Assembly: GCA_050952265.1 (NCBI GenBank)
Contig: JBMNKP010000002.1
Coordinates: 65,112 to 129,111 of the forward strand
Reading direction: 5' to 3'
Length of the DNA stretch: 64,000 bases
Source: Limnochordia bacterium
GTDB lineage: Bacteria; Bacillota; Limnochordia; Darwinibacteriales; Darwinibacteriaceae
Position numbers and translations under genes: made by a program. The notes below the pieces were generated by a model that saw only the letters and a list, made by a program, of their open reading frames with translations, was not told the DNA's origin and searched no databases. Positions within the stretch are counted from its first letter, which is position 1; each line of letters opens with the position of its first letter. Shown piece by piece: positions 1 to 64,000 of the stretch.

Positions 1-1
1 G

Positions 2-937
2 AGTGTCTGCCTGAACAGCATCATTGTTTCACTGCTGTTCCGCACCACTCCCGATATGGTCAAGCTGCTGCTGGTCGATCCGAAACGTGTGGAGCTTTCG
101 GTCTACGATGGCATCCCGCACCTGATCTGTCCAGTAGTCACTGATCCCAAAAAAGCCGCCATCGCCCTGCGCTGGGCGGTGGGCGAGATGGAGCGCCGCT
201 ACGAATTGTTCGCAGAAGTGGGCGTGCGCAATATTGAGATGTACCACGAATGGTCTATGCAGGCGCCCGAAGGGGAGCAGAGAGAGCACCTTCCCTATGT
301 GGTCGTGGTAGTGGACGAACTGGCAGACCTTATGATGGTGGCTGCAGCCGAAGTTGAGGACGCTATCTGCCGCTTGGCTCAGATGGCCAGGGCTGCGGGG
401 ATGTACCTGATCATCGCCACGCAGCGCCCCTCCGTGGATGTTATCACCGGTCTCATAAAGGCCAACGTGCCATCCAGGATCGCCTTCGCAGTGTCCAGCC
501 AGGTGGACTCCCGCACCATCCTCGATATGGGAGGAGCAGAGCGGCTGCTGGGCAAGGGCGACATGCTGTACTATCCCATCGGAGCATCCAAACCAGTGCG
601 GGCGCAGGGGGCTTGGATCTCCGATCAAGAAGTGGAGGCCGTGGTCAAGTACTGGAAGGAGCAGGGCGAACCGGAGTATCACGGGGACATCGCGGCAGAC
701 ACACCCGAGATCACCCTGCGGGACGATGAGGAAGATGAACTGCTTGAAGATGCCATCCGCTTGGTCGTTGAAAGCGGCCAGGCGTCCATCTCCATGCTGC
801 AGAGGAGATTCCGCATCGGCTACAGCCGTGCGGCGCGGCTCATTGATATGATGGAAGTCAGGGGAATAGTTGGGGGTTATCAGGGCAGCAAGCCGCGGGA
901 GGTTCTGGTGGATAAAGCACTCTTTGAAGAAAGGTGA
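2..937 (+). CDS. ftsK: FtsK/SpoIIIE family DNA translocase, C-terminal part (5' end outside window)
   Basis: The reading frame is open from position 2. The translation has the FtsK motor/gamma-domain motifs [22 protein letters not shown] and [27 protein letters not shown]. The stop is at 935-937. Confidence 0.9.
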
Positions 938-945
938 GGGACAGG

Positions 946-1341
946 ATGGGAGTGGGTGCACTGTTGGAGAAGGCCCGGATCGAACAGGGCCTGACGATTG
1001 AGGATGTGGCGGAGCGCACCAAGATCAAACCCCAGTTTCTGCAGGCGATTGAACAGGAACAGTTCCACTTGCTGCCCGATAAAGCCTATGTTCGGTCGTT
1101 CATCCGGACCTACGCCAGAGCCTTGGGTGTGGAGGATCAGCTGGCAGTCCAGGGGGATCTTGGCGAAGCTGCCCTGGGCGTGGACGACCTTTCCGCCAGC
1201 ATCCGCAAGCGCAGGGAGCGGGCCCGCAGGGCGCGCCGCAACCGCTTTTTGATCCGCGTGGCAGTAGTCATCTTGGTTTTGGCAGGAGCTGCGTTCTTAG
1301 CATACTGGATGATGTTTAGGGGGAACTTCTGGGTTGAATAA
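946..1341 (+). CDS. RodZ-like helix-turn-helix (XRE-type) protein with a C-terminal transmembrane segment
   Basis: The N-terminal HTH reads LLEKARIEQGLTIEDVAERTKIKPQFLQAIE and the C-terminus is hydrophobic. The start is ambiguous between GTG 934 (overlapping the ftsK stop) and ATG 946. Confidence 0.6.
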   Translation: MGVGALLEKARIEQGLTIEDVAERTKIKPQFLQAIEQEQFHLLPDKAYVRSFIRTYARALGVEDQLAVQGDLGEAALGVDDLSASIRKRRERARRARRNRFLIRVAVVILVLAGAAFLAYWMMFRGNFWVE

Positions 1342-2233
1342 CAGGGATTATCTGGTCCGGGCGATGCTCGGAGAGAATCAAGCCAGGGTGATCGCAGTTA
1401 GGACTACGGGAGTGGTCAGCGAGGCGCAGGCTCTGCACGGCACCACCCCGGTTGCCACAGCCGCCCTGGGGCGCACCTTGACCATGGGGCTAGTCCTCGG
1501 CGCCATGCTCAAGGCTGAAGAAACCATCACCATACAGATTAAGGCAGACGGACCACTGGAAGGCATCATCGTTTCGGCCAACTCAAAGGGCCAGGTGAAG
1601 GGGTATGTCGGCAATCCCGGAGTTGAGCTGGACCTGAATGCCGCGGGGAAACTGGCAGTTGGTCAGGCTGTAGGCCGTGGCCATCTGCATGTTATCCGGG
1701 ACATGGGTCTGAAGGAGCCTTACCATGGGACCGTTCCCCTGCAGAGCGGCGAGATCGGCGATGATTTCGCCTACTACTTCACCGTGTCCGAACAGACGCC
1801 TTCGGCTGTTCTCGTAGGTGTCTTGGTAGGTGTCGACGGCGTCCCCTTGGGCAGCGGCGGGGTGGTGGTGCAGCTCATGCCCGGTGCTGCCGAGGACGAG
1901 GCGTTCATCGCCAGCCTGGAGGAGCGCATCCAAGCTGTGAAAGAGGTCAGTTCGCTTTTTGCCGGCAGCCGCAGCCCAGAGGAGATCGTTCAGGAGATCT
2001 TTGCCGGGCTGGAGCTACGCTTCATCGACCGCCGAGACGTGGCCTTCTCGTGCGACTGCTCCCGGGAGCGCTTTTCCCGGGGCCTGGTTACCCTGGGCGC
2101 GGAGGAGCTGCAGGAGATGGTGGACGGGGGTGAACCCGTGGAGATCCACTGCCGTTTCTGCAGCAAGCGTTATGTCTTCACGATTGAGGAAGTAGCCGAG
2201 CTGCTCAAGGAGCTTGGGAGTACCCGAGCATAA
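1334..2233 (+). CDS. hslO: Hsp33 redox-regulated chaperone
   Basis: The sequence aligns along its full length with Hsp33 (DYLVRA..VRTTGVV..GEIGDDFAYYF) and has the C-terminal CxC...CxxC zinc centre. It starts at TTG 1334, overlapping the upstream stop. Confidence 0.9.
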   Translation: MNNRDYLVRAMLGENQARVIAVRTTGVVSEAQALHGTTPVATAALGRTLTMGLVLGAMLKAEETITIQIKADGPLEGIIVSANSKGQVKGYVGNPGVELDLNAAGKLAVGQAVGRGHLHVIRDMGLKEPYHGTVPLQSGEIGDDFAYYFTVSEQTPSAVLVGVLVGVDGVPLGSGGVVVQLMPGAAEDEAFIASLEERIQAVKEVSSLFAGSRSPEEIVQEIFAGLELRFIDRRDVAFSCDCSRERFSRGLVTLGAEELQEMVDGGEPVEIHCRFCSKRYVFTIEEVAELLKELGSTRA

Positions 2234-2278
2234 ATCGTCTCCCCTTCCGCATATAGTGTTGTGGAAGGGGGAATAGCG

Positions 2279-3058
2279 ATGGCTAGAGTGGGAAAAACTG
2301 AAAAGAATGGTCCCGGCCTCTTATTTATCGTTGTTACGCTTATCGTGGTGGCCGTGGTGGGAGCGCGCTTTTTCGGTTTCATGCCTGGGGATAGGGAAGA
2401 AGAGGCACCGCGTCCCCCAGTGGTAAAAGTGGAAGATCCGGCGCCGCCAGAAGGTGAGCAGGTAGAGGCTGCTCCGAAGGTCCTGGTTTTCCACAGCCAT
2501 GCCTCTGAGAATTACAAGCCCAAGGACAGCCACGAGCGCAGCGGCGGAGGAGATGTGGTGGCGGTCGGTGAAGCTTTTGTGGAAGAACTGGCCTCCCTGG
2601 GCATCAAGGCCCTGCACGATCAGACGGTTCACGATCAGCCGCGCTACAGCGAAGCCTTTCTCAACTCAGAAAAGAAAGTAAGCGAGTATCTGGCCCAGAA
2701 TCCCACCATCCAGATAGTCCTGGATCTGCACCGCGATGGTCTCCAGGATAAACCGGACGACTATACCAAGGCCCGTGCGAATGGTATGGATGTGGCCAAG
2801 ATCCTCTTTGTGGTGGGTGACAAGGACAACGATCTGCTCGAGGAGAACCTCCGCTTCGCCCAAAAAGTGAGCGACGCCCTGGAGCAGCAGTATCCTGGAG
2901 TGACTCGAGGGGTGCGGGTTTTCAAATCTGATTACAGCGGCGAGCTCCATCCCAACAGCATCATGGTCCTGATCGGTGACTGGCGCGGCAATACGTTGGA
3001 GGAGGCGAAAGCCGCAGCTCGGTTGCTGGCCAGGGTACTTAAGCCCTTTGTGGAGTGA
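2279..3058 (+). CDS. SpoIIP-family protein (second paralog, stage II sporulation protein P-like)
   Basis: There is an N-terminal transmembrane segment followed by a SpoIIP-like core (VFHSHASENY, LDLHRD, ILFVVG). ATG 2279 follows the RBS GAAGGGGG. Confidence 0.65.
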   Translation: MARVGKTEKNGPGLLFIVVTLIVVAVVGARFFGFMPGDREEEAPRPPVVKVEDPAPPEGEQVEAAPKVLVFHSHASENYKPKDSHERSGGGDVVAVGEAFVEELASLGIKALHDQTVHDQPRYSEAFLNSEKKVSEYLAQNPTIQIVLDLHRDGLQDKPDDYTKARANGMDVAKILFVVGDKDNDLLEENLRFAQKVSDALEQQYPGVTRGVRVFKSDYSGELHPNSIMVLIGDWRGNTLEEAKAAARLLARVLKPFVE

Positions 3059-3088
3059 TTTGGCAAGTAGTCATTGGGAGTGAAATGG

Positions 3089-4441
3089 ATGAACCAGCAT
3101 ATACACCTTATTGGCATCGGTGGGACTGGTATGGGCCCGTTGGCCAAGGTCTTTTTAGAGATGGGGCACACAGTCAGCGGTTCTGATCTTCAACCTTCAG
3201 AGACCACCGATTATTTGATCAAACTAGGAGCGACGGTATACTTCAACCACTCTGCTGCGAATGTGAATGGAGCCACGCGAGTTATCTACTCCAGCGCGAT
3301 CACCGGGCAGAATCCAGAAATCATCGCGGCCCGTCAGAAAGGAATCGACGTTCTGCACCGTTCCGAGGTCCTCGCTCAACTGCTGAACAGCCGCAGGGGG
3401 ATAGCCGTGAGCGGGGCACACGGCAAGACTACCGTGACTTCCATGATCGCGCTGTGTTTGGAAATGGCAGGCACAGATCCAACTGTGCTTATTGGCGCGC
3501 ATTTTACTCCTTTTGGCCCAGGGGCCAAGTACGGCCACGGTGAATTTGTGGTGGCGGAAGCGGATGAGAGTGACGGGTCTTTCCTGCGCTACAACCCTGA
3601 GGTGTGCGTGGTGACGAGCATTGAGGCGGATCATCTGGAGAACTACAACGGCGCCTTTGAGTCTCTCATCGCCGGATATCGGAGGTTTCTCGGGAACTGC
3701 AAGCCGGGGGGCCTGCGCTTAATTGGCGTCGACCACCCTGTAGGCGCGTCGATCAGCCAGGAATATCCATGCGTCACTTACGGCTTCGCTCCCGGCGCCA
3801 ACTGGCGGGCAGAGGTACTGCATCTGGAACAGCAAAGATCCGCCTTCCGAGTGTACCGCGGCGAAACGTTCTTTGCCGATTTCGTACTCAACGTTCCCGG
3901 GCGTCACAACGTGTCCAACGCTCTGGCCTGCATCGCCGTATGCCACCATCTCGGCCTGACAATCCCGCAGATGCAGGGTGCTCTGCGCCAGTTCAGTGGG
4001 GCCAAGCGCCGTTTTGAGATGCTTGGTACCTGTCGGGGAGCATTGGTTGTGGACGACTATGCCCATCATCCCACGGAGATCGCTGCTGTGATCAGGGCCG
4101 CGCGGGAAGGTTGGCCGGCGAGGCGGATCGTCGCCGTCTTTCAGCCGCACCGCTATTCCCGGACCAAGCTTCTCTTCGAGGAGTTTGTACAGGCTTTTCG
4201 AGAGGCCGATGTCGTGATCATCACAGACATCTACGCTCCTCCCCCGGAGCAGCCAATTCCTAATGTGACCTCGGCGGTCCTAGCCGAGCGCGTGCGTTCC
4301 TTTAACGCACCCAAGAGTGTGTACTACATCCCACGGCAAGAAGATGTCGAGCCGTTTCTGCGGGAGTGGCTCACTGCCCGGGACTTGGTCTTGGTGATGG
4401 GAGCTGGGTCCATATCCCGTGTGGCCCACGATCTAGTCTAG
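3089..4441 (+). CDS. murC: UDP-N-acetylmuramate--L-alanine ligase
   Basis: The N-terminus HLIGIGGTGMG and the ATP-site motif GAHGKTTVTSM are Mur-ligase hallmarks. ATG 3089 follows GGGAG. Confidence 0.9.
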   Translation: MNQHIHLIGIGGTGMGPLAKVFLEMGHTVSGSDLQPSETTDYLIKLGATVYFNHSAANVNGATRVIYSSAITGQNPEIIAARQKGIDVLHRSEVLAQLLNSRRGIAVSGAHGKTTVTSMIALCLEMAGTDPTVLIGAHFTPFGPGAKYGHGEFVVAEADESDGSFLRYNPEVCVVTSIEADHLENYNGAFESLIAGYRRFLGNCKPGGLRLIGVDHPVGASISQEYPCVTYGFAPGANWRAEVLHLEQQRSAFRVYRGETFFADFVLNVPGRHNVSNALACIAVCHHLGLTIPQMQGALRQFSGAKRRFEMLGTCRGALVVDDYAHHPTEIAAVIRAAREGWPARRIVAVFQPHRYSRTKLLFEEFVQAFREADVVIITDIYAPPPEQPIPNVTSAVLAERVRSFNAPKSVYYIPRQEDVEPFLREWLTARDLVLVMGAGSISRVAHDLV

Positions 4442-5314
4442 TTCCCTTAGGTTAGCGATGGGATCATACATGACTGTACAGACCCGTTCCCTGCCGCTGG
4501 CGCTCACTACCACCAAGCGGTAGCGGAAGAGAGGGGTGAAAAGGATGGCCCCGCGCAGAGCTCGGATGGATAGGCCCGGATGCAGGCGTCCACGCAGTTC
4601 CTGGAGTTTTGCGGTGAATTCTGCCGTGGAGGTCCTGCCCTGGTAAAACTCACGAAGTTTCTTTTCTTCCTCAGCCATTTTCCCTAGAGCTTGCTCGACC
4701 CAAGACTGGTCGTCCTGGGACCAGAGCTCGCTGACGTGGGCAGCGGCCTTCAGGTAAGCCTGTTTGAGGCTGCACTTCCTTCTACGGATCTGCTCGGTTG
4801 GGACGCTTCCGGCCTGAAGCAGGTGGAAGGGAAAGGCGAACTTAAGAACTTCCCCCGAAGAGAGATTCACAACGATTGTGTGAAGGCTCTCTTTTTTCTG
4901 CAACCCTCGCGCTTGGGCTGACAGTTCGAGCTGCAGGTACTGACCAAAATGGGCAGAGCTTGTGAGCACGTAGGCGCGTCCGGTTCCAGCGCACTCTGCC
5001 AGGACACGCTTACGGATTCCTGGCTCGTGGAAGAGGTGGTGGGGGATGTGCGCCTGGCTGAGTAGTCCCTGCCCCTGTACGAGGCGGAGGATCGTGTTGA
5101 GGCGGTAACTCCCTGGACTGATCAGTTCGGCGCCATAGGCCTCGGCCAGGTCGCGTTGGAAAGAGAACTGGAGCAGACGGCCCTGTGCGCGCCAGCCATC
5201 GAGGGCCTGCATGAGACCGTCATCCGCCTTGACCTGCCATACCCCGGGGCAGACTTCGATGGGCCGGTGGCCGCAGAGAGCGAAGAAGTCAAAGACAAGC
5301 TGGCGGATGCTCAT
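4433..5314 (-). CDS. yqhG: YqhG-family conserved hypothetical protein
   Basis: The protein is 293 aa and lies immediately downstream of the Snf2 helicase, as B. subtilis yqhG lies with yqhH. Its ATG overlaps the helicase TGA in an ATGA arrangement. Confidence 0.55.
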   Translation of the reverse strand: MSIRQLVFDFFALCGHRPIEVCPGVWQVKADDGLMQALDGWRAQGRLLQFSFQRDLAEAYGAELISPGSYRLNTILRLVQGQGLLSQAHIPHHLFHEPGIRKRVLAECAGTGRAYVLTSSAHFGQYLQLELSAQARGLQKKESLHTIVVNLSSGEVLKFAFPFHLLQAGSVPTEQIRRRKCSLKQAYLKAAAHVSELWSQDDQSWVEQALGKMAEEEKKLREFYQGRTSTAEFTAKLQELRGRLHPGLSIRALRGAILFTPLFRYRLVVVSASGRERVCTVMYDPIANLRELD

Positions 5315-7083
5315 CCCTCCCAGGAAGCGGCCCTGATCTCGTCCCGGCTGCTCAGGATCTTCTCGGCAAGCCCGTCGAGCTGAGCCTGGATCTGCTCCCG
5401 CTCCTCATGTTCAAGGAAGATCTTCATGATCTCGCTTTCAAAGGACTTGCCAAGGTTGAGGTGGAGGAGGATGGCGTCGAGTTCGCCGATGATGGACTCG
5501 AACATGTTGATCTTCTTGTGCAGCAGGTACATGATGTGTTCTTCCACCGTGTCTTTGGTGATGAGGTTGTAGATGTGCACATCCCGCATCTGGCCTAAGC
5601 GGTGGACCCGCCCGATGCGCTGCTCCAGGCGCATGGGGTTCCAGGGGAGGTCGAAGTTTACCACCAAATTGCAGAACTGGAAATTCAGGCCCTCGCCACC
5701 GGATTCGGTGCTCACCAAGAACTGGGCTTCCCGTTGGAAGAGGTGGCGTACCCACTGTTTCTGACCACGGGACAGGCTGCCATCGAAGGCGAGGGTGCGG
5801 TAACCGGCCCTTTCCAGGCGGTAGCGGATGTACTCCTGCGATGCTCTGTACTCGGTGAAGATGATGGCTTTGTCCGAGAACTGGGCGACCAAGCGTTCCA
5901 GGGCATCGCACTTACTGTTCTGTTTCACCTCGGCCAGGTCCTTGAGGAGCGCGGCTGCCTCCGCCAACTCCGCTTCGGCGAGGCTGGCCATCATCTTTTC
6001 CAGGGTCAGGGCCACGGCCAGGAAGGACGAGCAGACTTCCCGCTGAAGGGTGATCAAGGGCAGCATGCTGCTTGGGCCCGCCCGCCGGCCCCTGGATTTG
6101 ATGAACTCGCTCACCCGTAGGTAGATCTCCTGCTCCCGGGGACCCAGAGCAACGATGATCGGGTGGACGATGCGCTCCGTGAACCTTACCGTGCCCTCCT
6201 CCCGACGGTTGCGGATCATCACTTGATCCAGGAGCTGACGCAGTTCCCTCGGGTTCTTCGGCGTACGCTTGTCAGCCATGAAGCGCCTTTTGAAGGACTG
6301 GTAGCTGCCGAGCTGTCCCGGTTTGATCAACCCGATCAGGTTGTAGAGTTCCTTGAGATCATTCTGCACAGGGGTTGCGGTCAGCATCAGGCAGTACTTT
6401 TTCTGAAGAGAGTTGACCAGACGGTAGCTGGCTGTTGAGCTGTTTTTCAGCTTGTGAGCTTCGTCAATGATGAGCAGGTCATAAACGATACTCTTGACGA
6501 TCGAGGCGTGGGGTTCCCTTTTCGCGGTATCCAGGGAAGCTATGAGCACATCGGCATAGGTCCAATCCCAGGGCGTGCGCTGGATCCCCGCGGCCAGGCC
6601 GAACTTTTCGTAGAGTTCGTAATACCACTGCCAGATCAAGTTAGCGGGAGTGAGGATCAGGACTTTCTTAACCAGACTGCGCAGCATATACTCTGTCAAG
6701 ATAAGCCCCGCTTCGATCGTCTTCCCCAAACCAACTTCATCGGCGAGGATCGCCTGCCCGTGCAGCTCATGGATGACCCGCTCTGCCGTGCGGATCTGAT
6801 GTTCATAGGGGATCACGCCCGTTTCCTGCCAGCGTTCTCTGAGGTGTTCTAAGGCCAGCAGCCCCTGCGTCTGGTTCTGGGCGGCCGCCAGCCGGTCAGC
6901 CCGCCTCGCCAGCTGGTACCATTCCCACGTGTCAAAGCGCCGGGCGCGCAGCTCTTTGACGATCCTGCCGAACCCAGCGGCCTCGATCTGGACTTGGAGT
7001 TTCCCAAGGCAGTACTCCTGAAGGACCGCCGCAGTGTCCTTAGGCGGCCAAGCGCTTGTGGTTTGGGGGAATAGGGGATGCAC
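5311..7083 (-). CDS. yqhH: Snf2/SWI2 family helicase (YqhH-like)
   Basis: The translation has the Snf2 motifs ILADEVGLGKT and LLIIDEAHKLKN plus the helicase C-domain motif QRIGRVHRLGQ. The likely start is GTG 7083, preceded by AAAGAGGAGG; the track ORF begins further upstream at 7128. Confidence 0.8.
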   Translation of the reverse strand: MHPLFPQTTSAWPPKDTAAVLQEYCLGKLQVQIEAAGFGRIVKELRARRFDTWEWYQLARRADRLAAAQNQTQGLLALEHLRERWQETGVIPYEHQIRTAERVIHELHGQAILADEVGLGKTIEAGLILTEYMLRSLVKKVLILTPANLIWQWYYELYEKFGLAAGIQRTPWDWTYADVLIASLDTAKREPHASIVKSIVYDLLIIDEAHKLKNSSTASYRLVNSLQKKYCLMLTATPVQNDLKELYNLIGLIKPGQLGSYQSFKRRFMADKRTPKNPRELRQLLDQVMIRNRREEGTVRFTERIVHPIIVALGPREQEIYLRVSEFIKSRGRRAGPSSMLPLITLQREVCSSFLAVALTLEKMMASLAEAELAEAAALLKDLAEVKQNSKCDALERLVAQFSDKAIIFTEYRASQEYIRYRLERAGYRTLAFDGSLSRGQKQWVRHLFQREAQFLVSTESGGEGLNFQFCNLVVNFDLPWNPMRLEQRIGRVHRLGQMRDVHIYNLITKDTVEEHIMYLLHKKINMFESIIGELDAILLHLNLGKSFESEIMKIFLEHEEREQIQAQLDGLAEKILSSRDEIRAASWEG

Positions 7084-7265
7084 ACCTCCACCTCCTCTTT
7101 GCGATCCTTCCCCGGTGGAGCGGTTCATATGAGGCTGCGGGAGCGATACAGACCCGGGGGCGGGAGGATTTTTCGCCTGGAACGAGAATAGTACTGAACA
7201 TGCCCGCTAGTGTTAGGTGCCGGACGGTCTCCATGTCCCCCGGCCACTGAGGAGGTTACGCTGCT

Positions 7266-8234
7266 ATGTATCGTTACATCATTCGGAGATTCATCTATCT
7301 TATCCCGATGCTCTTGGGGATCTCATCCCTCAGCTTTTTTATCATGCAGCTGGCTCCGGGTGACGCCTTGACCCAGATGGCACTCAGCCCGGATGTTACG
7401 GAGGAGATCATGGAGGCCATGCGGGCACGGTTCTGGTTGGATCAACCGCCGCACATGCAGTACATCCGCTGGATCACCCAATTGCTCAGGGGCGACATGG
7501 GCCACTCTTTCCTGTGGCATGCTCCCGTGACCTGGGTGATCAAACAGCGTGTTTTCAACAGCCTTCTGCTCACCGTGGTTTCGCTGATTGTCGCTTGGGC
7601 GCTGGCCATTCCCATCGGCATTCATTCCGCAGTACATCAATACTCCTGGAGCGACAAGCTGCTCACCTTCTTCGCCTTCATCGGGGTTTCGATACCCAAC
7701 TGGTTTCTGGGGCTGCTGCTCTTGTACCTGAACCTGACGAGGGGCTGGGGTCTGCCCATTGGAGGGATGACCAGCATCGACTTTGACCAGTTCACCTTTT
7801 GGGAGAAGGTGGTCGACTTAGCCCGCCACATGATCCTGCCCACCATCGTCCTCAGCACAGGAACCCTGGCCAGTCTCATGCGTTATATGCGCTCCAATCT
7901 TCTGGACGTCCTGAGGCAGGACTACGTGACCACGGCCCGGGCCAAAGGCCTCGCTGAACGCGTCGTAATCTACAAGCACGCCGTGCGAAACGCCATCAAT
8001 CCCCTGATCACCATCTTTGGGTTTCAGCTGGGCGGCATTCTCGGGGGTGCATCCCTGACGGAAATCGTCATGAACTGGCCGGGTATCGGCAGCTTGATGC
8101 TCAACGCGGTGCAGGGCCAGGATTACTACCTGGTCATGGGCAACCTGGTCATCGGCGCTGTCATGCTGATTCTGGGCAATCTGACGGCGGACATCCTGCT
8201 GGCAGCAAGTGATCCGCGGATCCGGTACGAGTGA
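7266..8234 (+). CDS. ABC transporter permease (OppB/DppB type)
   Basis: The protein has six predicted transmembrane segments, the N-terminal signature RFIYLIPMLLGISSLSFF and a binding-protein-dependent permease core. Confidence 0.85.
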   Translation: MYRYIIRRFIYLIPMLLGISSLSFFIMQLAPGDALTQMALSPDVTEEIMEAMRARFWLDQPPHMQYIRWITQLLRGDMGHSFLWHAPVTWVIKQRVFNSLLLTVVSLIVAWALAIPIGIHSAVHQYSWSDKLLTFFAFIGVSIPNWFLGLLLLYLNLTRGWGLPIGGMTSIDFDQFTFWEKVVDLARHMILPTIVLSTGTLASLMRYMRSNLLDVLRQDYVTTARAKGLAERVVIYKHAVRNAINPLITIFGFQLGGILGGASLTEIVMNWPGIGSLMLNAVQGQDYYLVMGNLVIGAVMLILGNLTADILLAASDPRIRYE

Positions 8235-8246
8235 GGTGCATAGGAC

Positions 8247-9365
8247 ATGACTCTGTTGAACAAGACGAAGGATCAACCTGAGTTTGCGGATAATGGCGGG
8301 GCACTGCGTTCGCCTTGGAAGATGGCCTGGAAGAAACTGCGCCGGCACAAGCTGGCCCTGGCCGGCATGTGGGTGCTCATCCTCCTGCATATCTTTGCCA
8401 TATTCGCCGATTTCTTCGCACCCTACAGCGAGTTGACCACGGACCGCAGGCGGACCTATCATCCGCCGACGCGGGTGCACATTTTCCACGAGGGCAAGCT
8501 GGTCAGGCCTTTTGTCTACGCGTACAAGCGGGTGGACAGCTTGAGGAACATCTATGAAGAAGATACCTCCACCATGTACCCCATCTACTTCTTCGTACGC
8601 GGCGACAAGTATAACATCCTTGGGGTAGAGAGCGATCTGCGCCTGTTCGGCGTCGAAGAACCTGGAAAACTCTATCTGTTTGGCGCAGACCGTTACGGAC
8701 GGGATATTTTCTCCCGTCTGGCATACGGCGGTCGGCGTTCGCTGTTTATCGGCATCATCGGTCTGATCATCAGCCTATCCATCGGTTTGATCTACGGAGG
8801 GGTGTCTGGGTACTTCGGCGGCTGGGTTGACAACATCATGATGCGCATCGCCGAGATCATCATCTCGATTCCCAGTTTCTACCTGCTGTTGGCCCTCAGC
8901 GCAGTGCTGCCCACAAACATACCCTCGGACCAGCGGTTTATGCTGATCGTGGCCATTTTAGGCTTCATCAACTGGGCCGGTCTGGCAAGGGTGATCAGGG
9001 GCATGGTGCTGTCCATAGCCAAGACGGAGTTCGTGGCGGGAGCGGAAGCCATCGGTGCTTCTCAACCGCGCATCATCATCCGCCATATCCTGCCTAACAC
9101 CATGAGCTACGTGATCGTACACGCGACGCTGTCCATCCCCGGCTTCATCCTGTCGGAATCCGGGCTGAGCCTCATCGGGGTAGGAATCCAGCATCCGGTG
9201 GCCAGTTGGGGCAACATGCTCTCCGAGGCGCTGAACCTGTCGTCGCTGACGCGCTATCCGTGGCTTTTGGTACCGGGGTTTTTCATCTTCATAACTGTTC
9301 TTTCTTACAGCTTCTTCGGCGACGGCCTGCGTGATGCCCTGGACCCGAAAAGCCGGACGACGTAA
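8247..9365 (+). CDS. ABC transporter permease (OppC/DppC type with long N-terminal extension)
   Basis: The C-terminal two-thirds form an OppC-like permease core (IISIPSFYLLLALSAVL). The long N-terminal extension resembles YejE/SapC-type permeases. Confidence 0.85.
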   Translation: MTLLNKTKDQPEFADNGGALRSPWKMAWKKLRRHKLALAGMWVLILLHIFAIFADFFAPYSELTTDRRRTYHPPTRVHIFHEGKLVRPFVYAYKRVDSLRNIYEEDTSTMYPIYFFVRGDKYNILGVESDLRLFGVEEPGKLYLFGADRYGRDIFSRLAYGGRRSLFIGIIGLIISLSIGLIYGGVSGYFGGWVDNIMMRIAEIIISIPSFYLLLALSAVLPTNIPSDQRFMLIVAILGFINWAGLARVIRGMVLSIAKTEFVAGAEAIGASQPRIIIRHILPNTMSYVIVHATLSIPGFILSESGLSLIGVGIQHPVASWGNMLSEALNLSSLTRYPWLLVPGFFIFITVLSYSFFGDGLRDALDPKSRTT

Positions 9366-9382
9366 TACCAGCAAGGCCGCGA

Positions 9383-9409
9383 GGGTGGAACTCAGCTTCT
9401 ACCCTTTTT
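9383..9409 (+). terminator. Rho-independent terminator after the second permease gene
   Basis: The hairpin gggtggaa-ctcagc-ttctaccc (one G-U pair) is followed by TTTTT. Confidence 0.55.
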
Positions 9410-9662
9410 GATAAGCGTATTGTGTTCGAAATGTTAAGGCAGTAAATTCCCGGGTGAGGCAAGAAAGAGTGCGTCTTTCGGCAGGACAACGGCCCTGCCG
9501 GTCGTATTATATAACGTAACTCCTGTCGACGATTTTGACAGTTGAGGCGGCATCTGTCGCTGAATTTCGTAGGGAAGGAGCAGTGATAGCACTTAGAAAA
9601 TCAAGGTGTGGCAGCAGTTGAGTATTCCGAAATCTTGTAAATGAGGGGGATCTGATCAGACC

Positions 9663-11393
9663 ATGAGGAAACACGTGTTCATCTGGACGCTGCTTCTGGC
9701 GCTGGTCGTCAGTGCCGGGGTGGCGAGTGCTGTGGAGTTGTTGGATCCGAGGATCATCAACCTGGCCGAAGAATTTGGGATGGAAGTCGGCCGCTACGGT
9801 GGTACGATGACCGTTCACGGCGGCGCAAGCGGCCCCAAGACCTTCAACCCGCACAGAGCAGCTGAGACTTCCAGTACTGATGTGACTGACCGCATCTTTG
9901 AAGGCCTTGTTGTCCTGCACCGCGACACCGGTATGGTCCTGCCGAAGCTGGCGAAGGAGTACGTGATCAGCGAAGACGGCACAGAGGTAACCTTCTACCT
10001 GCGGCAGGGCGTACAGTGGCACGATGGTACCGAGTTCACGGCCGATGACGTCATCTTCACCTTTGACGTGGTCTATGATCCGGCTGTCGGTTCCAACTCC
10101 AGAAGCGGCCTGCTCATCGACGGCGAGCCGATGAAGTATGAAAAGATCGACAAATACACGGTTAAGTTCACGCTGCCTCGTCCGCATGCTCCGATCATGT
10201 ACAGCATCGGAACGCCGATCGTTCCCGTTCATCTGCTTGGCGAGGCACATAAGGAAGGCCGTTACCATGAGATGTGGGGTCTGGAGACGCCTCTGGATCA
10301 GATCGTGGGTACCGGTGCTTGGCGCATCTCGTCGTACCGCATTGACCAAGAGCTCATCCTGGTCCGGAACGACAACTACTACGAGTTTGACGAAGCCGGC
10401 AACCGCCTGCCCTATCTGAACAGGATCATCTTCCGTTACTATCCCAGCACCGACACGGCGACTCTGGCCTTCTTCAACGGTGAGTTTGACTACATCGGCA
10501 TTCCGGCCAACCAGTATCCTGAATACGTTGACCGGGAGGTAGACAGCCGCTGGAGCATCATCACCGCCGGGCCGAACCCGGGAACGAGCTTCATCGTGTT
10601 GAACCAGAATCCCAATGCCGTTCCGGAGCCTAAGCTGTCCTGGTTCACCGATGTTAAGTTCCGTCAGGCCATTGCCCATGCGGTTGACAAGGAAACCATC
10701 CTCGACATGGCTATGAACGGGATGGGCTACATCCAGGATAGCCCGATCAACATGAGGAATGATTTCTTCCTGAAGAAGGATCTGAAGACCTATCCGTACG
10801 ATCTTGACTTGGCACATGAGAAGCTTGAGGCTGCAGGTTACAAGCTCGGCGCCGATGGCATCCGCCGCGATCCGAACGGCAATCCGATTGAGTTCGATCT
10901 GATTACCAACCCCGGCGTGCCGATCCGCCAGATCGTGGGCGAACTCTTCCAGGAAGACCTGGCTGCCCTGGGCATCAAGGTCAACTTCAACCAGATCGAC
11001 TTCAACGTGGTCGTGGAGAAGCTGACCAGCACCTTTGACTGGGATGCGATCATCATCGGCCTCACTGGTACCTTTGATCCCAACGGTGGCTCCAACGTCT
11101 GGCTCTCCAGCGGTAACCTGCATATGTGGTATCCTTACCAGGAGACCCCGGCTACCGAGTGGGAAGCCCGCATCGACGAAGTGTGGCTGCAGGCCCAGAG
11201 GGCTATGGATCCCGAGGTACGGCGTCAGTGGTACTTCGAGTTCCAGGACATCGTTGCCGAGAACGTGCCGCTCTTCTACACCGTAACCTCCGAGAACATG
11301 GTAGCCGTGCGCGACCACCTGCGCAATGCTATCCCGGATGGCATCGGCGGTGGAGTAGCGAGCGCTTGGAACTACATCTGGATTGACAGGTAA
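9663..11393 (+). CDS. ABC transporter substrate-binding protein, family 5 (peptide/nickel)
   Basis: The protein has a signal peptide and the family-5 substrate-binding-protein architecture. It lies after the permeases behind its own leader. Confidence 0.85.
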   Translation: MRKHVFIWTLLLALVVSAGVASAVELLDPRIINLAEEFGMEVGRYGGTMTVHGGASGPKTFNPHRAAETSSTDVTDRIFEGLVVLHRDTGMVLPKLAKEYVISEDGTEVTFYLRQGVQWHDGTEFTADDVIFTFDVVYDPAVGSNSRSGLLIDGEPMKYEKIDKYTVKFTLPRPHAPIMYSIGTPIVPVHLLGEAHKEGRYHEMWGLETPLDQIVGTGAWRISSYRIDQELILVRNDNYYEFDEAGNRLPYLNRIIFRYYPSTDTATLAFFNGEFDYIGIPANQYPEYVDREVDSRWSIITAGPNPGTSFIVLNQNPNAVPEPKLSWFTDVKFRQAIAHAVDKETILDMAMNGMGYIQDSPINMRNDFFLKKDLKTYPYDLDLAHEKLEAAGYKLGADGIRRDPNGNPIEFDLITNPGVPIRQIVGELFQEDLAALGIKVNFNQIDFNVVVEKLTSTFDWDAIIIGLTGTFDPNGGSNVWLSSGNLHMWYPYQETPATEWEARIDEVWLQAQRAMDPEVRRQWYFEFQDIVAENVPLFYTVTSENMVAVRDHLRNAIPDGIGGGVASAWNYIWIDR

Positions 11394-11416
11394 GTCAAGG
11401 TAGCAAGAAGCAGGAA

Positions 11417-11450
11417 AAGAAGGCACCCGCGTGGGTGCCTTCTTTATATG
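11417..11450 (+). terminator. Rho-independent terminator of the substrate-binding-protein gene
   Basis: The hairpin aagaaggcaccc-gcgt-gggtgccttctt is followed by a T-rich tail. Confidence 0.7.
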
Positions 11451-11459
11451 GACAGAAAG

Positions 11460-11490
11460 AAAGCCCCGGTGTACACCTGGGCTTTTACGG
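11460..11490 (-). terminator. Rho-independent terminator of the atp operon (minus strand)
   Basis: The hairpin aaagccc/gggcttt is read on the minus strand and is followed there by CTTTCTTTCT. Confidence 0.6.
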
Positions 11491-11492
11491 TG

Positions 11493-12026
11493 TTAGCTGG
11501 TTAAGGTGTGGGCGAGGGCATTCAGGCGGTGTTTGAGGCTGGCATCCAGGACCTTTCCATCCACCTTGATGATCAGGCCGCCAACTATGCTCGGATCCAC
11601 CTGCATGCGCAGGATGACCTTTCGGCCTGTGAGCTTGCTCAGTTTCTGCTGCAGCTCGGAGCACTCTTCTGGCGTCAGGTCAAGAGCAGAGGCGACCTCG
11701 GCCACGGAGGTGTTCTGATCATCGAGGACCAGCTGCTCAAACTCACGGTACATCATCGGGATGAAGCCTTCACGGCCTTTTTCCACCACCAAGAGCAGGA
11801 AGCTCTCGAGAAGCGGTGAGAGCTGCATCAGGCTGATCAGCTGAGCCTTGCGTTCCCGTCCCGTTCGGGGGTGGTAGAATGCCCCGCTGATTACCGGATC
11901 TTCCAGGACGGCCAGTACTCTTTTGAACTCCTGAGCGAGTTCAGCACGTTTGTCCTGGCCCGTCAGAAACAGCGCTTGGGCATAACGGCTGGCGATTTGA
12001 GAACTCCTCATGGTGGTCATGCTCAT
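11493..12026 (-). CDS. atpH: F-type ATP synthase subunit delta (OSCP)
   Basis: The protein has the delta/OSCP motifs IASRYAQALF and DPSIVGGLIIKVDGKVLDASLK. Confidence 0.85.
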   Translation of the reverse strand: MSMTTMRSSQIASRYAQALFLTGQDKRAELAQEFKRVLAVLEDPVISGAFYHPRTGRERKAQLISLMQLSPLLESFLLLVVEKGREGFIPMMYREFEQLVLDDQNTSVAEVASALDLTPEECSELQQKLSKLTGRKVILRMQVDPSIVGGLIIKVDGKVLDASLKHRLNALAHTLTS

Positions 12027-12523
12027 TGCAGATGTCCTTTGCCTAAGCTGCCAAGCTGGTTGATCGTGTCAGCTATGAGATGTCTGTGCTGCGCTGCATC
12101 CAGTGACTCATCGATGACCTTCGAGGCCAGCAGTACCGACAGCTCACCAACCTGCTGCTTCAGCTCGGCCCAGGCCTTGTCCTTTTCCAGCTGGATTTCC
12201 TTCTGCGCCCGGTCTAGGATCGCTCTTGCCTCAGCTTTGGCTTCGGCGATCAGTTTGGCTTGGACCTCCTCGGCTCTTCTGGTCGCCTCGTCAACGATCT
12301 GCCGCGCCTGCTGGCGGCTTTCTTTGAGCTGCTGCTCCAGCTCCAGACGCAGAGCTTCGGCCGCTTTTTGGCCCTCTTCGGCAGAGCGGATCTGGCCCTC
12401 AATTTCGGCCGTACGCTTATCCATGAAGGCGCGTACTGGTTTGTACAGCAGCTTGTAGAGCAGCAGAAGCAGCAGGATAAAGTTGATCGTCTGGGCCAAT
12501 AAGAGGTTTTGATCAATCAGCAT
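12023..12523 (-). CDS. atpF: F-type ATP synthase subunit b
   Basis: An N-terminal transmembrane segment is followed by a long charged coiled-coil (AEE..KAEAR). The start is GTG 12532 or ATG 12523. Confidence 0.8.
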   Translation of the reverse strand: MLIDQNLLLAQTINFILLLLLLYKLLYKPVRAFMDKRTAEIEGQIRSAEEGQKAAEALRLELEQQLKESRQQARQIVDEATRRAEEVQAKLIAEAKAEARAILDRAQKEIQLEKDKAWAELKQQVGELSVLLASKVIDESLDAAQHRHLIADTINQLGSLGKGHLQ

Positions 12524-12607
12524 CAGAGTCACCCTTTACAGCATATCTAGGTCCAGAACCAGCACCAAAGACGCAGTGATTCCCACTACACAATGCCCGG
12601 TGCCTTT

Positions 12608-13551
<944 letters not shown>

Positions 13552-13562
<11 letters not shown>

Positions 13563-13929
13563 GCTTGATCCTCCCCCGCACAAGGTGGTAGAAGATGGCC
13601 AGGCGGGGCATGAGCAGCCCGCCAAAGGCGGCCATGTAGTTCAAATGGGGACTGAGAACTGCCGCGGTCAGGGTGGCAGCATAAAGGGCACAGCGCTTGA
13701 AAAAGGACTTCATGTTCAACCGGTACACATCCCGCCTGGCGAGCTCGACCGTGCGAGCAAGCCGCAGCAGGCGAGTACCGTCGATGATCATCAATCTGAG
13801 CACCAGCACACTCATGGACCCGCCCATGAGCAGGCCGAGAGCGGCTTCGACGCTCACAATCAACAGCCCTGCGCTGAGCAGGACTGTGAGTGCGACTGTG
13901 GTACGCAGCACATCATTTTCGTCGAACAT
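13552..13929 (-). CDS. atpI: ATP synthase protein I (AtpI)
   Basis: A small protein with two to three transmembrane segments sits at the atpI position. Its start overlaps the atpZ stop as GTGATG. Confidence 0.65.
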
Positions 13930-14147
13930 CACTTGCGCTCCGCGTTGGAACCTAATGTGTCCATGATCAGCCTATAGGCACTCCAAAAGGCGGCGATACA
14001 GCCAAGCAGCAAAAAAACGAGGGTGAACACCGCCCGTGTTTTGAGCAGGCGATCGAGGTAGAGCCCCACAGCGATACAGATGCCAACGCTGGCGATCATG
14101 GTCACTCCAACTTGAGTAACCAGAGCAAGGTACTTCAGGCCGTTCAT
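13929..14147 (-). CDS. atpZ: AtpZ/AtpR-type small membrane protein of the atp operon
   Basis: It is a 72-aa two-transmembrane protein (MNGLKYLALVTQVGV..). ATG 14147 follows GAGGAG; the track ORF extends upstream of this start. Confidence 0.55.
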   Translation of the reverse strand: MNGLKYLALVTQVGVTMIASVGICIAVGLYLDRLLKTRAVFTLVFLLLGCIAAFWSAYRLIMDTLGSNAERK

Positions 14148-14342
14148 CGCCGCTCCTCTCTTCTTCTCACAAACCTTTATACATGTTCCACACCCAGGAT
14201 CATTTTCCTGCTCCCGCCGGCAAATCGCTTCTTTGAAGAAGTTCTCCATGTATGATAACATATCAGGGACAGGATATCCATGCCTGAGGTCAGCGCTCTG
14301 CCTCGGCTGGATGAGCTAATATGCTGCAATGGGAGATGTTTG

Positions 14343-15674
14343 ATGAAGATAGGAGTTGCGTCCTTAGGTTGCGCCAAAAACCTAGTTGATACGGAAATCG
14401 TGCTCGGTTTCTTGGCAGATGCGGGCCATGAGATTGTCAGTGATCCCAACCAAGCCGAGATCATCATTGTCAATACCTGTGGTTTCATCACCGAAGCGAA
14501 GGAAGAGTCTATCGAGACGATTTTGGAGATGGCTGCCCTCAAAGAGACGGGCCGCTGCCGCGGCCTGGTGGTGATGGGCTGCCTTTCTCAACGCTACTCT
14601 CAGGAGCTCTGGAAGGAGATTCCCGAGATTGACGCCCTTCTGGGCACGGACGAATTGGACCTGGTTCCAGAGGTTATCAAGCGGATCGCCGGTGGCGAAA
14701 GGGTACTTGAGCGCCGCGGCCGCCATTTCGACTACAACCGAAATTTCGCACGCCTGTCGACTACCGGCTCGCACCTGGCGTATCTGAAAATCGCGGAAGG
14801 TTGTTCGCACAGCTGTGCCTTTTGCGTGATCCCCCAGATCCGCGGGGAATACCGCAGCCGGACTCCTGAGTCAATCCTTGCGGAGGCCAGGCAGCTTGCG
14901 GCAGCGGGTGTAAAGGAACTGGCGGTGATCGCACAGGACACAACCGCCTACGGAAGGGATATTGGAACCAGTATTCTGGAGCTGCTGCGGGAGTTGGCCT
15001 GCTTGGACATACCCTGGATCCGCCTTCTTTACACCTACCCGACTTCCATCAGCGAAGAGCTGTTGAACTTGATTGCCTCAGCTCCGAATGTTGTGAAGTA
15101 CATCGATCTGCCCCTCCAGCACGTGTCCGAGAACGTGCTGCGGCGTATGAAGCGGCCAGGCAGTTTTGCATCCACTGTGAGTCTGGTCAACAGGATCCGG
15201 GAGCTCATCCCCGGAGTCGTCATCCGCAGCTCTTTTATAGTAGGTTTTCCGGGGGAGACTGAGGAAGATTTCCAGGAGCTGTTGAAGTTCCTCGACGGCA
15301 TGCGCCTGGACCATGTGGGGATCTTCAAGTATTCGCGGGAAGAGAACTCGGCCGCTTACTCACTGCGCGGACAGGTTCCTGAGACGGTGAAAGAAAGGCG
15401 TTGGAGTGAGGCCATGGCCTTACAGCAGAGGATCTCCGCTGATCTGAACCAGCGTCTCGTGGGCAGAAACCTTCAGGTTCTGATCGAACACCTATCCTCA
15501 GAGTCGGAATTAGTGATGGTTGGTAGGCACAGCGGGCAGGCTCCCGAAGTAGACGGTGTGGTCTACCTGGGCCGCGGAGAGCTGCGGCCGGGAGAGCTGG
15601 TTACGGTGCGCATAACTGATGCGCAGGCCTATGATCTGGTTGGAGAGGTGGTGGAAGGCGTTGAACCTGCCTAA
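14343..15674 (+). CDS. rimO: Ribosomal protein S12 methylthiotransferase RimO (MiaB-like radical SAM)
   Basis: The protein has an N-terminal MTTase domain with a first cysteine cluster (SLGCAKN, C...C...C), a radical-SAM CxxxCxxC cluster (CSHSCAFC) and a C-terminal TRAM domain. ATG 14343 follows GGGAGA. Confidence 0.8.
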   Translation: MKIGVASLGCAKNLVDTEIVLGFLADAGHEIVSDPNQAEIIIVNTCGFITEAKEESIETILEMAALKETGRCRGLVVMGCLSQRYSQELWKEIPEIDALLGTDELDLVPEVIKRIAGGERVLERRGRHFDYNRNFARLSTTGSHLAYLKIAEGCSHSCAFCVIPQIRGEYRSRTPESILAEARQLAAAGVKELAVIAQDTTAYGRDIGTSILELLRELACLDIPWIRLLYTYPTSISEELLNLIASAPNVVKYIDLPLQHVSENVLRRMKRPGSFASTVSLVNRIRELIPGVVIRSSFIVGFPGETEEDFQELLKFLDGMRLDHVGIFKYSREENSAAYSLRGQVPETVKERRWSEAMALQQRISADLNQRLVGRNLQVLIEHLSSESELVMVGRHSGQAPEVDGVVYLGRGELRPGELVTVRITDAQAYDLVGEVVEGVEPA

Positions 15675-15675
15675 T

Positions 15676-16182
15676 ATGGTTACTCTGCTCCGCATTTCCC
15701 TGGTGCCTCTGTTTGTGTACCTGTACCTGAAGAACCCGGGTCAGGTGAACCTGCCGGCAGCGCTGGTCTTTGTCCTGGCTTCGGCTACGGATGCCGTGGA
15801 CGGGTATCTCGCACGCAGCCGCCGGGAGATCACCCGCTTCGGGCAGCTCATAGACCCCATTGCCGACAAACTTCTCATTACCGCTGCTCTTCTTGTCCTG
15901 GTCCAGGCGGGGTTGGTCAACACCTGGATGGCTCTGATCATTTTGGGAAGGGAGTTCGCCGTTTCTGGCCTGAGGATCCTCGCGGCCGCTGAGGGAAAGG
16001 TCATCCCAGCATCCCTCTGGGGAAAAATTAAGACCATCAGCCAGATTGTGGCGGTGATAGCCTTTTTCCTAAGGGTGTCCTGGGCACCGCTGCTCATGTG
16101 GTTGGCGGTCATCGCCACGGTATTGTCTGGTGTCAGGTACTTCCAGAAAGCCCAAGATGTGCTGAAAAGCTCGCTGAAATAG
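15676..16182 (+). CDS. pgsA: CDP-diacylglycerol--glycerol-3-phosphate 3-phosphatidyltransferase
   Basis: The CDP-alcohol phosphotransferase motif DAVDGYLAR..G..D...DK is present. ATG 15676 lies 1 nt after the rimO stop. Confidence 0.85.
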   Translation: MVTLLRISLVPLFVYLYLKNPGQVNLPAALVFVLASATDAVDGYLARSRREITRFGQLIDPIADKLLITAALLVLVQAGLVNTWMALIILGREFAVSGLRILAAAEGKVIPASLWGKIKTISQIVAVIAFFLRVSWAPLLMWLAVIATVLSGVRYFQKAQDVLKSSLK

Positions 16183-16197
16183 TGTGTTATAATGTTG

Positions 16198-16229
16198 AGT
16201 GTCAGTACTGGATACTGACACTTTTTTTG
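16198..16229 (+). terminator. Rho-independent terminator after pgsA
   Basis: A 10-bp stem agtgtcagta/tactgacact is followed by TTTTTTT. Confidence 0.8.
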
Positions 16230-16253
16230 TTTGTCTTTGGGGGGAGAAGGCCG

Positions 16254-16817
16254 ATGACATATCGCGGCATTTACCTGCCGGTAGCCGCTTTGGTTTTCAT
16301 ACTGCTGCTGGCATCCGGCTTGTTTGGAAAGAACGTCTACGAACAGAGGAGGATTGTCCTGCCGCTCCAAAGCGAACTGCAGGAAGCACAGGGCGTGCAG
16401 AGCGCTAGCCTGCAGCGGGAGGCCCGTGGTAAGCTCGCAGTCTATCTGGAGCTGGATCCAGAAACGCCGCTCTCCATAACCTTAGCTGAGGTGCGGCGGA
16501 TCGCAGACCGTTTTGGCACCAACATCGCGGTTTACGTGCGCGACTCAGCTTCTCCTGAGCTGGTACGCATCTTTGAACGGGTGCAGCTCGCCGCGGAGGA
16601 AGCGATCATGACAGGTGAGTTCACCCTGCTTGAGGAGCGTGTTCAAACTTGGGCAGCCGCCGCAGGAGTGAGCTGTGAACTAGCCGTTGACCGGGACTTC
16701 ATTTATGTATCGCTGATCCATGGCCCCAGTGTCCTCTGGCGGGCCATCAGCCGCTCTCCTGGTGGGGAGGCAGCAGTATCTGTAGAAGGGGGTGCTTTAG
16801 CTTGGCGAAATGGATGA
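16254..16817 (+). CDS. Hypothetical membrane-anchored protein (single N-terminal TM)
   Basis: ATG 16254 follows GGGGAGAAGG. The stop overlaps the next start as ATGA. Confidence 0.5.
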   Translation: MTYRGIYLPVAALVFILLLASGLFGKNVYEQRRIVLPLQSELQEAQGVQSASLQREARGKLAVYLELDPETPLSITLAEVRRIADRFGTNIAVYVRDSASPELVRIFERVQLAAEEAIMTGEFTLLEERVQTWAAAAGVSCELAVDRDFIYVSLIHGPSVLWRAISRSPGGEAAVSVEGGALAWRNG

Positions 16818-18301
16818 AAGAGATAACCCTAGGTGCCGCCCTGGCAGCGTTAGTTCTCGTAGTGCTCTGGGGGGTCGATCTGAACCTGATCCTGCTTCCT
16901 CTTGCCGCGCTGACCCTCGGCGCGCTGCTCTTGACCAGCAGGGGCGGGTTGACCGCGCGCTTCAGCCCTGCCCGGCTGGGAGTGGGGGACAGCAGCAGTG
17001 TTCCAGCGGTGACCTTTGCCCAGATAGGCGGCCAAGAGATCGCCAAGCGCGAGCTTTTGGAGGCGCTCACCTTTCTCAAGGAGAGTCCCAAAACCAGGCA
17101 GCTTGGCATCAGGCCCTTGAAAGGCGTTCTGCTCGTGGGGCCGCCCGGTACCGGCAAGACCCTTATGGCCAAAGCGGCCGCCAATTACACGGCTTCAGTC
17201 TTCTTGGCAGCTTCTGGTTCCCAGTTTGTCCAGATGTATGCCGGGGTCGGGGCAAGCAGAGTGCGCCAGCTCTTCCAGCAAGCCCGCTCAGCAGCAGAGA
17301 GGGAGAAGAAGCGCAGCGCGATCATCTTCATCGACGAAATCGACGTCCTGGGGCCGAAAAGGGGAAAACACGCCAGCCATCTGGAGTACGATCAGACCCT
17401 GAATGAACTGCTGACCCAGATGGATGGGGCGGACAGCGCTCACGATATCCAGGTTTTGGTTGTTGCCGCTACAAACCGCGCCGACCTGCTCGACCCGGCG
17501 CTGCTCAGGCCGGGACGGTTTGACCGCATTGTCCAGGTGGACCTGCCAGACAAGGCCGGCCGCCTGCACATCCTCGAGATCCATGCGGCAAACAAACCGC
17601 TGGCTGAGGACGTGTCTCTGGAACAGATCGCTTCGGAAACCCAGGGTTTTTCCGGAGCACACCTGGAAAACCTCTTAAATGAAGCTGCCATCTGCGCTCT
17701 GCGCGGTGGACGCCAGGTGATCGAACAGGCTGATCTCAGGGAGGCAGTGGAGAAGGTGATGTTGGGTGAGAAGTCCAACCGCCTTCTGCGGAAAGAAGAG
17801 CGGGAAAGGGTCGCCTATCACGAGGTGGGCCATGCGGTCGTCAGTGAGCTGGTCAAACCCGGTTCCGTCGCGACCATCACCGTGGTGCCCCGCAGCCGGG
17901 CTTTGGGGTACATCCGCCAGGCTCAAGAAGAGCAGTATCTTTACACCCAGGATCAGCTGCTGCGAGGCATCCAGGTCTGCGTAGCAGGTGCGGTCATGGA
18001 AGAGCTTGTATTGGGGCAGCGCTCCACGGGTGCCGCTAACGACATCGAGCAGGCCGTGCAGCTGGCCAAGCGCATAGTCTTTTCAGGACTATCGCCCCTC
18101 GGTATAGTCAGTTCGGATCTGCCTTCCGCAGTGCTCCACGATGCCGTTGTGAAGATCATCCGGGCGCAGGAGGACGCGGTCAGGGAGATGCTGAGCGAGA
18201 GGCTGGAAGAAGTGAGGGAGATAGCCGCCAGGCTGCTTGACGAAGAGAGCATGAGCGGCCATGCCTTCCGCGAGCTGCTTCAGGGGAGACGGGCTTCCTA
18301 G
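16814..18301 (+). CDS. Short FtsH-like AAA+ ATPase / M41 zinc metalloprotease lacking the periplasmic domain
   Basis: The protein has a single N-terminal transmembrane segment, Walker A GPPGTGKT, Walker B IIFIDEID, a second region of homology, and the zinc site HEVGHAV. Confidence 0.8.
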   Translation: MKEITLGAALAALVLVVLWGVDLNLILLPLAALTLGALLLTSRGGLTARFSPARLGVGDSSSVPAVTFAQIGGQEIAKRELLEALTFLKESPKTRQLGIRPLKGVLLVGPPGTGKTLMAKAAANYTASVFLAASGSQFVQMYAGVGASRVRQLFQQARSAAEREKKRSAIIFIDEIDVLGPKRGKHASHLEYDQTLNELLTQMDGADSAHDIQVLVVAATNRADLLDPALLRPGRFDRIVQVDLPDKAGRLHILEIHAANKPLAEDVSLEQIASETQGFSGAHLENLLNEAAICALRGGRQVIEQADLREAVEKVMLGEKSNRLLRKEERERVAYHEVGHAVVSELVKPGSVATITVVPRSRALGYIRQAQEEQYLYTQDQLLRGIQVCVAGAVMEELVLGQRSTGAANDIEQAVQLAKRIVFSGLSPLGIVSSDLPSAVLHDAVVKIIRAQEDAVREMLSERLEEVREIAARLLDEESMSGHAFRELLQGRRAS

Positions 18302-18343
18302 TTGTTCCAGAATCGGGAACCTGCTATAATCAAAGGGAGCGCC

Positions 18344-18790
18344 TCAACGGATCAGCAGGCGCGAGAGAAGTGCTGTGATGCCGGCGGCCATGACGGGTCC
18401 AACGGAGACCCCTCCGAAGAAAGCGACGCTGAGCATCACCCCGATGACGATGCCCGGGATAATTGATGGTTCTGCCGCCACAAACTCCAGACCCTGGCTG
18501 TTCAGGTAGCCTCCCACGAGCCCGCCCACGATGGACAGGATGCCCACTGGGCTGAGCAGGGCCGTGGAGAGGCTTTTCAGACTCACCTGCCCGTTAGCGA
18601 ACGGTACCATGAGTGCAGTAGTCAAAAGGAGCAGGCCCGCCTCGAGTCCGCGAGTCTGCAGGAGCGGCAAAAACCGTTTTAAGTTCATGAGGTCGAGGAA
18701 CAGGACGATGGCCGCAGCCGCGCCCAGAAGGTTATTCTTGGACAAGATGGCTGCGGCAAAGACGAGCAGCAGGGGTAGTGCTGAAGGCAT
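18344..18790 (-). CDS. UPF0756/DUF441 family membrane protein
   Basis: The 148-aa protein has four transmembrane segments with the typical LLG..AA and GPV.AAGI pattern. Confidence 0.65.
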   Translation of the reverse strand: MPSALPLLLVFAAAILSKNNLLGAAAAIVLFLDLMNLKRFLPLLQTRGLEAGLLLLTTALMVPFANGQVSLKSLSTALLSPVGILSIVGGLVGGYLNSQGLEFVAAEPSIIPGIVIGVMLSVAFFGGVSVGPVMAAGITALLSRLLIR

Positions 18791-18832
18791 TTTTATCCCC
18801 CCTAGATCATCCTATTCCCGACTCGCCGGTCT

Positions 18833-19300
18833 ATGAAAGGGATGATGGCAATAGGCTCTCCATCAGGTCTGGGACTGATCGCCTCAAATCGAGTTTTGAT
18901 GGTCTCCGTGTTGGCGTGGGCCGTGGCCCAGCTGCTGAAGATCGTCTCCTGGGCGGTAACCCGGGGGAAACTGAATTTCAAAAGGCTGGTGGAACCAGGA
19001 GGAATGCCGAGTTCACACAGTGCCTTCGTGACTTCGCTGGCCACAGGGGTTGGGCTTACGGAAGGGTTTGACTCAACTCTGTTCGCCCTTGCGGCCGTGT
19101 TCGCCTTGATCGTGATGTACGATGCCGCCGGTGTGCGGCGGGCCGCAGGCAAGCAGGCTCGGGTGCTCAACGCCATCATTGAGGATCTCAACCGCAGGGA
19201 ACTGCACCCCGAACGCCTGCGTGAACTCCTGGGACATACGCCAGTGGAGGTCCTGGCAGGGGCACTGCTCGGTATACTTATCGCCGTATGGAGGCTTTGA
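18833..19300 (+). CDS. Divergent PAP2 / DUF212 (YuiD-like) membrane protein
   Basis: The translation has the motifs MPSSHSA and YDAAGVRR. The start is uncertain among several N-terminal Met codons. Confidence 0.7.
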   Translation: MKGMMAIGSPSGLGLIASNRVLMVSVLAWAVAQLLKIVSWAVTRGKLNFKRLVEPGGMPSSHSAFVTSLATGVGLTEGFDSTLFALAAVFALIVMYDAAGVRRAAGKQARVLNAIIEDLNRRELHPERLRELLGHTPVEVLAGALLGILIAVWRL

Positions 19301-19341
19301 AGGTGAAAGGCACAGGGTTTTCCTGTGCCTTTCTGGCGATC

Positions 19342-20313
19342 TCACGGTGTCCAGATCTCTGGGGCAGAGTAGTAACCGACGAGGCCGTGCCGGGTGACAG
19401 CGGCAACCACATACTTAACCTCTGGGGGAAGTTCGTCCATGTCTAGAGTGTGTACACAGGAGGTCGTCTCGAGCGGTGTGGGAGTGAGCACTTCAAAGCG
19501 CTCAAGGGGGCTCGTCTGGGCGAGGACGAGGTACCCAGCGAGGTTCCAGTGGTCCACGGGCGCCCAAGAGATCTCAACCTCAGGACCGGCGCCAGTCGCA
19601 GACACCCAAGCAGGAGGGGGCAGGAGCGTCTCCACATGGCCCGAGATCACCAGATCCTCGGTTTCTGGGCGCCAGACCAGCGAGACGGATTCATTCTCGT
19701 CAACGTCGATCACCCGCCAAACGCCGACGCCCAGCCTGTTCCCGGCATGGAACGACTCGGTGTAGAGTTCGATTTTGAACTCATAACTGCCTGGACTAAT
19801 TTCGAGTGTTGCTTCGAAGGGAGCGTCTGCAGCCTGGCGAATTAACTCGTGCATCTGGTCATTGAAGTAGATGCGGGCGCGCAGTGCCTGGTTGCGGAAG
19901 ATGTAACCCTCGAGATCGATGGTGATATGCACTGTACTGGCTGCTGGCCGGAGGACGAGTTCAACAGCCTGGGGGGTTCCATAGGCGACTTGGATGGTCT
20001 GTGGTTTGCTTTGGAAGCGTACTATGCCTTCTGCGTCCACCAAGTATACGGTGAGCTCCCACTGGCCGACGGGCACCTGTACGCTGCCCTGAAACTCATT
20101 TCGCTCCACGGGAACGGTTGTTTCCACGACATGCTTTCCTCTGCTGACGATGATGCGGGCTTCAACGACCGTGTCGGGGGTGGCATCGAGGGTGCCCAGG
20201 ACGGTTAGGGGCGAAGACGGGTCGACAGACGGTGGGGCAAGGCAGGCAGCAGTTGCCACGGCCACAGAGACGAAGAGCAGGAGGAGCGCAAGCCGCGGGG
20301 TGCCTTGTTTCAT
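19342..20313 (-). CDS. Secreted (lipo)protein with C-terminal fibronectin-III-like domain
   Basis: ATG 20313 follows the RBS GGAGG and encodes a signal peptide MKQGTPRLALLLLFVSVAVATAAC. The track ORF extends antisense into cinA as an artefact. Confidence 0.6.
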   Translation of the reverse strand: MKQGTPRLALLLLFVSVAVATAACLAPPSVDPSSPLTVLGTLDATPDTVVEARIIVSRGKHVVETTVPVERNEFQGSVQVPVGQWELTVYLVDAEGIVRFQSKPQTIQVAYGTPQAVELVLRPAASTVHITIDLEGYIFRNQALRARIYFNDQMHELIRQAADAPFEATLEISPGSYEFKIELYTESFHAGNRLGVGVWRVIDVDENESVSLVWRPETEDLVISGHVETLLPPPAWVSATGAGPEVEISWAPVDHWNLAGYLVLAQTSPLERFEVLTPTPLETTSCVHTLDMDELPPEVKYVVAAVTRHGLVGYYSAPEIWTP

Positions 20314-20413
20314 GCCTATCCTCCTCAGTCTCCCTGGGCGTACCTTTAGTATAACAGACGAAGGCTGAAGAGTAAAGTTAAAAACATAATATTCTGACAT
20401 TGGGGTGACCGTC

Positions 20414-21670
20414 ATGCGGGCAGAATTGGTCATGGTTGGTACGGAGCTCCTTCTGGGTGAAGTTGTAGACACCAATGCCTCTTTTTTGGCGAGGCATCTT
20501 GCTGATCTCGGCATCGATCTCTTCTTCAAGTCTACGGTAGGAGACAACATGGACAGGCTGCAGGACGTACTCGGTCGGGCGCTGGGACGTTCCGATCTGG
20601 TCTTGATGAGCGGAGGGCTTGGGCCGACGGAGGACGATTTGACCCGAGAAGCAGTGAGCCTGGCCATGGGGTGCCCGCTCCACGAAGATAGGGACGTTGC
20701 CCGCTGGATAGAGAACCTGTTTCTCGAGCGATTCGGAATCGCCAACGCCCTCAATCGGCAGAACCGCAAGCAGGCCTTTTTTCCGGAAGGCAGCGAGATC
20801 ATCCCCAACCCTGTGGGCACTGCACCCGGTTTTTGGTTGGAGAAGGATGGAAGGATTGTGGTTGCCCTTCCCGGCGTACCTCTGGAACTGGAGGCGATGT
20901 TCGCTGAGACGGTACTGCCCAGACTGAGAAAGCTGGTCGGCGCTGAAAGCCTGGCCATACGCAACCTGCATTTCGCCGGGATCGGGGAATCACGTTTAGC
21001 AGAACTCCTGGCAGACCTGGTGGAAACGCAGACTAACCCTACCATGGCTCTTTATGCCTCGGGTGGGATGGTCCGGGTTCGTTTGGCGGCGAAGTCCACC
21101 AGCAGAGAAGCGGCCTTTGGGCTTATCGCGCCTTTGGAAGAAGAAATCAAGCGCCGGGCTGCCGATTACTTCTACGGGGTGGATGGGGAGACGCTGGAGT
21201 CCGCTGTGGCCAAAGCCTGCTTGGCGCGGGGCGTGACCCTGGCATCGGCTGAGTCCTGTACTGGCGGGCTGATCGCTCACCGCCTGACCAACATACCAGG
21301 GAGTTCAGAGTTCTTCCTGCGGGGTTACGTGGTCTATACCGAGCAGGCGAAGATCGAGGATCTGGGGGTGAGGCCCGAGACCGTGGCGGAATTCAGCGTG
21401 TACAGTGCCGAGGTGGCGAAGGAGATGGCCGAAGGGGTACGCCGCCGCTCCCGCACTGACTTCGGCCTGGCCGTAACAGGCATTGCAGGCCCCGGAGGAG
21501 GCACTCCCGATAAACCCGTCGGCCTGGCATACATCGCCCTGGCTTCAGCGGAGAATACTATTGTCCAGAGGCATTTCTGGAAGGGCGAGCGCGAACAGAT
21601 CAAGGATAGGGTCGCGAGTGCAGCCCTGCGCCTCCTGTGGAAAAGGCTGAACGCGCTGGATACTGAGTAG
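20414..21670 (+). CDS. cinA: Competence/damage-inducible protein CinA with C-terminal NMN deamidase domain
   Basis: The N-terminus reads MRAELVMVGTELLLG and the C-terminal PncC/CinA domain is present. Confidence 0.9.
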   Translation: MRAELVMVGTELLLGEVVDTNASFLARHLADLGIDLFFKSTVGDNMDRLQDVLGRALGRSDLVLMSGGLGPTEDDLTREAVSLAMGCPLHEDRDVARWIENLFLERFGIANALNRQNRKQAFFPEGSEIIPNPVGTAPGFWLEKDGRIVVALPGVPLELEAMFAETVLPRLRKLVGAESLAIRNLHFAGIGESRLAELLADLVETQTNPTMALYASGGMVRVRLAAKSTSREAAFGLIAPLEEEIKRRAADYFYGVDGETLESAVAKACLARGVTLASAESCTGGLIAHRLTNIPGSSEFFLRGYVVYTEQAKIEDLGVRPETVAEFSVYSAEVAKEMAEGVRRRSRTDFGLAVTGIAGPGGGTPDKPVGLAYIALASAENTIVQRHFWKGEREQIKDRVASAALRLLWKRLNALDTE

Positions 21671-21681
21671 GGGGGAGTGGG

Positions 21682-23124
21682 GTGCACAAAAAGCCGCAGG
21701 CCAGGAACCGGAGCAGGCAGCTGCCGGTTCTTCTTGCTGTTTTGGGCCTGCTGGTTGTGGTGAACCTCTTCTCCCAGACCGATTACCGCTTTTTCTCTTT
21801 AGTGGTCAAGCTTAGTGTGCGCTTGGGCAGCGCGCCCCAGACGCGCCTGATCGTGCCCCCGGTCGGCGAGGTCCGGGCAAAGACCCACTGGTTTCCAGTT
21901 CAGATCAATGCTGAGCTCCGCAGCGTGGACCTCACCCTGCTCCGCCAAACTGCCTTCTCTCCACTCCTTAAGGAAGGCCAGCTGCCCCGCGAGGTTCAGG
22001 AGGGTGCCTCAAAGATCCTTCTGCACTTCCTTCTGAAACAGGTTTCCCTTGCCTTTCTAGGGGCGGCCTTGGGGCTCTACGCTGCGGGAATACGCAGCGC
22101 CGGGAAGCTGGTGACAGGCGGACTTGCCGGAATCCTTGGGGTTCTGGTCGTGACTGGCCTGGTCTTGGCGGCATATGATCTTGAAGCCTTCCAGAGCCCG
22201 GAGTATGAAGGGATGATCGAGGCAGCGCCGTGGCTGCTTGGTCTGGTGCGGGAGGCACTGGGACAGGTGGAGGAACTTGGAGATAGGGTGCAGACTCTGG
22301 CTGCTAACTTGTATACTGCCCTCCAGCAGCTGGAAGAGCTGGGGCCGGTTGGCTTGGTGGAGGCAGACATTATGGTCCTGCATGTTTCGGACATACACAA
22401 TAACCCCGTGGCCTACAACTTCGCAGCTCAGGTGATCGAGAGCTTCGGTGTGGATGTGATCCTGGACACAGGCGATCTGACCGATTGGGGCACTGCGCTG
22501 GAAGCCGAGATTACTAAGCGCATCAAGCAGCTTGGCCTGCCGTATATCTTCGTTTCTGGCAACCACGATTCACCTGAGGTAGTGAGCCGGCTGCGGGAGA
22601 TCCCCTATGTCGTGGTGCTGGGCGAGGCGGTGGAAGTGGAGGGCCTGAAAATTGCCGGGACAGGGGACCTTGTGGCGCACAGCTATTTGGCGACTCCTGC
22701 TTCGCCCGAAGAGCTTGCTTCCCTTGCCGGGGAAGTCAACAGGGTCTGGGCGGAGGTGGAGGATGCTGAGCGCCCCCACATCTTTCTCGTGCACAACCAT
22801 AGAGTGGCTGAAGCCATCGACCCTGGCTTGTTTCCGGTTGTGGCCTATGGGCACACACACCAGTGGGGAGTCAAGCAGGTCGACGGCACTGTGTACAGCA
22901 ATGCAGGTACCACAGGCGCGGCCGGGATCCGGGGCTTTCAAGGCAAAGAACCTCTTCCGTACAGCCTGTCACTCCTGTATTTTGCCCGGGACGAGGACGG
23001 CGTTGTCCGGCTGCAGGCCGTAGACGGTGTTCATGTCACCGGCCTTGGGCAGAGCTTTTCGCTCCAGCGAACATTTGTGGAACAAGGCAGGAATAGCGGA
23101 GGCGATGTAGAACTATCACCCTGA
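21682..23124 (+). CDS. Membrane-bound calcineurin-like metallophosphoesterase
   Basis: N-terminal transmembrane segments are followed by phosphoesterase motifs (DIHNN, GDLTD, GNHD, GHTH). Confidence 0.75.
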   Translation: MHKKPQARNRSRQLPVLLAVLGLLVVVNLFSQTDYRFFSLVVKLSVRLGSAPQTRLIVPPVGEVRAKTHWFPVQINAELRSVDLTLLRQTAFSPLLKEGQLPREVQEGASKILLHFLLKQVSLAFLGAALGLYAAGIRSAGKLVTGGLAGILGVLVVTGLVLAAYDLEAFQSPEYEGMIEAAPWLLGLVREALGQVEELGDRVQTLAANLYTALQQLEELGPVGLVEADIMVLHVSDIHNNPVAYNFAAQVIESFGVDVILDTGDLTDWGTALEAEITKRIKQLGLPYIFVSGNHDSPEVVSRLREIPYVVVLGEAVEVEGLKIAGTGDLVAHSYLATPASPEELASLAGEVNRVWAEVEDAERPHIFLVHNHRVAEAIDPGLFPVVAYGHTHQWGVKQVDGTVYSNAGTTGAAGIRGFQGKEPLPYSLSLLYFARDEDGVVRLQAVDGVHVTGLGQSFSLQRTFVEQGRNSGGDVELSP

Positions 23125-23235
23125 AGTGCATGAAAAGGCTTTTCTGACTGTGCTTGCTTGGGGAAACGGGATGGGCTTGATGGGACGGCTCGACGTCTTG
23201 TTGGCCAAGTTTCTCCTCTTTTTATGACCAGCGGG

Positions 23236-23249
23236 CGAACGTTTGTTTT
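23236..23249 (+). promoter_or_regulatory. Candidate LexA (Cheo-box-like) operator upstream of recA
   Basis: The sequence CGAACGTTTGTTTT matches the Firmicute GAAC-N4-GTTC consensus with one mismatch in the second half. It lies about 25 nt upstream of the recA start. Confidence 0.3.
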
Positions 23250-23273
23250 AATAGGAAAGGGGCGAAAACAGAA

Positions 23274-24311
23274 GTGGAGGAAAAGCAAAAGGCTCTCGAC
23301 CGGGCTATCCTGCAGATTGAGAAGCAGTACGGCAAAGGATCAATCATGCGCCTGGGCGAGCAATCTGGTTCAGATATCGATGTGATCCCCACCGGATCCC
23401 TATCGCTGGACATCGCTCTCGGGGTGGGCGGCATTCCCAGAGGGCGGATCGTGGAGATCTACGGGCCTGAAGCTTCGGGCAAGACGACCTTGGCTCTGCA
23501 CATCATGGCTCAAGTGCAGAAAGCCGGAGGCATCGCCGCCATGATCGACGCTGAGCATGCCCTCGATCCAGTCTACGCCCGCGCCGTGGGCGTTGATATT
23601 GACAACCTGCTCATTGCCCAACCGGACCACGGCGAGCAGGCTTTAGAAATCGCTGAGCACCTCGTACGCAGCGGTGCCGTCGATGTAGTGGTCATAGACT
23701 CGGTGGCTGCCTTGGTGCCCCGAGCGGAGATCGAGGGAGAAATGGGCGATGCCCATGTCGGACTGCAGGCTCGCCTAATGTCGCAAGCCCTGCGCAAACT
23801 GACAGGTGCCATCAGCAAATCCAACAGCGTTGTGATCTTCACCAACCAGCTGCGGGAAAAGGTCGGTGTGATGTTCGGAAATCCAGAAGTCACTCCTGGC
23901 GGTAGAGCTCTCAAGTTCTATGCGTCAATCCGCTTGGATGTGCGGCGCATCGATTCGCTGAAACAGGGCAGCGAAATCGTGGGCAACCGCACCAGGGTGA
24001 GGGTACTCAAGAACAAGGTCGCTCCGCCGTTTAAGGAAGCAGAGTTTGACATCGTCTACGGGAAGGGTATCTCCAAGGTTGGTGATATCCTCGATCTGGC
24101 CACAGAATTGGACCTAGTCAACAAGAGCGGAGCCTGGTATTCCTACGGTGATCTGCGCCTGGGACAGGGACGTGAAGCGGCCAAAGAGTTCTTAACCCAG
24201 AATCCCGAACTCGCCGATGAGCTTGAGCTGAAGGTTCGCACCGCCAAAGGCCTGCTGAGGGGAGCAGAAGTTCAGGGAGTTGAGAAGGACAGTGCCAAGC
24301 AGGAAGGATGA
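23274..24311 (+). CDS. recA: Recombinase RecA
   Basis: The Walker [10 protein letters not shown] and the full RecA core are present. Confidence 0.95.
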
Positions 24312-24771
24312 GGATGCCAAGGCGGTGGCACTGCGCCTGCTGACGGTGCGCGACCGAAGTGCATACGAGCTGCGCACTCGCCTGGCACGCCAGTTCTCCG
24401 ACGAGGACGTGGAGGGAGTCATCCAGTACCTTAAGGATATCGGCTATCTGGATGATCAGCGCTATGCTCTCAACTATGTTGAATACCGCAACCGCTTTCG
24501 TCCCACGGGTAACTACCTGCTGCGCCTCGAGTTGAGCAGCAAAGGCATCACCGAGGACATCATAGACCGAGTGCTGAACACTCCAGAGCAGGAGTACCAA
24601 CTGGCCATGGAACTAGCGGCCCAGCGCCTGGGGCGTCTTCAGCGTGAAGATGCCCTCAGCCGGTGCGCCAAAGTCTACAAGCTCCTGCAGCGAAGGGGTT
24701 TTCCCAGCGCGGCCGCCAGGAAAGTCATAGGGGAATTGCTTGACAGAGATCCGGAAACGGATTACAATTAA
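24280..24771 (+). CDS. recX: Regulatory protein RecX
   Basis: Three-helix repeats ([16 protein letters not shown]) form a RecX fold. The gene overlaps the recA 3' end; the start is TTG 24280 or GTG 24292. Confidence 0.8.
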
Positions 24772-24906
24772 AGCGAGTTGTTCGGCTGTGCTAGCCCGAT
24801 TGGTTCGAAAACGAAATGAGTAGTCTGGAACTGAAAACGATCCTGAACACTGGGAAAAGCTGAGTTTCGGCTCGGCTTTCTTTTCTAAAGGTGTGGAGAG
24901 AAGGAG

Positions 24907-26457
24907 GTGAATGCTATCGCGTTATTCATCACATTGATTAAGTACGGATTGGTTGCAGCGGTGTTCCTGGTGGTGGGGTATTTCGTTAGGAAGATCTCTG
25001 CGGAAGCCACCATCCGCTCCGCCGAAGAAGAAGCGCGCAGAATCCTCCAGGAGGCAGAGCGCGATGCGGAGAACAAAAAGCGCGAAGCCCTGGTTGAAGC
25101 CAAAGAAGAGATCCATAAACTGCGCTCTGAGATGGAAAGGGAGGCCCGGGAGCGCCGGACCGAACTGAACCAGTTTGAGCGGCGGGTGTCTCAGAAGGAA
25201 GAGATGCTCGATAAACGCAGCGATGCGCTGGAGCGCAAGGAAGAGGTTCTGCAGCGAAAGACCCGGGAAGTCGAGCAGCGGCAGGCGGAGATAAATGAAC
25301 TGCTCAACAAGCAGCGTCAGGAGCTTGAGAGGATTTCGCAGCTCACCGCCGACGAGGCACGAGAGATGATCCTCAAGACTGTGGAAGAAGAAGTCAAACA
25401 CGAGACTGCAATACTGATCCGTGATTTGGAAAATCAAGCACGGGAAGAAGCGGAGAAGAGAGCCCGTGATATCATTTCCCTAGCCATCCAGCGTACTGCG
25501 GTAGACCATGTGGCCGAGTCTACAGTCTCGGTGGTAGCACTCCCCAACGATGACATGAAGGGGAGGATTATCGGGCGGGAAGGAAGGAACATTCGGGCCC
25601 TGGAGACCCTTACGGGCATAGATCTGATCATCGACGACACGCCTGAAGCTGTCATCTTGTCAGGTTTCGATCCGGTCCGCAGGGAGATCGCCCGCATTGC
25701 TTTGGAGCGCCTTATTGCCGATGGACGCATCCATCCAGCACGTATCGAGGAAATGGTCGAAAAGGCGCGCAGAGAAGTGGATGCGATCATCAGGGATGCT
25801 GGGGAGCAGGCCACTCTCGATGCTGATGTGCACGGCCTGCATCCTGAGCTTGTGAAGTTGCTGGGAAGACTACGTTTTCGAACTAGCTATGGCCAGAACG
25901 TGTTGAAACACTCGGTTGAAGTGGCTCATTTGGCCGGCATAATGGCTGCCGAACTAGGAGTAGATGAGCGGTTAGCACGGCGTGCCGGTCTGCTGCATGA
26001 CATCGGTAAGGCAGTCGACCACGAAATGGAAGGCACGCACATTCAGATCGGGATCGAGCTCCTGAAGAAGTACAGGGAGCACGAAGACGTGATCCATGCC
26101 GTAGCCTGCCACCACGGTGATTTTGAGGCTCACAGCGTGGAAGCTGTCTTGGTGGCAGCGGCCGACTCCATTTCCGCGGCAAGGCCTGGTGCGCGGCGGG
26201 AAACTCTGGAGAGTTACATCAAACGCCTGCAGAAACTGGAGGAGATCTCATCCTCGTTCGATGGTGTCGATAAATCCTACGCCATCCAAGCAGGCCGCGA
26301 AGTGCGGATCATTGTTAAACCAGAGCGCATAAGTGATGCTTCGGCAGTGCAGCTCAGCCGAGAGATTGTGAAGAAGATCGAGTCTGAACTGGAGTATCCA
26401 GGTCAGATCAAGGTTACCGTGATTCGTGAAACCCGCGCTGTGGAGTATGCCAAATAG
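24907..26457 (+). CDS. rny: Ribonuclease Y
   Basis: The protein has an N-terminal transmembrane segment, a coiled-coil, a KH domain ([15 protein letters not shown]) and an HD domain (LLHDIGK). Confidence 0.95.
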
Positions 26458-26489
26458 GACCAGGCAGCCGCCTGGTTCTATTTTTCAAG

Positions 26490-27023
26490 ATGGCACATGG
26501 AAAAGGGGGAGAGAGATTGGAGCTCAACGAAACTCAAGTAGATCTGCTGATTGCCATCTTAGTACGCTTTCCCTGTGTCGGGACGATACACTGCGAGCCG
26601 GAGACAGGCACGCTGCGCTTGGTCTTTCTGCTCAAAGCACCTGACACGGACTTCGCGCTCTTTGCCAAGCGGTTCCAGGCTCATCTCACCCTCTTCCACA
26701 AGCTGGCGGGGAGACCCGTTAAGACCTCTGAACTGCGCAGGATAGAGACGGAACAGCTGACGGTGGTTGAAGTTGTACGTGACTTGGCAAGCTTTTCCCT
26801 CTCCGAACTGAAGCTGATCGTACAGCTGATGCGGGACAGCTTCCGCGATAGCTTGGTTCAGGAAGGGTCAGATGCAGCCGACGAAGATGCTGCCGAGCAG
26901 GAGATGATCATCGATGCGCTCCTGCGGGAGCGGGCCGAACTGGGGCAGGAGCGCCTCACCGGCTTTCGGGAGAACGGCCGGGTCTTGGTTTTCAGCAGCG
27001 CGGTGGGGGTGGATAGGCAGTGA
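26490..27023 (+). CDS. Hypothetical protein inserted between rny and ymdB
   Basis: The 177-aa ORF has coding-like composition. Its stop overlaps the ymdB start; the start is ATG 26490 or TTG 26517. Confidence 0.5.
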   Translation: MAHGKGGERLELNETQVDLLIAILVRFPCVGTIHCEPETGTLRLVFLLKAPDTDFALFAKRFQAHLTLFHKLAGRPVKTSELRRIETEQLTVVEVVRDLASFSLSELKLIVQLMRDSFRDSLVQEGSDAADEDAAEQEMIIDALLRERAELGQERLTGFRENGRVLVFSSAVGVDRQ

Positions 27024-27790
27024 ACGTGCTTATCCTTGGTGACATCTTCGGCCGGCCTGGAAGGAAGGTCGTTGGCCAGTTCCTACCGCAACTCGTGGAA
27101 CAGTATGACCCGGTTCTAGTGGTGGCCAACGGTGAAAACGCCGCGGGCGGATTCGGGTTGACAAGAAGCGTAGCTCAAGAGCTGTTCGCACTGGGCATCC
27201 ATGTGCTGACCAGCGGCAACCACATTTGGGACCATAGGGAAATGTACACATACATCAGTGAAGAACCCCGCATTCTGCGCCCGGCCAACTATCCGCCTCA
27301 GGTGCCGGGTTCTTCGGTCTATCTGCATCGCAGCCCTGAGGCCGTGATCGCTGTGGTCAGCTTGATGGGGCGGGTCTTCATGGGCGATTTTGACTGCCCC
27401 TTCCGCACGGCTGATCACATTCTTGCTTCACTGCCCGATGACGTTACCCATGTGATCATAGACTTCCACGGTGAAGCGACCTCGGAGAAGATCGCCCTCG
27501 CCCGCTACCTGGATGGCCGGATCAGCGCCCTAGTGGGCACACATACGCATGTTCCTACCGCCGATGAACAGATTCTGCCGGGCGGTACCGCCTACATTAC
27601 GGATCTGGGTATGTGCGGTCCAGTGCACAGCGTCTTGGGGGTTGAGCCAGAGGTCGTGATTGACAAGTTCTTGACACAGCTGCCGGCTAGGTTTTCCGTG
27701 GCTAAGGGTCCTGCGTCCCTGAACGGGGTTGTGATAACCTTAGGAAAGAACGGCCTTTCCGACGGAATTTTGCGCCTGAATCTTCAATAA
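27020..27790 (+). CDS. ymdB: YmdB-type metallophosphoesterase (2',3'-cyclic nucleotide phosphodiesterase)
   Basis: The translation has the YmdB motifs GDIFGRPGR, ANGENAAGGFG, GNHIWD and DFHGEATSEK. Confidence 0.9.
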   Translation: MNVLILGDIFGRPGRKVVGQFLPQLVEQYDPVLVVANGENAAGGFGLTRSVAQELFALGIHVLTSGNHIWDHREMYTYISEEPRILRPANYPPQVPGSSVYLHRSPEAVIAVVSLMGRVFMGDFDCPFRTADHILASLPDDVTHVIIDFHGEATSEKIALARYLDGRISALVGTHTHVPTADEQILPGGTAYITDLGMCGPVHSVLGVEPEVVIDKFLTQLPARFSVAKGPASLNGVVITLGKNGLSDGILRLNLQ

Positions 27791-27888
27791 ATGCGTATAA
27801 TAGGAGGATTTTCCCAGTATATATCTAATAAGAGATCTGAGGATACCACGTAAGTAGTAGCGCTTTCACCTAAGGAGGTCACATTAAC

Positions 27889-28149
27889 ATGGAAGTATTG
27901 AAAGTGTCGGCACACTCCACCCCCAACAAAGTCGCCGGTGCACTCGCTGGGAAAGTTCGCGAAGAAGGCCGGGCGGAAATTCAAGCCATCGGCGCTGGTG
28001 CCTTGAACCAAGCGGTAAAAGCGGTGGCTATTGCCAGAGGTTTTGTGGCCCCTAGCGGAGTGGATTTAGTGTGCATTCCGGCATTCACCGACGTCATAAT
28101 CGACAACGAAGAACGAACTGCGATCAAACTAATTGTGGAACCAAGATAA
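27889..28149 (+). CDS. spoVS: Stage V sporulation protein S
   Basis: The 86-aa protein reads MEVLKVSAHSTPNKVAGALAG...IPAFTDVIIDNEERTAIKL. RBS AAGGAGG precedes it. Confidence 0.9.
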   Translation: MEVLKVSAHSTPNKVAGALAGKVREEGRAEIQAIGAGALNQAVKAVAIARGFVAPSGVDLVCIPAFTDVIIDNEERTAIKLIVEPR

Positions 28150-28228
28150 GGGCGCTAGCTGGAACGTGGGAGAAGAGCCTACCCTTTTGGGTGGGCTCGT
28201 TTCGATCTGGAGCAAAGGAGGCTGCGTG

Positions 28229-29164
28229 ATGTTCGTTTTTGACGCTCACATCGACACTCTTCTTCGTCTGCTTGGAAAGCGGGCGAATCTTCAGGAGGCG
28301 CAGGGCCATGTCAACCTAGCCCACCTTCAGGGCGGCCCAGGCGCGCAGTTCTTCGCCGTCTTCGTTGAACCGCGCTATTACCATGGACTAGCCATGCATC
28401 AGGCCGTGGAGATGATCGACCTTTTCTGGAAGATGCTGGAGGATCACCGCGAGGCCCTGGCCTTCGCAGGTTCAGCCGAGGACATCCGGCGGGCGAGATC
28501 TGAGGGCCGTTTTGCCTGCCTGTTGGCCATCGAAGGTGGCGAAGCCCTGGAAGGGAAGCTCTCTTCGCTGCGCATGTTCTACCGGCTGGGAGTGCGCCTT
28601 TTGACCCTGACCTGGAACTTCCGGAACGAACTGGCAGCCGGCCAGATGGAAGGCCCAGAAGGAGGCGGGTTGAGCAGGTTCGGGCGGGAGGTAGTGGAGG
28701 AGATGAACCGGCTGGGCATGATCGTTGATGTCTCCCATCTCAACGAACCGGGCTTCTGGGATGTTCTGTCAGTCAGCCGGGATCCCGTTATGGCTTCCCA
28801 TTCCAATGCCAAGGCTTTGTGCCCCCATCCCAGGAACCTCACTGATGAACAGATCCGGGCTTTGGCCGATAAGGGCGGCGTGATCGGGGTGAACTTCTGT
28901 GCTGCGTTCGTGCGTGCGGATGGTCAGGCTACAGCCGAGCATGTCGCCGATCATATCGAATACCTGATCCGAGTTGGGGGCGAGGACTGTGCCGCCTTGG
29001 GTTCGGATTTCGACGGCATCGATGAGGTTCCTGTCGGCCTGGAGGACTACGGAAGAATCCGCACCCTGGTCGGTCTTCTGGAAAAGAGAGGTTTGAGGGA
29101 GGCTGTGATCGAAAAGGTGATGGGGGGCAATCTGCTGCGCTTCTGCCGCCAAGTCCTTGGTTAA
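28229..29164 (+). CDS. Membrane dipeptidase, peptidase family M19
   Basis: The translation has M19 motifs (FDAHIDTL, the HLNEPGF region, SHSNA). ATG 28229 follows AAGGAGG. Confidence 0.85.
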   Translation: MFVFDAHIDTLLRLLGKRANLQEAQGHVNLAHLQGGPGAQFFAVFVEPRYYHGLAMHQAVEMIDLFWKMLEDHREALAFAGSAEDIRRARSEGRFACLLAIEGGEALEGKLSSLRMFYRLGVRLLTLTWNFRNELAAGQMEGPEGGGLSRFGREVVEEMNRLGMIVDVSHLNEPGFWDVLSVSRDPVMASHSNAKALCPHPRNLTDEQIRALADKGGVIGVNFCAAFVRADGQATAEHVADHIEYLIRVGGEDCAALGSDFDGIDEVPVGLEDYGRIRTLVGLLEKRGLREAVIEKVMGGNLLRFCRQVLG

Positions 29165-29212
29165 ACTCCCCCTCGGGAGGAAATGCTAAAGGAAAAAAGG
29201 GGGCATATCGTG

Positions 29213-29422
29213 GGCAGCAGTGTCGTTAAGGTGATCGAGCTTGTGGGAGAGTCGGATCAGAGCTGGCAAGACGCGGTCCAGGTTGCTGTGAAAGAGGCGA
29301 GCAAGACACTGCGCGGTATCACTGGAGTGGAAGTGCTCAACTGGACGGGAAAAGTGGATGAGGAAGGCGAAATCGTGGGTTATCGGGCAAATGTGCAGGT
29401 AGCCTTTGAAGTGGAAACGTGA
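29213..29422 (+). CDS. Dodecin-family flavin-binding protein
   Basis: The roughly 69-aa protein has the beta-alpha-beta-beta dodecin pattern (VVKVIELVGES...VEVL). GTG 29213 follows GGGGG. Confidence 0.65.
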   Translation, partial: GSSVVKVIELVGESDQSWQDAVQVAVKEASKTLRGITGVEVLNWTGKVDEEGEIVGYRANVQVAFEVET

Positions 29423-29434
29423 TATGGACCGAAG

Positions 29435-29461
29435 CGGCTTAGGATAACTAAGCCGTTTTTT
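29435..29461 (+). terminator. Rho-independent terminator after the dodecin gene
   Basis: The stem cggcttag/ctaagccg is followed by TTTTTT. Confidence 0.8.
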
Positions 29462-29503
29462 GGTTACACTACACCCAGCACACTTAGAAATGGGTGACAG
29501 TAC

Positions 29504-29836
29504 ATGGATTGGATGGGAGCCGTTATCCGCTTTATCGTCTCGGCTTTGGTGCTCATGCTGGTGGGGTTTCTGCTTCCCGGCTTTCGAGCCCTCTCTTTCT
29601 TCCACGCCCTCTTTGCGGCCGTGGTCATCGCCGTTTTGGGTTGGGTTGTGGAAAGCCTGATGGGCAAGGCCATTTCGCCCTACAGCAGAGGTGTGGTTGG
29701 CTTTTTGGTCTCAGCCGTGATCATCTGGGCCGCACAGTTCGTAGTGCCAGGCATGGAGGTTTCGGTGCTGGGAGCACTGTTGGCAGCCTTTGTCATCGGC
29801 ATTATCGATCTGTTTGTGCCCACTACTCTGCGTTGA
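29504..29836 (+). CDS. YvlD-like 4-TM membrane protein (PF04020, phage-holin-4_2 family)
   Basis: The 110-aa protein has four transmembrane segments and the GFLLPGF...IGIIDLFVP pattern. Confidence 0.6.
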   Translation: MDWMGAVIRFIVSALVLMLVGFLLPGFRALSFFHALFAAVVIAVLGWVVESLMGKAISPYSRGVVGFLVSAVIIWAAQFVVPGMEVSVLGALLAAFVIGIIDLFVPTTLR

Positions 29837-29905
29837 GGCTCTTCCAGCCCATCCGCCCCGTGGAGTGCCGCTCTGGTCAGGGGCGTTTTTTTCGGGGGTG
29901 ATGGT

Positions 29906-31384
29906 ATGCAGAAGGATCGCTTTGCCGTTGCCAAGCAGCTGGAGGACAACCTGGCAGTGCTGGAAGAGGCCCTTGGCTATGGAGTGACCTTCGATTTGGT
30001 GTTCCGCAGGTTGAGGGTTGCGAACCGCCAGTCGTGCCTCGTCTTTTTTGATGGTTTCATCCAGGATGAAGCGGTAATTCACATTATCCGGGCACTGCAG
30101 ATGGTTCCGCGCCTGGGGGTTACCCTGACCGCGATCAAGCAGGACCTGTGCGATTGGATCCCCTACTTCGAACTGAGCATGGCAGATGACCTGGAAGCCG
30201 CCATCGACCAACTGCTCTCCGGGGCCATGCTCCTTTTGGTGGACGGGCTCCAGGAAGTGGCCATCCTCGATGTACGCCAGTATGTGGTCAGAAGCTCGGA
30301 GGAGCCAACTCTCGAAAAAGTGACCCGGGGCTCTCGGGACGGTTTTGTGGAGACGGCCCTGTTCAACGTCAACCTGATCCGCAGGCGGATCCGCGACCCA
30401 AACCTGCGCTTTGAGGCTCTTCAGGTGGGAAGACGATCAAAAACCGATGTCATCGTCGGTTATATCGAAGACGTAGCCGATCCCAGCTTGGTTCAAGAGG
30501 TGAAGGACCGTATTGGGGCCATCGACCGGGATGCCATCCCCATGGGGGGCAAAAACCTCGAAGAGTACATCCTCGGTACCGTCTTCAACCCCCTGCCCGT
30601 AACTCGCTACACCGAGCGTCCCGACGTTGCTGCAGCCCACCTTTTAGAGGGCCATGTGGTGATCATCGTGGATACCACTCCTTTCGCCTTAATAGTCCCT
30701 GTTACCCTCTGGCACTTCACCCAGCATGCTGAAGAGTATTTCCAGAACCCGCCGGTAGGGACCTATCTGCGCTGGGTCCGGACGGCTGGCATCGTGGGTT
30801 CGCTGGTGCTGCTGCCCCTGTGGTACATTTTGGCCGTGAGCCGCAATCTTCCGCCTTGGATCTCCTTCATCGGACCCAAGGAACCGGGACGCTTGGCCCT
30901 GTGGCTGCAGCTGCTCATGCTCGAGGTGGGCCTGGACCTGATCCGCATGGCCCTCATCCACACACCCGATGCCTTAGCTACTTCTCTTGGTATTGTTGGC
31001 GGTATCATACTTGGCGATCTGGCCGTGTCCATCGGCCTCTTTACGGCGGAAGCGATCCTGTATGCAGCGATCACCGCCATCTGCACCTTTGCCACACCCA
31101 GCATAGAGTTGAGCGGCGCTCTGCGCCTCTTTCGCTATGTACTATTCTTCGGAGCGGTTGTGGCGGGGTGGTGGGGCCTGGGTGCTGGCTTCCTCATCAC
31201 GTTCTTGACCATGGGCTTGACCAAATCCTTCGGCATCCCCTATCTGTGGCCCTTGGTGCCCTTTGACGGTCCCGCCATGCTCCGGGTGCTTCTGCGCTAT
31301 CCCATTCCGCGAGTGGCTGTGCGCCCGCGGCTCACGAAACCCCAGGATCTGCGTGCCCAAGCAAGAGACCGAAGGAGGAGGTAG
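29906..31384 (+). CDS. Orphan GerA-family spore germination protein (GerAA/SpoVAF-like)
   Basis: The GerA N-domain reads NVNLIRRRIRDPNLRF...TERPDVAAAHLLEGHVVIIVDTTPFALIVP and is followed by a C-terminal multi-TM domain. No B or C subunit genes are adjacent. Confidence 0.85.
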   Translation: MQKDRFAVAKQLEDNLAVLEEALGYGVTFDLVFRRLRVANRQSCLVFFDGFIQDEAVIHIIRALQMVPRLGVTLTAIKQDLCDWIPYFELSMADDLEAAIDQLLSGAMLLLVDGLQEVAILDVRQYVVRSSEEPTLEKVTRGSRDGFVETALFNVNLIRRRIRDPNLRFEALQVGRRSKTDVIVGYIEDVADPSLVQEVKDRIGAIDRDAIPMGGKNLEEYILGTVFNPLPVTRYTERPDVAAAHLLEGHVVIIVDTTPFALIVPVTLWHFTQHAEEYFQNPPVGTYLRWVRTAGIVGSLVLLPLWYILAVSRNLPPWISFIGPKEPGRLALWLQLLMLEVGLDLIRMALIHTPDALATSLGIVGGIILGDLAVSIGLFTAEAILYAAITAICTFATPSIELSGALRLFRYVLFFGAVVAGWWGLGAGFLITFLTMGLTKSFGIPYLWPLVPFDGPAMLRVLLRYPIPRVAVRPRLTKPQDLRAQARDRRRR

Positions 31385-31389
31385 CAGTT

Positions 31390-32301
31390 ATCAAGCCCAT
31401 CGGCATCCCACGCGCCCTGTACTTCTTCCAGTACGGCGAGCTTTGGCAGACATACCTTGCGGAACTCGGTTTCGCCGTAACCGTCAGCCCGCCGACGAAC
31501 CGCGAGATCCTCGAACTCGGCCTTGCGGCATGTGTGGAAAGCATCTGCCTGCCGGTCAAGGCCTTCGTCGGGCATGTCATCTTTCTGGTCCGGCATGGGC
31601 TGTCTCTGCTCCTTGTACCCCAGCTGATCAGTGTCTTCAGGCGGGAATGGACCTGTGCCAATCTCCTGGGGCTGCCAGATCTCGTCAGGCAGTATGTGTC
31701 CGAAGATGTGCGCTTGCTCACTCCCGTCTTGGATGCCCGGCGGAGGGTATCCCAGCACGCCTGGGCATACCTGCGTATGGGTCTGGAGTTCTCTCCTCCA
31801 GCACGCGTCCTGCGGGCATGGCAGAGGGCAAGGGATGCTCAGCAAGAATATGACGAGAGCCGGATCCCGCCAGCCCCTTCTCGAGGCGCTCTGCACGTGC
31901 TGCTCCTCGGTCCGCACTATGTGGCAGCGGATCCCTATCTCAACGGCAACCTTCGGGCGAAATTGGCCGAGTTGGGGGTCCAGGTCAGCATCGCGGCCGA
32001 CTTCCCTGAACCGCTCACGGCTGAAGGCTGTCGTTACTTGCGGAAGCGGCCATACTGGACCAACACCCGCAGGTCAATCGGGTCCCTGGAATACTGCCGG
32101 GATGCCATCGATGGGGTGATCAGCGCGGCTCCCTTTGGCTGCGGAGCCGAGGCTATGCAGAGTGTGCTCATTTCCAGCCATATATCGGAAGCACCCCTGC
32201 CGCACCTACAGCTCTTTGTGGACGAGCACAGTGGTACAGCTGGCCTGGAGACGCGCCTTGAGGCCTTTTGCGACCTTTTGGAGAGGAAAAGAAACGGATG
32301 A
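31390..32301 (+). CDS. DUF2229/HgdB-like CoA-enzyme-activase-associated protein (paralog 1), non-canonical start
   Basis: The conserved N-terminus IKPIGIPRALYFFQYGELW...CVESICLPVK and the C-terminus LFVDEHSGTAGLETRLEAFCDLL are present. No ATG/GTG/TTG exists in frame upstream of 31534. The candidate start is ATC 31390, 9 nt after AAGGAGGAGG. Confidence 0.55.
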   Translation: MKPIGIPRALYFFQYGELWQTYLAELGFAVTVSPPTNREILELGLAACVESICLPVKAFVGHVIFLVRHGLSLLLVPQLISVFRREWTCANLLGLPDLVRQYVSEDVRLLTPVLDARRRVSQHAWAYLRMGLEFSPPARVLRAWQRARDAQQEYDESRIPPAPSRGALHVLLLGPHYVAADPYLNGNLRAKLAELGVQVSIAADFPEPLTAEGCRYLRKRPYWTNTRRSIGSLEYCRDAIDGVISAAPFGCGAEAMQSVLISSHISEAPLPHLQLFVDEHSGTAGLETRLEAFCDLLERKRNG

Positions 32302-33413
32302 AGATCACCTTTCCACACCTGGGCAACCTCTACATAGCAGCGGAATCGCTGCTCAAGGGTTTGGGTCATGAACCGGTGACTCCGCCACCAACGAGCCGCA
32401 GAACACTGGAACTGGGAAGCTATCACAGCCCAGATGAGGTGTGCCTGCCCTTCAAGATCTCTTTAGGCAACATGCTGGAAGGTCTCGCCCAAGGGGCGGA
32501 CGGTGTGCTGATGATCGGCGGCTGGGGCCCGTGCCGTTTGGGTTACTACGCCGAGATCCAGCGGCTGATCCTGAAGGCCTTTGGGAAGCAGGTCGAGTTC
32601 ATCACCTTGGAGGTTCCCAGGGGGCGTTGGGGAGAGTACCTGGGGCGCTTCAGGACGCTGACGGCCTCGACAGATCTGCGCACCTTCTGGCAGGGAGCGC
32701 GCCTGAGCTGGGTCAAGCTGAAGGCGGTGGAGGAGCTTGAGCTGCATGCTGTAAGCGCCCAGCCGCGTGAAAAGAACGAAGGAACCGTTCGCCCCTATCT
32801 CCGGCGCCAGCTGGAGCTTTTGCGCACAGCACAGACCGTAGATGAGGTCCAGGAAATCTGCGATGCAGCCTCCCGCGGCTTCCGAGAACTACAGGCGCAC
32901 GATGCGGTCCGTCCGCTGCGTCTAGGACTGGTGGGGGAGATCTACACCGTGTTGGAGCCTTTTGCCAATCTTCGCCTGGAGGAGCGTCTGGGCAGTTTGG
33001 GCGTGGAGGTAGTGCGCACCATCAGCCTTGTGGAATGGGTGAGGAACCATATCTTCAAAAAGGCAGTGGGCCTGTACAGCCTCGCTCCTCTGCGCCGGCT
33101 GGCTGCGGGTTATCTGCGAGGGTTTATCGGTGGACATGGTCTGGAAAGCGTCGCACGGAGTGTGGCTCTTGCCAGGCAGAACCTCGATGGAATCGTTCAC
33201 ATTCTCCCTCTATCCTGCATGCCTGAGATCGTGGCCAGAGCCATCCTCCCGAGGATCAGCGAGGACCACGGTATCCCAGTGCTCTCCCTTATCGTAGATG
33301 AGCACACCGCGGAAGCCGGTTTTCAAACTCGGCTGGAGGCCTTTGTCGATTTGGTGCAGAGGAGAGTGGAGCGGTTTGAGGGACAGCGGCAGGCCCGTTT
33401 ATCTGGGAGTTGA
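32298..33413 (+). CDS. DUF2229/HgdB-like CoA-enzyme-activase-associated protein (paralog 2)
   Basis: MKITFPHLGNLY...EVCLPFK ... IVDEHTAEAGFQTRLEAFVDLV runs parallel to paralog 1. The ATG overlaps the upstream TGA. Confidence 0.65.
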   Translation: MKITFPHLGNLYIAAESLLKGLGHEPVTPPPTSRRTLELGSYHSPDEVCLPFKISLGNMLEGLAQGADGVLMIGGWGPCRLGYYAEIQRLILKAFGKQVEFITLEVPRGRWGEYLGRFRTLTASTDLRTFWQGARLSWVKLKAVEELELHAVSAQPREKNEGTVRPYLRRQLELLRTAQTVDEVQEICDAASRGFRELQAHDAVRPLRLGLVGEIYTVLEPFANLRLEERLGSLGVEVVRTISLVEWVRNHIFKKAVGLYSLAPLRRLAAGYLRGFIGGHGLESVARSVALARQNLDGIVHILPLSCMPEIVARAILPRISEDHGIPVLSLIVDEHTAEAGFQTRLEAFVDLVQRRVERFEGQRQARLSGS

Positions 33414-34365
33414 TGTGGGCAGTGTGAGCACGAACTTGGTGCTGCTCGATGCTGTGGAACCTCGCCCGTGCATCGTGTGGAAAGCGTACCTGCGTACCCA
33501 GGGCGCGCCCTTAACTGCCCTCAAGAACGGATTGGAGCTCCTTCATGATGCGGGAGCTTGGGAGATCTGCGGAGTGGGGACAACTGGCAGCGGTAGGGAA
33601 CTGGCAGGAGTGGTACTTGGGGCTGACGTGGTCAAAAACGAGATCACTGCCCACGCCTGCGCCGCTCTTGCCATTGACAGCGGAGTGTCCACGATTTTGG
33701 AAATCGGCGGACAGGATTCCAAGTTGATCATCCTGCGGGACGGAGTTGTCGTGGATTTTGCCATGAACACCGTCTGCGCTGCCGGCACTGGTTCCTTTTT
33801 GGACCAGCAGGCTTTCCGTTTGGGTGTTCCCATTGAGGACCTGGGCGAGCTGGCTCTGCGCAGCAGGAACCCCGTGCGTATCGCAGGACGCTGCACTGTC
33901 TTCGCCGAGTCAGACATGGTGCACAAACAACAGTTGGGGGTTGATACAGCCGACATCGTGGCCGGTTTGTGCGCAGCCATGGTGCGCAACTTCTTGGGAA
34001 GTCTAGCCAAAGGAAAAGAACTGCGCCCCACTGTGTTCTTCCAGGGAGGGGTGGCCGCCAATGCGGGCATGCGCCGTGCCTTTGAGGAAGCTCTGGGCCA
34101 GCCGGTTTTCGTGCCCGAACACTACGACGTGATGGGCGCTGTGGGGATCGCCCTGCTGGTCAGGGAAGCACTTGGAGGAAAGGCGGTGCCGACGCGTTTC
34201 GCCGGCTTAGAGAGGGTTCTGGACAGCCAAGTTGCCAGCCAGAGCTATGAGTGTACGGGATGCCCCAACTCCTGTGAGATCTGCGAGGTTTGGCGTGACG
34301 GGATATTCCTCGCGAGCTGGGGGGCGCGCTGCGGCAGGCAGGGCAGAACGGACCAGACCAGCTAG
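33376..34365 (+). CDS. BadF/BadG/BcrA/BcrD-type ATPase (HgdC-like activase of 2-hydroxyacyl-CoA dehydratase-type enzymes)
   Basis: The translation has the N-terminal YLGVDVGSVSTNLVLLD motif, the ASKT/acetate-kinase fold motifs EIGGQDSK and TGSF, and a C-terminal CTGCPNSCEIC cysteine cluster. The start is uncertain: TTG 33376 or an upstream ATG 33298. Confidence 0.8.
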   Translation: MRDSGRPVYLGVDVGSVSTNLVLLDAVEPRPCIVWKAYLRTQGAPLTALKNGLELLHDAGAWEICGVGTTGSGRELAGVVLGADVVKNEITAHACAALAIDSGVSTILEIGGQDSKLIILRDGVVVDFAMNTVCAAGTGSFLDQQAFRLGVPIEDLGELALRSRNPVRIAGRCTVFAESDMVHKQQLGVDTADIVAGLCAAMVRNFLGSLAKGKELRPTVFFQGGVAANAGMRRAFEEALGQPVFVPEHYDVMGAVGIALLVREALGGKAVPTRFAGLERVLDSQVASQSYECTGCPNSCEICEVWRDGIFLASWGARCGRQGRTDQTS

Positions 34366-34377
34366 GAAAACTTGAGA

Positions 34378-34405
34378 GGGTTCTCTGGCAGGAACCTCCT
34401 TTTTA
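34378..34405 (+). terminator. Candidate terminator after the activase gene
   Basis: An imperfect stem gggttc/gaacct is followed by CTTTTTAT. Confidence 0.4.
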
Positions 34406-34441
34406 TGCTACTATGAAATGGATAGATGGGAGGTCTGCCCA

Positions 34442-35059
34442 ATGCCAAGTCTCGAACAGATCATCCTTGGGGTACCAGCTATCCTCTTGGCCATATCCTT
34501 CCATGAACTCGGACACGGCTACGCCGCCTACAAGCTGGGCGATCCCACGCCCAAGCTGCAGGGGCGTCTGACTCTTAATCCCTTTGCCCATCTCGATCCT
34601 CTCGGGACGCTGATGCTGGTTCTCTTCCGCATCGGTTGGGCCAAGCCGGTGATGATCAACGCTCAGTACTTCAAGAACAGGCGTCAAGGAACACTCCTCG
34701 TTTCCCTTGCCGGTCCCCTGGCTAACGTCCTCTTGGGCTGGCTTTTTTACAACTTCGCGAGGCTCGCTGCGCCACGCCTGCCGTTTACAACCTTTTCCAG
34801 TACGCTGATGGTATTTCTTCTGATCAATGTTGAAGTTAACCTGGGACTGGCGGCCTTTAACTTGATCCCGATCCCGCCTCTGGATGGTTCCCACATTTTG
34901 GGAGGCCTTCTGCCTCCCAGGGCATCGTATCGGTTTTCCCAGCTGGCTCCTTACGGGCCGGTTCTCCTGGCTGTCCTGCTCATCTCCGGCGGGGCGAGGT
35001 GGATCATGAGTCCCATTTACCGCATCCTGTCGCAGCTTCTACTGCGCCTTTCGCTCTAG
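34442..35059 (+). CDS. Site-2 protease family (peptidase M50) membrane metalloprotease
   Basis: The zinc motif HELGHGYAA is embedded in a transmembrane segment, and the LDG motif NLIPIPPLDGSHIL is present. Confidence 0.75.
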   Translation: MPSLEQIILGVPAILLAISFHELGHGYAAYKLGDPTPKLQGRLTLNPFAHLDPLGTLMLVLFRIGWAKPVMINAQYFKNRRQGTLLVSLAGPLANVLLGWLFYNFARLAAPRLPFTTFSSTLMVFLLINVEVNLGLAAFNLIPIPPLDGSHILGGLLPPRASYRFSQLAPYGPVLLAVLLISGGARWIMSPIYRILSQLLLRLSL

Positions 35060-35068
35060 GTGGTACCC

Positions 35069-35809
35069 ATGGGGTACGTGGTTAGACTTGAGGTCTATCA
35101 GGGTCCATTCGATCTGCTTCTGGACTTGATCGCCAAGAACGAAGTGGACATCTGGGACATACCTATCGCGGCTATCACCGAGCAGTACCTGGAATACCTC
35201 TATTCCCTTCAGGAGAAGGATCTTGCGATTGCCGGCGAATTCCTGGTGATGGCCGCCACTTTGATCCGGCTCAAATCCAGACTGCTCCTGCCCCAGGATA
35301 CCCAGGCAGAGGTGGAGGAAGAGGAGTGCGTCGATCCCCGCACAGAGCTCGTGGAACAGCTTCTCCGCTACAAGTTCTTTAAAGAAGCAGCGGGGTTTCT
35401 GCAGGAACGCTATGGAGAGGCCGCACGTTTCTTCACCAAGGGGCAGCGAACCGAACTGGTCAACCTAATACCCATCTACACCCAGCCGGCCGGCGATCTT
35501 ACCCTGGACGACCTGCGGGAAGCCTATGAGCGTCTGCGGAGCGAAGAGGAAAAGGGCCAGGCTGTGCATGAAGTCCTGGCCAGGGTGTCCCTGCAGGAGC
35601 GGATTGCACTGGTACGCCTGCAGCTGGTGGGCAGGCCGCGGCTAAGTTTTCGCACCCTTTTGCGAGAATGCAGCCCTGGGGAAATCGTCGGGACGTTCCT
35701 AGCCGTATTGGAGCTTGTGCGTCTGGGCGAAATCCGGGTGGTGCAGCAGCGGTTGTTTGGGGAAATCAGCATCGAACCTTACACCTGGGAAGTGGAGGTC
35801 AACTCATGA
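35069..35809 (+). CDS. scpA: Segregation and condensation protein A
   Basis: The N-terminus LEVYQGPFDLLLDLI is the ScpA kleisin N-domain. Confidence 0.9.
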   Translation: MGYVVRLEVYQGPFDLLLDLIAKNEVDIWDIPIAAITEQYLEYLYSLQEKDLAIAGEFLVMAATLIRLKSRLLLPQDTQAEVEEEECVDPRTELVEQLLRYKFFKEAAGFLQERYGEAARFFTKGQRTELVNLIPIYTQPAGDLTLDDLREAYERLRSEEEKGQAVHEVLARVSLQERIALVRLQLVGRPRLSFRTLLRECSPGEIVGTFLAVLELVRLGEIRVVQQRLFGEISIEPYTWEVEVNS

Positions 35810-36315
35810 CGCTGGCAGAGGCAAGAGTGATCGTTGAAGGGCTGATCTTTGCTGCGGAGCGTCCCCTGAGCGCCAAGGAGATCGGGGAGATCATCGGGCT
35901 CGATCAGCCAGCAGTCGAAGCTCTGGTCGAGGAGATCCGCCGCCAGCACATGAGCGGGGCGCTGGCCATCAGGATGGTGGCGGGCGGCTACCAGATGGTG
36001 ACAAAACCAGAGCTGGCTCCATGGATTGAGAAACTCGGCAGGCCAGTTGTGCATGCTCCGCTGTCTGCGGCGGCCACCGAAACACTGGCAATTATCGCCT
36101 ATGAGCAGCCGATCACCAGGGCTGAGATCGAACAGATCCGCGGTGTGCGCTCCGACAGCGCCCTAACGAACCTGCTGGATCGGGGGTTGATCTGTGAGGT
36201 CGGCCGCAAAGAAGGGCCAGGCAGGCCGATCCTTTACGGCGTGACAGACAAGTTCCTGGAGCATTTCGGTCTGCGCAGTATCGAGGAGCTGCCCTTGAAG
36301 AGCATAGGTCAGTAG
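35806..36315 (+). CDS. scpB: Segregation and condensation protein B
   Basis: The ATG overlaps the scpA TGA. Two winged-helix repeats are present (GLIFAAERPLS and IAYEQPITRAEIEQIRGV). Confidence 0.9.
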   Translation: MTLAEARVIVEGLIFAAERPLSAKEIGEIIGLDQPAVEALVEEIRRQHMSGALAIRMVAGGYQMVTKPELAPWIEKLGRPVVHAPLSAAATETLAIIAYEQPITRAEIEQIRGVRSDSALTNLLDRGLICEVGRKEGPGRPILYGVTDKFLEHFGLRSIEELPLKSIGQ

Positions 36316-36351
36316 GAAAATGGCAGATTAAGACTGAGTGGAGGTGTTCCC

Positions 36352-36888
36352 TTGCTGCTCAGTCTTTTTTTGCTGCTGCTCATCGTGCTGCTCACCACGG
36401 TGTTCCGGGTGGAGCTGGAGCTCACCGTCGACGGTGCCTTGGTCCAGCCCGTGATTAGGCTGGCCATAGGCGCCATCTCCTTTACGCTGCCGAAGAAACT
36501 CCTGATCAAAGCCAGGGAGCTGATCCGCAGGCGCGATGTGGTCAAGCCGGGACGGCTGATGAAGAGCATGCGGCTCGGGCTGCGTCTGATGGACAGCTTC
36601 GTTCAGCGGGTGGAGATCTTCCGCCTGCAGGTGGTTCTGGGTACAGGAGATCCATTTTGGAGTGCGCTGAGCTGCGGCGGGCTCTGGAGCATCTTGGGCC
36701 CGTTTTTCTCAGGCTTGAGTGCTGGGGGGCGCCTTGCCGCGCTGCCTGAGGTGAGCATCCATCCCTCTTTTGAGGAGGCGCGCCTGAGGCTCTACCTGCA
36801 CTGTATATTCCGCTTCCGACTTGGTCAGATTATGATCAACGAACTGAAACGAGCGGCCTTTGCTTGGCAGGCGAGAATATCGGGCTAA
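36352..36888 (+). CDS. ytfI: DUF2953 sporulation-associated protein (YtfI-like)
   Basis: The protein has an N-terminal transmembrane segment and lies immediately upstream of ytfJ, as in B. subtilis ytfI-ytfJ. Confidence 0.55.
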   Translation: MLLSLFLLLLIVLLTTVFRVELELTVDGALVQPVIRLAIGAISFTLPKKLLIKARELIRRRDVVKPGRLMKSMRLGLRLMDSFVQRVEIFRLQVVLGTGDPFWSALSCGGLWSILGPFFSGLSAGGRLAALPEVSIHPSFEEARLRLYLHCIFRFRLGQIMINELKRAAFAWQARISG

Positions 36889-36900
36889 AGGAGCGGAATC

Positions 36901-37320
36901 ATGAACGACAGACACCCCATTGAAGGACTTATGCAGACCGCCATGGAGAGCCTGAAGACCATGGTGGATGTGAATACCATTTTGGGCGATCCGGTGGAAA
37001 CGCCGGATGGGGCCGTAATTGTTCCCGTGAGCCGAGTGAGCTTCGGTTTCGCCGCAGGGGGAAGTGAGTTTGCGTCAGCCAATGCGAAGGGCAGCGAGGG
37101 AAGCCATCCCTTTGGCGGCGGCAGCGGTGCTGGGATAGCCCTCAACCCGGTGGCCTTCCTAGTGGTGGGCAGGGAGAGTGTAAGGCTGCTGCCTGTGAAC
37201 CAGACAGCCATCTACGACCGCCTGATCGATGCCGTGCCCCAAGTGCTTGACCGCATCCAGGGCATGGTCAAAGGTGAGCATGCCACAGACGGAGTAGTCC
37301 GCTCGGCCTACAAGGTGTAG
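36901..37320 (+). CDS. ytfJ: GerW/YtfJ family sporulation protein
   Basis: The translation has YtfJ hallmarks (ILGDPVETPDGAVIVPVSRVSFGFAAGG and the GGGSGAG loop). Confidence 0.8.
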   Translation: MNDRHPIEGLMQTAMESLKTMVDVNTILGDPVETPDGAVIVPVSRVSFGFAAGGSEFASANAKGSEGSHPFGGGSGAGIALNPVAFLVVGRESVRLLPVNQTAIYDRLIDAVPQVLDRIQGMVKGEHATDGVVRSAYKV

Positions 37321-37417
37321 CAGGGCTATCTGCTTCAGAGGGTTCCCCCCGGAACCCTCTTTTTTCTTGCGGTTTACGGTGAAGTTGGGTATCATTGGAC
37401 TGAAAGGGGGGTCTGCG

Positions 37418-38131
37418 GTGGAGCGGCTTCAGAAGGTCATGGCCCAAGCCGGTATAGGTTCTCGGCGGGCTTGCGAGGAGATGATCCAGAGCAAGCGGGT
37501 GCTCGTCAACGGCCAGCCCGCGGTGTTGGGGCAGAAGGTCGATCCGGCAAGCGATACCATCCTTGTCGACGGCAAGCCTTTGGGCAGGCTTGAGCCCAAG
37601 CGTTACTTCGTCCTCAACAAACCCCGGGGATACGTGACCACCAGCAGGGACCAGTTCGCCCGCCGCAGCGTGCTCGACCTAGTTTCCCTTCCTGAGCGGG
37701 TCTACCCTGTGGGCCGTCTCGACTACGATTCAGAAGGCTTGGTTCTGCTGACAAACGACGGGGAGCTGGCCTACCGCATCATGCATCCTCGTTTTAAGCT
37801 TCCGAAGACCTACAGGGTACGGGTCAAAGGTCAGGTCTCCGAGGACGCGGTGGAACGCCTGCGCAGCGGAGTGATGCTGGACGACGGTCCGACCCAGCCA
37901 GCCAGGGTGGAACTCCTCAAGGCTGCAAGCGACGCTTCTCTCCTGAGAATAACGATCACTGAGGGGCGTAACCGGCAGGTAAAGCGCATGTGTGCTGCGG
38001 TTGGTCACGAGGTGATCCGCCTGATCCGCGAGTCCATAGGACCATTAAGGCTGCGGGGGCTGGCCGCGGGTGAGTACAGGGAACTGCGTTCCTATGAAGT
38101 CAAACGCCTCTATAGGGCGGTTGGCCTATGA
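37418..38131 (+). CDS. rluB: Pseudouridine synthase, RsuA/RluB family
   Basis: The N-terminal S4 domain reads RLQKVMAQAGIGSRR and the catalytic motif reads VYPVGRLDYDSEGLVLLTNDGEL. GTG 37418 follows AAAGGGGGG. Confidence 0.85.
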   Translation: MERLQKVMAQAGIGSRRACEEMIQSKRVLVNGQPAVLGQKVDPASDTILVDGKPLGRLEPKRYFVLNKPRGYVTTSRDQFARRSVLDLVSLPERVYPVGRLDYDSEGLVLLTNDGELAYRIMHPRFKLPKTYRVRVKGQVSEDAVERLRSGVMLDDGPTQPARVELLKAASDASLLRITITEGRNRQVKRMCAAVGHEVIRLIRESIGPLRLRGLAAGEYRELRSYEVKRLYRAVGL

Positions 38132-39384
38132 GCAAGCCTGTTGTGGTCATCGGTGCAGGTGCAGCAGGGCTGATCGCTGCTGGTTTTCTGGCCCAGCGCG
38201 GCGCTCAGGTAAAGGTGCTGGAGAAGATGGCGCGGCCCGGTCTCAAACTGCGGATCTCCGGCAAAGGCCGCTGCAACCTGACCAGCAACCTTCCTGTGGA
38301 CGAACTCATTTCTCATTACCCCGGCAATGGCCGCTTCCTGTACGGCGCCCTTCACCGCTTTTCTAACCGTGCGTGTATGGAGTTCTTCGCCAAGCTCGGC
38401 GTGGAGCTCAAGGTGGAGCGAGGGCAGAGGGTCTTTCCTGTTTCGGACGATGCCCATGAGATAGCCGATGCCCTGGAGCGGTTTGCCCGCAGCCAGGGCG
38501 CTGAGATCTATCTTGCCCGCAAAGTGGTACGCATTGAGCTTGCGCCTTCTGGTCAGATCGCCGGTGTGGCAGCCGTGCACAAAGGCGAGGAGCGTTTCTT
38601 CCCCGCGGAGAATGTCATCGTGGCCACCGGGGGCCTGAGCTATCCGGGTACAGGATCTACGGGAGATGGCCTGATTTGGGCCAGGGACCTGGGCCACACC
38701 ATCGTGGAACCCCGACCGGCACTGGTCCCCGTTTCCGTTGAGGAAGGCTGGGCTGCTGAGCTGGCAGGGCTCAGCCTGCGCAATGTGGAATTCCAGGTAG
38801 AGAGCCCCGAAGGAGGAAGAACCAGGTACTTCGGCGAATTGATGTTTGCCCACTTCGGACTGACAGGACCCGTTGTGCTCACTGCCAGTGAGCAGATCGG
38901 CCTGTGGCTCAAAGAGAGCGGACGCGGGGTAAAGGCGTTCATTGATCTAAAGCCTGCCCTCAGCGAGGAACAGCTAGATCAGAGGCTGCTGCGAGACTTC
39001 ACTGAGTTCTCACGCAAGCAGTTTAAGAACGCCCTGGATGCCCTCCTGCCCAAGCGCTTGATCCCGGTGGTGGTGAATCTGTCAGGGGTTGATCCCCGCA
39101 AACCGTGCCACCACATCACCAGGGAAGAACGGACTCAGCTGCGCAGGCTGCTCAAAGGCCTGCCACTCACCATCAACAGGACCCTGCCCATCGCGGCAGC
39201 GATCGTCACTGCAGGGGGCGTCGATGTTAGGGAAGTGGATCCGCGCACCATGGAATCCAAGAAGGTGAAGGGTCTTTTCTTCTGCGGCGAGGTCCTCGAC
39301 GTGCATGGGGTTACGGGAGGTTTCAACCTGCAGGCGGCCTTTTCCACGGGCTACTGTGCCGCGCACGGCGTGCGGCTTGTTTGA
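38128..39384 (+). CDS. HI0933/YhiN-like FAD-dependent oxidoreductase (aminoacetone-oxidase family)
   Basis: A Rossmann GxGxxG motif VVVIGAGAAGLIAAG is present. The protein is about 418 aa. Confidence 0.8.
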   Translation: MSKPVVVIGAGAAGLIAAGFLAQRGAQVKVLEKMARPGLKLRISGKGRCNLTSNLPVDELISHYPGNGRFLYGALHRFSNRACMEFFAKLGVELKVERGQRVFPVSDDAHEIADALERFARSQGAEIYLARKVVRIELAPSGQIAGVAAVHKGEERFFPAENVIVATGGLSYPGTGSTGDGLIWARDLGHTIVEPRPALVPVSVEEGWAAELAGLSLRNVEFQVESPEGGRTRYFGELMFAHFGLTGPVVLTASEQIGLWLKESGRGVKAFIDLKPALSEEQLDQRLLRDFTEFSRKQFKNALDALLPKRLIPVVVNLSGVDPRKPCHHITREERTQLRRLLKGLPLTINRTLPIAAAIVTAGGVDVREVDPRTMESKKVKGLFFCGEVLDVHGVTGGFNLQAAFSTGYCAAHGVRLV

Positions 39385-39429
39385 GGTCCTGCGGGCCACT
39401 TAGTGATACAGAAGAGGTGAAGGTCGCTG

Positions 39430-40104
39430 GTGAAAATCGCCATAGATGGCCCCGCAGGGGCCGGAAAAAGCACTATTGCTCGTCTTCTTGCCCAACGTTT
39501 GGGATTGCGCTATCTAGATACGGGTGCCATGTACCGCGCACTCACCCTGGCAGCGCTGCGGAGAGGCGTCTCCTGCGCTGATGAAGAAGCCCTTCTCCGG
39601 GTGGCGACTTCCATGGATCTGGAAATCGTGTTCGATCCGGAGACCAAGGGCAACCTCGTGCGCCTTGATGGTCAAGACGTAACTGCGCTGATCAGGGAGC
39701 CGGAAGTGAACGCCAATGTTTCCCTAGTGTCCAGCCACAAGAAAGTTAGAGATTTCATCGTCGCCCTGCAGAAGGAGATAGCGCGGCAGGGCTGTATTGT
39801 TATGGATGGCAGGGACATAGGAACAGTGATCATGCCCGATGCGCAGTGGAAGATCTTTTTGCAGGCCAGCGTGGAGGAAAGAGCCCGCCGGCGTCAAAGA
39901 GAACTGCAGCGCAGCGGCCATGCGGTCGATCTCCAGGAGCTGGCAGAGCAGATCCGCCAGCGGGATCATTTTGATTCTACTCGAGCGGTTTCTCCTCTGC
40001 GCAAGGCAGAGGACGCCATTGAGGTGGACACCACCTCCCTCAACGTTGAGCAGGTTGTGGAGAGAGTCCTGTCGATAATTAAGGGAGCGGGCGAGGATGT
40101 ATAA
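39430..40104 (+). CDS. cmk: Cytidylate kinase
   Basis: The N-terminus reads IAIDGPAGAGKST..LGLRYLDTGAMYR. Confidence 0.9.
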   Translation: MKIAIDGPAGAGKSTIARLLAQRLGLRYLDTGAMYRALTLAALRRGVSCADEEALLRVATSMDLEIVFDPETKGNLVRLDGQDVTALIREPEVNANVSLVSSHKKVRDFIVALQKEIARQGCIVMDGRDIGTVIMPDAQWKIFLQASVEERARRRQRELQRSGHAVDLQELAEQIRQRDHFDSTRAVSPLRKAEDAIEVDTTSLNVEQVVERVLSIIKGAGEDV

Positions 40105-40720
40105 ACTTGTTCGTGCACTTGCCGCTTTTATCTTCACCGTGTTCTGCGGGATGGAGGTCTCGGGCCTGGAGAATGTTCCCCAGGAGGGCGGGGCCATCAT
40201 CGCCGGTAACCACAATACAATGATGGATCCCGTAGCTATTGGGGTAGCGCTGAGACGCCCGATTCACTTCATGGGCAAAGTCGAACTCTTTAGGACCCCG
40301 ATATCCCGCTGGTTTTTCAGCAAGCTGAATGCTTTCCCGGTCCGCCGGGGGCTTGCTGACCGAGAGGCGATCCGCACTGCCATGGAAAGAGTTGAGGCGG
40401 GGCACCTCCTCGGGGTCTTCCCTGAAGGCACGCGGAACACAACTGAGGCCGACCTTCTGCCCATGCAGGGAGGCGCCAGCCTGATAGCCATTAAGACCGG
40501 TGCACCCATCGTTCCGGTGGTCGTTTCGGGCCTTAAGCCGTTCCGGCTGCGCCGGCCCATCAGGGTCACCTTCGGGCAGCCCATCGATCTGGGAGGTCCC
40601 CGCAAGGTGACAAAAGCAGAGGTTTTGGAAGGAACTAAGGCTATTTCCGCCGAAATTAGTTACCTGTTAAGCAGGAAAAATCGAGAAAGCAGAGAAATAC
40701 AGAGACGTACGTTTGTTTAG
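40097..40720 (+). CDS. plsC: 1-acyl-sn-glycerol-3-phosphate acyltransferase
   Basis: The acyltransferase motifs NHNTMMDP (HX4D) and FPEGTRN are present. Confidence 0.85.
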   Translation: MYKLVRALAAFIFTVFCGMEVSGLENVPQEGGAIIAGNHNTMMDPVAIGVALRRPIHFMGKVELFRTPISRWFFSKLNAFPVRRGLADREAIRTAMERVEAGHLLGVFPEGTRNTTEADLLPMQGGASLIAIKTGAPIVPVVVSGLKPFRLRRPIRVTFGQPIDLGGPRKVTKAEVLEGTKAISAEISYLLSRKNRESREIQRRTFV

Positions 40721-40758
40721 AGGGCTTTTGCTGGAGGCATAATAAGGGAGGGGAATGG

Positions 40759-42933
40759 GTGGAGGTTATTCTAGCAGATGCCGCGGGCTTCTGCTTTGGG
40801 GTCAAACGTGCTTTGAGTTTGACCAATCAGGTTCTCAGTGAAATCGACCCTGCCATCCCGGTCTACACTTTGGGTCCGCTTATTCATAACCCCCAGGTCG
40901 TAGCCCAGCTCGAAGCCAAGGGAGTGCAAGTGCTGGAGCGGCCTGGTGACGCCAGTTCAGGAGTAGTCATTGTCCGCTCACATGGTGTCGCACCGAAAGT
41001 ACTGGAAGAGCTGCAAGAACTGAGTTGCGATGTTGTCGATGCCACTTGCCCTTTCGTGCAAAGGGCTATGCGGTGGGCTGAGCAGTTAAGCGACGAAGGG
41101 TATCAAGTCATTGTTGTTGGTGACAGGCTTCATCCAGAGGTACAAGCTATTTTGGGTTATGCCGGTGAAACCGCACAAGTTGTGAGTGACCCTCAAGAGA
41201 TCCGCGAGCTGCCGATAGCAAGTCGCGTCGGTGTGATAGCACAAACGACTCAATCAGTTCAAAACTTCAAAGCTTGCGTCGACGAACTGGTTGGGAAAGT
41301 GGAGGACCTAAAAACCTTTGATACCATCTGTACTGCTACCGAACAGCGGCAGAAGTCGGCACGCGAGTTGGCCGCCAAAGTGGATGTGATGGTTGTTATT
41401 GGAGGTCGGAACAGCGCCAACACAAAGCGATTGGCGGAAATATGTAAGGAGCAGGGGACGGCCACGTATCATATAGAGACACCAGATGAACTGCAGCGCC
41501 AGTGGTTTGCTGGTGCGCGGAGGGCTGGGGTTACGGCCGGAGCCTCGACTCCAGATTGGTTAATTGAGGGGGTACTTACAAGAATGAGCGAGTTCAGCGA
41601 AGAAAAAGTGACAGAGACTGTGGCAGAGACAGCGCAACCTGTCGAAGCAGAGCTGGAGGAATCCACACAAGCGGTGGACGAAGCAGCCCAAGGAATGGCA
41701 GAGGTTAACGAAGAGGCGGCCGAGCCCGTTCAGGGGGTTACCCCGGAAGAGGGCAAGACAAATGAAGTCCAGATGAGTGAGTTTGAGGTCAACATGCCCA
41801 CCGTTGGGGCGATCATCAAAGGCAAAGTGGTTCATGTTTCCAACGATGAGGTCCTGGTGGACATCGACTATAAATCTGAAGGACGCATTCCACTTAACGA
41901 GCTCAGCTTCATCACCAACGCCAATCCCGAGGATATCGTGAGCGTGGGTGACGAGATCTACGTCAAGGTTCTCAAGGTGGATGATACAGAAGGTAATGTC
42001 ATCCTTTCTAAGAAGCGGGCCGATGCCGACATTTCCTGGGAACAGTTGGAGCAGCTGTACAAGTCGGGAGAGACTCTGCAGGCTAAGGTTGTTCAGGTGG
42101 TCAAAGGCGGTCTCCTGGTCAACGTGGGCGTGCGCGGCTTCATCCCTGCCAGTCATGTTTCCCGCGGTTTTGAGAACAATTTAGAGAAGTACGTTGGCCA
42201 GACTCTTGAGCTGAAGATCATCGAACTCGACCGCTCCAAGAACAACGTGGTCTTCTCCCACAAGCAGGTGCTGGAAGAGAAGCATGCCAAGGCCAAGGAA
42301 GAGGCCTTCGCCAATCTCAAGCCTGGCATGAAGGTTCATGGCGTTGTCCGCCGCCTAACCGATTTCGGGGCCTTTGTTGATATCGGTGGTGGAGTAGAAG
42401 GCCTGCTGCATGTCTCTGAGATGGCTTACAGCAGAGTCAACCATCCTTCCGATGTCGTTGCTGAAGGCGATGAGGTTACGGTCATGATTTTGGGCGTCGA
42501 CAAGGAGCGGGAGCGCATCTCCCTCGGGCTGAAGCAGACCGTTCCGGATCCGTGGACCACTGTGGGCGAGCGCTATGCCGTCGGTCAGAAAGTGACCGGC
42601 GAAGTAACCAGGGTTGTTGACTTCGGCGCCTTCGTCAAACTGGAAGACGGTGTCGAGGGTCTGGTTCACATCAGCGAGCTTTCCCACAAGCATGTGGCTA
42701 AGGCTGAAGACGTGGTCAAGCCGGGCGATCAGGTCCAGGTAAAGGTGATCAGCGTCGATCCAGATGCCCGCCGGATCGGACTCAGCATCAAGGAGCTCGA
42801 GCCGAAGCCGCAGGCGCAGCCGAAACCCAAGCAGCAGCAACAGCCCAACTTGGCGGAAGGCACCGACCGCGAAGAACTGACCACCAACATCGGAGATATG
42901 TTTGGTGACCTGTTCAAAGACGACCTTAGATAG
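40759..42933 (+). CDS. ispH: 4-hydroxy-3-methylbut-2-enyl diphosphate reductase fused to ribosomal protein S1 (IspH::RpsA)
   Basis: The N-terminal IspH domain (about 280 aa; GFCFGVKRA with conserved Cys) is followed by a linker and four S1 domains. Confidence 0.9.
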   Translation: MEVILADAAGFCFGVKRALSLTNQVLSEIDPAIPVYTLGPLIHNPQVVAQLEAKGVQVLERPGDASSGVVIVRSHGVAPKVLEELQELSCDVVDATCPFVQRAMRWAEQLSDEGYQVIVVGDRLHPEVQAILGYAGETAQVVSDPQEIRELPIASRVGVIAQTTQSVQNFKACVDELVGKVEDLKTFDTICTATEQRQKSARELAAKVDVMVVIGGRNSANTKRLAEICKEQGTATYHIETPDELQRQWFAGARRAGVTAGASTPDWLIEGVLTRMSEFSEEKVTETVAETAQPVEAELEESTQAVDEAAQGMAEVNEEAAEPVQGVTPEEGKTNEVQMSEFEVNMPTVGAIIKGKVVHVSNDEVLVDIDYKSEGRIPLNELSFITNANPEDIVSVGDEIYVKVLKVDDTEGNVILSKKRADADISWEQLEQLYKSGETLQAKVVQVVKGGLLVNVGVRGFIPASHVSRGFENNLEKYVGQTLELKIIELDRSKNNVVFSHKQVLEEKHAKAKEEAFANLKPGMKVHGVVRRLTDFGAFVDIGGGVEGLLHVSEMAYSRVNHPSDVVAEGDEVTVMILGVDKERERISLGLKQTVPDPWTTVGERYAVGQKVTGEVTRVVDFGAFVKLEDGVEGLVHISELSHKHVAKAEDVVKPGDQVQVKVISVDPDARRIGLSIKELEPKPQAQPKPKQQQQPNLAEGTDREELTTNIGDMFGDLFKDDLR

Positions 42934-42950
42934 CAATCAAACAACCACAG

Positions 42951-42986
42951 AAATCCTGTAGGTTCCGGCCTACAGGATTTTTTCTT
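42951..42986 (+). terminator. Rho-independent terminator after ispH::rpsA
   Basis: A 12-bp stem aaatcctgtagg/cctacaggattt is followed by TTTCTT. Confidence 0.85.
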
Positions 42987-43052
42987 GGATACGCCCGTTG
43001 CTGCCGGGAACAATAGAGTCAGGCGTTTCGTGAAAACACGGGAGGGATCCTC

Positions 43053-43679
43053 TTGCCTGTGGGAACTGTCCTGCTGCTGGTCATCGCAGCGCTGATCTAC
43101 TTCGGAGTTGGCCAGCGCCTGCTCGACCGCATGCGCCTGACCGATACACAAGCCCTGATCGCTATCGCTCTGATGATCGGAGGGAGCTTCATCGTCCTGC
43201 CGCTGAGTGCCGGTCGCACCACCGTGGGCATCAACTTGGGAGGCGGGTTGGTGCCGCTGGCCTTGGTCATCTACCTGCTGATCCGAGCCGATGCAGCTCG
43301 CGAACGGCTGCGCGCCTTGGTCGCGGCCTTAGTGACCGGCGGGGTGATCTACGGGGTGAGCCAGGTTACAGACTTTGACCCTTCCAGTCCCTATCTTTTT
43401 ATCGATCCCCTTTGGCTGTTCGCGATCGTAGCCGGCATCGTGGGCTATCTAGCAGGCCGCTCCCGCCGGGCGTCTTTCATCGCCGGTGTCTTGGGGCTCT
43501 TTGCCGTCGATCTGGTCCATCTCGTTCAGGCCCTGCTGGCTAACATGCCCACCCGGGTAGTGTTGGGCGGGGCCGGGGTGTTTGACGCCATGATCGTCTC
43601 GGGCCTGATCGCGGTGGGCCTCGCAGAGTTCGTGGGAGAAACAAGGGAGCGCTTGGCCGAGGGGGGTGAAGACCTGTGA
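43053..43679 (+). CDS. DUF1614-like polytopic membrane protein co-transcribed with spoIIP
   Basis: The protein is hydrophobic with about six transmembrane segments. Its stop overlaps the spoIIP GTG start as GTGA. Confidence 0.5.
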   Translation: MPVGTVLLLVIAALIYFGVGQRLLDRMRLTDTQALIAIALMIGGSFIVLPLSAGRTTVGINLGGGLVPLALVIYLLIRADAARERLRALVAALVTGGVIYGVSQVTDFDPSSPYLFIDPLWLFAIVAGIVGYLAGRSRRASFIAGVLGLFAVDLVHLVQALLANMPTRVVLGGAGVFDAMIVSGLIAVGLAEFVGETRERLAEGGEDL

Positions 43680-44755
43680 GACGTTGCTCGCGCAAAGCTG
43701 CAGTACTCATCCTCCTTGGGGTGCTCGCCCTATCCCAAGCGGCCTCTGCCGATGAACGCCGGGACGGAGGTTTCTTCACCTTGTTGGACGACGAAGGCGA
43801 AGCGATCACCATGACAGCCCGGGAACTGGATCCCGGCGACAGGTACATAGCAGCCGATAACCGCCTTTTTGAAGTGGTCCAGACAGAAGGCGATACGGTA
43901 CGGGTGCGCTACCTGGAGACGGTTGTCCTGCCGGAGATCGGGGAGGAACTGCTCAGGGCTGAAGTGGCCCAGGCCGCGCAGGCCTCGGGAGTGGTGGGCA
44001 TCTACCACACCCACAACGACGAATCCTATGTGCCCACGAGCGGTACTGAATCCCGCGATGATGGCAGGGGGGATGTCCTGCGCGTCGGAAAAGCCTTGGC
44101 TAGCGCGCTGGAAGCGCAGGGACTCACCGTTCATTGGTCAGACAACAGCCACATCCCCCACGACGGGCAGGCCTATGTGCGCTCGCGGCGCACTGCGGTT
44201 GAGCTGCTGAAGGAGCAGCCCGACACCCTGATCGATGTCCACCGGGACGCGACACCCCCCGAGGTATATGAAGCCGAGGTAAACGGCGAACCGGTCACCA
44301 AGGTGCGCATCGTGGTGGGCAGGCAGAACCAGAACCGGGAGGCAAACCTGGAGTACGCCAAGCGCCTCAAAGCAGTGGCCGACAAGCTCTACCCCGGGAT
44401 CGTTGAGGGGATCTTCGATGCCAAAGGGAACTATAACCAAGACCTGGGACCGAAGACCATCCTTCTGGAGTTTGGCGCCCACACCAACCGCTTGGATCAC
44501 GCGGAGCAGGCGGCCGAATTCTTTGCCAAGGTCATTCCGGCTGCGGCCGGGCTTACCACGGGCAGCAGACAGCAGGCTGAAGAACAGATCGGGGGAGGAG
44601 CGAGCCGCTCCCTCCTCTGGACGGTCCTCATTGCCGGAGGATTGGGCGCCGCTTTTCTTCTGATCAAGCAGGGAAGGATCGGTACTCTGGCAGGGTTTTT
44701 CCGCCGGGAGGCGGGATTGGCCGAGAGAGATCACGATTCGGACGACGAACAATGA
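43676..44755 (+). CDS. spoIIP: Stage II sporulation protein P
   Basis: A signal anchor is followed by the SpoIIP core (GIYHTHNDESY, IDVHRD, LLEFGAHTN) and a C-terminal transmembrane segment. Confidence 0.85.
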   Translation: MRRCSRKAAVLILLGVLALSQAASADERRDGGFFTLLDDEGEAITMTARELDPGDRYIAADNRLFEVVQTEGDTVRVRYLETVVLPEIGEELLRAEVAQAAQASGVVGIYHTHNDESYVPTSGTESRDDGRGDVLRVGKALASALEAQGLTVHWSDNSHIPHDGQAYVRSRRTAVELLKEQPDTLIDVHRDATPPEVYEAEVNGEPVTKVRIVVGRQNQNREANLEYAKRLKAVADKLYPGIVEGIFDAKGNYNQDLGPKTILLEFGAHTNRLDHAEQAAEFFAKVIPAAAGLTTGSRQQAEEQIGGGASRSLLWTVLIAGGLGAAFLLIKQGRIGTLAGFFRREAGLAERDHDSDDEQ

Positions 44756-45654
44756 GCCATATCTTCAATCTCGTGACTGCCACAACAGCGGGCTTTCTGG
44801 CCCGTTTGTACATGCTTCGCCGCGACTACCGCCAGTATCCCAGTTACCCCCAGGGGTGGGCGATTCACCTCTTCGTGGGGTTTATCGGGGCCGCGATCGG
44901 AGCGGTGATCGTGCCGGCAGTGATTGAGAAAGAGTATGCTGCGGTTTCTTTCCTCATCTTGGCTGCCTCGCAGTTTCGCGAGGTGCGCAGCGTGGAACGG
45001 GATACCCTCGAAGCCATGGAGTCCACCGAGCTCGTCAAGCGTGGTACTGCCTACATCGAGGGCATAGCCCGCGTCTTTGAGGCTCGCAACTACTTGGCCA
45101 TCTGGGTCTCTTTGGCGGTGGCTGTTGCTGCGCGCCTCTGGCCCGGAGGCGTCTTTGGGAATCTGGCGGTCTGTTCTTTGGTGGGCTTGGCCATGGCCGC
45201 GCTGCTGAGCCGCCTGATGCACGGCGATCGGGTTGGCGATATCGCGGAGGTGGAATTGGCCGAACTCCAGTTTGACCAAGCCCTCCTGAAGGTGGAGGAT
45301 ACGGTGCTGATGAACGTGGGACTGGAGACGGCGCGAGCGGTCTACCGGGAGCGCGGTTTGGCAGCCAAGATCATCCCCAAAGGTCCCAACGCCAAAGCAA
45401 CCCTTGCGAACCTCGGCCAGATGCAGGCCATCGCCCACGATGTTTCGGCCATGATCGGTGTGTATATGGACGTCGGTGAGCAGGAGTTCATCCCCTTGGT
45501 GCGGCGCAATCCGTCCAGCGGCTGCCTCTATCTCGTCATGGTGCCCTCGGAGGATGACCCCGACGCCTTTCTTACTGCGATCCGGAGAGTCCCGGTGCTG
45601 GAGGGTGCTGTGCGCAAGCCCCTCACCTCGGTAGCGGGAAAGATGTTAGATTGA
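44752..45654 (+). CDS. YIEGIA family membrane protein
   Basis: The protein contains the eponymous motif GTAYIEGIARV and has multi-TM topology. It sits upstream of der, as a YIEGIA-family neighbour of engA does in Bacilli. Confidence 0.65.
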   Translation: MSHIFNLVTATTAGFLARLYMLRRDYRQYPSYPQGWAIHLFVGFIGAAIGAVIVPAVIEKEYAAVSFLILAASQFREVRSVERDTLEAMESTELVKRGTAYIEGIARVFEARNYLAIWVSLAVAVAARLWPGGVFGNLAVCSLVGLAMAALLSRLMHGDRVGDIAEVELAELQFDQALLKVEDTVLMNVGLETARAVYRERGLAAKIIPKGPNAKATLANLGQMQAIAHDVSAMIGVYMDVGEQEFIPLVRRNPSSGCLYLVMVPSEDDPDAFLTAIRRVPVLEGAVRKPLTSVAGKMLD

Positions 45655-45684
45655 GGGGAGTGGCGGAAGCTGATCCTTGCTGTA

Positions 45685-45840
45685 GTGGCGGTGGACAGGG
45701 CGCAGGTGGGGGGCGGAGCCCCCATCTTTTACGCGCGCGGTGCGGAGGAGCAGTACGAGGTGGCCCTTCTCCTGGCCAAGGTCCTGGGTGCCGCCGTGCA
45801 CGATCTGCACAACGGAGTGCTGGTCATCGTGCGGCACTGA
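45685..45840 (+). CDS. Small conserved-looking ORF downstream of the YIEGIA gene (possible capping partner); start uncertain
   Basis: The frame opens after the YIEGIA TGA and encodes ...VAVDRAQVGGGAPIFYARGAEEQYEVALLLAKVLGAAVHDLHNGVLVIVRH. This frame is not in the ORF track, which instead lists an implausible 78-aa ORF here. Candidate starts are GTG 45685 or ATC 45673. Confidence 0.35.
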   Translation: MAVDRAQVGGGAPIFYARGAEEQYEVALLLAKVLGAAVHDLHNGVLVIVRH

Positions 45841-45913
45841 GGGCGAGAAGGATTTGCCTGGCAGATAGCGAAGGATCCATTCTATGATCGCAGGCAGTTG
45901 AGGAGAGGTTTAT

Positions 45914-47227
45914 ATGGATAGACCGATTGTGGCCATCGTGGGCCGACCGAATGTCGGGAAAAGCACGCTTTTCAACCGCATCACAGGAGGGCGGACGGCC
46001 ATTGTGGAAAGCGTGCCCGGAGTAACCCGTGACCGCATCTACGGCGATGCCGAGTGGCTGGACAAGTGGTTCAGCATCATTGATACAGGTGGAATAGACT
46101 TTCAGGACGATGTCATTACCAGGCAGGTGAGGCAGCAGGCATTGGTCGCTGTCGACGAAGCGGACGTGATCATCTTCGTGGTTGACGGGCGAGAAGGCCT
46201 AACCGGCGTGGACGAAGAGATAGCGTCCATCCTGAGGCGCAGCAGCAAGCCTGTCGTTCTCTGCGTGAACAAGGTGGAGTCCACAGAGCAAACCTGGGAA
46301 GCATCTGTGGATTTTTACGCTTTGGGTCTCGGCGAGCCCATATTGGTATCCGCCGCGCATGGGCGGAATATCGGGGATCTTCTCGACGCGGTGGTCGAGC
46401 ATTTCCCGGCCGATGCTGATGTCACGGAAGATGATTCGCTTAAGGTCGCCATCGTGGGCCGGCCCAATGTAGGCAAGTCTTCGCTGGTAAACAAGATCCT
46501 GGGCGAAGAGCGTGTCATCGTCACCGACATTCCAGGAACAACTAGAGATGCCATCGACACCAAGTTCGTCTTCCGCGACCAAAACCTGACTCTTATAGAC
46601 ACAGCGGGTCTGCGCCGCAAGAGCAAGGTTGACGAGAGTGTTGAATATTATAGTGTGATCAGAACTCTGCGCGCTGTCGAGCGTTCGGACATTGCCGTGA
46701 TCATGATCGATGCTGTGGAAGGCCTGACTGACCAGGACAAGCGGATTGCCGGCATCGCGCATGAACAAGGACGGGGCATCATCTTGGCAGTCAACAAATG
46801 GGACTTGGTGCTCAAGGAGACCAACACCATGCGGGACTTCGAAAAGGGTTTGCGCGAGCAGCTTCTCTTTCTGGATTTTGCGCCAGTGGTGTTCATCTCA
46901 GCTCGGACCGGCGAGCGCATCGACAAACTGCTTGAGCTCTGCTTGATGGTGCACGAATCCCGCAACATGCGCCTGTCCACCGGGGTGGTCAACCAGATTA
47001 TCCAGGATGCGGTCGCCATGAACCAGCCCCCGAGCGACAAGGGCGTCCCTTTGAAGATCTATTACGGAGCGCAGGTTCAGGTCAAACCGCCCACGTTTGT
47101 GCTGCATGTGAACAGAAAGGATCTGCTGCACTTTTCCTATCAGCGCTATCTGGAGAACCGCATCCGCCAGGAGTATGCTTTCGTGGGTACCCCCATAATG
47201 ATTGTGGCTAAGGAGAGGGAAGAATGA
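45914..47227 (+). CDS. der: GTPase Der (EngA)
   Basis: Tandem GTPase domains are present (GRPNVGKST twice) followed by a KH-like C-terminal domain. Confidence 0.95.
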   Translation: MDRPIVAIVGRPNVGKSTLFNRITGGRTAIVESVPGVTRDRIYGDAEWLDKWFSIIDTGGIDFQDDVITRQVRQQALVAVDEADVIIFVVDGREGLTGVDEEIASILRRSSKPVVLCVNKVESTEQTWEASVDFYALGLGEPILVSAAHGRNIGDLLDAVVEHFPADADVTEDDSLKVAIVGRPNVGKSSLVNKILGEERVIVTDIPGTTRDAIDTKFVFRDQNLTLIDTAGLRRKSKVDESVEYYSVIRTLRAVERSDIAVIMIDAVEGLTDQDKRIAGIAHEQGRGIILAVNKWDLVLKETNTMRDFEKGLREQLLFLDFAPVVFISARTGERIDKLLELCLMVHESRNMRLSTGVVNQIIQDAVAMNQPPSDKGVPLKIYYGAQVQVKPPTFVLHVNRKDLLHFSYQRYLENRIRQEYAFVGTPIMIVAKEREE

Positions 47228-47820
47228 TCTATCTTATGGTCATGGCTGCGGCCTATGTACTGGGCAGCATCCCTTTTGGGCTCCTGGTGGGCAAGTGGTG
47301 GGCCAAAGTGGACGTACGCCAGTACGGCAGCGGCAACATAGGTATGACGAACGTTCTGCGCACCGCTGGTTACATTCCTGCGGCGCTTACGCTTATCGGC
47401 GATGTGGGCAAGGGGGCCGTGTCAGTGCTCATCGCCCAGAGGTTCTTGGAGGAACCCGTGCTGCATCTGCTGGCAGGCACCTTTGCCATGCTTGGCCACA
47501 ACTGGCCGCTGTTTCTTGGTTTCAAGGGCGGAAAAGGCGTGGCTACTATCGCCGGCGTTCTGGCAGTCTTCCGTCCCCTGACGGCTTTGGTCTTGTTTCT
47601 GATCTGGCTCACCGTGCTCATTGCCTTTCGTTACATCTCCCTGGCCTCCATATCCGTTGCTGTTTGTCTGCCCTTTGTCCTGCTGCTGGCGGGTGCAGGG
47701 TGGTCCGAGATTGGGTTGGGCACATTCATGGCCGTCGTAACCATCTTCCGGCACCGAAGCAACATCGAACGTCTGCGCAGGGGTACTGAGTTCCGCGTCG
47801 GTCAGAGAGTAGAGCGTTGA
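47224..47820 (+). CDS. plsY: Glycerol-3-phosphate acyltransferase PlsY
   Basis: The translation has GSIPFGLL..QYGSGNIGMTNVLRT. The ATG overlaps the der stop. Confidence 0.9.
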   Translation: MIYLMVMAAAYVLGSIPFGLLVGKWWAKVDVRQYGSGNIGMTNVLRTAGYIPAALTLIGDVGKGAVSVLIAQRFLEEPVLHLLAGTFAMLGHNWPLFLGFKGGKGVATIAGVLAVFRPLTALVLFLIWLTVLIAFRYISLASISVAVCLPFVLLLAGAGWSEIGLGTFMAVVTIFRHRSNIERLRRGTEFRVGQRVER

Positions 47821-47944
47821 AACGCAGTCTGGCTTGTCTCCAATTCCACGAAGGCTGTTATATTTCTCCCTCCGCAGTAATATAGTATACTGTCCACCCT
47901 CATGTCGGTGAGTGAGGGCGCCTATACTTAGGAGGGGAGCCGGA

Positions 47945-49426
47945 ATGGAAAAGTTTGACGTTTTTTCCCATATTGCGGAGCGGACCGCTGGAAGCATCTA
48001 CGTAGGCGTGGTGGGCCCCGTTCGGACGGGGAAGTCCACTTTTATCAAGCGCTTCATGGACTTATTCGTCATGCCCAACATAACGGACGTTTATCTCAAG
48101 GAGCGGACCAGGGATGAGCTGCCTCAAAGCGGGGCAGGGCGGACCATCACAACGACTGAGCCCAAGTTCGTGCCTGACGACCCGGTGGAGATCACCTTTG
48201 TGGAGAACATCAAGGCTAGGATCCGCCTTGTGGACTGCGTGGGCTACACGGTCGAAGGTGCCAAGGGTTATGAGGATGAGAGCGGTCCCCGGCTGGTACG
48301 GACCCCCTGGTTTGAGCACCCGATCCCTTTTCAGGAAGCCGCGGAACTGGGCACCCGCAGGGTGATCAACGAGCACTCCACGATCGGCTTGGTTGTCACC
48401 ACCGATGGATCCATCGCTGACCTGCCTCGCAGTGAGTATGAGGAACCGGAAAGCCGGGTGATCGAGGAGCTCCAGGCTCTGGGCAAACCCTTTGTTGTTG
48501 CCCTCAACTCAGCGCACCCGAGCAGCCCCGAGACTCAGGCTCTGGCTCAGCGCCTGCGGGAGATGTATTCGGTTACCGTTGTGCCCCTTGACTGCCTGCG
48601 CATGACCCACGACGACATCCTGCGCCTCTTTGCCGAGGTGCTTCTGGAATTCCCCCTGCGGGAGTTCAACGTCCGTCTGCCCAAATGGGTGCGAGAACTG
48701 AAGGCTGATCACTGGCTGCGGCAGCTCTATGAAGAACTCGCATGGGAAACGGTGCTGCGCCTAAAAAAGGTCAAAGACGTGCAGCAGCTGGCGGTGGGGA
48801 GATTTGAGGCCTCTGAGTATGTTCAGGCAGTGCAGGTGGAAGCCCTCGATCTGGGTACGGGACGGGCTACCCTCGCAATCAACCTGCAGAGCCAGCTCTT
48901 TTACAACATCCTGGCCGAGATGACGGGCCTCGAGGTGGAAGGTGATCACCACCTCATGCGGCTGATGCAGGATTTGACTGCGGCCAAACGGGAGTACGAC
49001 AAAATCGCGGCAGCTCTCCAGCATGTGCGAGAAACTGGTTACGGCATCGTCATTCCCAGTCTGGAAGACATCACCTTCGAGCAGCCCGAGCTGATCAAGC
49101 AGGGACGCAACTTCGGCATCAAGCTGACAGCCAGTGCGCCTTCGATTCACATGGTTCAGGCCAGTATCCAGACTGAGGTTACCCCCTTTGTGGGAACGGA
49201 GAAACAGGGTGAGGAACTGATCCGCTCCCTGACCGAGGAGTTCGAGCGGGATCCGAACGTACTGTGGGAACGGGATTTCCTGGGCAGATCCCTTCAAGAC
49301 CTGGTTCGGGAGGGGATCAACAGCAAGCTCTACCGCATGCCTGAACACGCACAGGAGAAGCTGCAGGAGACCTTGAGCAAGATCATCAACGAAGGCAGCG
49401 GCGGCTTGATCTGCATCATCCTCTAA
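47945..49426 (+). CDS. spoIVA: Stage IV sporulation protein A
   Basis: The N-terminal Walker A reads [19 protein letters not shown] and the protein is conserved over its full length. ATG 47945 follows AGGAGGGG. Confidence 0.9.
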
Positions 49427-49539
49427 ACAGCAGGCTTAAGCAGGTGGGAGCAGAGTTGTTCTCACCTTTTTTACTGCCCATTTATTGTTACCTCTGCCTG
49501 CTATATGTTATCTTAATATCAGGTGAGGGGGCAGAAGAC

Positions 49540-50757
49540 ATGGGCGTAGTTGTTCAAAAATACGGTGGTTCATCGGTAGCTGACACCGAACGAGTTATGG
49601 CTGTCGCCCGCCGGGTGGTGGAAACGGCCAGGCAGGGGCATCAAGTGGTGGTCGTGGTCTCTGCACAGGGAAAGACCACGGACATGCTTATCGCCAAGGC
49701 CAAAGAAATCTCCAAGAATCCACCCAAGCGTGAGCTGGACATGCTTCTGGCCACAGGGGAACAGGCTTCCATAGCCCTCCTGGCCATGGCAATAGACTCT
49801 CTGGGTGAACCGGTGATCTCGCTCACCGGGCCGCAGGGCGGGATTCTTACTGACACGCAGCATACCAAGGCGCGGATCCGAATGGTGGACGGCGCCCGTA
49901 TCAAGACAGAACTGGAAAAGGGACAGGTAGTGATCGTCGCGGGGTTTCAGGGCCTGACTCCCAACAACGACATCGCCACCCTGGGTCGAGGCGGGTCAGA
50001 CACGACGGCGGTGGCTGTGGCCGCAGCTCTCGATGCTGACGTCTGCGAGATCTACACGGATGTGGATGGAGTGTACAGTGCCGACCCCCGCATAGTGCCT
50101 GAAGCCAGAAAGCTTAGGGTTATCGACTACGGAGAAATGTTGGAGCTCGCCTTTCAGGGTGCCAAGGTTCTGCAGCCCAGGTCGGTGGAGGTCGCGGCCG
50201 TTTATGGGGTGACCATCCACGTGCGTTCGAGCTTCTCCAACGATGAAGGGACTCTGGTGAAAGAGGTGGACTCATTGGAACGGGAAATCACGGTGACAGG
50301 CGTAGCCTCCGATGAGAACTGGGCGAAGGTTACGGTGGCGGGAATCCCCAGCGACGTTGGTACGCTGCATCATATCTTTGCCTCCCTGGCCAAGGCCGGT
50401 GTCAATGTGGACATGATCGTCCAAGCCGCTGCCGCAAAGGGCACAACTCATCTCAGCTTTACCGTTACCAGGGAAGACCTGGACGAAGCGCTGAGCACCA
50501 TCGCCAAGATGAAGTCTGATCAGGATTGGGAAATCTTCGCCGACGACAATGTGGCCAAGGTGTCCATCGTCGGTGCAGGGATGATGACCAACCCCGGCGT
50601 GGCTGCCCGGATGTTTGAGGCGCTTACCGAAGCCAACATCCCCGTCTCTGTGGTGTCCACATCGGAGATCAAGGTATCCTGCCTGATCCCCCGGGAGCGG
50701 CATATCGAGGCTGTAAGGGCGCTGCACAAGAAATTTGAGCTAGACGCTGGGAAGTGA
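49540..50757 (+). CDS. Aspartate kinase
   Basis: The translation has [10 protein letters not shown] and two C-terminal ACT domains. ATG 49540 follows GGTGAGGGGG; the track ORF has a spurious N-terminal extension. Confidence 0.9.
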
Positions 50758-50798
50758 CTTGCCTTTTGCCGTGAAACGTGGTATTCTTATAAATGCGT

Positions 50799-50876
50799 CG
50801 GGGCGTGGCGCAGTTTGGCTAGCGCGCTACCTTGGGGTGGTAGAGGTCGCCTGTTCAAATCAGGTCGCCCCGACCA
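50799..50876 (+). tRNA. tRNA-Pro (anticodon GGG)
   Basis: The cloverleaf has a 7-bp acceptor stem cggggcg/cgccccg, the anticodon stem ctacc/ggtag with loop ttGGGgt, the T-arm gcctg-ttcaaat-caggt, and a 3' ACCA. Confidence 0.85.
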
Positions 50877-50878
50877 TT
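50832..50878 (+). repeat. attL core: 47-bp direct repeat, the 3' half of tRNA-Pro (copy 1)
   Basis: The sequence ttggggtggtagaggtcgcctgttcaaatcaggtcgccccgaccatt is identical to 52757-52803. Confidence 0.8.
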
Positions 50879-50903
50879 GTTTTCAGAGATTCGGATCCGC
50901 CAG

Positions 50904-50924
50904 GTCAAGCAAAAAGTCAAGCAA
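50904..50924 (+). repeat. Tandem GTCAAGCAA repeats (candidate integrase arm-type sites) near attL
   Basis: The sequence is gtcaagcaa-aaa-gtcaagcaa. The same 9-mer is repeated at 52578-52600. Confidence 0.5.
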
Positions 50925-50968
50925 TAGAAATTCAAAAAAACGGCCCTCTCATGTCGAGAGGGCTTCTG

Positions 50969-51883
50969 TTATTCTATGGCAAGATGGGAGTCCAGTTTGT
51001 CTACCGCCGAGCGTTTGACATCCTGAGATACATGTGAGTAGATGTTGGCCGTTGTAGTGATGTCTGCGTGGCCCAATAGCTCTTGCACCACCTTCAAGTT
51101 CTCGCCTTCCTCAAGCAGCCGGGTGGCGAAGGTATGGCGCAGAGCATGTATGTTTGCCTCTACCCCGGCTAACTGACAGATCCTTTTGAAGCGGCGAAAG
51201 AATTGCGGGTACTGCACATGTTTTCCTGTGCTGGTGCGAAAGACGATGTTTTTGCTCTTATCCAAGTGAATCAACTTCTGCTCTTCCTTGAGCTTCTTGA
51301 GTTCCGTTGCCACAACGCCCGGCATAGGGACGGTTCGTTTGGACTTGTATGTTTTTGGATCTGTTATTTCATACCCTCCGCTGACTCTTGACACGCCTTG
51401 CTCCACTCGGATCTCCCTTTTCACCAGATCGATGTGATGCCACTCCAAAGCAAGCAGCTCCCCGACTCGCAGGCCGGTACCGACAAGGGTGAGCATGGCC
51501 GCCTTCCACCGTTGCTGTTCCTCTGCGTAAACCTCTTTCAAGAATGACTCCAGGGCCTCGTCGTTCAGCGGTTTTATTTTCTTGTGCCTAATGCTTGGCC
51601 GCTCCGTGGCCTTGGCCGGGTTGACGTGAATGTCACCTTTTTCCACTGCTTTGTTCAAGCAGCTGTTGATTATGGAGTGTACCTTGCCTATGCTGGCAGA
51701 GGACATTCCGTTCTCCAGCATGGTGACGTACACTCGCTGGATGTCATCGGTGGTCAGATCCGACAGCTTGATATGCCCCACCACCGGCCGGACTGGGGGT
51801 TTTTGCAAGTTGAAGTGTACGAGGCCGACTGAACCTAAGCCCCACCAAAACGGTGGGGTTTTTCTTTGACAGGATTTTAACAC
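50969..51883 (-). CDS. Tyrosine site-specific recombinase (phage-type integrase), possibly N-terminally truncated
   Basis: The catalytic domain has R..HALRHTFATRLLEEG..LLGHADITTTANIYSHV (R, H-x-x-R, Y) and a core-binding domain is present. It starts at GTG with no SD and is only 304 aa. A strong minus-strand terminator lies at 50938-50966. Confidence 0.85.
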   Translation of the reverse strand: MLKSCQRKTPPFWWGLGSVGLVHFNLQKPPVRPVVGHIKLSDLTTDDIQRVYVTMLENGMSSASIGKVHSIINSCLNKAVEKGDIHVNPAKATERPSIRHKKIKPLNDEALESFLKEVYAEEQQRWKAAMLTLVGTGLRVGELLALEWHHIDLVKREIRVEQGVSRVSGGYEITDPKTYKSKRTVPMPGVVATELKKLKEEQKLIHLDKSKNIVFRTSTGKHVQYPQFFRRFKRICQLAGVEANIHALRHTFATRLLEEGENLKVVQELLGHADITTTANIYSHVSQDVKRSAVDKLDSHLAIE

Positions 51884-51923
51884 TTTGTGTGGAAATGGTT
51901 GGCAAAAAGGAGGCGATGCTGTG

Positions 51924-52556
51924 AAAAGAATCTTGTTGGCATGTCTAGTATTGTTGGCCCTGGCCGGGGTGACGTCTGCTGTACCCTATCCCTACAAAGA
52001 CTATGACTTGCCTACGACTGGTGACCTGGCAGCCATTGAGGAAGAAGTGCGGGATAGGTACACCGTCTATGCACGTTCTGAGACTGGGTCGTTCCATTCA
52101 TGGAGCTCCATATCCTGTGCAACACTGCGAGCCCCAGAACTCATGGATGCAGGACTGAACCATACCGCCAGGCAGCAGTTCCTGACCGAACAGGAGAAGA
52201 AAGACGAGAGGGAAAAGCAGTTCAAGCTGTTTGTTGACGATGTACTGTCGTTTACGCTTGTGCTGTTTTCCAGCCCATCTGCCAACGAAGGTTATCGTTA
52301 CGTTGAGGTAGACAGCCCCCTATCGTCCATCTCCCGGGTCGTCCTGGAAACAAGTCACGGTGAGATCTTCCAACCTTCTTTTGTCTACTCGGTAGATAGC
52401 AAATACATAGACGGACGGTGGTGGGGGTTCAACGGATTGCAGTTCCCCCGCTACGCAGATGGTAAGCAGATAATCAACGAAGAAACAGAGTGGGTTAGGC
52501 TGTGGGTGATTGCTGGCACGAATCGGATCTACTTCCACTTTGATTTTGAACACTGA
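51924..52556 (+). CDS. Secreted hypothetical protein (island cargo)
   Basis: GTG 51924 follows AAAGGAGG. The signal peptide is VKRILLACLVLLALAGVTSA; no recognizable domain was found. Confidence 0.5.
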   Translation, partial: KRILLACLVLLALAGVTSAVPYPYKDYDLPTTGDLAAIEEEVRDRYTVYARSETGSFHSWSSISCATLRAPELMDAGLNHTARQQFLTEQEKKDEREKQFKLFVDDVLSFTLVLFSSPSANEGYRYVEVDSPLSSISRVVLETSHGEIFQPSFVYSVDSKYIDGRWWGFNGLQFPRYADGKQIINEETEWVRLWVIAGTNRIYFHFDFEH

Positions 52557-52560
52557 GAGG

Positions 52561-52583
52561 GCACCCGCGAGGGTGCTTTTTTT
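52561..52583 (+). terminator. Rho-independent terminator after the cargo gene
   Basis: The hairpin gcaccc-gcga-gggtgc is followed by TTTTTTT. Confidence 0.75.
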
Positions 52584-52600
52584 GTGGGTCAAGCAACAGG
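52578..52600 (+). repeat. Tandem GTCAAGCAACAG repeats (candidate arm-type sites) near attR
   Basis: The 12-mer gtcaagcaacag occurs twice in tandem and shares the GTCAAGCAA core with 50904-50924. Confidence 0.5.
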
Positions 52601-52756
52601 TCAAGCAACAGGGTGCGTAAGCGGTAGGACGAGATAGGGCAAAACGGGAATGGAAACAAGAAAGCAGACTCACAAACAGGCTCCAGTAGGGCGTTACAGG
52701 AACCGCCAGTATGATGCGGGAATGGTGTTATCAGAATTGGGGTGGTAGAGGTCGCC

Positions 52757-52803
52757 TGTTCAAATCAGGTCGCCCCGACCATTTTTTTACTCACTAGCTG
52801 CTG
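52757..52803 (+). repeat. attR core: 47-bp direct repeat of the tRNA-Pro 3' half (copy 2, no 5' half)
   Basis: It is identical to 50832-50878. The preceding sequence cannot form the acceptor or D arms. Confidence 0.8.
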
Positions 52804-52862
52804 ATCCGGGCAGCGGCTCACGCAAGTGATCAGCGTGTTCAGAACCCTCTCAGGACGAGAGG

Positions 52863-52889
52863 GTTTTTTGGCACCCAGGAATCGGTGAC
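52863..52889 (+). terminator. Rho-independent terminator downstream of attR (probably the ancestral tRNA-Pro terminator)
   Basis: The hairpin ccctctc-aggac-gagaggg is followed by TTTTTT. Confidence 0.7.
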
Positions 52890-53038
52890 CGCGCCTTGGC
52901 GGGTGCGTCTCTGGCTGATTTGTGTTATAATTCTAAGGGCTGAAGACTGGCACGCCTGTCGCCGATAAGGCAGGATCAAAGCGAAGTTTTGCCAAATACT
53001 CCTAAGGGATTTCTCCCTGATGAACGCGGAGAGAGGGG

Positions 53039-54391
53039 ATGCCATTGCTGACGAAAACGATCTCTGCGGTGCTGCTGGTGCTGTTCCTCCAAGCGCCGCC
53101 AGTGTCAGCCTCTTTCACGGCAGCAGCAGAACCCGAGCTGTACGGGGCCCAGGTACTTGTGGCGGACCTGCACGGGCTGGGGACACAGTCGCTGCTTCTG
53201 GGAAAAGATCAAGGCGTGTTTGTCCTCGAGAACGGCGAGCAGCGGCAGATTTTGGAGGTTTCCGGGCGCGTGACCGCTTTAGCTGTTGGCGATCTCACCG
53301 GTGATTTCCGCCCAGATCTTGCCGTCGGGACCGAGGGGGTCGGGGCGCTGTACCTCTACACTGAGCGTGATGGCACCTGGGAGAGGCATGGCCACGCCCA
53401 GTATCTCTGGGACACCGTTGTACGGCTGGGCATATACGATTTCAACAATGATGGTTGGGGTGATGTAGCGGCATTGACGGACAAGGGAGAGGTGTATGTC
53501 TATCTCTCCCGCGAAGGAAGTCTTTTTCCTCTCTGGAGAAGCCCCGCCGGTGAACACGTGGTAGGATTCGAAGTCCTGGATGTGGACGGGAGCGGGAATC
53601 CCGAATTCATCTTTGCCCTGCGTTCTGGCTATGTAGCAGCCCTCACCTGGGGAGAAGAAGAATTTGTGACCCTGTGGGAAAACTATCCTTGGGGAGCAGT
53701 GGAAAGCCTGGTTGCCATCCCCCATCCTTCGGCCCCAGAATGGTTGGTGGTCACCAGTCAGAAGATGCTCTATGGTTGGCGCTGGCAGAACGGGGAAGTG
53801 GTGCCCAGCAGGGCCTTTGAAGCCAAAGCCCTGGGAGAACACCTGGTATACATACCCCAACAGGGCCTGCTCAGTCTCTCTGGTTCCACAGGTGTATCCC
53901 TCTTTGAGCTGCAGTCAGCAGCCGTTGTAGAGAAATGGAGAGTGCCTGGCCTGCTGGCAGACAGTGCATTTTTCTATCAAGGAGAGTTTTACGTTCACGA
54001 CAGGACAAACGCCTACTTGAGGTTGGTGGAAGGCACACCTCAGTGGCGCCTCTTCGTGTACGAAACCGAGGTAACCGGTTTTGTAGATATCCTTGTAAGG
54101 GAAGGGGAGGTCTACGCCAACCTTTTGGAGCTGGCACCGGTTTTGGGACTGACTGTTGAACTTGATGACGGCTGGCAGGTGATGGGGGCAAAGGGGCAGA
54201 TCACCCTCTGGTCTGATAGGGCAGTCCTACGATGGAACGAGATGCAGATTCCTCTGAGCCGGCCCCTGCTGGAGGAAGGAGGGGTTCCTTTCGTGCCCCT
54301 GGACGTTCTACCTCTATTGGGCTGGACTGTTCAGGTAGACTCCCTGCGCCAGCTGCTGGTTTTCCTGGAGACCTGGGGTTGGTGGATCTAG
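53039..54391 (+). CDS. Secreted FG-GAP/VCBS-repeat beta-propeller protein with C-terminal copper-amine-oxidase-N-like domain
   Basis: A signal peptide is followed by repeated DxDGDG-like motifs (DLTGDFRPDLAVG, DFNNDGWGDVAAL, DVDGSGNPEFIF). An extended -10 (TGTGTTATAAT) lies about 100 nt upstream. Confidence 0.65.
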   Translation: MPLLTKTISAVLLVLFLQAPPVSASFTAAAEPELYGAQVLVADLHGLGTQSLLLGKDQGVFVLENGEQRQILEVSGRVTALAVGDLTGDFRPDLAVGTEGVGALYLYTERDGTWERHGHAQYLWDTVVRLGIYDFNNDGWGDVAALTDKGEVYVYLSREGSLFPLWRSPAGEHVVGFEVLDVDGSGNPEFIFALRSGYVAALTWGEEEFVTLWENYPWGAVESLVAIPHPSAPEWLVVTSQKMLYGWRWQNGEVVPSRAFEAKALGEHLVYIPQQGLLSLSGSTGVSLFELQSAAVVEKWRVPGLLADSAFFYQGEFYVHDRTNAYLRLVEGTPQWRLFVYETEVTGFVDILVREGEVYANLLELAPVLGLTVELDDGWQVMGAKGQITLWSDRAVLRWNEMQIPLSRPLLEEGGVPFVPLDVLPLLGWTVQVDSLRQLLVFLETWGWWI

Positions 54392-54508
54392 AGGGGGCAC
54401 CTTTTCTCGCCGTTAGGAAGGAAATTGTGACGAACTTGTTGAATGTAGGCGAGGTATAAAAGACATAAACAGATCCAACTGATGGGTTCATTAAGAGGAG
54501 GAGAATGT

Positions 54509-56578
54509 GTGAAGGAATACGGAACAGAGTTCTTGCGCAATGTGGCCTTGGTAGGTCACGGTGGTTCGGGAAAGACCTCTTTGGCCGAAGCCATGCTGTT
54601 TGTCGCCAAAGCCACGACCAGGCTGGGCAGAGTAGATGACGGGACAACGGTGATGGACTTTGACGCAGAGGAAACGCGCCGCCAGATTTCGATCAATACC
54701 GCTCTTGCGCCCGCTGAGTGGAAGAATCATAAAATAAACATTCTGGATACCCCCGGCTATTTTGACTTCGTGGGCGATGTGATCGCAGCCCTCACCGTTG
54801 CCGACTCAGCGTTGATGGTTGTCTGCGCTTCCTCCGGCGTGGAAGTTGGGACTGAGAAGAACTGGACGCACCTGGAAGACATCGGTCTGCCGCGCAGCGT
54901 CTTTGTGAACAAGATGGACAGAGAAAATGCCAATTTCGGCAAGGTAGTCGAACAGCTGCGCAGTTTCTTCGGCCCGAAACTGGTGCCGGTGCAGCTGCCC
55001 ATCGGTGAAGCGGATACGTTCCGCGGGATCGTGGATCTGGTGGCAATGAAGGCCTACTTCAAAGAGGGCGACGGCTTCAAGGAAGGGCCTGTCCCGGCTG
55101 AGATGCAGTCCGAAGTGGAAACGGCCCGCGAGGAGATGATCGAGGCCGCTTCGGTTGCCGATGAAGAACTGATGATGAAGTATCTGGAGGGTGAATCCCT
55201 CACCGACGAAGAGGTCGAAAAGGCCGTTCGTTTGGGAACACAGACTGGTGAATTGGTGCCAATCCTCTGCGGAAGCGCTGCCTCCACATTCGGCGTTGCT
55301 CTTCTCAACGATCACATCGTGCGCTGCATGCCTTCTCCGGCGAACCGCAGCGTTCCCGGTAAGAACGGGGCGGGAGAAGAGATCACCATCAGCACCTCTG
55401 ACAAAGACCTGGCCGCTCTGGTGTTCAAGACCATGGCCGACCCCTATGTCGGCAAACTCACCCTGTTCAGAGTCTTTTCGGGAACCATGCGTTCGGACAG
55501 CACCTGCTACAATGTGCGCACGGGGCGTGACGAGCGCATTGGCCAGCTGTTCCTGATAAAGGGCAAGGAGCAGATCGCGGTGAGCAAGGTCGGCCCGGGC
55601 GATCTCGGCGCAGTGGCCAAACTGCAGGAGACGACGACCAATGACACCCTGACCACGCGCGAAGGCAAGATCACCATCAACCCCATCGCCTTCCCGAAAC
55701 CCAATATGATCCTGGCCATTCAGCCGAAGGCCAAGGGTGATGAGGACAAGATCGCTTCTGCCCTCGGCAGGCTGTCAGAAGAAGACCCCACGATCAAAGT
55801 GGAGAGAAGGACCGATACCGGCCAGAACTTGATCCACGGCATGGGCGATGTGCACATTGAAGTGATCACCAGCCGCCTGCAGAAAAAGTTCGGGGTTGAA
55901 GTGGACCTGAGCACACCGGTCGTCCCGTACCGTGAGACTATCCGCGGACGGTCGAAGGCGGAAGGAAAACACAAGAAGCAGACCGGCGGCCGCGGCCAGT
56001 ATGGCCATGTCTGGCTGGAAGTGATGCCGGCTGATCCCGACGCAGAAGAACGTTTGGTGTTTGAGGACAACATCTTCGGCGGTGCCGTGCCCCGCAACTA
56101 CATCCCTGCCGTAGAAAAAGGGCTGAGGGAGATTCTCGACGACGGTCCTCTGGCTGGCTATCCGGTTGAGGGCGTCAAGGTTTCGCTCTTTGACGGTTCT
56201 TACCATCCCGTTGACTCTTCAGAAATGGCCTTTAAGATTGCAGCCGGCCTGGCTTTCCGAAAGGGTTTCTTGGACGCCAACCCCGTTCTGCTGGAGCCGA
56301 TCATGAACGTGGAGATCACCGTTCCCGAAGCGTTCATGGGCGATGTTATGGGCGATTTGAACAAAAAGCGCGGCAGGATCCTTGGTATGGAGCCCAGGGG
56401 CGGTATGCAGGTCATCAAGGCGCAGGTCCCCATGGCCGAGATGTTCAAGTATGCCATTGACCTTCGTTCCATGACCCAAGGCCGCGGTTCCTTCACCTCC
56501 GAGTTCAGCCATTATGAGGAGGTTCCGACCCAGATCGCTGAACAGGTGATCGCCGAGGCGAAGAAAAAGGACGAATAA
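54509..56578 (+). CDS. Elongation factor G paralog (EF-G family GTPase)
   Basis: The G domain has GHGGSGKTSL, DTPGY and NKMD, and domains II-V are present. GTG 54509 follows AGGAGGAG. Confidence 0.85.
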   Translation: MKEYGTEFLRNVALVGHGGSGKTSLAEAMLFVAKATTRLGRVDDGTTVMDFDAEETRRQISINTALAPAEWKNHKINILDTPGYFDFVGDVIAALTVADSALMVVCASSGVEVGTEKNWTHLEDIGLPRSVFVNKMDRENANFGKVVEQLRSFFGPKLVPVQLPIGEADTFRGIVDLVAMKAYFKEGDGFKEGPVPAEMQSEVETAREEMIEAASVADEELMMKYLEGESLTDEEVEKAVRLGTQTGELVPILCGSAASTFGVALLNDHIVRCMPSPANRSVPGKNGAGEEITISTSDKDLAALVFKTMADPYVGKLTLFRVFSGTMRSDSTCYNVRTGRDERIGQLFLIKGKEQIAVSKVGPGDLGAVAKLQETTTNDTLTTREGKITINPIAFPKPNMILAIQPKAKGDEDKIASALGRLSEEDPTIKVERRTDTGQNLIHGMGDVHIEVITSRLQKKFGVEVDLSTPVVPYRETIRGRSKAEGKHKKQTGGRGQYGHVWLEVMPADPDAEERLVFEDNIFGGAVPRNYIPAVEKGLREILDDGPLAGYPVEGVKVSLFDGSYHPVDSSEMAFKIAAGLAFRKGFLDANPVLLEPIMNVEITVPEAFMGDVMGDLNKKRGRILGMEPRGGMQVIKAQVPMAEMFKYAIDLRSMTQGRGSFTSEFSHYEEVPTQIAEQVIAEAKKKDE

Positions 56579-56598
56579 CGGCTTACGCTGGTCCTGAA

Positions 56599-56626
56599 TG
56601 CAGCCCCCAGGGGCTGCATATTTTTC
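56599..56626 (+). terminator. Rho-independent terminator after the EF-G paralog
   Basis: The hairpin tgcagcccc-ca-ggggctgca is followed by TATTTTTCTT. Confidence 0.8.
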
Positions 56627-56650
56627 TTCCGGCGGCATAGGTTTTACCGG

Positions 56651-57052
56651 GTGATCGTGACCATGAGGAAGAATAACCTCGATGCCGCCAGGGTGAAGCT
56701 GCAGCCTCTTGCTGTACTTCAGGGCGTGGCGTTAGCCTTTGGCCTGCTCCTGCTGATTGCCCTTGCCTTGGCGCTCGCCGTCTTCTTCACTACCTGGCAG
56801 GCCACGCCTCGACTCCTGAACCTACTCGCCCATCTTGCAGTGGTGGCCGGAGCCTTCTGGGCAGGTAAACGGTGCCTGCGTTGGGCATGGCTGCATGGAG
56901 TTGTAGTTGGACTCGCAGCATTCCTTCTTTTCGGGCTGTTGAGTTCGGCGCGCCAACCCCTGCTCAGCTGGCTTTGGTGGCAGAGAATGCTTCGCATGGT
57001 TCTTGCCGCCATGTTTGGCGGGATGCTCGGCGGTCTGGGCCGCAAGGTCTGA
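56651..57052 (+). CDS. Small hydrophobic membrane protein (4 TM)
   Basis: The 133-aa protein is entirely hydrophobic and no motif was recognized. Confidence 0.4.
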   Translation: MIVTMRKNNLDAARVKLQPLAVLQGVALAFGLLLLIALALALAVFFTTWQATPRLLNLLAHLAVVAGAFWAGKRCLRWAWLHGVVVGLAAFLLFGLLSSARQPLLSWLWWQRMLRMVLAAMFGGMLGGLGRKV

Positions 57053-57163
57053 ACCGCAGTGAGAAAAATTACCGGTTCGCAGGACTAGGTGCTTGCTTAG
57101 CGAAAGAGATATAATTGATCAAGTGCAGCGAATCTTGCCAGGGAAGGAGCAGTCTTGCCCGAC

Positions 57164-57934
57164 ATGAAGTGGAAGCTTAAGCAGCTTTTTTGGCTAACCA
57201 TCCTTCTCCTGTTGATGAGCCAGGGCGTGCTGGCGGAGGACCCTGTGGGTGATGTTGGTTATAACTGGGACGAATTGTTCAAACCATCCGCAGTCTGGGC
57301 TGAGATTACCGCGTACACTGCGGCCTTTGACGCTTGGGGCAGCGGCAGCAAGCGGGTCGGCGAGTTTTCCGCAGGCGAACAGGTAGAAATCGTGCGCGAT
57401 CACAACTACCAGTGGTACTTGGTGAAGGCCGCCGATGGGCGGGAGGGTTGGATCCCCGTGGACAAGCTGTCAATTCCCGAAGATCCTGAGACCAACCCCG
57501 AGCTTGTGCCGGCGGAGATCCTGGAAGCATACGTAAATGCCCATGGATTCACGTCCAAGACCGATCAGCTGGTGTGGGTTGACATCGACCGACAGCTGAC
57601 CCATGTCTTCGTTGGGCAGATGGGAAGCTGGCAGCTTCTGCGGACCATGGTCTGCGCCACCGGGAAGAACACTGCCCCAACCTTGAGAGGGCTGCACGAA
57701 ATCGCCGATCGCGGTGAGTGGTTCTTCGCTGAACGTTTCGGTCAAGGCGCAGAAAACTGGGTTCAGTTTTCCGGGCCGTATTTGTTCCATTCGCTGCCCA
57801 TGGATCGCCAGCGCACCATAGTGGATTACACTCTCGGGAAGCGGAGTTCGTCCGGCTGTGTGCGGCTCTCCATGGAAGACTCGCGCTGGTTCTACGGGTT
57901 CATAAAGCGAGGCTCCACAGTGTTTGTCAACTAG
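57164..57934 (+). CDS. L,D-transpeptidase (YkuD domain) with N-terminal SH3-like domain
   Basis: A signal peptide is present and the catalytic motif reads FHSLP...SSGCVRL. Confidence 0.8.
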   Translation: MKWKLKQLFWLTILLLLMSQGVLAEDPVGDVGYNWDELFKPSAVWAEITAYTAAFDAWGSGSKRVGEFSAGEQVEIVRDHNYQWYLVKAADGREGWIPVDKLSIPEDPETNPELVPAEILEAYVNAHGFTSKTDQLVWVDIDRQLTHVFVGQMGSWQLLRTMVCATGKNTAPTLRGLHEIADRGEWFFAERFGQGAENWVQFSGPYLFHSLPMDRQRTIVDYTLGKRSSSGCVRLSMEDSRWFYGFIKRGSTVFVN

Positions 57935-57949
57935 TAGACAAAAGTGACG

Positions 57950-57979
57950 CCCCATCGAGGACGATGGGGTGGTTTTCTG
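57950..57979 (+). terminator. Rho-independent terminator after the L,D-transpeptidase gene
   Basis: An 8-bp stem ccccatcg/cgatgggg with loop AGGA is followed by TGGTTTTCT. Confidence 0.7.
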
Positions 57980-57997
57980 AAAGGAATATGCACGCAG

Positions 57998-59377
57998 ATG
58001 GCTGGATTCAGACTACATCATCGAAGCTCAAATCTGTCACTGGGGCAGACCATGCTCCTTTTTGCACTGCCGATCATGGCAGTAAACATCCTACAGCTGC
58101 TTTTCAACGCTGCTGACATGATCGTCGTCGGGCGTTTTGAGGGCAGCAGGGCCCTTGCAGCCGTTGGGGCGACGGGGGCGCTGTTTAACCTGATCGTGAA
58201 CTTGTTCATGGGCCTTTCTGTGGGCACCAGCGTGATCGTGGCGCGCGCCTTCGGCGCCAAAAACCTTGAGGACATCCGGCAGGCAGTGCACACATCGATC
58301 GCAGTGGGTATCATAGGCGGCATCATGGCCACCGGAATCGGATTGGCCTTCTGCACTCCACTGCTGCACTGGATGGGGACTCCCGATGAGATTCTGGGGC
58401 TGTCCAGCCGCTACATGGCCATCCTTTTCTACGGGATGCCGGCCTCCATGGTGTTCAACTTCGGCGCTGCCATTCTGCGCGCTGTGGGGGACAGCAAACG
58501 GCCCATGTACTTCCTCGTCGTCAGCGGAACGGTGAACGTTGCGCTCAACGTGCTGTTCGTCGCTGTGCTGCGCTGGGGCGTGGCAGGCGTGGCTTGGTCA
58601 ACCACCATCACCCAGTACCTGGCGATGGCTCTGATCATCGCGTCCTTGATGAAGCAGGAAGGCGCGCTGCGTTTCAGCTGGAACAGGTTGAAGATCCATA
58701 CGCAGAAGCTGGCGCTGATCCTAAAGATTGGAGTACCCGCAGGCCTGCAGGGCGTACTCTTTTCCATTTCTAACGTTCTCATCCAGTCAGCAGTGAACTC
58801 CTTCGGCACCACGATGGTGGCTGCCAGTGCAGCTTCGTCAAACGTTGAGAACCTGGTGGCTACACCGATGAACGCCTATTACCAGGCGGCGATCACCTAC
58901 GCCGGCCAGAGCATGGGAGCAGAGGATTACGACGCGATCGACCGCATCGCCAAGATCTCGACGGGTTTCGTTTTCGTCACCTGGTTGGTTTTGGGGGGAA
59001 TAACCCTGCTGCTTGGGCGGACTCTGTTGGGCTTTTACACGTCGGACCCCACGGTAATCGATTTGGGCATGGTGCGCATGACGGTGCTTATGTCGCTGTA
59101 CTTCACCTGCGGGATCATGAACGTGTTTCCAGGCATCACCCGTGCCATGGGTTACTCGGTTCTACCCATGCTCAGTACGCTGGTGGGGGCATGCCTTATG
59201 CGCATCGTCTGGCTGGTAACCGTGTTCAAGTGGTATCCCACGCAGATGGTCCTGTTCGCAGTGTACCCTGTGACCTGGGCACTGGCAGGAGTGGGGCAGG
59301 TGGCCAGTTTCTTCTATGCCCGCAGCCAGGTCCGCAGGGGCCACGCGCAGGCTGAAGGACGTGCCGCAGCGGTCTAG
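57998..59377 (+). CDS. MATE family efflux transporter
   Basis: The protein has 12 transmembrane segments and an N-terminus LLFALPIMAVNILQ typical of MATE/NorM. ATG 57998 lies downstream of the terminator. Confidence 0.8.
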   Translation: MAGFRLHHRSSNLSLGQTMLLFALPIMAVNILQLLFNAADMIVVGRFEGSRALAAVGATGALFNLIVNLFMGLSVGTSVIVARAFGAKNLEDIRQAVHTSIAVGIIGGIMATGIGLAFCTPLLHWMGTPDEILGLSSRYMAILFYGMPASMVFNFGAAILRAVGDSKRPMYFLVVSGTVNVALNVLFVAVLRWGVAGVAWSTTITQYLAMALIIASLMKQEGALRFSWNRLKIHTQKLALILKIGVPAGLQGVLFSISNVLIQSAVNSFGTTMVAASAASSNVENLVATPMNAYYQAAITYAGQSMGAEDYDAIDRIAKISTGFVFVTWLVLGGITLLLGRTLLGFYTSDPTVIDLGMVRMTVLMSLYFTCGIMNVFPGITRAMGYSVLPMLSTLVGACLMRIVWLVTVFKWYPTQMVLFAVYPVTWALAGVGQVASFFYARSQVRRGHAQAEGRAAAV

Positions 59378-59390
59378 TCAAGACCATGGA

Positions 59391-59419
59391 TTGACAAACC
59401 GCGGTTTCTCTGCTTTAAT
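59391..59419 (+). promoter_or_regulatory. Sigma-A-type promoter of the aspS leader
   Basis: The elements are TTGACA, a 17-nt spacer, and TTTAAT. Confidence 0.55.
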
Positions 59420-59425
59420 AGTGGG

Positions 59426-59725
59426 AAAAAGCAAAGACGATGAAGAGAAGGAGCCACAGCAGCGGCCTCCCAGCGAGCCGGGGATGGTGCGAGCCTGGCA
59501 GAAGCCCTGTGTGGAAGGACACCTCGGAGTTGCCATCTGACCGAAAGGATGTGCCGGTTTCCACCGTTATCTGGACTTGAGATGCTCCAACTGAGAACTG
59601 GGTGGCTGCAGTAACTCGTCCCAAGGTGGGCGAGTTTTTCTCTCGGTGGAGCGAATTAGGGTGGTACCGTGCTTCCAGCGCCCCTAGCCAGCAGTGGCTA
59701 GGGGCGCTGCTATTAGAAAGGGGAG
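59426..59725 (+). promoter_or_regulatory. T-box riboswitch leader (specifier probably GAC, Asp)
   Basis: The T-box sequence AATTAGGGTGGTACCG lies at 59654-59670. A 13-bp terminator stem agcgcccctagcc/ggctaggggcgct follows at 59678-59709. The candidate specifier GAC-A lies at 59528-59531 after an AGACGATGAAGAG GA-motif. Confidence 0.65.
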
Positions 59726-59731
59726 ACAAAC

Positions 59732-61018
59732 ATGCAGCGTACACTGGTCGAAGACCTTTCTGCCCACTGCGGAGAACAGGTCTTGGTGAAGGGTTGGCTT
59801 GAGCGTATAAGGGAGCTGAGTACGGTTACTTTCCTCATCCTGCGGGACCGTACCGGCACCGTGCAGATCGCCGCTGATCCGAAGCTCTGTGCCGAACTGA
59901 AACTCTCGACTGAGAGCGTGGTTGAGGTGCTGGGTAGGGTACATAGTGAGCCGCGGGCAAAGGCTGGGTTCGAGGTTGCGGCCGACAAGATCACCGTTCT
60001 CTCCAGGGCTGAGAACCTGCCCATCCAGATCAACGGCCCAGTCCTCAACGTCCCTCTCGAACTTGCCCTTGACAACCGGGTCTTAAGCCTGCGTCACCGC
60101 CTGATCAACCCCATCTTCCGGATCCAGGCTGCACTGGTGCACGGATTTCAAACCTTTTTGAGCCGGGAGGGCTTTGTCCAGGTTTTTACCCCGAAGATCG
60201 TGGCTAGTGGGACCGAAGGAGGGACTGAACTCTTTCCTCTGCAGTACTTCGAAGAAAAGGCCTTCCTGTGCCAGAGTCCGCAGTTCTACAAGCAGATGAT
60301 GGTTGGTGCCGGCTACGAACGGGTATACGAGGTCGGGCATGTGTATCGCGCTGAGAAGCATGCCACTTCGCGTCACCTCAACGAATATGTGAGCCTCGAT
60401 CTGGAGATGGGCTTCATTGAGGATGAACACGAGATCATGGCCCTTGAGAACAGGCTTCTGGCCTTCATGTTCTCGTACACCGCAGAGCGATGTGCCAAGG
60501 AACTGCACATCCTGGATGTGGAGGTGCCTTCGGTTCCGGCCGCGATCCCCAAGATCGCTCTGGATGATGCCCTGGCGCTTCTTACCGAGAAGTACGGCAA
60601 GCAGGCTGCCGGTCAAGATCTCGATCCTGAAGGTGAAAGACTGCTCAGCGAGCACATCAAGGAGACCACGGGCAGTGAGTTCGTCTTCGTGACCGATTAC
60701 CCCTGGGAAAAGCGGCCCATGTACACGATGCCCAAGGGGACGGGCTTGACCCGCAGCTTCGACCTCCTTTTTAGGGGCCTGGAGATCACCACGGGAGGGC
60801 AGCGCATCCACACCCACGACCTGCTGGTGGAAAACATCCGCAAAAAGGGCCTGGACCCGGACGCCTTTTCTTCTTACATTGAGAACTTCGCTTGGGGCAT
60901 GCCGCCCCACGGCGGACTGGCGATCGGCCTTGAACGCCTGACAGCTCAGCTCCTGGGCCTGGCCAATGTGCGGGAGGCCAGCCTTTTCCCAAGAGACCGC
61001 TTCCGCCTCACACCCTGA
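59732..61018 (+). CDS. aspS: Aspartate--tRNA ligase, archaeal/type-2 (likely non-discriminating AspRS)
   Basis: The 428-aa class IIb synthetase aligns over its full length with archaeal-type AspRS (FRAE motif 2, GLAIGLERL motif 3, C-terminal [11 protein letters not shown]). Confidence 0.9.
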
Positions 61019-61115
61019 GGGCGGCCTGCGTGCCCTGCCTCGGCAGGAAACTCTGTCCAGTAAAGGGAATAGAGTGAGAACAGGTTACTGCAGTTTTCAG
61101 CAGGGAGGGTGGATT

Positions 61116-61328
61116 GTGCAGCGTTTCAGCTCGTATGTGTCGGTTATTGTCCTGGCTTGGGCTTTCCATCGTTTGGCCCGAGCAGTATTCGGCTTTCCCC
61201 TGTTTTCGCTCACAGACTTCAGCGCGCGGGAGTTCGCCGTTGACTTCGGAGTCTACATCGTGTCGTTTTTTGCCGCCTATCTGCTGATCAGGAGAACCAA
61301 GGACAGGAGAAACGAGTCAGAGCAGTGA
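61116..61328 (+). CDS. Small hypothetical membrane protein
   Basis: GTG 61116 follows GGAGGGTGG. The roughly 70-aa protein has two hydrophobic helices. Confidence 0.3.
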   Translation: MQRFSSYVSVIVLAWAFHRLARAVFGFPLFSLTDFSAREFAVDFGVYIVSFFAAYLLIRRTKDRRNESEQ

Positions 61329-61392
61329 CACCCTCCGCAATATGGCCAAAAGGATTTCCGGCGGCGCAGGCGAAGTGTAGTGGTCAAGAACG

Positions 61393-62277
61393 ATGCAGGG
61401 GTGTGGTACCGTGGAGCTGGTCTGGTATGAACGGATGGATGACTTCTTGGAAGTCACCCTAACCTACCTCGAAAGAGATGAGGCACTGAACAATCTCATG
61501 TTAGGCGTTGCCTTGACCGTCGCCGCGGGTGGAGGCCTCTATGACGAACTCAAGATGGTCACCGTGCGTGAGGGCGAAGCTACTTTGGCTGCAGGCCTGC
61601 AGACTGTCCCGGCCAATCTCATGCTCTACATCGTACCGGGTGCACCTGAGCTGGAAGTCCTGAGGTTTCTTGCAGAAGGTCTTTGCGCGGCGGGGGTCAA
61701 GCTGCCCGGAGTCATCGGTCCTCAGGGGACAGCTGCTCGTTTTGCCAGCCTGTGGTCGAATCTGATTGGATGCGGAGTAGAGCTTGACATGCCCCTGAGG
61801 GTCTACGAGCTGAGGAGCGTCCAGAGCGGTTTGGTAGGGGAAGGGATGCTGAGAATAGCCGGAGACGGGGATCTTGATTGGATCATCCAGGCGATTTCCT
61901 CCTTTGAGCAGGATGCAGCCATCGACGAGTCTCCAGACCCGGAGCGGGTCGGAAAGTTGGCGCGCCGGCTTGTTGGAAGACAAGGCCTTTATCTGTGGGA
62001 ACATGAGGGCAGGGTCGTCTCCATGGCCGCCAAAACTCGTCCGACGCGCCACGGCATCGCACTAAATTATGTATATACTCCCGGGGAACTAAGGGGACGG
62101 GGTTATGCCACCAGCTGTGTCGCAGCACTGTGCCAGGAGCTGCTGGGCGAGGGGTACGAGTTCTGCACCCTGTTTGCTGATCTGCGCAACCCAACTTCCA
62201 ACGGCGTCTATCTTCGGGTCGGCTTCAAGCCGATAGGAGACTTCGCCAGCTACCGGTTTACGGGGGAGAACCGATGA
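61393..62277 (+). CDS. GNAT family N-acetyltransferase with N-terminal domain of unknown function
   Basis: The C-terminal acetyl-CoA binding region reads RGRGYATSCVAAL...VYLRVGF. Confidence 0.7.
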   Translation: MQGCGTVELVWYERMDDFLEVTLTYLERDEALNNLMLGVALTVAAGGGLYDELKMVTVREGEATLAAGLQTVPANLMLYIVPGAPELEVLRFLAEGLCAAGVKLPGVIGPQGTAARFASLWSNLIGCGVELDMPLRVYELRSVQSGLVGEGMLRIAGDGDLDWIIQAISSFEQDAAIDESPDPERVGKLARRLVGRQGLYLWEHEGRVVSMAAKTRPTRHGIALNYVYTPGELRGRGYATSCVAALCQELLGEGYEFCTLFADLRNPTSNGVYLRVGFKPIGDFASYRFTGENR

Positions 62278-63218
62278 TTATCAGCGCCAGCCGCCGCACA
62301 GACATCCCGGCCTTCTACACTCCCTGGCTGATGGAACGCCTGCGGACGGGTTCTGTCTGCGTGCGCAACCCGTTTCGTCCGCGGCAGGTCAGCTTGGTCT
62401 CCCTGAAACCGGAGGACGTTGACTGCATCGTCTTTTGGACGAAGAATCCGGCGCCGCTCATGCCGCATCTAGCAGAAATCGAAGAGATGGGCTTCACGTT
62501 CTATTTTCAATTCTCTCTGACTCCATACGACCGAACCATCGAGCGCAGTGTTCCGGACAGGAAGGTTTTGGTGCAGACTTTCCGAGAGCTTGCTGAGAGG
62601 GTAGGGGCGCAGCGCGTGGTGTGGCGTTACGATCCGATCATCTTGAGCGCAGAACTGTCTGTCGATAGGCACGTGCAGCTCTTCGCTGAGCTTGCCGCAG
62701 AGCTGCGGGGGAGTTGTGAACGGTGCATGATCAGCTTCCTCGATTTCTACGCCAAAACCAAACGCAATACGAAAGAGCTTGAGCTGCTCCCCATTTCGGA
62801 GCAGGACATGCAGCTTCTGGGCCAGAATCTTTCCGCTGCTGCCAAGGCGTGTGGGATAAGAGTCTTCACATGCTGCGAGCAGGCCGATCTGAGCAGGTGG
62901 GGTATCGGCCATGGCAAGTGTGTTGACGATGAACTGATCGGAAGCATCACAGGCCGGCCCCTCGCCTCAGCAAAGGACCGAAACCAAAGACCCGCCTGCG
63001 GGTGCGTGAAGAGTGTAGATATCGGGGCGTATGACACCTGTCTGCACCAGTGCCTGTATTGCTATGCCAATGCTGATCACGCCAAAGCGGCCGCCAACTG
63101 GAACGACCATGACCCTCGCTCCCCGCTGCTTCACGGGTGGGTCACGCCTGACGATGAGTTGGTTTTCCGCAAAGAAAAAAAGAGGCTAGGCAGCCTCTTT
63201 ACTGAGTGTAGTTCTTAG
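62274..63218 (+). CDS. DUF1848-like protein with conserved Cys cluster
   Basis: The N-terminus reads IISASRRTDIPAFY and the cysteine cluster reads CGCVKSVDIGAYDTCLHQCLYCYAN. The ATG overlaps the upstream stop. Confidence 0.5.
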   Translation: MIISASRRTDIPAFYTPWLMERLRTGSVCVRNPFRPRQVSLVSLKPEDVDCIVFWTKNPAPLMPHLAEIEEMGFTFYFQFSLTPYDRTIERSVPDRKVLVQTFRELAERVGAQRVVWRYDPIILSAELSVDRHVQLFAELAAELRGSCERCMISFLDFYAKTKRNTKELELLPISEQDMQLLGQNLSAAAKACGIRVFTCCEQADLSRWGIGHGKCVDDELIGSITGRPLASAKDRNQRPACGCVKSVDIGAYDTCLHQCLYCYANADHAKAAANWNDHDPRSPLLHGWVTPDDELVFRKEKKRLGSLFTECSS

Positions 63219-64000
63219 GGCTTTGGAGCGCCAGGTGCCCCGCCTGAACAGAGCGTAGGTGATGATGGCGCCCAAGAACCAGGAGACAAGCAGCGAGACA
63301 AACGTGGATTCGGGCCTGCCCGTGGGATATGCGGCGCTTCTTGTCAGGTGGGCCAGGATGTAGGCCAGGGGCACACGGATGATCACTGTGGTCACGATGG
63401 AGATCCACATGGGTGTCATCGTATCTCCGGCACCGCGCATCACTCCTGAGAGGCACTGGGTAACCGCCATGGCGATGTAACCTACCGCCAGGATGCGCAG
63501 CATGCGCTGGCTGAGGGCCACGAGCTCAGGCGTGTCTGTGAAGACGTGCATCAAGTAGTGGCCGAAAAAGAGCAGGATCACAGTGATGGCAGTGCTTACG
63601 CCCACGGCGATCAGGGTCCCGTCTCTAGTGCCCTTTTCTACTCGATCGACCTTTCCAGCCCCGATGTTCTGCCCGGCGAAGGTGGTCATGGCACTGCCGA
63701 AAGAGAAGTTTGGCATCATGGCAAACCCGTCGACGCGCATGACAATGACGTTGCAGGCGATGACCAGCTCGCCAAAGCTGTTCGTCAGCGACTGCACCAT
63801 GATCATGGCCATGGAGAAAATGGCCTGCGTCAAGCCTGATGGAAGGCCGAGTTTGAGCACGGTCCAGGCCATATCTCTGTCTGGCTTGAGCATTGAGAGG
63901 TTCATGTCGAAGTGCTCTCCCATCTTGGCCAATTTCAGCAGGCAGAGCACAGCTGAAAGACCTTGGGCCAACACTGTGGCCAGGGCAACACCGGGAACCC
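63186..64000 (-). CDS. MATE family efflux transporter, C-terminal part (5' end beyond window)
   Basis: It has the polytopic MATE topology. The frame is open to the window edge and the stop is at 63186. Confidence 0.75.
   Translation of the reverse strand, partial: VPGVALATVLAQGLSAVLCLLKLAKMGEHFDMNLSMLKPDRDMAWTVLKLGLPSGLTQAIFSMAMIMVQSLTNSFGELVIACNVIVMRVDGFAMMPNFSFGSAMTTFAGQNIGAGKVDRVEKGTRDGTLIAVGVSTAITVILLFFGHYLMHVFTDTPELVALSQRMLRILAVGYIAMAVTQCLSGVMRGAGDTMTPMWISIVTTVIIRVPLAYILAHLTRSAAYPTGRPESTFVSLLVSWFLGAIITYALFRRGTWRSKALRTTLSKEAA

Follow-up and report, generated by a model that had tools for sequence, protein, structure and literature searches.

Where does translation begin in a gene whose conserved amino terminus is encoded upstream of the first canonical start codon in its reading frame? 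This question is raised by a DUF2229 gene, termed DUF2229-A here, in a 64-kb stretch of DNA from a Limnochordia bacterium (the window, meaning the whole 64,000 nucleotides analyzed). Conserved starts other than AUG, GUG or UUG are few in bacteria: infC and pcnB are confirmed in E. coli, and a handful have recently been mapped in S. aureus and B. subtilis. A sequence-only reading of the window had proposed for DUF2229-A either a rare AUC start codon or a sequencing or assembly lesion. Comparison with orthologous loci suggests that DUF2229-A is functional and that its translation very probably begins at AUC 31390. The features of the locus are collected in Table 1.

Table 1. Features of the DUF2229-A locus, in window coordinates.
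Feature	Position	Strand	Basis
GerA-family (possibly SpoVAF-like) membrane protein gene	29906..31384	+	Pfam GerA E=8.6e-143; ORF and translation
In-frame TGA opening the DUF2229-A frame	31264..31266	+	Codon-by-codon frame check
Extended Shine-Dalgarno (SD) sequence AAGGAGGAGGT	31372..31382	+	Duplex with generic Bacillota 16S 3' end
ATC, inferred initiation codon of DUF2229-A	31390..31392	+	SD spacing; aligned codon in orthologues
DUF2229-A CDS, 303 aa plus stop	31390..32301	+	Pfam PF09989, AF2 model, Foldseek
GTG, first canonical in-frame codon; spurious start taken by ORF callers	31534..31536	+	Without SD
DUF2229-B / HGD-D-like paralog	32298..33413	+	Pfam matches; ATG overlaps the TGA of DUF2229-A
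BcrAD_BadFG activase-type ATPase	33376..34365	+	Pfam PF01869, TIGR00241

The DUF2229-A frame is open from the TGA at 31264-31266 and is closed by the TGA at 32299-32301. As the sequence-only reading had stated, no ATG, GTG or TTG occurs in the 89 codons that follow the first of these stops, and the GTG at 31534 that ends the run lies within the conserved segment ...LAACVESICLP, where it is codon 49 of the ATC-started protein. In neighboring genes, 5-10% of in-frame codons are of start type, and for an 89-codon run to lack a canonical start by chance alone is just mildly improbable. Judged from the orthologues, it is the retention of the codon and its context that goes beyond chance, not the start-free run itself.

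The neighboring genes are closely packed around this frame. Synteny of the upstream GerA-family gene holds across all close loci (71-88% identity); its product scores far below the GerXA cut-off in an NCBIfam search, which leaves its SpoVAF identity tentative. The stop codon of this gene, TAG 31382-31384, falls between the SD and the ATC, 5 nt before the latter, an arrangement that had been recognized from the window sequence. Downstream, DUF2229-B (here B, with DUF2229-A as A) starts at ATG 32298, which overlaps the DUF2229-A stop as ATGA, and this junction is kept in nearly all loci that carry ATC or ATT (ATY) at the inferred start. The B product begins MKITFPHL, and the likeness that had been drawn between this sequence and MKPIGIPRAL, the amino terminus of A if its ATC is read as Met, is correct. 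For the activase gene, the longest ORF begins at ATG 33298, with an SD duplex of -3.6 kcal/mol, versus -13.1 kcal/mol for TTG 33376, the likely start.

A strong ribosome-binding site had been placed at 31372-31380, 9 nt before the ATC. Its strength holds up on analysis, and its coordinates need correction: AAGGAGGAGG spans 31372-31381, leaving 8 nt between its last G and ATC 31390. If the following T is included, pairing reaches 31382-31384 and the spacer becomes about 6-7 nt. The duplex is worth -14.0 kcal/mol against a generic Bacillota 16S 3' end. This SD is among the strongest ~20% of those of 66 window genes and is no outlier; the idea that it is uniquely strong was rejected. No near-cognate codon other than the ATC at 31390 lies at SD spacing; this one differs from AUG at the third base only and sits at a functional SD distance. 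A conserved RNA structure that might mask or present the start was also considered and rejected: RNAalifold yields none around the start (-0.12 kcal/mol), and the start region of the window folds no better than shuffled sequences (z = 0.2).

Orthologous loci provide the most telling evidence on the identity of the start codon. Seven distinct lineages have ATC as the aligned codon and 17 more have ATT; in all 24 this codon is preceded at about 8 nt by an SD of 8-10 bp, with duplex energies of -12 to -18 kcal/mol in every ATY orthologue. These lineages, all represented by uncultured MAGs, share 46-62% protein identity for A and form one clade in a neighbor-joining tree of the A protein. In outgroups, the same codon is ATG (L017, L019 and L020) or TTG (L018 and L021). 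Thus, orthologues with canonical starts begin at the codon equivalent to 31390, which is the comparison that the sequence-only reading had called for. That ATC or ATT is kept at the same position in about two dozen relatives argues that AUC/AUU is a conserved weak start signal and not a sequencing error. ATT is the commoner form in the clade, AUC being found in the subclade of the window and AUU in the rest. Both the clade-wide conservation and the predominance of ATT lie beyond what could be seen from the window sequence itself.

This conservation does not amount to an absolute requirement for a weak start. In five clade members a canonical codon has arisen at the site or close by: GTG at position 0 in L127, GTG at -1 in L004, ATG at +1 in L128, and, with the ATC kept, TTG at +1 in L125 and GTG at -2 in L124. 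The clade can thus do without the weak start. In 17 of 17 sampled sequences only T or C occupies the third position of the start codon, yet at the nearby four-fold sites of Gly5 and Ala9 each of the four bases occurs somewhere in the clade. A third base restricted to T or C nonetheless resembles an ordinary isoleucine codon, and so is by itself no proof of selection against ATG.

Start sites upstream of the ATY codon can be set aside. The window has no upstream canonical start. In L016, L050 and L130, the in-frame GTG or ATG chosen by gene callers 18-36 nt upstream sits inside the upstream gene or the SD and lacks its own SD. An in-frame stop precedes the ATY codon by 3 nt in L012 and by 9 nt in L129, L131 and L135, and none of the codons between these four stops and ATY is near-cognate. 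Moreover, the GerA-family ORF and A stand in relative frame 0, 1 or 2 depending on the locus, which excludes both upstream starts and recoding fusions. Sequence comparison here thus establishes the codon together with its SD context, shows that it is conserved, and excludes other starts.

Pfam DUF2229 (PF09989) matches residues 4-200 of the ATC-started A protein with 130.8 bits (cut-off 29.4), and since the match starts at residue 4, corresponding to profile position 2, the conserved domain begins at the ATC codon. B also scores above the 29.4-bit cut-off for PF09989 (37.0 bits), both proteins have a weak match to PF06050 (HGD-D) as well, and an NCBIfam search found no specific family for either. 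The AF2 model of A has a pLDDT of 88.3 and a pTM of 0.86, with residues 1-48 forming a beta1-alpha1-alpha2-beta2-alpha3 segment at pLDDT 87-97. Foldseek matches this model to 7yyl, 6eno, 3o3m, 8s02 and 9g87 with probability 1.0, E values of 9e-9 to 1e-4 and TMq of 0.46-0.62, at a sequence identity of 10-14% to the solved structures. These matches include DCCP (7yyl and 6eno), HadBC (3o3m) and BzdNO (8s02). Presumably, A and B pair as the two subunits of one catalytic component belonging to the benzoyl-CoA reductase / 2-hydroxyacyl-CoA dehydratase / double-cubane-cluster superfamily, which the activase ATPase encoded downstream would serve.

Several other explanations for the missing start codon must be weighed against initiation at AUC. 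A sequencing or assembly error hiding a genuine ATG draws its appeal from the prior alone, as very few ATC starts are found in annotated genomes. However, an independent metagenome contig (L043) with 3 mismatches in 1796 nt carries the identical ATC in the same context, and the aligned codon reads ATC or ATT in 23 further lineages, of which many are covered by two assemblies; for eight other species the two assemblies are independent and agree on the same ATY codon. The lesion proposed as the second option of the sequence-only reading is thus exceedingly improbable. Equally hard to credit is the suggestion that A is a decaying pseudogene that has lost its start codon. The gene does diverge faster than others at the same loci (46-62% versus 63-88% identity), but every lineage retains an intact frame of 303 codons, and no frame-disrupting mutations were seen in close relatives. 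Among 37 sequences, 37 residues of A are invariant, including Cys53, Cys89 and Cys251, and the confident fold model and the retained SD and spacing likewise speak against decay. Recoding would dispense with a start codon altogether, a programmed frameshift or stop read-through producing a GerA-DUF2229 fusion. The A frame is indeed open for 123 nt upstream of the ATC, overlapping the end of the GerA-family ORF, and A-runs occur near the SD in some orthologues. Against this stand the variable relative frame of the two ORFs and the in-frame stops located 3, 9 or 21 nt before ATY in seven loci, and neither a conserved slippery site nor a conserved RNA structure was found across loci; such a fusion has next to no chance of being correct.

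The start that gene callers annotate, GTG 31534, is the first canonical in-frame codon and is the one used for a database protein (P0001), which is thus a truncated call. Under this explanation, the conserved segment upstream would be left untranslated. The predicted 255-aa product would lack the beta1-alpha1-alpha2-beta2-alpha3 segment, and with it the first beta-alpha-beta unit of the modelled fold. The GTG itself has no SD (duplex -1.7 kcal/mol), and the 48 codons upstream of it are conserved as protein in at least 40 orthologues, including all those with canonical starts. Orthologues that start at the equivalent of 31534 and lack the upstream segment, whose existence would have favored the GTG, did not emerge; instead, the position of the first canonical codon differs from one orthologue to the next, 27-159 nt downstream. 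A start at GTG 31534 is accordingly very unlikely. A final alternative concerns the route by which ribosomes reach the AUY codon. By termination-reinitiation, ribosomes fresh from termination on the GerA-family ORF would be the sole or main users of AUY; the SD would tether the post-termination ribosome, which would slide 1-6 nt to AUY, and synthesis of A would keep a constant ratio to that of the upstream protein rather than proceed via free 30S subunits. The upstream TAG inside the SD-start spacer of the window fits this route, as does a stop-to-ATY gap of 1 nt in 14 loci and of 4-6 nt in 11. The same arrangement of stop and start occurs in outgroups with canonical starts, which suggests that coupling is probably ancestral. 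Re-initiation is also known to require initiator tRNA and to be sensitive to IF3 (PMC2268962), in keeping with this route. On the other hand, the gap measures 14-22 nt in three loci (L010, L012 and L130) that nonetheless keep ATT and a full SD, and a conserved SD of 8-10 bp at optimal spacing is a requirement of de novo initiation. Exclusive or predominant reinitiation is possible, though somewhat unlikely, and it would be a sub-mechanism of initiation at AUC without contradicting it.

Initiation at AUC would probably proceed as follows. The long SD AAGGAGGAGGU would pair with the 3' end of 16S rRNA and place the AUC in the P site, where initiator fMet-tRNA would read it with a third-position mismatch, giving A the amino terminus (f)Met-Lys-Pro-Ile-Gly-Ile-Pro-Arg. 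With the start only 1-6 nt from the upstream stop, coupling to the GerA-family gene may aid initiation. IF3 would be expected to discriminate against AUY, and a weak, IF3-disfavored start would throttle the synthesis of A. Because B starts within the ATGA overlap with the A stop, the throttle should limit B too, resulting in low output of the pair. The AUC start thus probably throttles the A/B pair, with decoding by fMet, lower efficiency, IF3 sensitivity and coupling of B to A all being drawn from established knowledge.

Reported systems give an indication of how strong such an effect could be. In E. coli, AUA, AUC, AUU and CUG starts operate at ~0.1-3% of the AUG level (bioRxiv 10.1101/063800), and in S. 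aureus the conserved AUU/AUA starts of infC, cvfC1 and ccpN, which have extended SDs, reach ~10% (PMC13009471). The near-cognate starts of infC (AUU/AUA) and of E. coli pcnB (AUU) are conserved among orthologues and lower the yield, and that of infC makes expression IF3-sensitive (bioRxiv 10.1101/063800; PMC13009471). By its sequence features, the DUF2229-A start joins infC, pcnB, ccpN and cvfC1 as a member of this known kind. Like those of infC and pcnB, it would be a near-cognate start differing at the third base, read by initiator tRNA and conserved among orthologues; unlike them, it belongs to an unrelated gene family, is AUC in the subclade of the window, and offers no grounds for supposing that the gene product regulates its own synthesis. 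Within Bacillota, there is a likeness to ccpN (AUA; S. aureus and B. subtilis) and staphylococcal cvfC1 (AUU), in which an AUH codon is combined with a long, well-spaced SD and conserved across species. However, those starts were mapped by Ribo-Ret and reporters, whereas that of DUF2229-A is predicted from comparative sequence and is internal to an operon, next to an upstream stop. Our literature search found no paper on the start codon of the DUF2229-A gene and no validated native AUC start for a full-length bacterial protein, the sole AUC case being a weakly translated AUC-initiated uORF in Sinorhizobium.

The enzymes that A and B resemble offer a second comparison. As in the HgdAB, HadBC, BcrBC and DCCP systems and in PlsA/Ger, A and B combine PF09989 with a weak PF06050 match, an activase ATPase is encoded after them, and the fold of A is similar. 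In the ether-lipid enzyme Ger/PlsA, DUF2229 has been described as the 'reduction domain' (PMC13159169). That enzyme is a BBDH(D/H)n fusion acting in lipid ester reduction, whereas three separate small genes without this architecture are present here, and the link to PlsA/Ger would be one of resemblance only. Linkage to a GerA-family sporulation/germination gene is undescribed for any of these systems.

The non-canonical start appears to be particular to this gene within the window. We scanned all 176 long open frames in the 64 kb for an SD with ATY or CTG upstream of the first canonical start, an initial approach by codon counts having been too noisy for use, and found no gene besides DUF2229-A that needs a non-canonical start. 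Three candidates were dropped: for a YIEGIA gene at 44716 the canonical start covers the Pfam domain, for an AAA/M41 protease gene at 16778 the canonical start is 8 codons downstream and well before the first Pfam domain, and a minus-strand frame at 8705 is a shadow ORF. Since the scan gave only dispensable candidates, genome-wide relaxation of start choice was rejected.

One practical consequence is that gene finders routinely miss the ATY start of this gene. Among the 36 closest database proteins, 20 are mis-called, 17 being truncated by ~24-53 residues and 3 extended through the SD. Alignments and models of the DUF2229 family therefore inherit wrong amino termini for these bacteria, which are abundant in anaerobic digesters. 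The locus also adds a deep, clade-wide non-canonical start that includes AUC, the least documented near-cognate codon, and is suited to asking in what way a weak start is rescued by a long SD, how IF3 tells AUC from AUU, and whether re-initiation close to a stop relaxes codon choice. A further proposal, which we regard as rather unlikely, is that the AUY start is an actively maintained regulatory device rather than just a weak start that is tolerated, making a putative Fe-S reductase pair (A and the ATGA-coupled B) dependent either on IF3 activity being low or on termination of the GerA-family (possibly SpoVAF-like) ORF. If true, no better comparative case for native AUC initiation of a full-length bacterial protein would be known to date, and a regulatory AUY would tie enzyme dosage to a sporulation or germination program across a whole order-to-class-level Bacillota clade (Limnochordia-like).

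DUF2229-A, the first of two adjacent DUF2229 genes, very probably begins translation at the AUC codon at 31390, as judged from comparative sequence evidence (...cgAAGGAGGAGGTAGcagttATCAAGCCCATCGGCATCCCACGC...). A codon check of the window confirmed the sequence-only reading that the frame lacks a canonical start before GTG 31534: the start-type codons preceding it are all near-cognates, of which ATC 31390 comes first. The product from ATC is 303 aa long, and its Pfam DUF2229 match (residues 4-200, 130.8 bits) starts at profile position 2. That reading was also right that the GerA-family stop codon (TAG 31382-31384) falls between the Shine-Dalgarno sequence (SD) and ATC, and that the downstream paralog, B, begins MKITFPHL. 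The ribosome-binding site it described is present, but its end coordinate and spacer length were wrong through a one-base slip. Because DUF2229-A has no canonical start, a naive longest-ORF picker takes an antisense ORF instead.

Features at the DUF2229-A locus, in window coordinates
Feature	Position	Strand	Remarks
GerA-family ORF, upstream	29906-31384	+	492 aa, Pfam E=8.6e-143
Frame of ATC 31390	opens after TGA 31264-31266, closes TGA 32299-32301	+	
B, DUF2229/HGD-D paralog	ATG 32298	+	ATGA overlap with DUF2229-A stop
BcrAD_BadFG activase ATPase gene	next after B	+	
Antisense shadow ORF	31297-31917	-	206 aa, spans 5' part of DUF2229-A

Orthologous DNA was drawn from GTDB species representatives (42 loci), metagenomes (80 loci) and contigs encoding individual matches, with each locus anchored on the invariant G-I/V-P-R motif to align the start codon. 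The rare AUC start proposed earlier is supported by ATC or ATT (ATY) at the homologous codon in 24 distinct lineages and a canonical codon in the outgroups. ATC occurs in seven (the window, equivalent to L043; L001, L002, L003, L005, L014 and L129) and ATT in 17 (L006-L013, L015, L016, L050 and L130-L135), with proteins 46-62% identical to that of the window; for eight of the ATY species, two independent assemblies each carry the same codon. A neighbor-joining tree of the protein places all ATY sequences in one clade, where ATT is the widespread state and ATC is that of the window's subclade, plus L014. The comparison of orthologues at 31390 suggested by the sequence-only reading turned up ATG at exactly this codon in the nearest outgroups L017, L019 and L020, and TTG in L018 and L021; farther relatives have ATG, GTG or TTG at most 1-2 codons from the aligned site. 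Every ATY case has an SD of 8-10 bp (-12 to -18 kcal/mol, computed against a Bacillota 16S 3' end) ending ~6-8 nt upstream of the codon. In-frame canonical codons first appear 27-159 nt downstream, at a position that differs per lineage and falls within the conserved GIPRALYYF... region. One clade member, L012, is Ca. Darwinibacter acetoxidans (class Limnochordia, order DTU010; PMC12663870), and the remainder are mostly anaerobic-digester MAGs.

In five clade members a canonical codon has arisen at the site or next to it. L004 has GTG at -1 and has lost the ATY, L127 has GTG at 0 and L128 has ATG at +1, while L125 and L124 retain ATC alongside TTG at +1 and GTG at -2, respectively. L124 (Logan SRR19568451) differs from L001 by a strain-level polymorphism, GCG to GTG, two codons upstream of ATC; the gene caller adopts this GTG, which is only 2 nt past GGAGG and thus probably too close to it. 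Near the start, all four bases occur across the clade at the four-fold sites of Gly5 and Ala9, so third positions have turned over, and the third base of the start codon is T or C in 17/17 sampled sequences. This pattern fits a retained weak start and is suggestive only, since an ordinary Ile codon shows T/C too.

We scanned 176 long open frames of the 64-kb window for an ATY or CTG codon that follows an SD and precedes any canonical start, and only DUF2229-A requires a non-canonical start. Its SD ranks in the strongest ~20% among 66 window genes, and is therefore strong, not unique. Three other candidates were discarded. The ATT at 44716 in the YIEGIA gene is unnecessary, as the canonical start 44752, 12 codons farther on and overlapping the stop of the preceding gene (ORF end 44755), covers the Pfam domain; an AAA/M41 protease gene has a canonical start 8 codons downstream and its first Pfam domain only at residue 117; and a minus-strand candidate was a shadow ORF.

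An AlphaFold2 model built on a 37-sequence alignment (pLDDT 88.3, pTM 0.86) places residues 1-48 in beta1 (2-6), two helices, beta2 (28-32) and helix 3, with pLDDT 87-97. The model matches DCCP (7yyl, 6eno), 2-hydroxyisocaproyl-CoA dehydratase (3o3m) and BzdNO (8s02) at probability 1.0, and 37 residues are invariant, including three cysteines. By its predicted fold, DUF2229-A is a bona fide member of this superfamily, and we reject the idea that it is a pseudogene. Only four papers in the searched library mention DUF2229, and in one of them (PMC13159169) it is called the "reduction domain" of Ger/PlsA, an ether-lipid enzyme. Across L001-L021, DUF2229-A evolves far more quickly, at 46-62% identity, than the genes beside it in the operon (GerA-family 71-88%, B 50-73%, ATPase 63-78%).

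The 255-aa product from GTG 31534 is what the closest database protein, P0001 (99% identical), represents; it would lack the modelled unit of residues 1-48, and GTG 31534 is without an SD (-1.7 kcal/mol versus -14.0 for ATC 31390), which makes this start very unlikely. The contig encoding P0001 (L043, JGI metagenome 3300010338) mismatches the window at 3/1796 nt and has an identical AAGGAGGAGGTAGCAGTT-ATC context. The sequencing or assembly lesion entertained earlier is therefore rejected on this independent sequence. Fusion to the GerA-family ORF by frameshift or read-through is likewise rejected, because the relative frame of the two ORFs is 0, 1 or 2 depending on locus and one fixed event cannot serve all. 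In-frame stops lie 3 nt upstream of ATY in L012 (TAA-ATT), 9 nt in L129, L131 and L135, and 21 nt in L001, L124 and L005, with no near-cognate codon between. RNAalifold detected no conserved structure at the start, and the window segment folds like shuffles (z = 0.2). In the window only, GGAGGAGGUA of the SD segment (31377-31386) can pair with UACUUCUUCC (31420-31430, codons for YFFQ), but shuffled sequences fold equally well (z = 0.2), and orthologues do not conserve the pairing.

Termination-reinitiation from the GerA-family ORF may contribute to initiation at AUY, and re-initiation is IF3-sensitive too (PMC2268962). The gap from the upstream stop to ATY is 1 nt in 14 loci, 4-6 nt in 11 and 14-22 nt in three. 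The stop-in-spacer arrangement is common to the canonical-start outgroups and is thus older than the ATY switch. The three loci with the longest gaps retain ATT together with a complete SD, which leaves no demonstrable need for coupling. At the AUY start itself, initiator fMet-tRNA would read the codon via a third-base mismatch, against which IF3 would be expected to discriminate.

Gene order (GerA-family, DUF2229-A, B, ATPase) is the same in all close loci, outgroups included; everywhere in this Bacillota group the GerA-family gene keeps its tight linkage to the triad. The GerA-family protein scores 206 bits, far below the NCBIfam GerXA cut-off of 850. In the flanking regions (28133-29164 and 34418-36315), an M19 dipeptidase gene lies upstream, and an M50-like peptidase gene and two ORFs, putative scpA and scpB by position and size, lie downstream; the location of the GerA-family gene near the latter two is reminiscent of B. 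subtilis spoVAF, of which it may be a counterpart. Taken together with the YIEGIA gene and the GerA-family gene, this set of neighbours points to a spore-former of the Bacillota, with a genome of ~57.5% GC. The longest activase ATPase ORF, from ATG 33298, overlaps B by 116 nt and nearly lacks an SD (-3.6 kcal/mol); TTG 33376 is the likelier start, since a good SD (-13.1 kcal/mol) precedes it at a 6-nt spacing and the matches of several orthologues begin close by.

In the library searched, no paper deals with the start of this gene, and none reports that a full-length bacterial protein natively starts at a validated AUC. Among the 36 best protein matches, 17 are N-terminally truncated calls and three more extend through the SD (P0010, ...REVVSIRQIG; P0015; P0018), so the same start problem is suspected in other genomes. 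This systematic mis-annotation is one added point of interest, and the AUC variant is the other. DUF2229-A behaves like the infC, pcnB, ccpN and cvfC1 class of conserved non-canonical starts, whose sequence-level defining features it shares; in S. aureus, the conserved AUU/AUA starts of cvfC1, ccpN and infC come with extended SDs (PMC13009471). Relative to AUG, the yield of such near-cognate codons is ~0.1-3% in E. coli (bioRxiv 10.1101/063800) and ~10% in S. aureus (PMC13009471). The ATGA junction is kept in nearly all ATY loci, and the most likely function of AUY is translational attenuation of DUF2229-A and, via ATGA coupling, of B.

Follow-up and report, generated by a model that had tools for sequence, protein, structure and literature searches.

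A fully split, three-gene counterpart of the large ether-lipid-forming enzymes of anaerobes in a Limnochordia bacterium

Within the 64,000-nt stretch of a Limnochordia contig analyzed here (the window), three genes that overlap one another specify a pair of related iron-sulfur subunits and a protein that injects electrons at the expense of ATP, together representing a three-piece counterpart of the single large enzymes making ether lipids in anaerobes. This split module is genuine and very common. With moderate confidence, we assign it to the benzoyl-CoA reductase/2-hydroxyacyl-CoA dehydratase/double-cubane-protein (BCR/HAD/DCCP) superfamily, as a fully split three-polypeptide form of its DUF2229 branch, employing the mechanism and the lipid substrate proposed below.

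Gene structure and domain families of the module

All three reading frames are present where a preceding sequence-only reading of this DNA had placed them, and the motifs quoted there are found in the translations. Gene 1 (31390..32301, forward strand) encodes a DUF2229 iron-sulfur subunit of 303 aa that can be equated with the Red1 domain of the fused proteins by Pfam, alignment and fold. It matches DUF2229 at an E-value of 7.3e-38, while a C-terminal HGD-D match is weak (19.6 bits, below the cut-off of 28.4), and it bears invariant cysteines at C53 (31546-31548), C89 (31654-31656) and C251 (32140-32142). The gene starts with the rare codon ATC at 31390, as the conserved N-terminus IGIPRAL needs that codon; ATG, GTG or TTG does not occur in the frame before 31534. 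A relative has ATT at the equivalent position, and the sequence is identical across two independent public assemblies. By direct reading of the sequence, a Shine-Dalgarno element, GGAGGAGG (31374..31381, forward strand), ends 8 nt before the ATC. Directly upstream, a GerA-family (SpoVAF-like) gene (29906..31384, forward strand; Pfam GerA, 8.6e-143) is separated from gene 1 by a gap of 5 nt and has its stop codon inside the gene 1 ribosome-binding region. Hence, both genes are probably co-transcribed, with the GerA-family gene being context outside the enzyme.

Gene 2 (32298..33413, forward strand), which overlaps gene 1 in the previously described ATGA junction, confirmed at 32298-32301, encodes a paralogous iron-sulfur subunit of 371 aa equivalent to Red2/PlsR, again by Pfam, alignment and fold. 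Matches are to DUF2229 (3.5e-09) and to HGD-D (2.2e-07), the latter at 31.2 bits over just some 60 positions of a profile that is 342 positions long. Its invariant cysteines C49 (32442-32444), C79 (32532-32534) and C307 (33216-33218) occupy alignment columns equivalent to those of the three gene 1 cysteines. Genes 1 and 2 had been claimed to be paralogs of the DUF2229/HgdB-like type, and this is borne out at several levels: both match Pfam DUF2229, hhalign profile-profile comparison gives a probability of 99.9% (E-value 1.2e-35), and both AlphaFold models, which are confident (pLDDT 93.6 for gene 1 and 91.8 for gene 2), predict an HgdB/HadC/BzdN-type fold. The modeled two-Rossmann-like-domain architecture matches solved members of the BCR/HAD/DCCP catalytic-subunit superfamily (FldB/C fold), and each subunit has the three-cysteine motif of this superfamily, from which binding of a [4Fe-4S] cluster is predicted. 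None of the NCBIfam models matched either protein, and matches of the DUF2229 subunits to PDB chains do not extend beyond the C-terminal 60 or so residues. The two subunits would be expected to form a heterodimer, in line with naturally occurring proteins of 690-770 aa in which gene 1 and gene 2 are fused.

Gene 3 (33376..34365, forward strand) encodes the HgdC-type activase ATPase. Its start is probably the TTG at 33376, preceded by AGGAGA and giving 329 aa, with the ATG at 33298 (355 aa) as alternative; for either candidate the activase starts within gene 2, as had been noted. Likewise, the proposed identity as a BadF/HgdC-type ASKHA activase is corroborated by Pfam BcrAD_BadFG (PF01869; 6.5e-44, 150.9 bits versus a cut-off of 31.5) and by TIGR00241 (170.6 bits versus a cut-off of 125.4). 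Counted from the ATG at 33298, C160 (33775-33777) and C199 (33892-33894) are 100% conserved in 59 orthologs and align with C127 and C166 of the HgdC chain 1hux_A, which we take to be the ligands of the inter-subunit [4Fe-4S] cluster. A C-terminal Cys4 motif follows, C319-x2-C322-x3-C326-x18-C345 (34252..34332, forward strand), with 97% conservation in the 59 orthologs. The CTGCPNSCEIC cluster highlighted previously stands in part: conservation extends to C319, C322 and C326, as well as to C345, but not to C329. All solved activases matched by gene 3 have 243-276 aa and are too short for this extension. The 3' end of gene 3 is followed by a terminator-like hairpin and T-run (34378..34397, forward strand), a weak consensus match in a region where the total count of terminator-like sites is not above chance. 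The overall scan of the window for sigma-70 promoters and terminators was no better than chance, and an Rfam search of the window found nothing.

Collinearity with fused proteins and distribution of the split form

The Act1-Act2-Red1-Red2 architecture is known from the plasmalogen synthase PlsA/PlsR (PMC9702350, PMC12838417) and from the glycerol ester reductase Ger (PMC13159169). As the sequence-only reading had claimed, the module is collinear with fused proteins of this architecture, which have about 1400 aa, aligning end to end in the Red parts: gene 1 shows 27-31% identity to Red1 and gene 2 shows 23-26% to Red2, while gene 3 best matches Act2 at 45-49%. Moreover, the Cys4 motif of gene 3 is of the Act2 type: among 119 fused proteins, it follows Act2 in 118 and Act1 in none. 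Red1/Red2 collinearity and the Act2-type Cys4 motif are features that the module shares with the PlsA/PlsR and Ger family. Gene 1 and Red1 have 38 invariant positions in common, and only one position is conserved in both yet different. Between gene 2 and the fused Red2, ten positions are conserved in each group yet different, and K53, T344 and R345 are kept by gene 2 and lost from Red2; therefore, specificity may differ. In a neighbor-joining tree (100 bootstraps), the fused proteins form a clade with 100% support and the split proteins fall outside at about 30% identity, the fused sample being narrow and excluding the characterized PlsA/PlsR and Ger sequences (Q8XL48/Q8XL47, Q835P9, AGL49404).

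The statement that these domains are usually fused turned out to be overstated, as stand-alone genes are no less common than fused ones. Gene 1 has 2273 relatives when clusters at 50% identity are each counted by one representative, and the nearest 150 are nearly all of the stand-alone form. Split-form relatives occur in at least 572 species genomes, corresponding to tblastn confirmation at 572 of the 600 pattern matches listed for the species genome set. In the suggested neighborhood survey, gene 1 is followed by gene 2 and then by the activase at 54 of the 63 loci that could be evaluated, which come from many anaerobic phyla. In the window, this arrangement is complete with a sole, stand-alone activase gene downstream of both DUF2229 genes and without a second copy. 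The split module ranks among the more widespread uncharacterized Fe-S enzyme systems of strict anaerobes.

In spore-formers, the module is placed between spoVA genes and lysA, and in related loci a GerA-family gene comes after spoVAC/D/E. The adjacency to lysA was rejected as a functional clue because lysA also lies behind the spoVA operon in Bacillus subtilis, which is not one of the carriers identified for the module. For this context, an unlikely reading is that of a forespore-expressed ATP-driven reductase that remodels the membrane of the forespore, for instance by turning ester lipids into ether lipids, or acts on another spore-specific substrate. The module, lying last in the spoVA region, would then be expressed either by translational coupling to the SpoVAF-like gene or from its own sigmaF/sigmaG-type promoter. 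Upstream of gene 1, a strict sigmaG promoter was matched at only 4 loci, not including the window; enrichment is limited to the looser -10 element. If true, this would be a previously unrecognized biochemical step of sporulation carried out by a split PlsA/Ger relative.

Proposed mechanism and substrate

It is very likely that the module works by ATP-driven injection of low-potential electrons into a two-cluster heterodimer for reduction of a carbonyl group. Gene 3 would form a homodimer holding one [4Fe-4S] cluster between its subunits, with C160 and C199 of each as ligands, and would be reduced by ferredoxin or flavodoxin. ATP hydrolysis by this dimer would then drive the transfer of an electron of very low potential to the putative gene 1/gene 2 heterodimer. 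In each catalytic subunit, a [4Fe-4S] cluster bound by three cysteines would leave one iron free for the carbonyl oxygen of the substrate, and the injected electron would generate a ketyl-type radical, making possible a reduction or dehydration that is very hard to achieve by other means.

The substrate had been called unknown, which is true of the split clade but not of the fused architecture, whose proteins have been characterized as lipid ester reductases (PMC9702350, PMC12838417, PMC13159169) and thus provide a concrete substrate hypothesis. Because each domain of the module has its counterpart in the Act-Act-Red1-Red2 architecture of PlsA/PlsR and Ger, the most likely substrate would be a membrane glycerolipid, whose acyl-ester carbonyl would be turned into an alkenyl or alkyl ether. 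We advance this assignment to a membrane-lipid ester tentatively, by analogy to the fused proteins. In the literature searched, PlsA/PlsR and Ger are the only characterized PF09989 proteins; searches under the database names of the split proteins gave nothing relevant, and a characterized split-form member was not found. Should the module make ether lipids, surveys counting only fused 'BBD' proteins would underestimate ether-lipid producers, which matters both for the 'lipid divide' question and for the use of lipid biomarkers.

The same machinery, an ATP-driven activase with a two-cluster heterodimer, could also act on a non-lipid substrate that strict anaerobes have in common, such as a soluble metabolite, the precursor of a cofactor or a group bound to a protein, and this must be taken as a serious possibility, albeit a somewhat doubtful one. 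The distinct clade of the split proteins and the ten gene 2 sites differing from Red2 point in this direction, as do the contexts in Dehalococcoidales, Coriobacteriia and Helarchaeota, lineages in which the module is accompanied by housekeeping genes (TrxB, DnaB, L9; DnaJ, ClpB; NfnAB-like genes), and the finding that lipid-synthesis genes do not recur beside it. On the other hand, all characterized DUF2229 proteins found in the literature act on glycerolipid esters, gene 1 has almost all invariant residues in common with fused Red1, and the conserved neighbors point to no alternative substrate. Also in favor of the main assignment, CoA-transferase, CoA-ligase and acyl-CoA dehydrogenase families do not recur among the neighbors across 80 loci, a pattern expected of a substrate present in all cells rather than of a CoA ester in catabolism. 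If another substrate is used, the module would add a new substrate class to ATP-driven ketyl-radical chemistry. For biochemistry and structure determination, the three-subunit version would be more tractable than the 1400-aa fusions.

That neither a CoA-transferase nor a 2-hydroxyacid dehydrogenase family recurs among the neighbors in the 80 loci speaks against a classical 2-hydroxyacyl-CoA dehydratase of the HgdAB/HadBC type with its activator, serving amino-acid fermentation. Such a function might be suggested by the weak C-terminal HGD-D matches, the HadC-like fold and the HgdC-like activase, but is very improbable. Neither subunit gives a full-length PF06050 HGD-D match above the gathering score; the HGD-D match comprises only about 60 C-terminal residues, with gene 1 staying below the Pfam cut-off, sequence similarity to PDB chains is confined to the same residues, and gene 3 carries the Act2-type Cys4 extension. 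A reductase of the double-cubane [8Fe-9S] cluster protein type (DCCP/YjiM) with a reductase partner is hardly conceivable, as each subunit has three invariant cysteines versus the six cluster ligands required within a 7-Cys motif (PMC7317905), NF040772 scores 13.2 bits versus a cut-off of 350, and the module would be a heterodimer of paralogs versus the DCCP homodimer. Scores for the class I BCR models TIGR02259, TIGR03192 and TIGR02261 are far below their cut-offs. Taken together, the number of cysteines, the model scores and the genomic neighborhood led us to reject assignment to the DCCP, classical HAD or class I BCR types.

Comparison with known systems

Class I benzoyl-CoA reductases (BzdNOPQ, MbdONQP) follow the same logic of ATP-driven electron injection but employ two different ATPase subunits and an [8Fe-9S] cluster (PMC11971306). 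Also comparable in organization are 2-hydroxyisocaproyl-CoA dehydratase (HadBC with HadI) and 2-hydroxyglutaryl-CoA dehydratase (HgdAB with HgdC), which are, as predicted for the module, alpha/beta heterodimers of paralogs with a [4Fe-4S] cluster on three cysteines each and are served by an ATP-dependent homodimeric activator with a bridging cluster. However, sequence similarity to HadBC and HgdAB is limited to the last 60 or so residues of the module subunits, the N-terminal two thirds of which are DUF2229. In addition, the module lacks CoA-metabolism neighbors, and its activase differs from HadI and HgdC in the extra Cys4 extension.

With PlsA/PlsR (CPE1194/1195 in Clostridium perfringens and single-gene PlsA in Enterococcus, Lactococcus and Bifidobacterium), the module shares an HgdC-type activase, a DUF2229 Red1 and a paralogous Red2, as well as membership in the oxygen-sensitive BCR/HAD family, with conserved cysteines. 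In C. perfringens, too, the Red1|Red2 junction is a gene boundary (PMC12838417). In contrast to the two tandem activase domains fused ahead of Red1 in PlsA, the module has one stand-alone activase encoded by the last gene. In its Red parts, it shares only about 25-30% identity with the fused sequences sampled, and it belongs to a separate clade.

Regarding Ger (Tmari_0479 of Thermotoga maritima and SHJ90043 of Desulfatibacillum alkenivorans), the 'BBD' core of two tandem activase domains plus DUF2229 has been described as conserved in all alkyl-ether producers (PMC13159169), whereas a fused core of this kind is not present in the window. The criterion of the Ger survey, at least 30% coverage of a 1400-aa query, would have missed the split genes. 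Both systems are restricted to anaerobes, the loci examined for the module resemble Ger in having no recurring metabolic partner genes, and the Ger Pfam string B-B-D-H-D-(D)-H (PMC13159169) can be read as two activases followed by gene 1 (D,H) and gene 2 (D,H).

Reading frames, start codons and conserved cysteines

The three reading frames and motifs quoted in the sequence-only reading were found in the DNA of the window and its translations, together with the ATGA overlap between the first two genes. Gene 1 (31390-32301, plus strand, 303 aa) matches DUF2229 (PF09989; 7.3e-38) and, weakly at its C-terminus, HGD-D (the 2-hydroxyacyl-CoA dehydratase family), whereas gene 2 (32298-33413, plus strand, 371 aa) matches DUF2229 with its N-terminal part (3.5e-09) and HGD-D with its C-terminal part (2.2e-07), placing both proteins in the DUF2229/HgdB-like families as proposed. 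Likewise borne out is the assignment of gene 3 (plus strand, ending at 34365) as HgdC/BadF-type activase, with a match to BcrAD_BadFG (PF01869; 6.5e-44) and a score of 170.6 bits on TIGR00241 'acyl-CoA dehydratase activase' (cut-off 125.4).

No ATG, GTG or TTG is present in the gene 1 frame upstream of 31534. As homologs keep the N-terminal IGIPRAL block almost without change, translation must start before this position, and the predicted start is a rare ATC codon at 31390, located 8 nt past GGAGGAGG and three codons ahead of IGIPRAL (31374-31400), 5 nt beyond the stop of the upstream gene. This is exactly where relatives bear ATG, GTG or TTG, and a 50%-identical relative (locus L002) has ATT at the equivalent position. 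Two independent public assemblies (ENA ERZ27245377 and JGI 3300010428) show the identical sequence here; on this DNA, public gene calls shorten gene 1 to 255 or 134 aa and predict an additional, spurious ORF on the opposite strand. For gene 3, a start at TTG 33376, overlapping gene 2 by 38 nt, is more likely than one at ATG 33298 with an overlap of 116 nt (33298-33413), because the conserved core of the long form begins at residue 35, an AGGAGA ribosome-binding site precedes the TTG and the ENA gene call agrees with it. With either codon, the activase starts inside gene 2, as had been noted.

The proposed paralogy of genes 1 and 2 was corroborated by comparing their families with hhalign (probability 99.9%, E 1.2e-35, 290 columns, 22% identity). 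AlphaFold2 models of both proteins are confident (pLDDT 93.6 and 91.8, respectively), and sequence resemblance to PDB entries is limited to the last ca. 60 residues (double-cubane cluster protein, DCCP, and the dehydratase subunit HadC). In gene 3, C160 and C199, invariant among its orthologs, align with the cluster ligands of HgdC (C127 and C166; chain 1hux_A). Its C-terminal motif C319-x2-C322-x3-C326-x18-C345 is 97% conserved, while the solved activases matched by gene 3 all have 243-276 aa, leaving no room for this extension; the ligand of the Cys4 motif would be either zinc or a further cluster. Across about 72 orthologs of each gene, the only invariant cysteines are C53, C89 and C251 in gene 1 and C49, C79 and C307 in gene 2, occupying equivalent alignment columns. 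Dehydratases and benzoyl-CoA reductases show this three-cysteine pattern in their [4Fe-4S] subunits, in contrast to the six to seven cysteines of the double-cubane proteins (PMC7317905).

Distribution and relation to the fused proteins

Two copies of gene 3, gene 1 and gene 2 were joined in this order into an artificial query, which retrieved from the database proteins of about 1400 and 1000 aa bearing PF01869 and PF09989; these are collinear with the module. Gene 3 best matches the second activase domain, Act2 (residues ~320-632, 45-49% identity), with Act1 (~1-290, 42-51%) giving a lower bit score, while genes 1 and 2 correspond end to end to Red1 (~672-980, 27-31%) and Red2 (~1001-1395, 23-26%), respectively. 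Of 119 fused proteins, 118 have the Cys4 motif after Act2 and none has it after Act1, which identifies gene 3 as an activase of the Act2 type.

Split gene 1 proteins differ from one another by a mean p-distance of 0.57, compared to 0.70 for gene 1 versus Red1, 0.76 for gene 1 versus gene 2 and 0.81 for gene 1 versus Red2. Hence, the duplication giving rise to Red1 and Red2 took place before split and fused forms diverged. In a neighbor-joining tree of the split proteins and a narrow sample of fused proteins, the sampled Red1 domains and the sampled Red2 domains each form a monophyletic group in all 100 bootstraps, with the split proteins outside these groups. Gene 1 and Red1 have 38 invariant positions in common and differ at one position conserved in both, compared to 31 and 10, respectively, for gene 2 and Red2. 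K53, T344 and R345 are kept in gene 2 and lost from Red2, so that the two subunits are more alike in the split system than in the fusions.

The domains had been described as usually fused and split here. The split itself is confirmed, but this arrangement turned out to be common: at least 572 loci are among the matches listed when a single genome of each species was scanned (Bacillota, Chloroflexota, Actinomycetota, Helarchaeota and others), and an exhaustive HMMER search gave 2273 cluster representatives at E ≤ 1e-3, the best 150 of which are nearly all stand-alone proteins of 300-350 aa, besides some ten proteins of 690-770 aa in which genes 1 and 2 are fused. Such natural fusions occur in L053 (451-2553), L061 (5976-8126) and L078 (6054-8324) and as representatives P0361 and P0363-P0367. 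The order gene 1, gene 2, activase is found in 54 of 63 evaluable loci; in L052 the activase gene follows gene 1 and precedes gene 2, and L019 has a further DUF2229 paralog, the third in tandem.

Genomic neighborhood and sporulation

Sporulation genes are present in 36 of 80 homologous loci, usually in the order dacF-spoIIAA-spoIIAB-sigF-spoVAC-spoVAD-spoVAE-(SpoVAF-like)-[module]-(TrpB-like)-lysA. In anaerobic spore-formers (L010-L014, L017, L032, L035, L040, L047, L062, L071, L074, L076), the module lies between the spoIIA-sigF-spoVA block and lysA (~6001-9100), which directly adjoin each other in Bacillus subtilis. Such a position points to an ancient insertion into, or loss from, a conserved sporulation locus. 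The module of the window starts 5 nt after a GerA-family SpoVAF-like gene, with YmdB, SpoVS and an M19 dipeptidase upstream and an M50 peptidase, ScpA/B and YtfJ beyond it.

The sequence CATA[ACT]TA, corresponding to the -10 box that forespore sigma factors recognize in the Bacillus consensus, occurs 38-82 nt ahead of gene 1 (in most cases between -38 and -48) in 8 of 19 sporulation-context loci with an intergenic gap of at least 60 nt before this gene (shuffled-sequence control: mean 0.63, maximum 3), compared to 1 of 30 other loci; it is absent ahead of gene 1 in the window. As all eight loci (L013, L014, L029, L032, L047, L062, L071, L073) are Desulfotomaculia-like and non-independent, this enrichment, and with it the sporulation link, is a lead and not a proof. 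The element often follows a terminator-like hairpin, and L032, L047 and L071 also show a matching GHATR -35 box at 18-nt spacing. Two contigs labeled as MAGs of Acidobacteriota (L077, with dacF-spoIIAA-spoIIAB-sigF and spoVAD) and Desulfovibrio (L037, with spoVAD, spoVAC/E and a SpoVAF-like gene) carry sporulation genes typical of Bacillota and are probably mis-binned.

A PLP enzyme of about 450 aa, TrpB-like by sequence resemblance, recurs beside the module in 12 loci, including L010, L011, L014, L036, L038, L048, L054, L062, L074 and L077 (directly after the activase) and L057 (ahead of gene 1), in some cases with no sporulation genes within the stretch at hand. In the non-Bacillota loci L033 (8854-11150), L034 and L056, two adjacent genes resembling, by eye, NfnAB/sulfide-dehydrogenase-type ferredoxin:NAD(P) oxidoreductase subunits flank the module and could provide reduced ferredoxin for the activase. 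Elsewhere in the window, a 177-aa ORF upstream of ymdB (26490-27023) shows no Pfam or NCBIfam match and is kept in position in relatives (cluster c22; L001, L004-L006, L058). The window contains no match to an Rfam family at or above its gathering score. Over its whole length (1-64000), nearly all 2-kb blocks show positive GC skew, with a steady rise of the cumulative skew, and all annotated genes around the module lie on the plus strand, consistent with a leading-strand segment.

Proposed mechanism and comparison with characterized enzymes

If the module works like the solved systems of the dehydratase, benzoyl-CoA reductase and DCCP types (PMC7317905, PMC11971306), gene 3 would form a homodimer with one bridging [4Fe-4S] cluster, taking an electron from ferredoxin or flavodoxin. 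Upon ATP binding and hydrolysis, this dimer would dock on the gene 1/gene 2 heterodimer and inject a low-potential electron, to be held by the two three-cysteine clusters and passed to the carbonyl of a substrate, bound by the iron that has no cysteine ligand. The resulting ketyl radical might then undergo reduction and/or water elimination. Due to its location at the Act2-Red1 junction of the fusions, the Cys4 motif may mediate docking or electron relay. This general mechanism very probably applies and is much more secure than any assignment of a lipid substrate.

The substrate had been left as unknown, but characterized proteins of the fused type (Pfam string BBDHDDH or BBDHDHDH) now offer a testable hypothesis. 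In the literature searched, PF09989 appears in an enzymological context only in the papers on these proteins, namely plasmalogen synthase PlsA/PlsR (Jackson et al., 2021, as related in PMC9702350 and PMC12838417) and glycerol ester reductase Ger (PMC13159169). According to these accounts, both enzymes act on membrane lipids in the absence of oxygen, turning the sn-1 acyl ester into a vinyl or alkyl ether. In the 80 loci surveyed, no CoA-transferase, CoA-ligase, acyl-CoA dehydrogenase or lipid-synthesis family recurs beside the module. This lack of pathway neighbors and the nearly complete set of invariant residues common to gene 1 and Red1 favor a membrane glycerolipid ester, as does the equivalence with PlsA/PlsR and Ger; still, from sequence comparison we consider a lipid substrate possible but somewhat short of an even chance. 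The finding of the sequence-only reading is real and its interpretation essentially right. PlsA/PlsR and Ger are domain-for-domain equivalent to the module, the kind of enzyme is already known, and what is new is the split three-subunit arrangement.

Follow-up and report, generated by a model that had tools for sequence, protein, structure and literature searches.

A probable temperate-phage remnant with a retained secreted-protein gene at a tRNA-Pro gene of a Limnochordia bacterium

The sole tRNA that ARAGORN detects in the 64-kb window (the whole stretch of DNA analysed here) is a tRNA-Pro(GGG), and a second copy of its 3' part lies 1.9 kb further right. What kind of element separates the two copies, and can it still move? 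An earlier note on this DNA offered two answers, a decayed remnant or a minimal integrative module. The locus is most probably (roughly 0.88 by our estimate) a non-autonomous remnant of a temperate phage once inserted in the tRNA-Pro gene, and this remnant cannot move by itself. Empty sites, a truncated integrase and an intermediate allele on the same-species contig L126 uphold the first answer, a decayed remnant bounded by att repeats. The second is contradicted by an integrase that lacks its first 105 residues and a ribosome-binding site, and by sister alleles that are frameshifted or truncated.

The ends of the element are given by the tRNA gene and its displaced fragment:
50799..50876, + strand: complete tRNA-Pro(GGG) gene with encoded CCA (ARAGORN; Rfam RF00005, 58.2 bits)
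50832..50878, + strand: attL core, 47 nt, identical to 52737-52783
52737..52783, + strand: attR core, 47 nt, the displaced 3' fragment of the tRNA, with the same sequence as the attL core

ARAGORN and Rfam agree on the complete tRNA gene, at the position first proposed. Rfam run over the whole window at gathering thresholds returned no match and missed the tRNA itself; a local run judged by E-value found the tRNA and no further credible RNA. The block of identity begins with base 1 of the anticodon loop (TTGGGGT) and reaches 2 nt beyond CCA. It forms part of a 52-nt pair reported by the repeat finder (50832-50883 and 52737-52788) that has a single mismatch, its first 47 nt being identical; base 48 is G versus T, a difference that marks the boundary between phage (element) and host. 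Alignment of the two copies thus bears out the perfect 47-nt repeat of the earlier note, although the second copy had been placed about 20 nt too high, at 52757-52803 instead of 52737-52783. By our estimate a perfect 47-nt repeat has a chance of ~1e-19 in 64 kb and is not expected. The inserted DNA measures 1,905 bp, in agreement with the size of about 1.9 kb given before, and the 3' part of the present tRNA-Pro is supplied by the element (attL).

This anatomy resembles that of Islander tRNA-gene islands and defective prophage remnants, in which the intact tDNA and a direct 3' tDNA fragment stand at opposite ends. Here the complete tDNA occupies one end and a fragment in the same orientation the other, an integrase gene adjoins the tDNA within the island (though it is 5'-truncated), and a precise empty-site allele joins the left and right flanks across one core copy. 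The identity block, beginning in the anticodon loop at 50832 and reaching the 3' end of the tRNA, also matches the anticodon-centred ('A') attP class as defined in PMC4383910. Islander holds thousands of tRNA islands, about half of them of this class (PMC4383910, which cites Williams 2002, NAR 30:866 for it). Unlike typical Islander islands, the element in the window is far smaller (1.9 kb), its integrase is a 5'-truncated pseudogene and it has one other gene only.

The flanks show what the site looks like when unoccupied. The genes on the left are spoIVA and aspartokinase, and those on the right encode an FG-GAP repeat protein and EF-G. Joining window positions 50600-50878 to 52784-53100 gives a predicted attB of 596 nt, and the 214-kb same-species contig L127, which encodes an FG-GAP protein of identical sequence, matches it at 596/596 nt with no gaps. 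Two further contigs are also empty (L130 and L133; 99.8% and 99.7% match to the predicted attB), and three carry the remnant with both core copies (L128, L129 and L131). In four other species (L016, L017, L018 and L020; the closest genome, L015, is left out of this count, its contig ending 100 nt past the tRNA) the order is spoIVA, aspartokinase, tRNA-Pro(GGG) and then directly the FG-GAP gene and EF-G, which constitutes an empty site. The proposed comparison with unoccupied tRNA-Pro genes has thus yielded same-species alleles empty at the exact predicted junction, as well as four related species. These data bear equally on the possibility that the arrangement is an assembly artefact or that part of the tRNA was duplicated by chance. 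The DNA probably comes from a metagenome-assembled genome, and this repeat is a frequent break point of short-read contigs, yet the identical arrangement recurs in independent JGI, ENA, Logan and NCBI assemblies, the exact protein of the integrase fragment is found on 33 contigs, and L128, L129 and L131 span both att copies, so that the likelihood of such an artefact is minute.

Two hairpin terminators lie just outside the cores:
52845..52869, + strand: host terminator of the tRNA gene (CCCTCTCAGGACGAGAGGG + T6; hairpin 52845-52863, T-run to 52869); the same terminator stands directly after the tRNA in L127
50942..50964, no strand assigned: bidirectional hairpin terminator with the stem CCCTCTCATGTCGAGAGGG, 67 nt past the tRNA

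The first had been noted as a stand-alone terminator right of attR; it exists, but at 52845-52869 and not at 52863-52889, about 20 nt too high. All empty-site relatives have a terminator no more than about 20-30 nt past the tRNA, and a comparable one is seen in L015-L020, with a stem of the CCCTCTC/GAGAGGG type in the closest relatives, as right of attR. The suggestion that the insertion displaced the original tRNA terminator, pushing it 1.9 kb rightward, is supported because a terminator follows the tRNA in L127 and in all empty-site relatives, the closest of which share the stem type. The second terminator matches the first at 17/19 positions of its stem. It ends the integrase fragment, since its left A-run on the plus strand is a T-run after the hairpin on the minus strand. 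None of the observations named in the earlier note as telling against insertion was made: the repeats are identical, empty-site variants exist and phage-family relatives of the integrase adjoin tRNA-Pro. The locus is evidently a true site-specific insertion at tRNA-Pro.

The integrase itself is a stump:
50969..51787, - strand: int', 5'-truncated tyrosine integrase pseudogene (Pfam PF00589, 1.9e-33; tblastn with P0001; BLAST against L001)

The gene reads toward the tRNA, as described earlier, but it is not the complete gene then assumed, homology to full-length relatives beginning only at 51787. Its open reading frame has 304 codons (50969-51883, minus strand), of which the first 32 are read-through over a plus-strand terminator. 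The best homologue, P0001, has 377 aa and is 99% identical; its residues 106-377 alone are encoded in the window (tblastn, 51787 to 50972), and residues 1-105 have no match anywhere in the 64 kb by tblastn. The catalytic domain is complete (PF00589 positions 7-169/172), with LRVGE, KSKR, HALRHT, LGH and IYSH (the R-K-H-R-H/W-Y residues) visible in the translation. The core-binding SAM-like domain is incomplete: only profile positions 40-94/98 are present, and PF14659 (P0001 residues 70-125) is cut at residue 106. P0001 aligns with the lambda-type (heterobivalent) integrases Tn1549 Int (6emy, 2e-21) and lambda Int (1z1b, 1.6e-9), and like lambda Int and Tn916/Tn1549 Int it has ~65 extra N-terminal residues at the position of the arm-binding domain. 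Lambda Int residue 70 aligns to P0001 residue 65, and because the alignment begins there, P0001 residues 1-64 occupy the position of the arm-binding domain; the missing part therefore comprises that domain and about 40 residues (half) of the core-binding domain. Unlike lambda-type integrases, the window copy thus lacks exactly this N-terminal part.

Whether such a stump could still work is the crux of the proposal of a self-sufficient minimal integrative module, in which a short active integrase would serve one cargo gene. The complete catalytic domain, with its R...K...HxxR...H...Y residues, is in its favour, as is the existence of active recombinases without an arm-binding domain, such as the Xer proteins. 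We nevertheless regard it as very improbable: homology to the 377-aa relatives ends abruptly within the core-binding domain at what proves to be a deletion junction, all but a few of the best 120 homologues have 370-400 aa, and a sister allele is frameshifted. In addition, no recognisable ribosome-binding site was found upstream of the stump by sequence inspection and no promoter by a sigma-70 scan of 50300-53300, and an excisionase is absent. With two real ORFs only, int' and the cargo gene, the locus qualifies neither as an autonomous mobilisable element nor as a phage satellite. The dN/dS of the stump is 0.45-0.9, on very few changes.

How the remnant lost its other genes can be followed on sister contigs. 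L001, which encodes a full-length integrase, is 99.5% identical to the window from 51787 down into the tRNA. The same-species contig L126 equals window 50817-51787 plus 51775-52580, with 1,764 extra bp between that hold the rest of the integrase gene, a 149-aa gene, a lipoprotein gene and a 75-codon ORF. In the window this comparison defines one feature:
51775..51804, + strand: deletion junction 51787/51788 within 13 nt of microhomology (gccccaccaccgg); next to it, on the right, what remains of a broken terminator, its right half and T-run (ccggactgggggttttt); from comparison with L126

The borders of the 1,764 bp are gccccaccaccgg and gccccacccccag, identical at 11/13 positions; the gccccaccaccgg site reads gccgcaccaccgg in L126, the gccccaccaccgg form being that of L001 and the window. 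One hybrid copy of the 13-nt repeat is kept in the window, and the loss was therefore a microhomology deletion. The orphan ccggactgggggttttt at 51788-51804 is explained in the same way, because the right end of the deletion destroyed the left arm of the terminator hairpin. L126 is itself already a remnant: the start codon of its integrase is gone, homology to L001 breaks off just past that codon, and the integrase is fused to a gene that in the IMG/VR contig L014 is the last before the cargo cassette (90.6% identity). From these nested structures we infer that the phage body was lost first and the 1,764 bp second. The same population shows additional decay. Alleles of the integrase cluster have 377, 367, 271, 229 and 190 aa; L124 has an additional 1-nt deletion at 51638, which frameshifts this sister allele, and in L125 the cut lies at 51538, where other genes adjoin. 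The sister alleles show ongoing decay rather than maintenance.

The two sets of tandem repeats pointed out in the earlier note are likewise present, as 2 + 2 copies of GTCAAGCAA:
50903..50927, + strand: P' arm, two GTCAAGCAA 12 nt apart; 24-nt block identical in L003
52587..52611, + strand: P arm, two GTCAAGCAA spaced as in the P' pair (12 nt) and oriented like it; 128 nt from the attR core, on its left

All four copies (starts at 50904/50916 and 52588/52600) have the same orientation. The window holds 5 copies versus 0.76 expected, and at least 5 occurred in 0/100 shuffles. The distances from repeats to cores (25 nt and 128 nt) are attP-like, and the placement of short direct repeats on either side of the core is that of the P and P' arm sites of lambda-type systems. 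A function of the P' repeats is argued for because the pair and its spacer (GTCAAGCAAAAAGTCAAGCAATAG) are 24/24 identical in L003, in surrounding DNA that is 69% identical and beside an integrase that is 75% identical; this cross-species comparison covers the P' side only. The repeats thus flank the core on both sides and are conserved with a related integrase, and the GTCAAGCAA pairs are probable arm-type sites, predicted to have been bound by the missing N-terminal domain. A scan of IMG/VR for the arm repeat pair gave 29 matches, which were rejected as related elements, none of them lying beside a tRNA-Pro core. The unrelated remnant in L010 has another repeat, GTAGCTAACA / GTAGCGAACA, in the corresponding positions.

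The phage ancestry of the element is drawn from relatives. L001 has an Xre-type repressor gene upstream of its full-length integrase gene. In L003 the 75%-identical integrase stands beside tRNA-Pro, and PHROG matches identify the genes after it as a repressor, a divergent Xis-like HTH gene, a DUF3102 protein, a PAPS reductase and a replication initiator. A check of integrase homology, as the earlier note had advised, accordingly places int' in a family of phage integrases whose relatives also adjoin tRNA-Pro. Identity to the integrases of cultured phages is ~30%, and a search of IMG/VR with the full-length integrase returned only relatives of 23-26% identity. A complete prophage of the same lineage was not recovered; the argument for phage ancestry rests on the 75%-identical relative and on the phage contexts of the cargo cassette because no contig with the 377-aa integrase exceeds 2.2 kb. 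GC is 0.50-0.53 within the remnant versus 0.55-0.61.

The proposed course of events is as follows. A phage whose lambda-type integrase comprised arm-binding, core-binding and catalytic domains would have recombined its attP with the tRNA-Pro(GGG) gene, as the anatomy of the locus suggests, the attP core being a copy of the 3' 47 nt of the tRNA from the anticodon loop. The phage copy would then have completed the tRNA (attL), the original 3' part and terminator moving 1.9 kb to the right (attR). Comparison with the sister contigs shows that a first deletion removed the phage body, beginning at integrase codon 2 and reaching as far as the ribosome-binding site of the final phage gene. A second, between imperfect 13-nt direct repeats, took the 1,764 bp seen in the sister contig and with them integrase codons 1-105 and three small genes. 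Left over are 272 integrase codons without start signals, both presumed arm-site pairs and one terminator-flanked moron cassette.

The cassette comprises three features:
51921..52556, + strand: cargo gene for a 211-aa secreted protein, with a GTG start, a AAAGGAGG ribosome-binding site and a signal peptide ending ...VTSA/VPYPY
51837..51866, + strand: terminator hairpin (CCCCACC-AAAAC-GGTGGGG) and T-run, left border of the cassette, where homology to the L011 and L014 cassette starts
52561..52583, + strand: cargo terminator (GCACCC-GCGA-GGGTGC + T7), right border of the cassette; homology with L010, L011 and L014 extends as far as 52583

This single signal-peptide gene is the secreted cargo protein noticed previously. 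The product has a beta-sandwich-containing fold of no named family, without a Pfam or PHROG match, and its own family amounts to ~49 clusters among 1.84 billion representative proteins, with no member of known function. Compared with the copies in L010 and L011, its dN/dS is 0.2-0.4, and the gene is therefore a maintained coding gene under purifying selection. The sigma-70 scan of 50300-53300 found no promoter for the cargo gene either; a TTGACA hexamer stands upstream of it at 51867-51872.

Morons are independent transcription units added to prophage genomes, a concept reportedly due to Hendrix and colleagues, and several lines of evidence place the cargo gene among them. The homologous block (51840-52583) has terminators on both sides and is variably present among related phages. 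It follows phage genes in L011 at 95% identity; in L014, a 31.6-kb IMG/VR viral contig, a different ORF is framed by the upstream shell of the cassette and by its last 16 codons and terminator; and in L010 it lies, 91% identical, with the 3' half of a tRNA-Ala(GGC) on one side and on the other an integrase of a different family that is frameshifted and 5'-truncated, the prophage on that contig having a lipoprotein gene in place of the cassette. Because the cassette follows a phage gene in L011, has its ORF swapped in L014 and sits in the unrelated remnant L010, it is apparently a moron-type cassette exchanged among phages. Like morons, the cargo is a single terminator-flanked gene at the att-proximal end of a phage genome, varies among related phages, being present in some, missing from others or replaced, and has a GC content below that of the host. 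Unlike typical phage morons, it has outlived its phage, and the sigma-70 scan found no promoter for it. Since the moron is under purifying selection and has survived successive deletions, it is probably the only component of the remnant that still does something for the cell, and the role of the retained secreted protein is the main biological interest of the locus.

A remnant of this kind might still be mobile with help, if the Int and Xis of a cognate phage excised and re-integrated it; the secreted-protein gene would then travel with a hitch-hiking mini-element. In favour of this are the perfect 47-nt cores and four undamaged GTCAAGCAA sites, the presence in the same populations of a full-length integrase with 99% identity, the occurrence of both occupied and empty alleles in one species, and tandem att copies in L010, which reveal a new integration beside an old remnant. 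However, an ancestral state explains the empty allele equally well, the sister alleles are decaying and not maintained, the two ORFs offer an excised 1.9-kb circle no replication or packaging function, and an IMG/VR scan for an attP-type junction (P side, core and P' side) gave 0 matches; mobilization in trans is quite unlikely. A related conjecture starts from the observation that two unrelated systems are reduced to an integrase stump and the same cassette, one with tRNA-Pro and GTCAAGCAA arms (window) and the other with tRNA-Ala and GTAGCTAACA arms (L010). The secreted beta-sandwich protein could be a domesticated phage gene under host selection, and the stumps, with cores and arm sites intact, could be movable in trans by a cognate phage. 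We consider this unlikely; if true, an uncultured, abundant biogas bacterium would harbour, in such stumps, hitch-hiking gene carriers of minimal size. On the preferred reading, that of an immobile phage remnant, the element is an ordinary genomic fossil of a known kind, prophage remnants at tRNA genes being commonplace, and one that is unusually cleanly documented. It may serve as a teaching case, with an exact empty site, an intermediate, a microhomology junction and a series of decayed alleles all from public metagenomes of one uncultured species.

The host is a Limnochordia / Candidatus Darwinibacter-like digester bacterium. Candidatus Darwinibacter acetoxidans is a member of MBA03, a group prominent in anaerobic digesters (PMC12663870); phages are not mentioned in the paper describing this group (PMC12663870). 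The exact aspartokinase, truncated integrase and cargo protein are deposited for a Limnochordia MAG (MGI6673578-80), and the 367-aa integrase allele for Candidatus Darwinibacter acetoxidans. NCBI annotates the two genes of the element as a recombinase and a hypothetical protein.

The gene cassette carried by the 1.9-kb prophage remnant at tRNA-Pro(GGG), that is, the gene for the secreted 211-aa cargo protein together with its flanking terminators, is also found, whole or in part, on other contigs, and a contig of the same species departs from the window at this locus. The regions compared are as follows.

L010, 1-2687 (ENA ERZ18327520 k141_136644): remnant with cargo cassette
L014, 9390-10080 (IMGVR_UViG_3300038956_000098): cassette shell with another ORF inside
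L011, 1030-1260: duplicated cargo 3' end and terminator
L124, 14642-14763 (Ga0134103_1002379): divergent end, corresponding to window 51860 onward
L015, 7338-7439 (UBA3914, the closest other species): arm-repeat look-alike and terminator

The shell of the cassette consists of the upstream terminator and leader on one side and the last 16 codons of the cargo gene plus terminator on the other. In L014 this shell holds a different ORF of 165 codons on the opposite strand, and in L011 the cargo 3' end and terminator are present twice, around an insert of ~130 nt. These two cassettes look like products of gene replacement within a fixed shell. The same-species contig L124 is 99.9% identical to the window across 14.5 kb and shares the deletion junction that truncates the integrase pseudogene, which in L124 also has a 1-nt deletion at 51638. 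Directly past the terminator hairpin at 51859, L124 is fully unlike the window, and therefore carries something other than the cargo gene there. Residue 66 of the cargo protein (52116-52118) is Cys in the window, the sole Cys of the mature protein, and Tyr, Ser, Phe or Val in all other family members.

L010 holds a second remnant, unrelated to that of the window yet alike in architecture, running from a tRNA-Ala(GGC) 3' half through GTAGCTAACA / GTAGCGAACA repeats, an integrase, the same cargo cassette (91% identical) and repeats once more to another copy of the tRNA-Ala fragment. Its integrase belongs to another family than the window's and is both 5'-truncated and frameshifted. On its left, this remnant is accompanied by one more att copy and by the right-hand end of a different prophage, so the L010 locus is a tandem array.

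In L015, the DNA downstream of the tRNA contains a sequence that resembles the arm repeats in degenerate form, GCCAAGCAAGAAGTGAAGC, and after it the CCCTCTC/GAGAGGG terminator; in the window, the internal terminator of the element (50944-50962) matches the host terminator (52845-52863) at 17/19 positions. There are two possible explanations: the P' arm of the phage originated as a copy of the host sequence that lies beyond the 3' end of the tRNA, or an older scar is present in L015.

An Rfam search of the whole window (1-64000) at gathering thresholds returned zero matches, yet tRNA-Pro scores 58 bits (threshold 29) when the search is limited to 50600-53100. The empty result reflects a filtering artefact that comes with the large search size, and the absence of hits in it is thus uninformative. 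The 437-aa aspartokinase ORF with a GTG start is over-extended, as public gene calls and homologues place the start at 49540 (405 aa), leaving a surplus 5' part:

window, 49444-49539: surplus 5' part of the aspartokinase ORF
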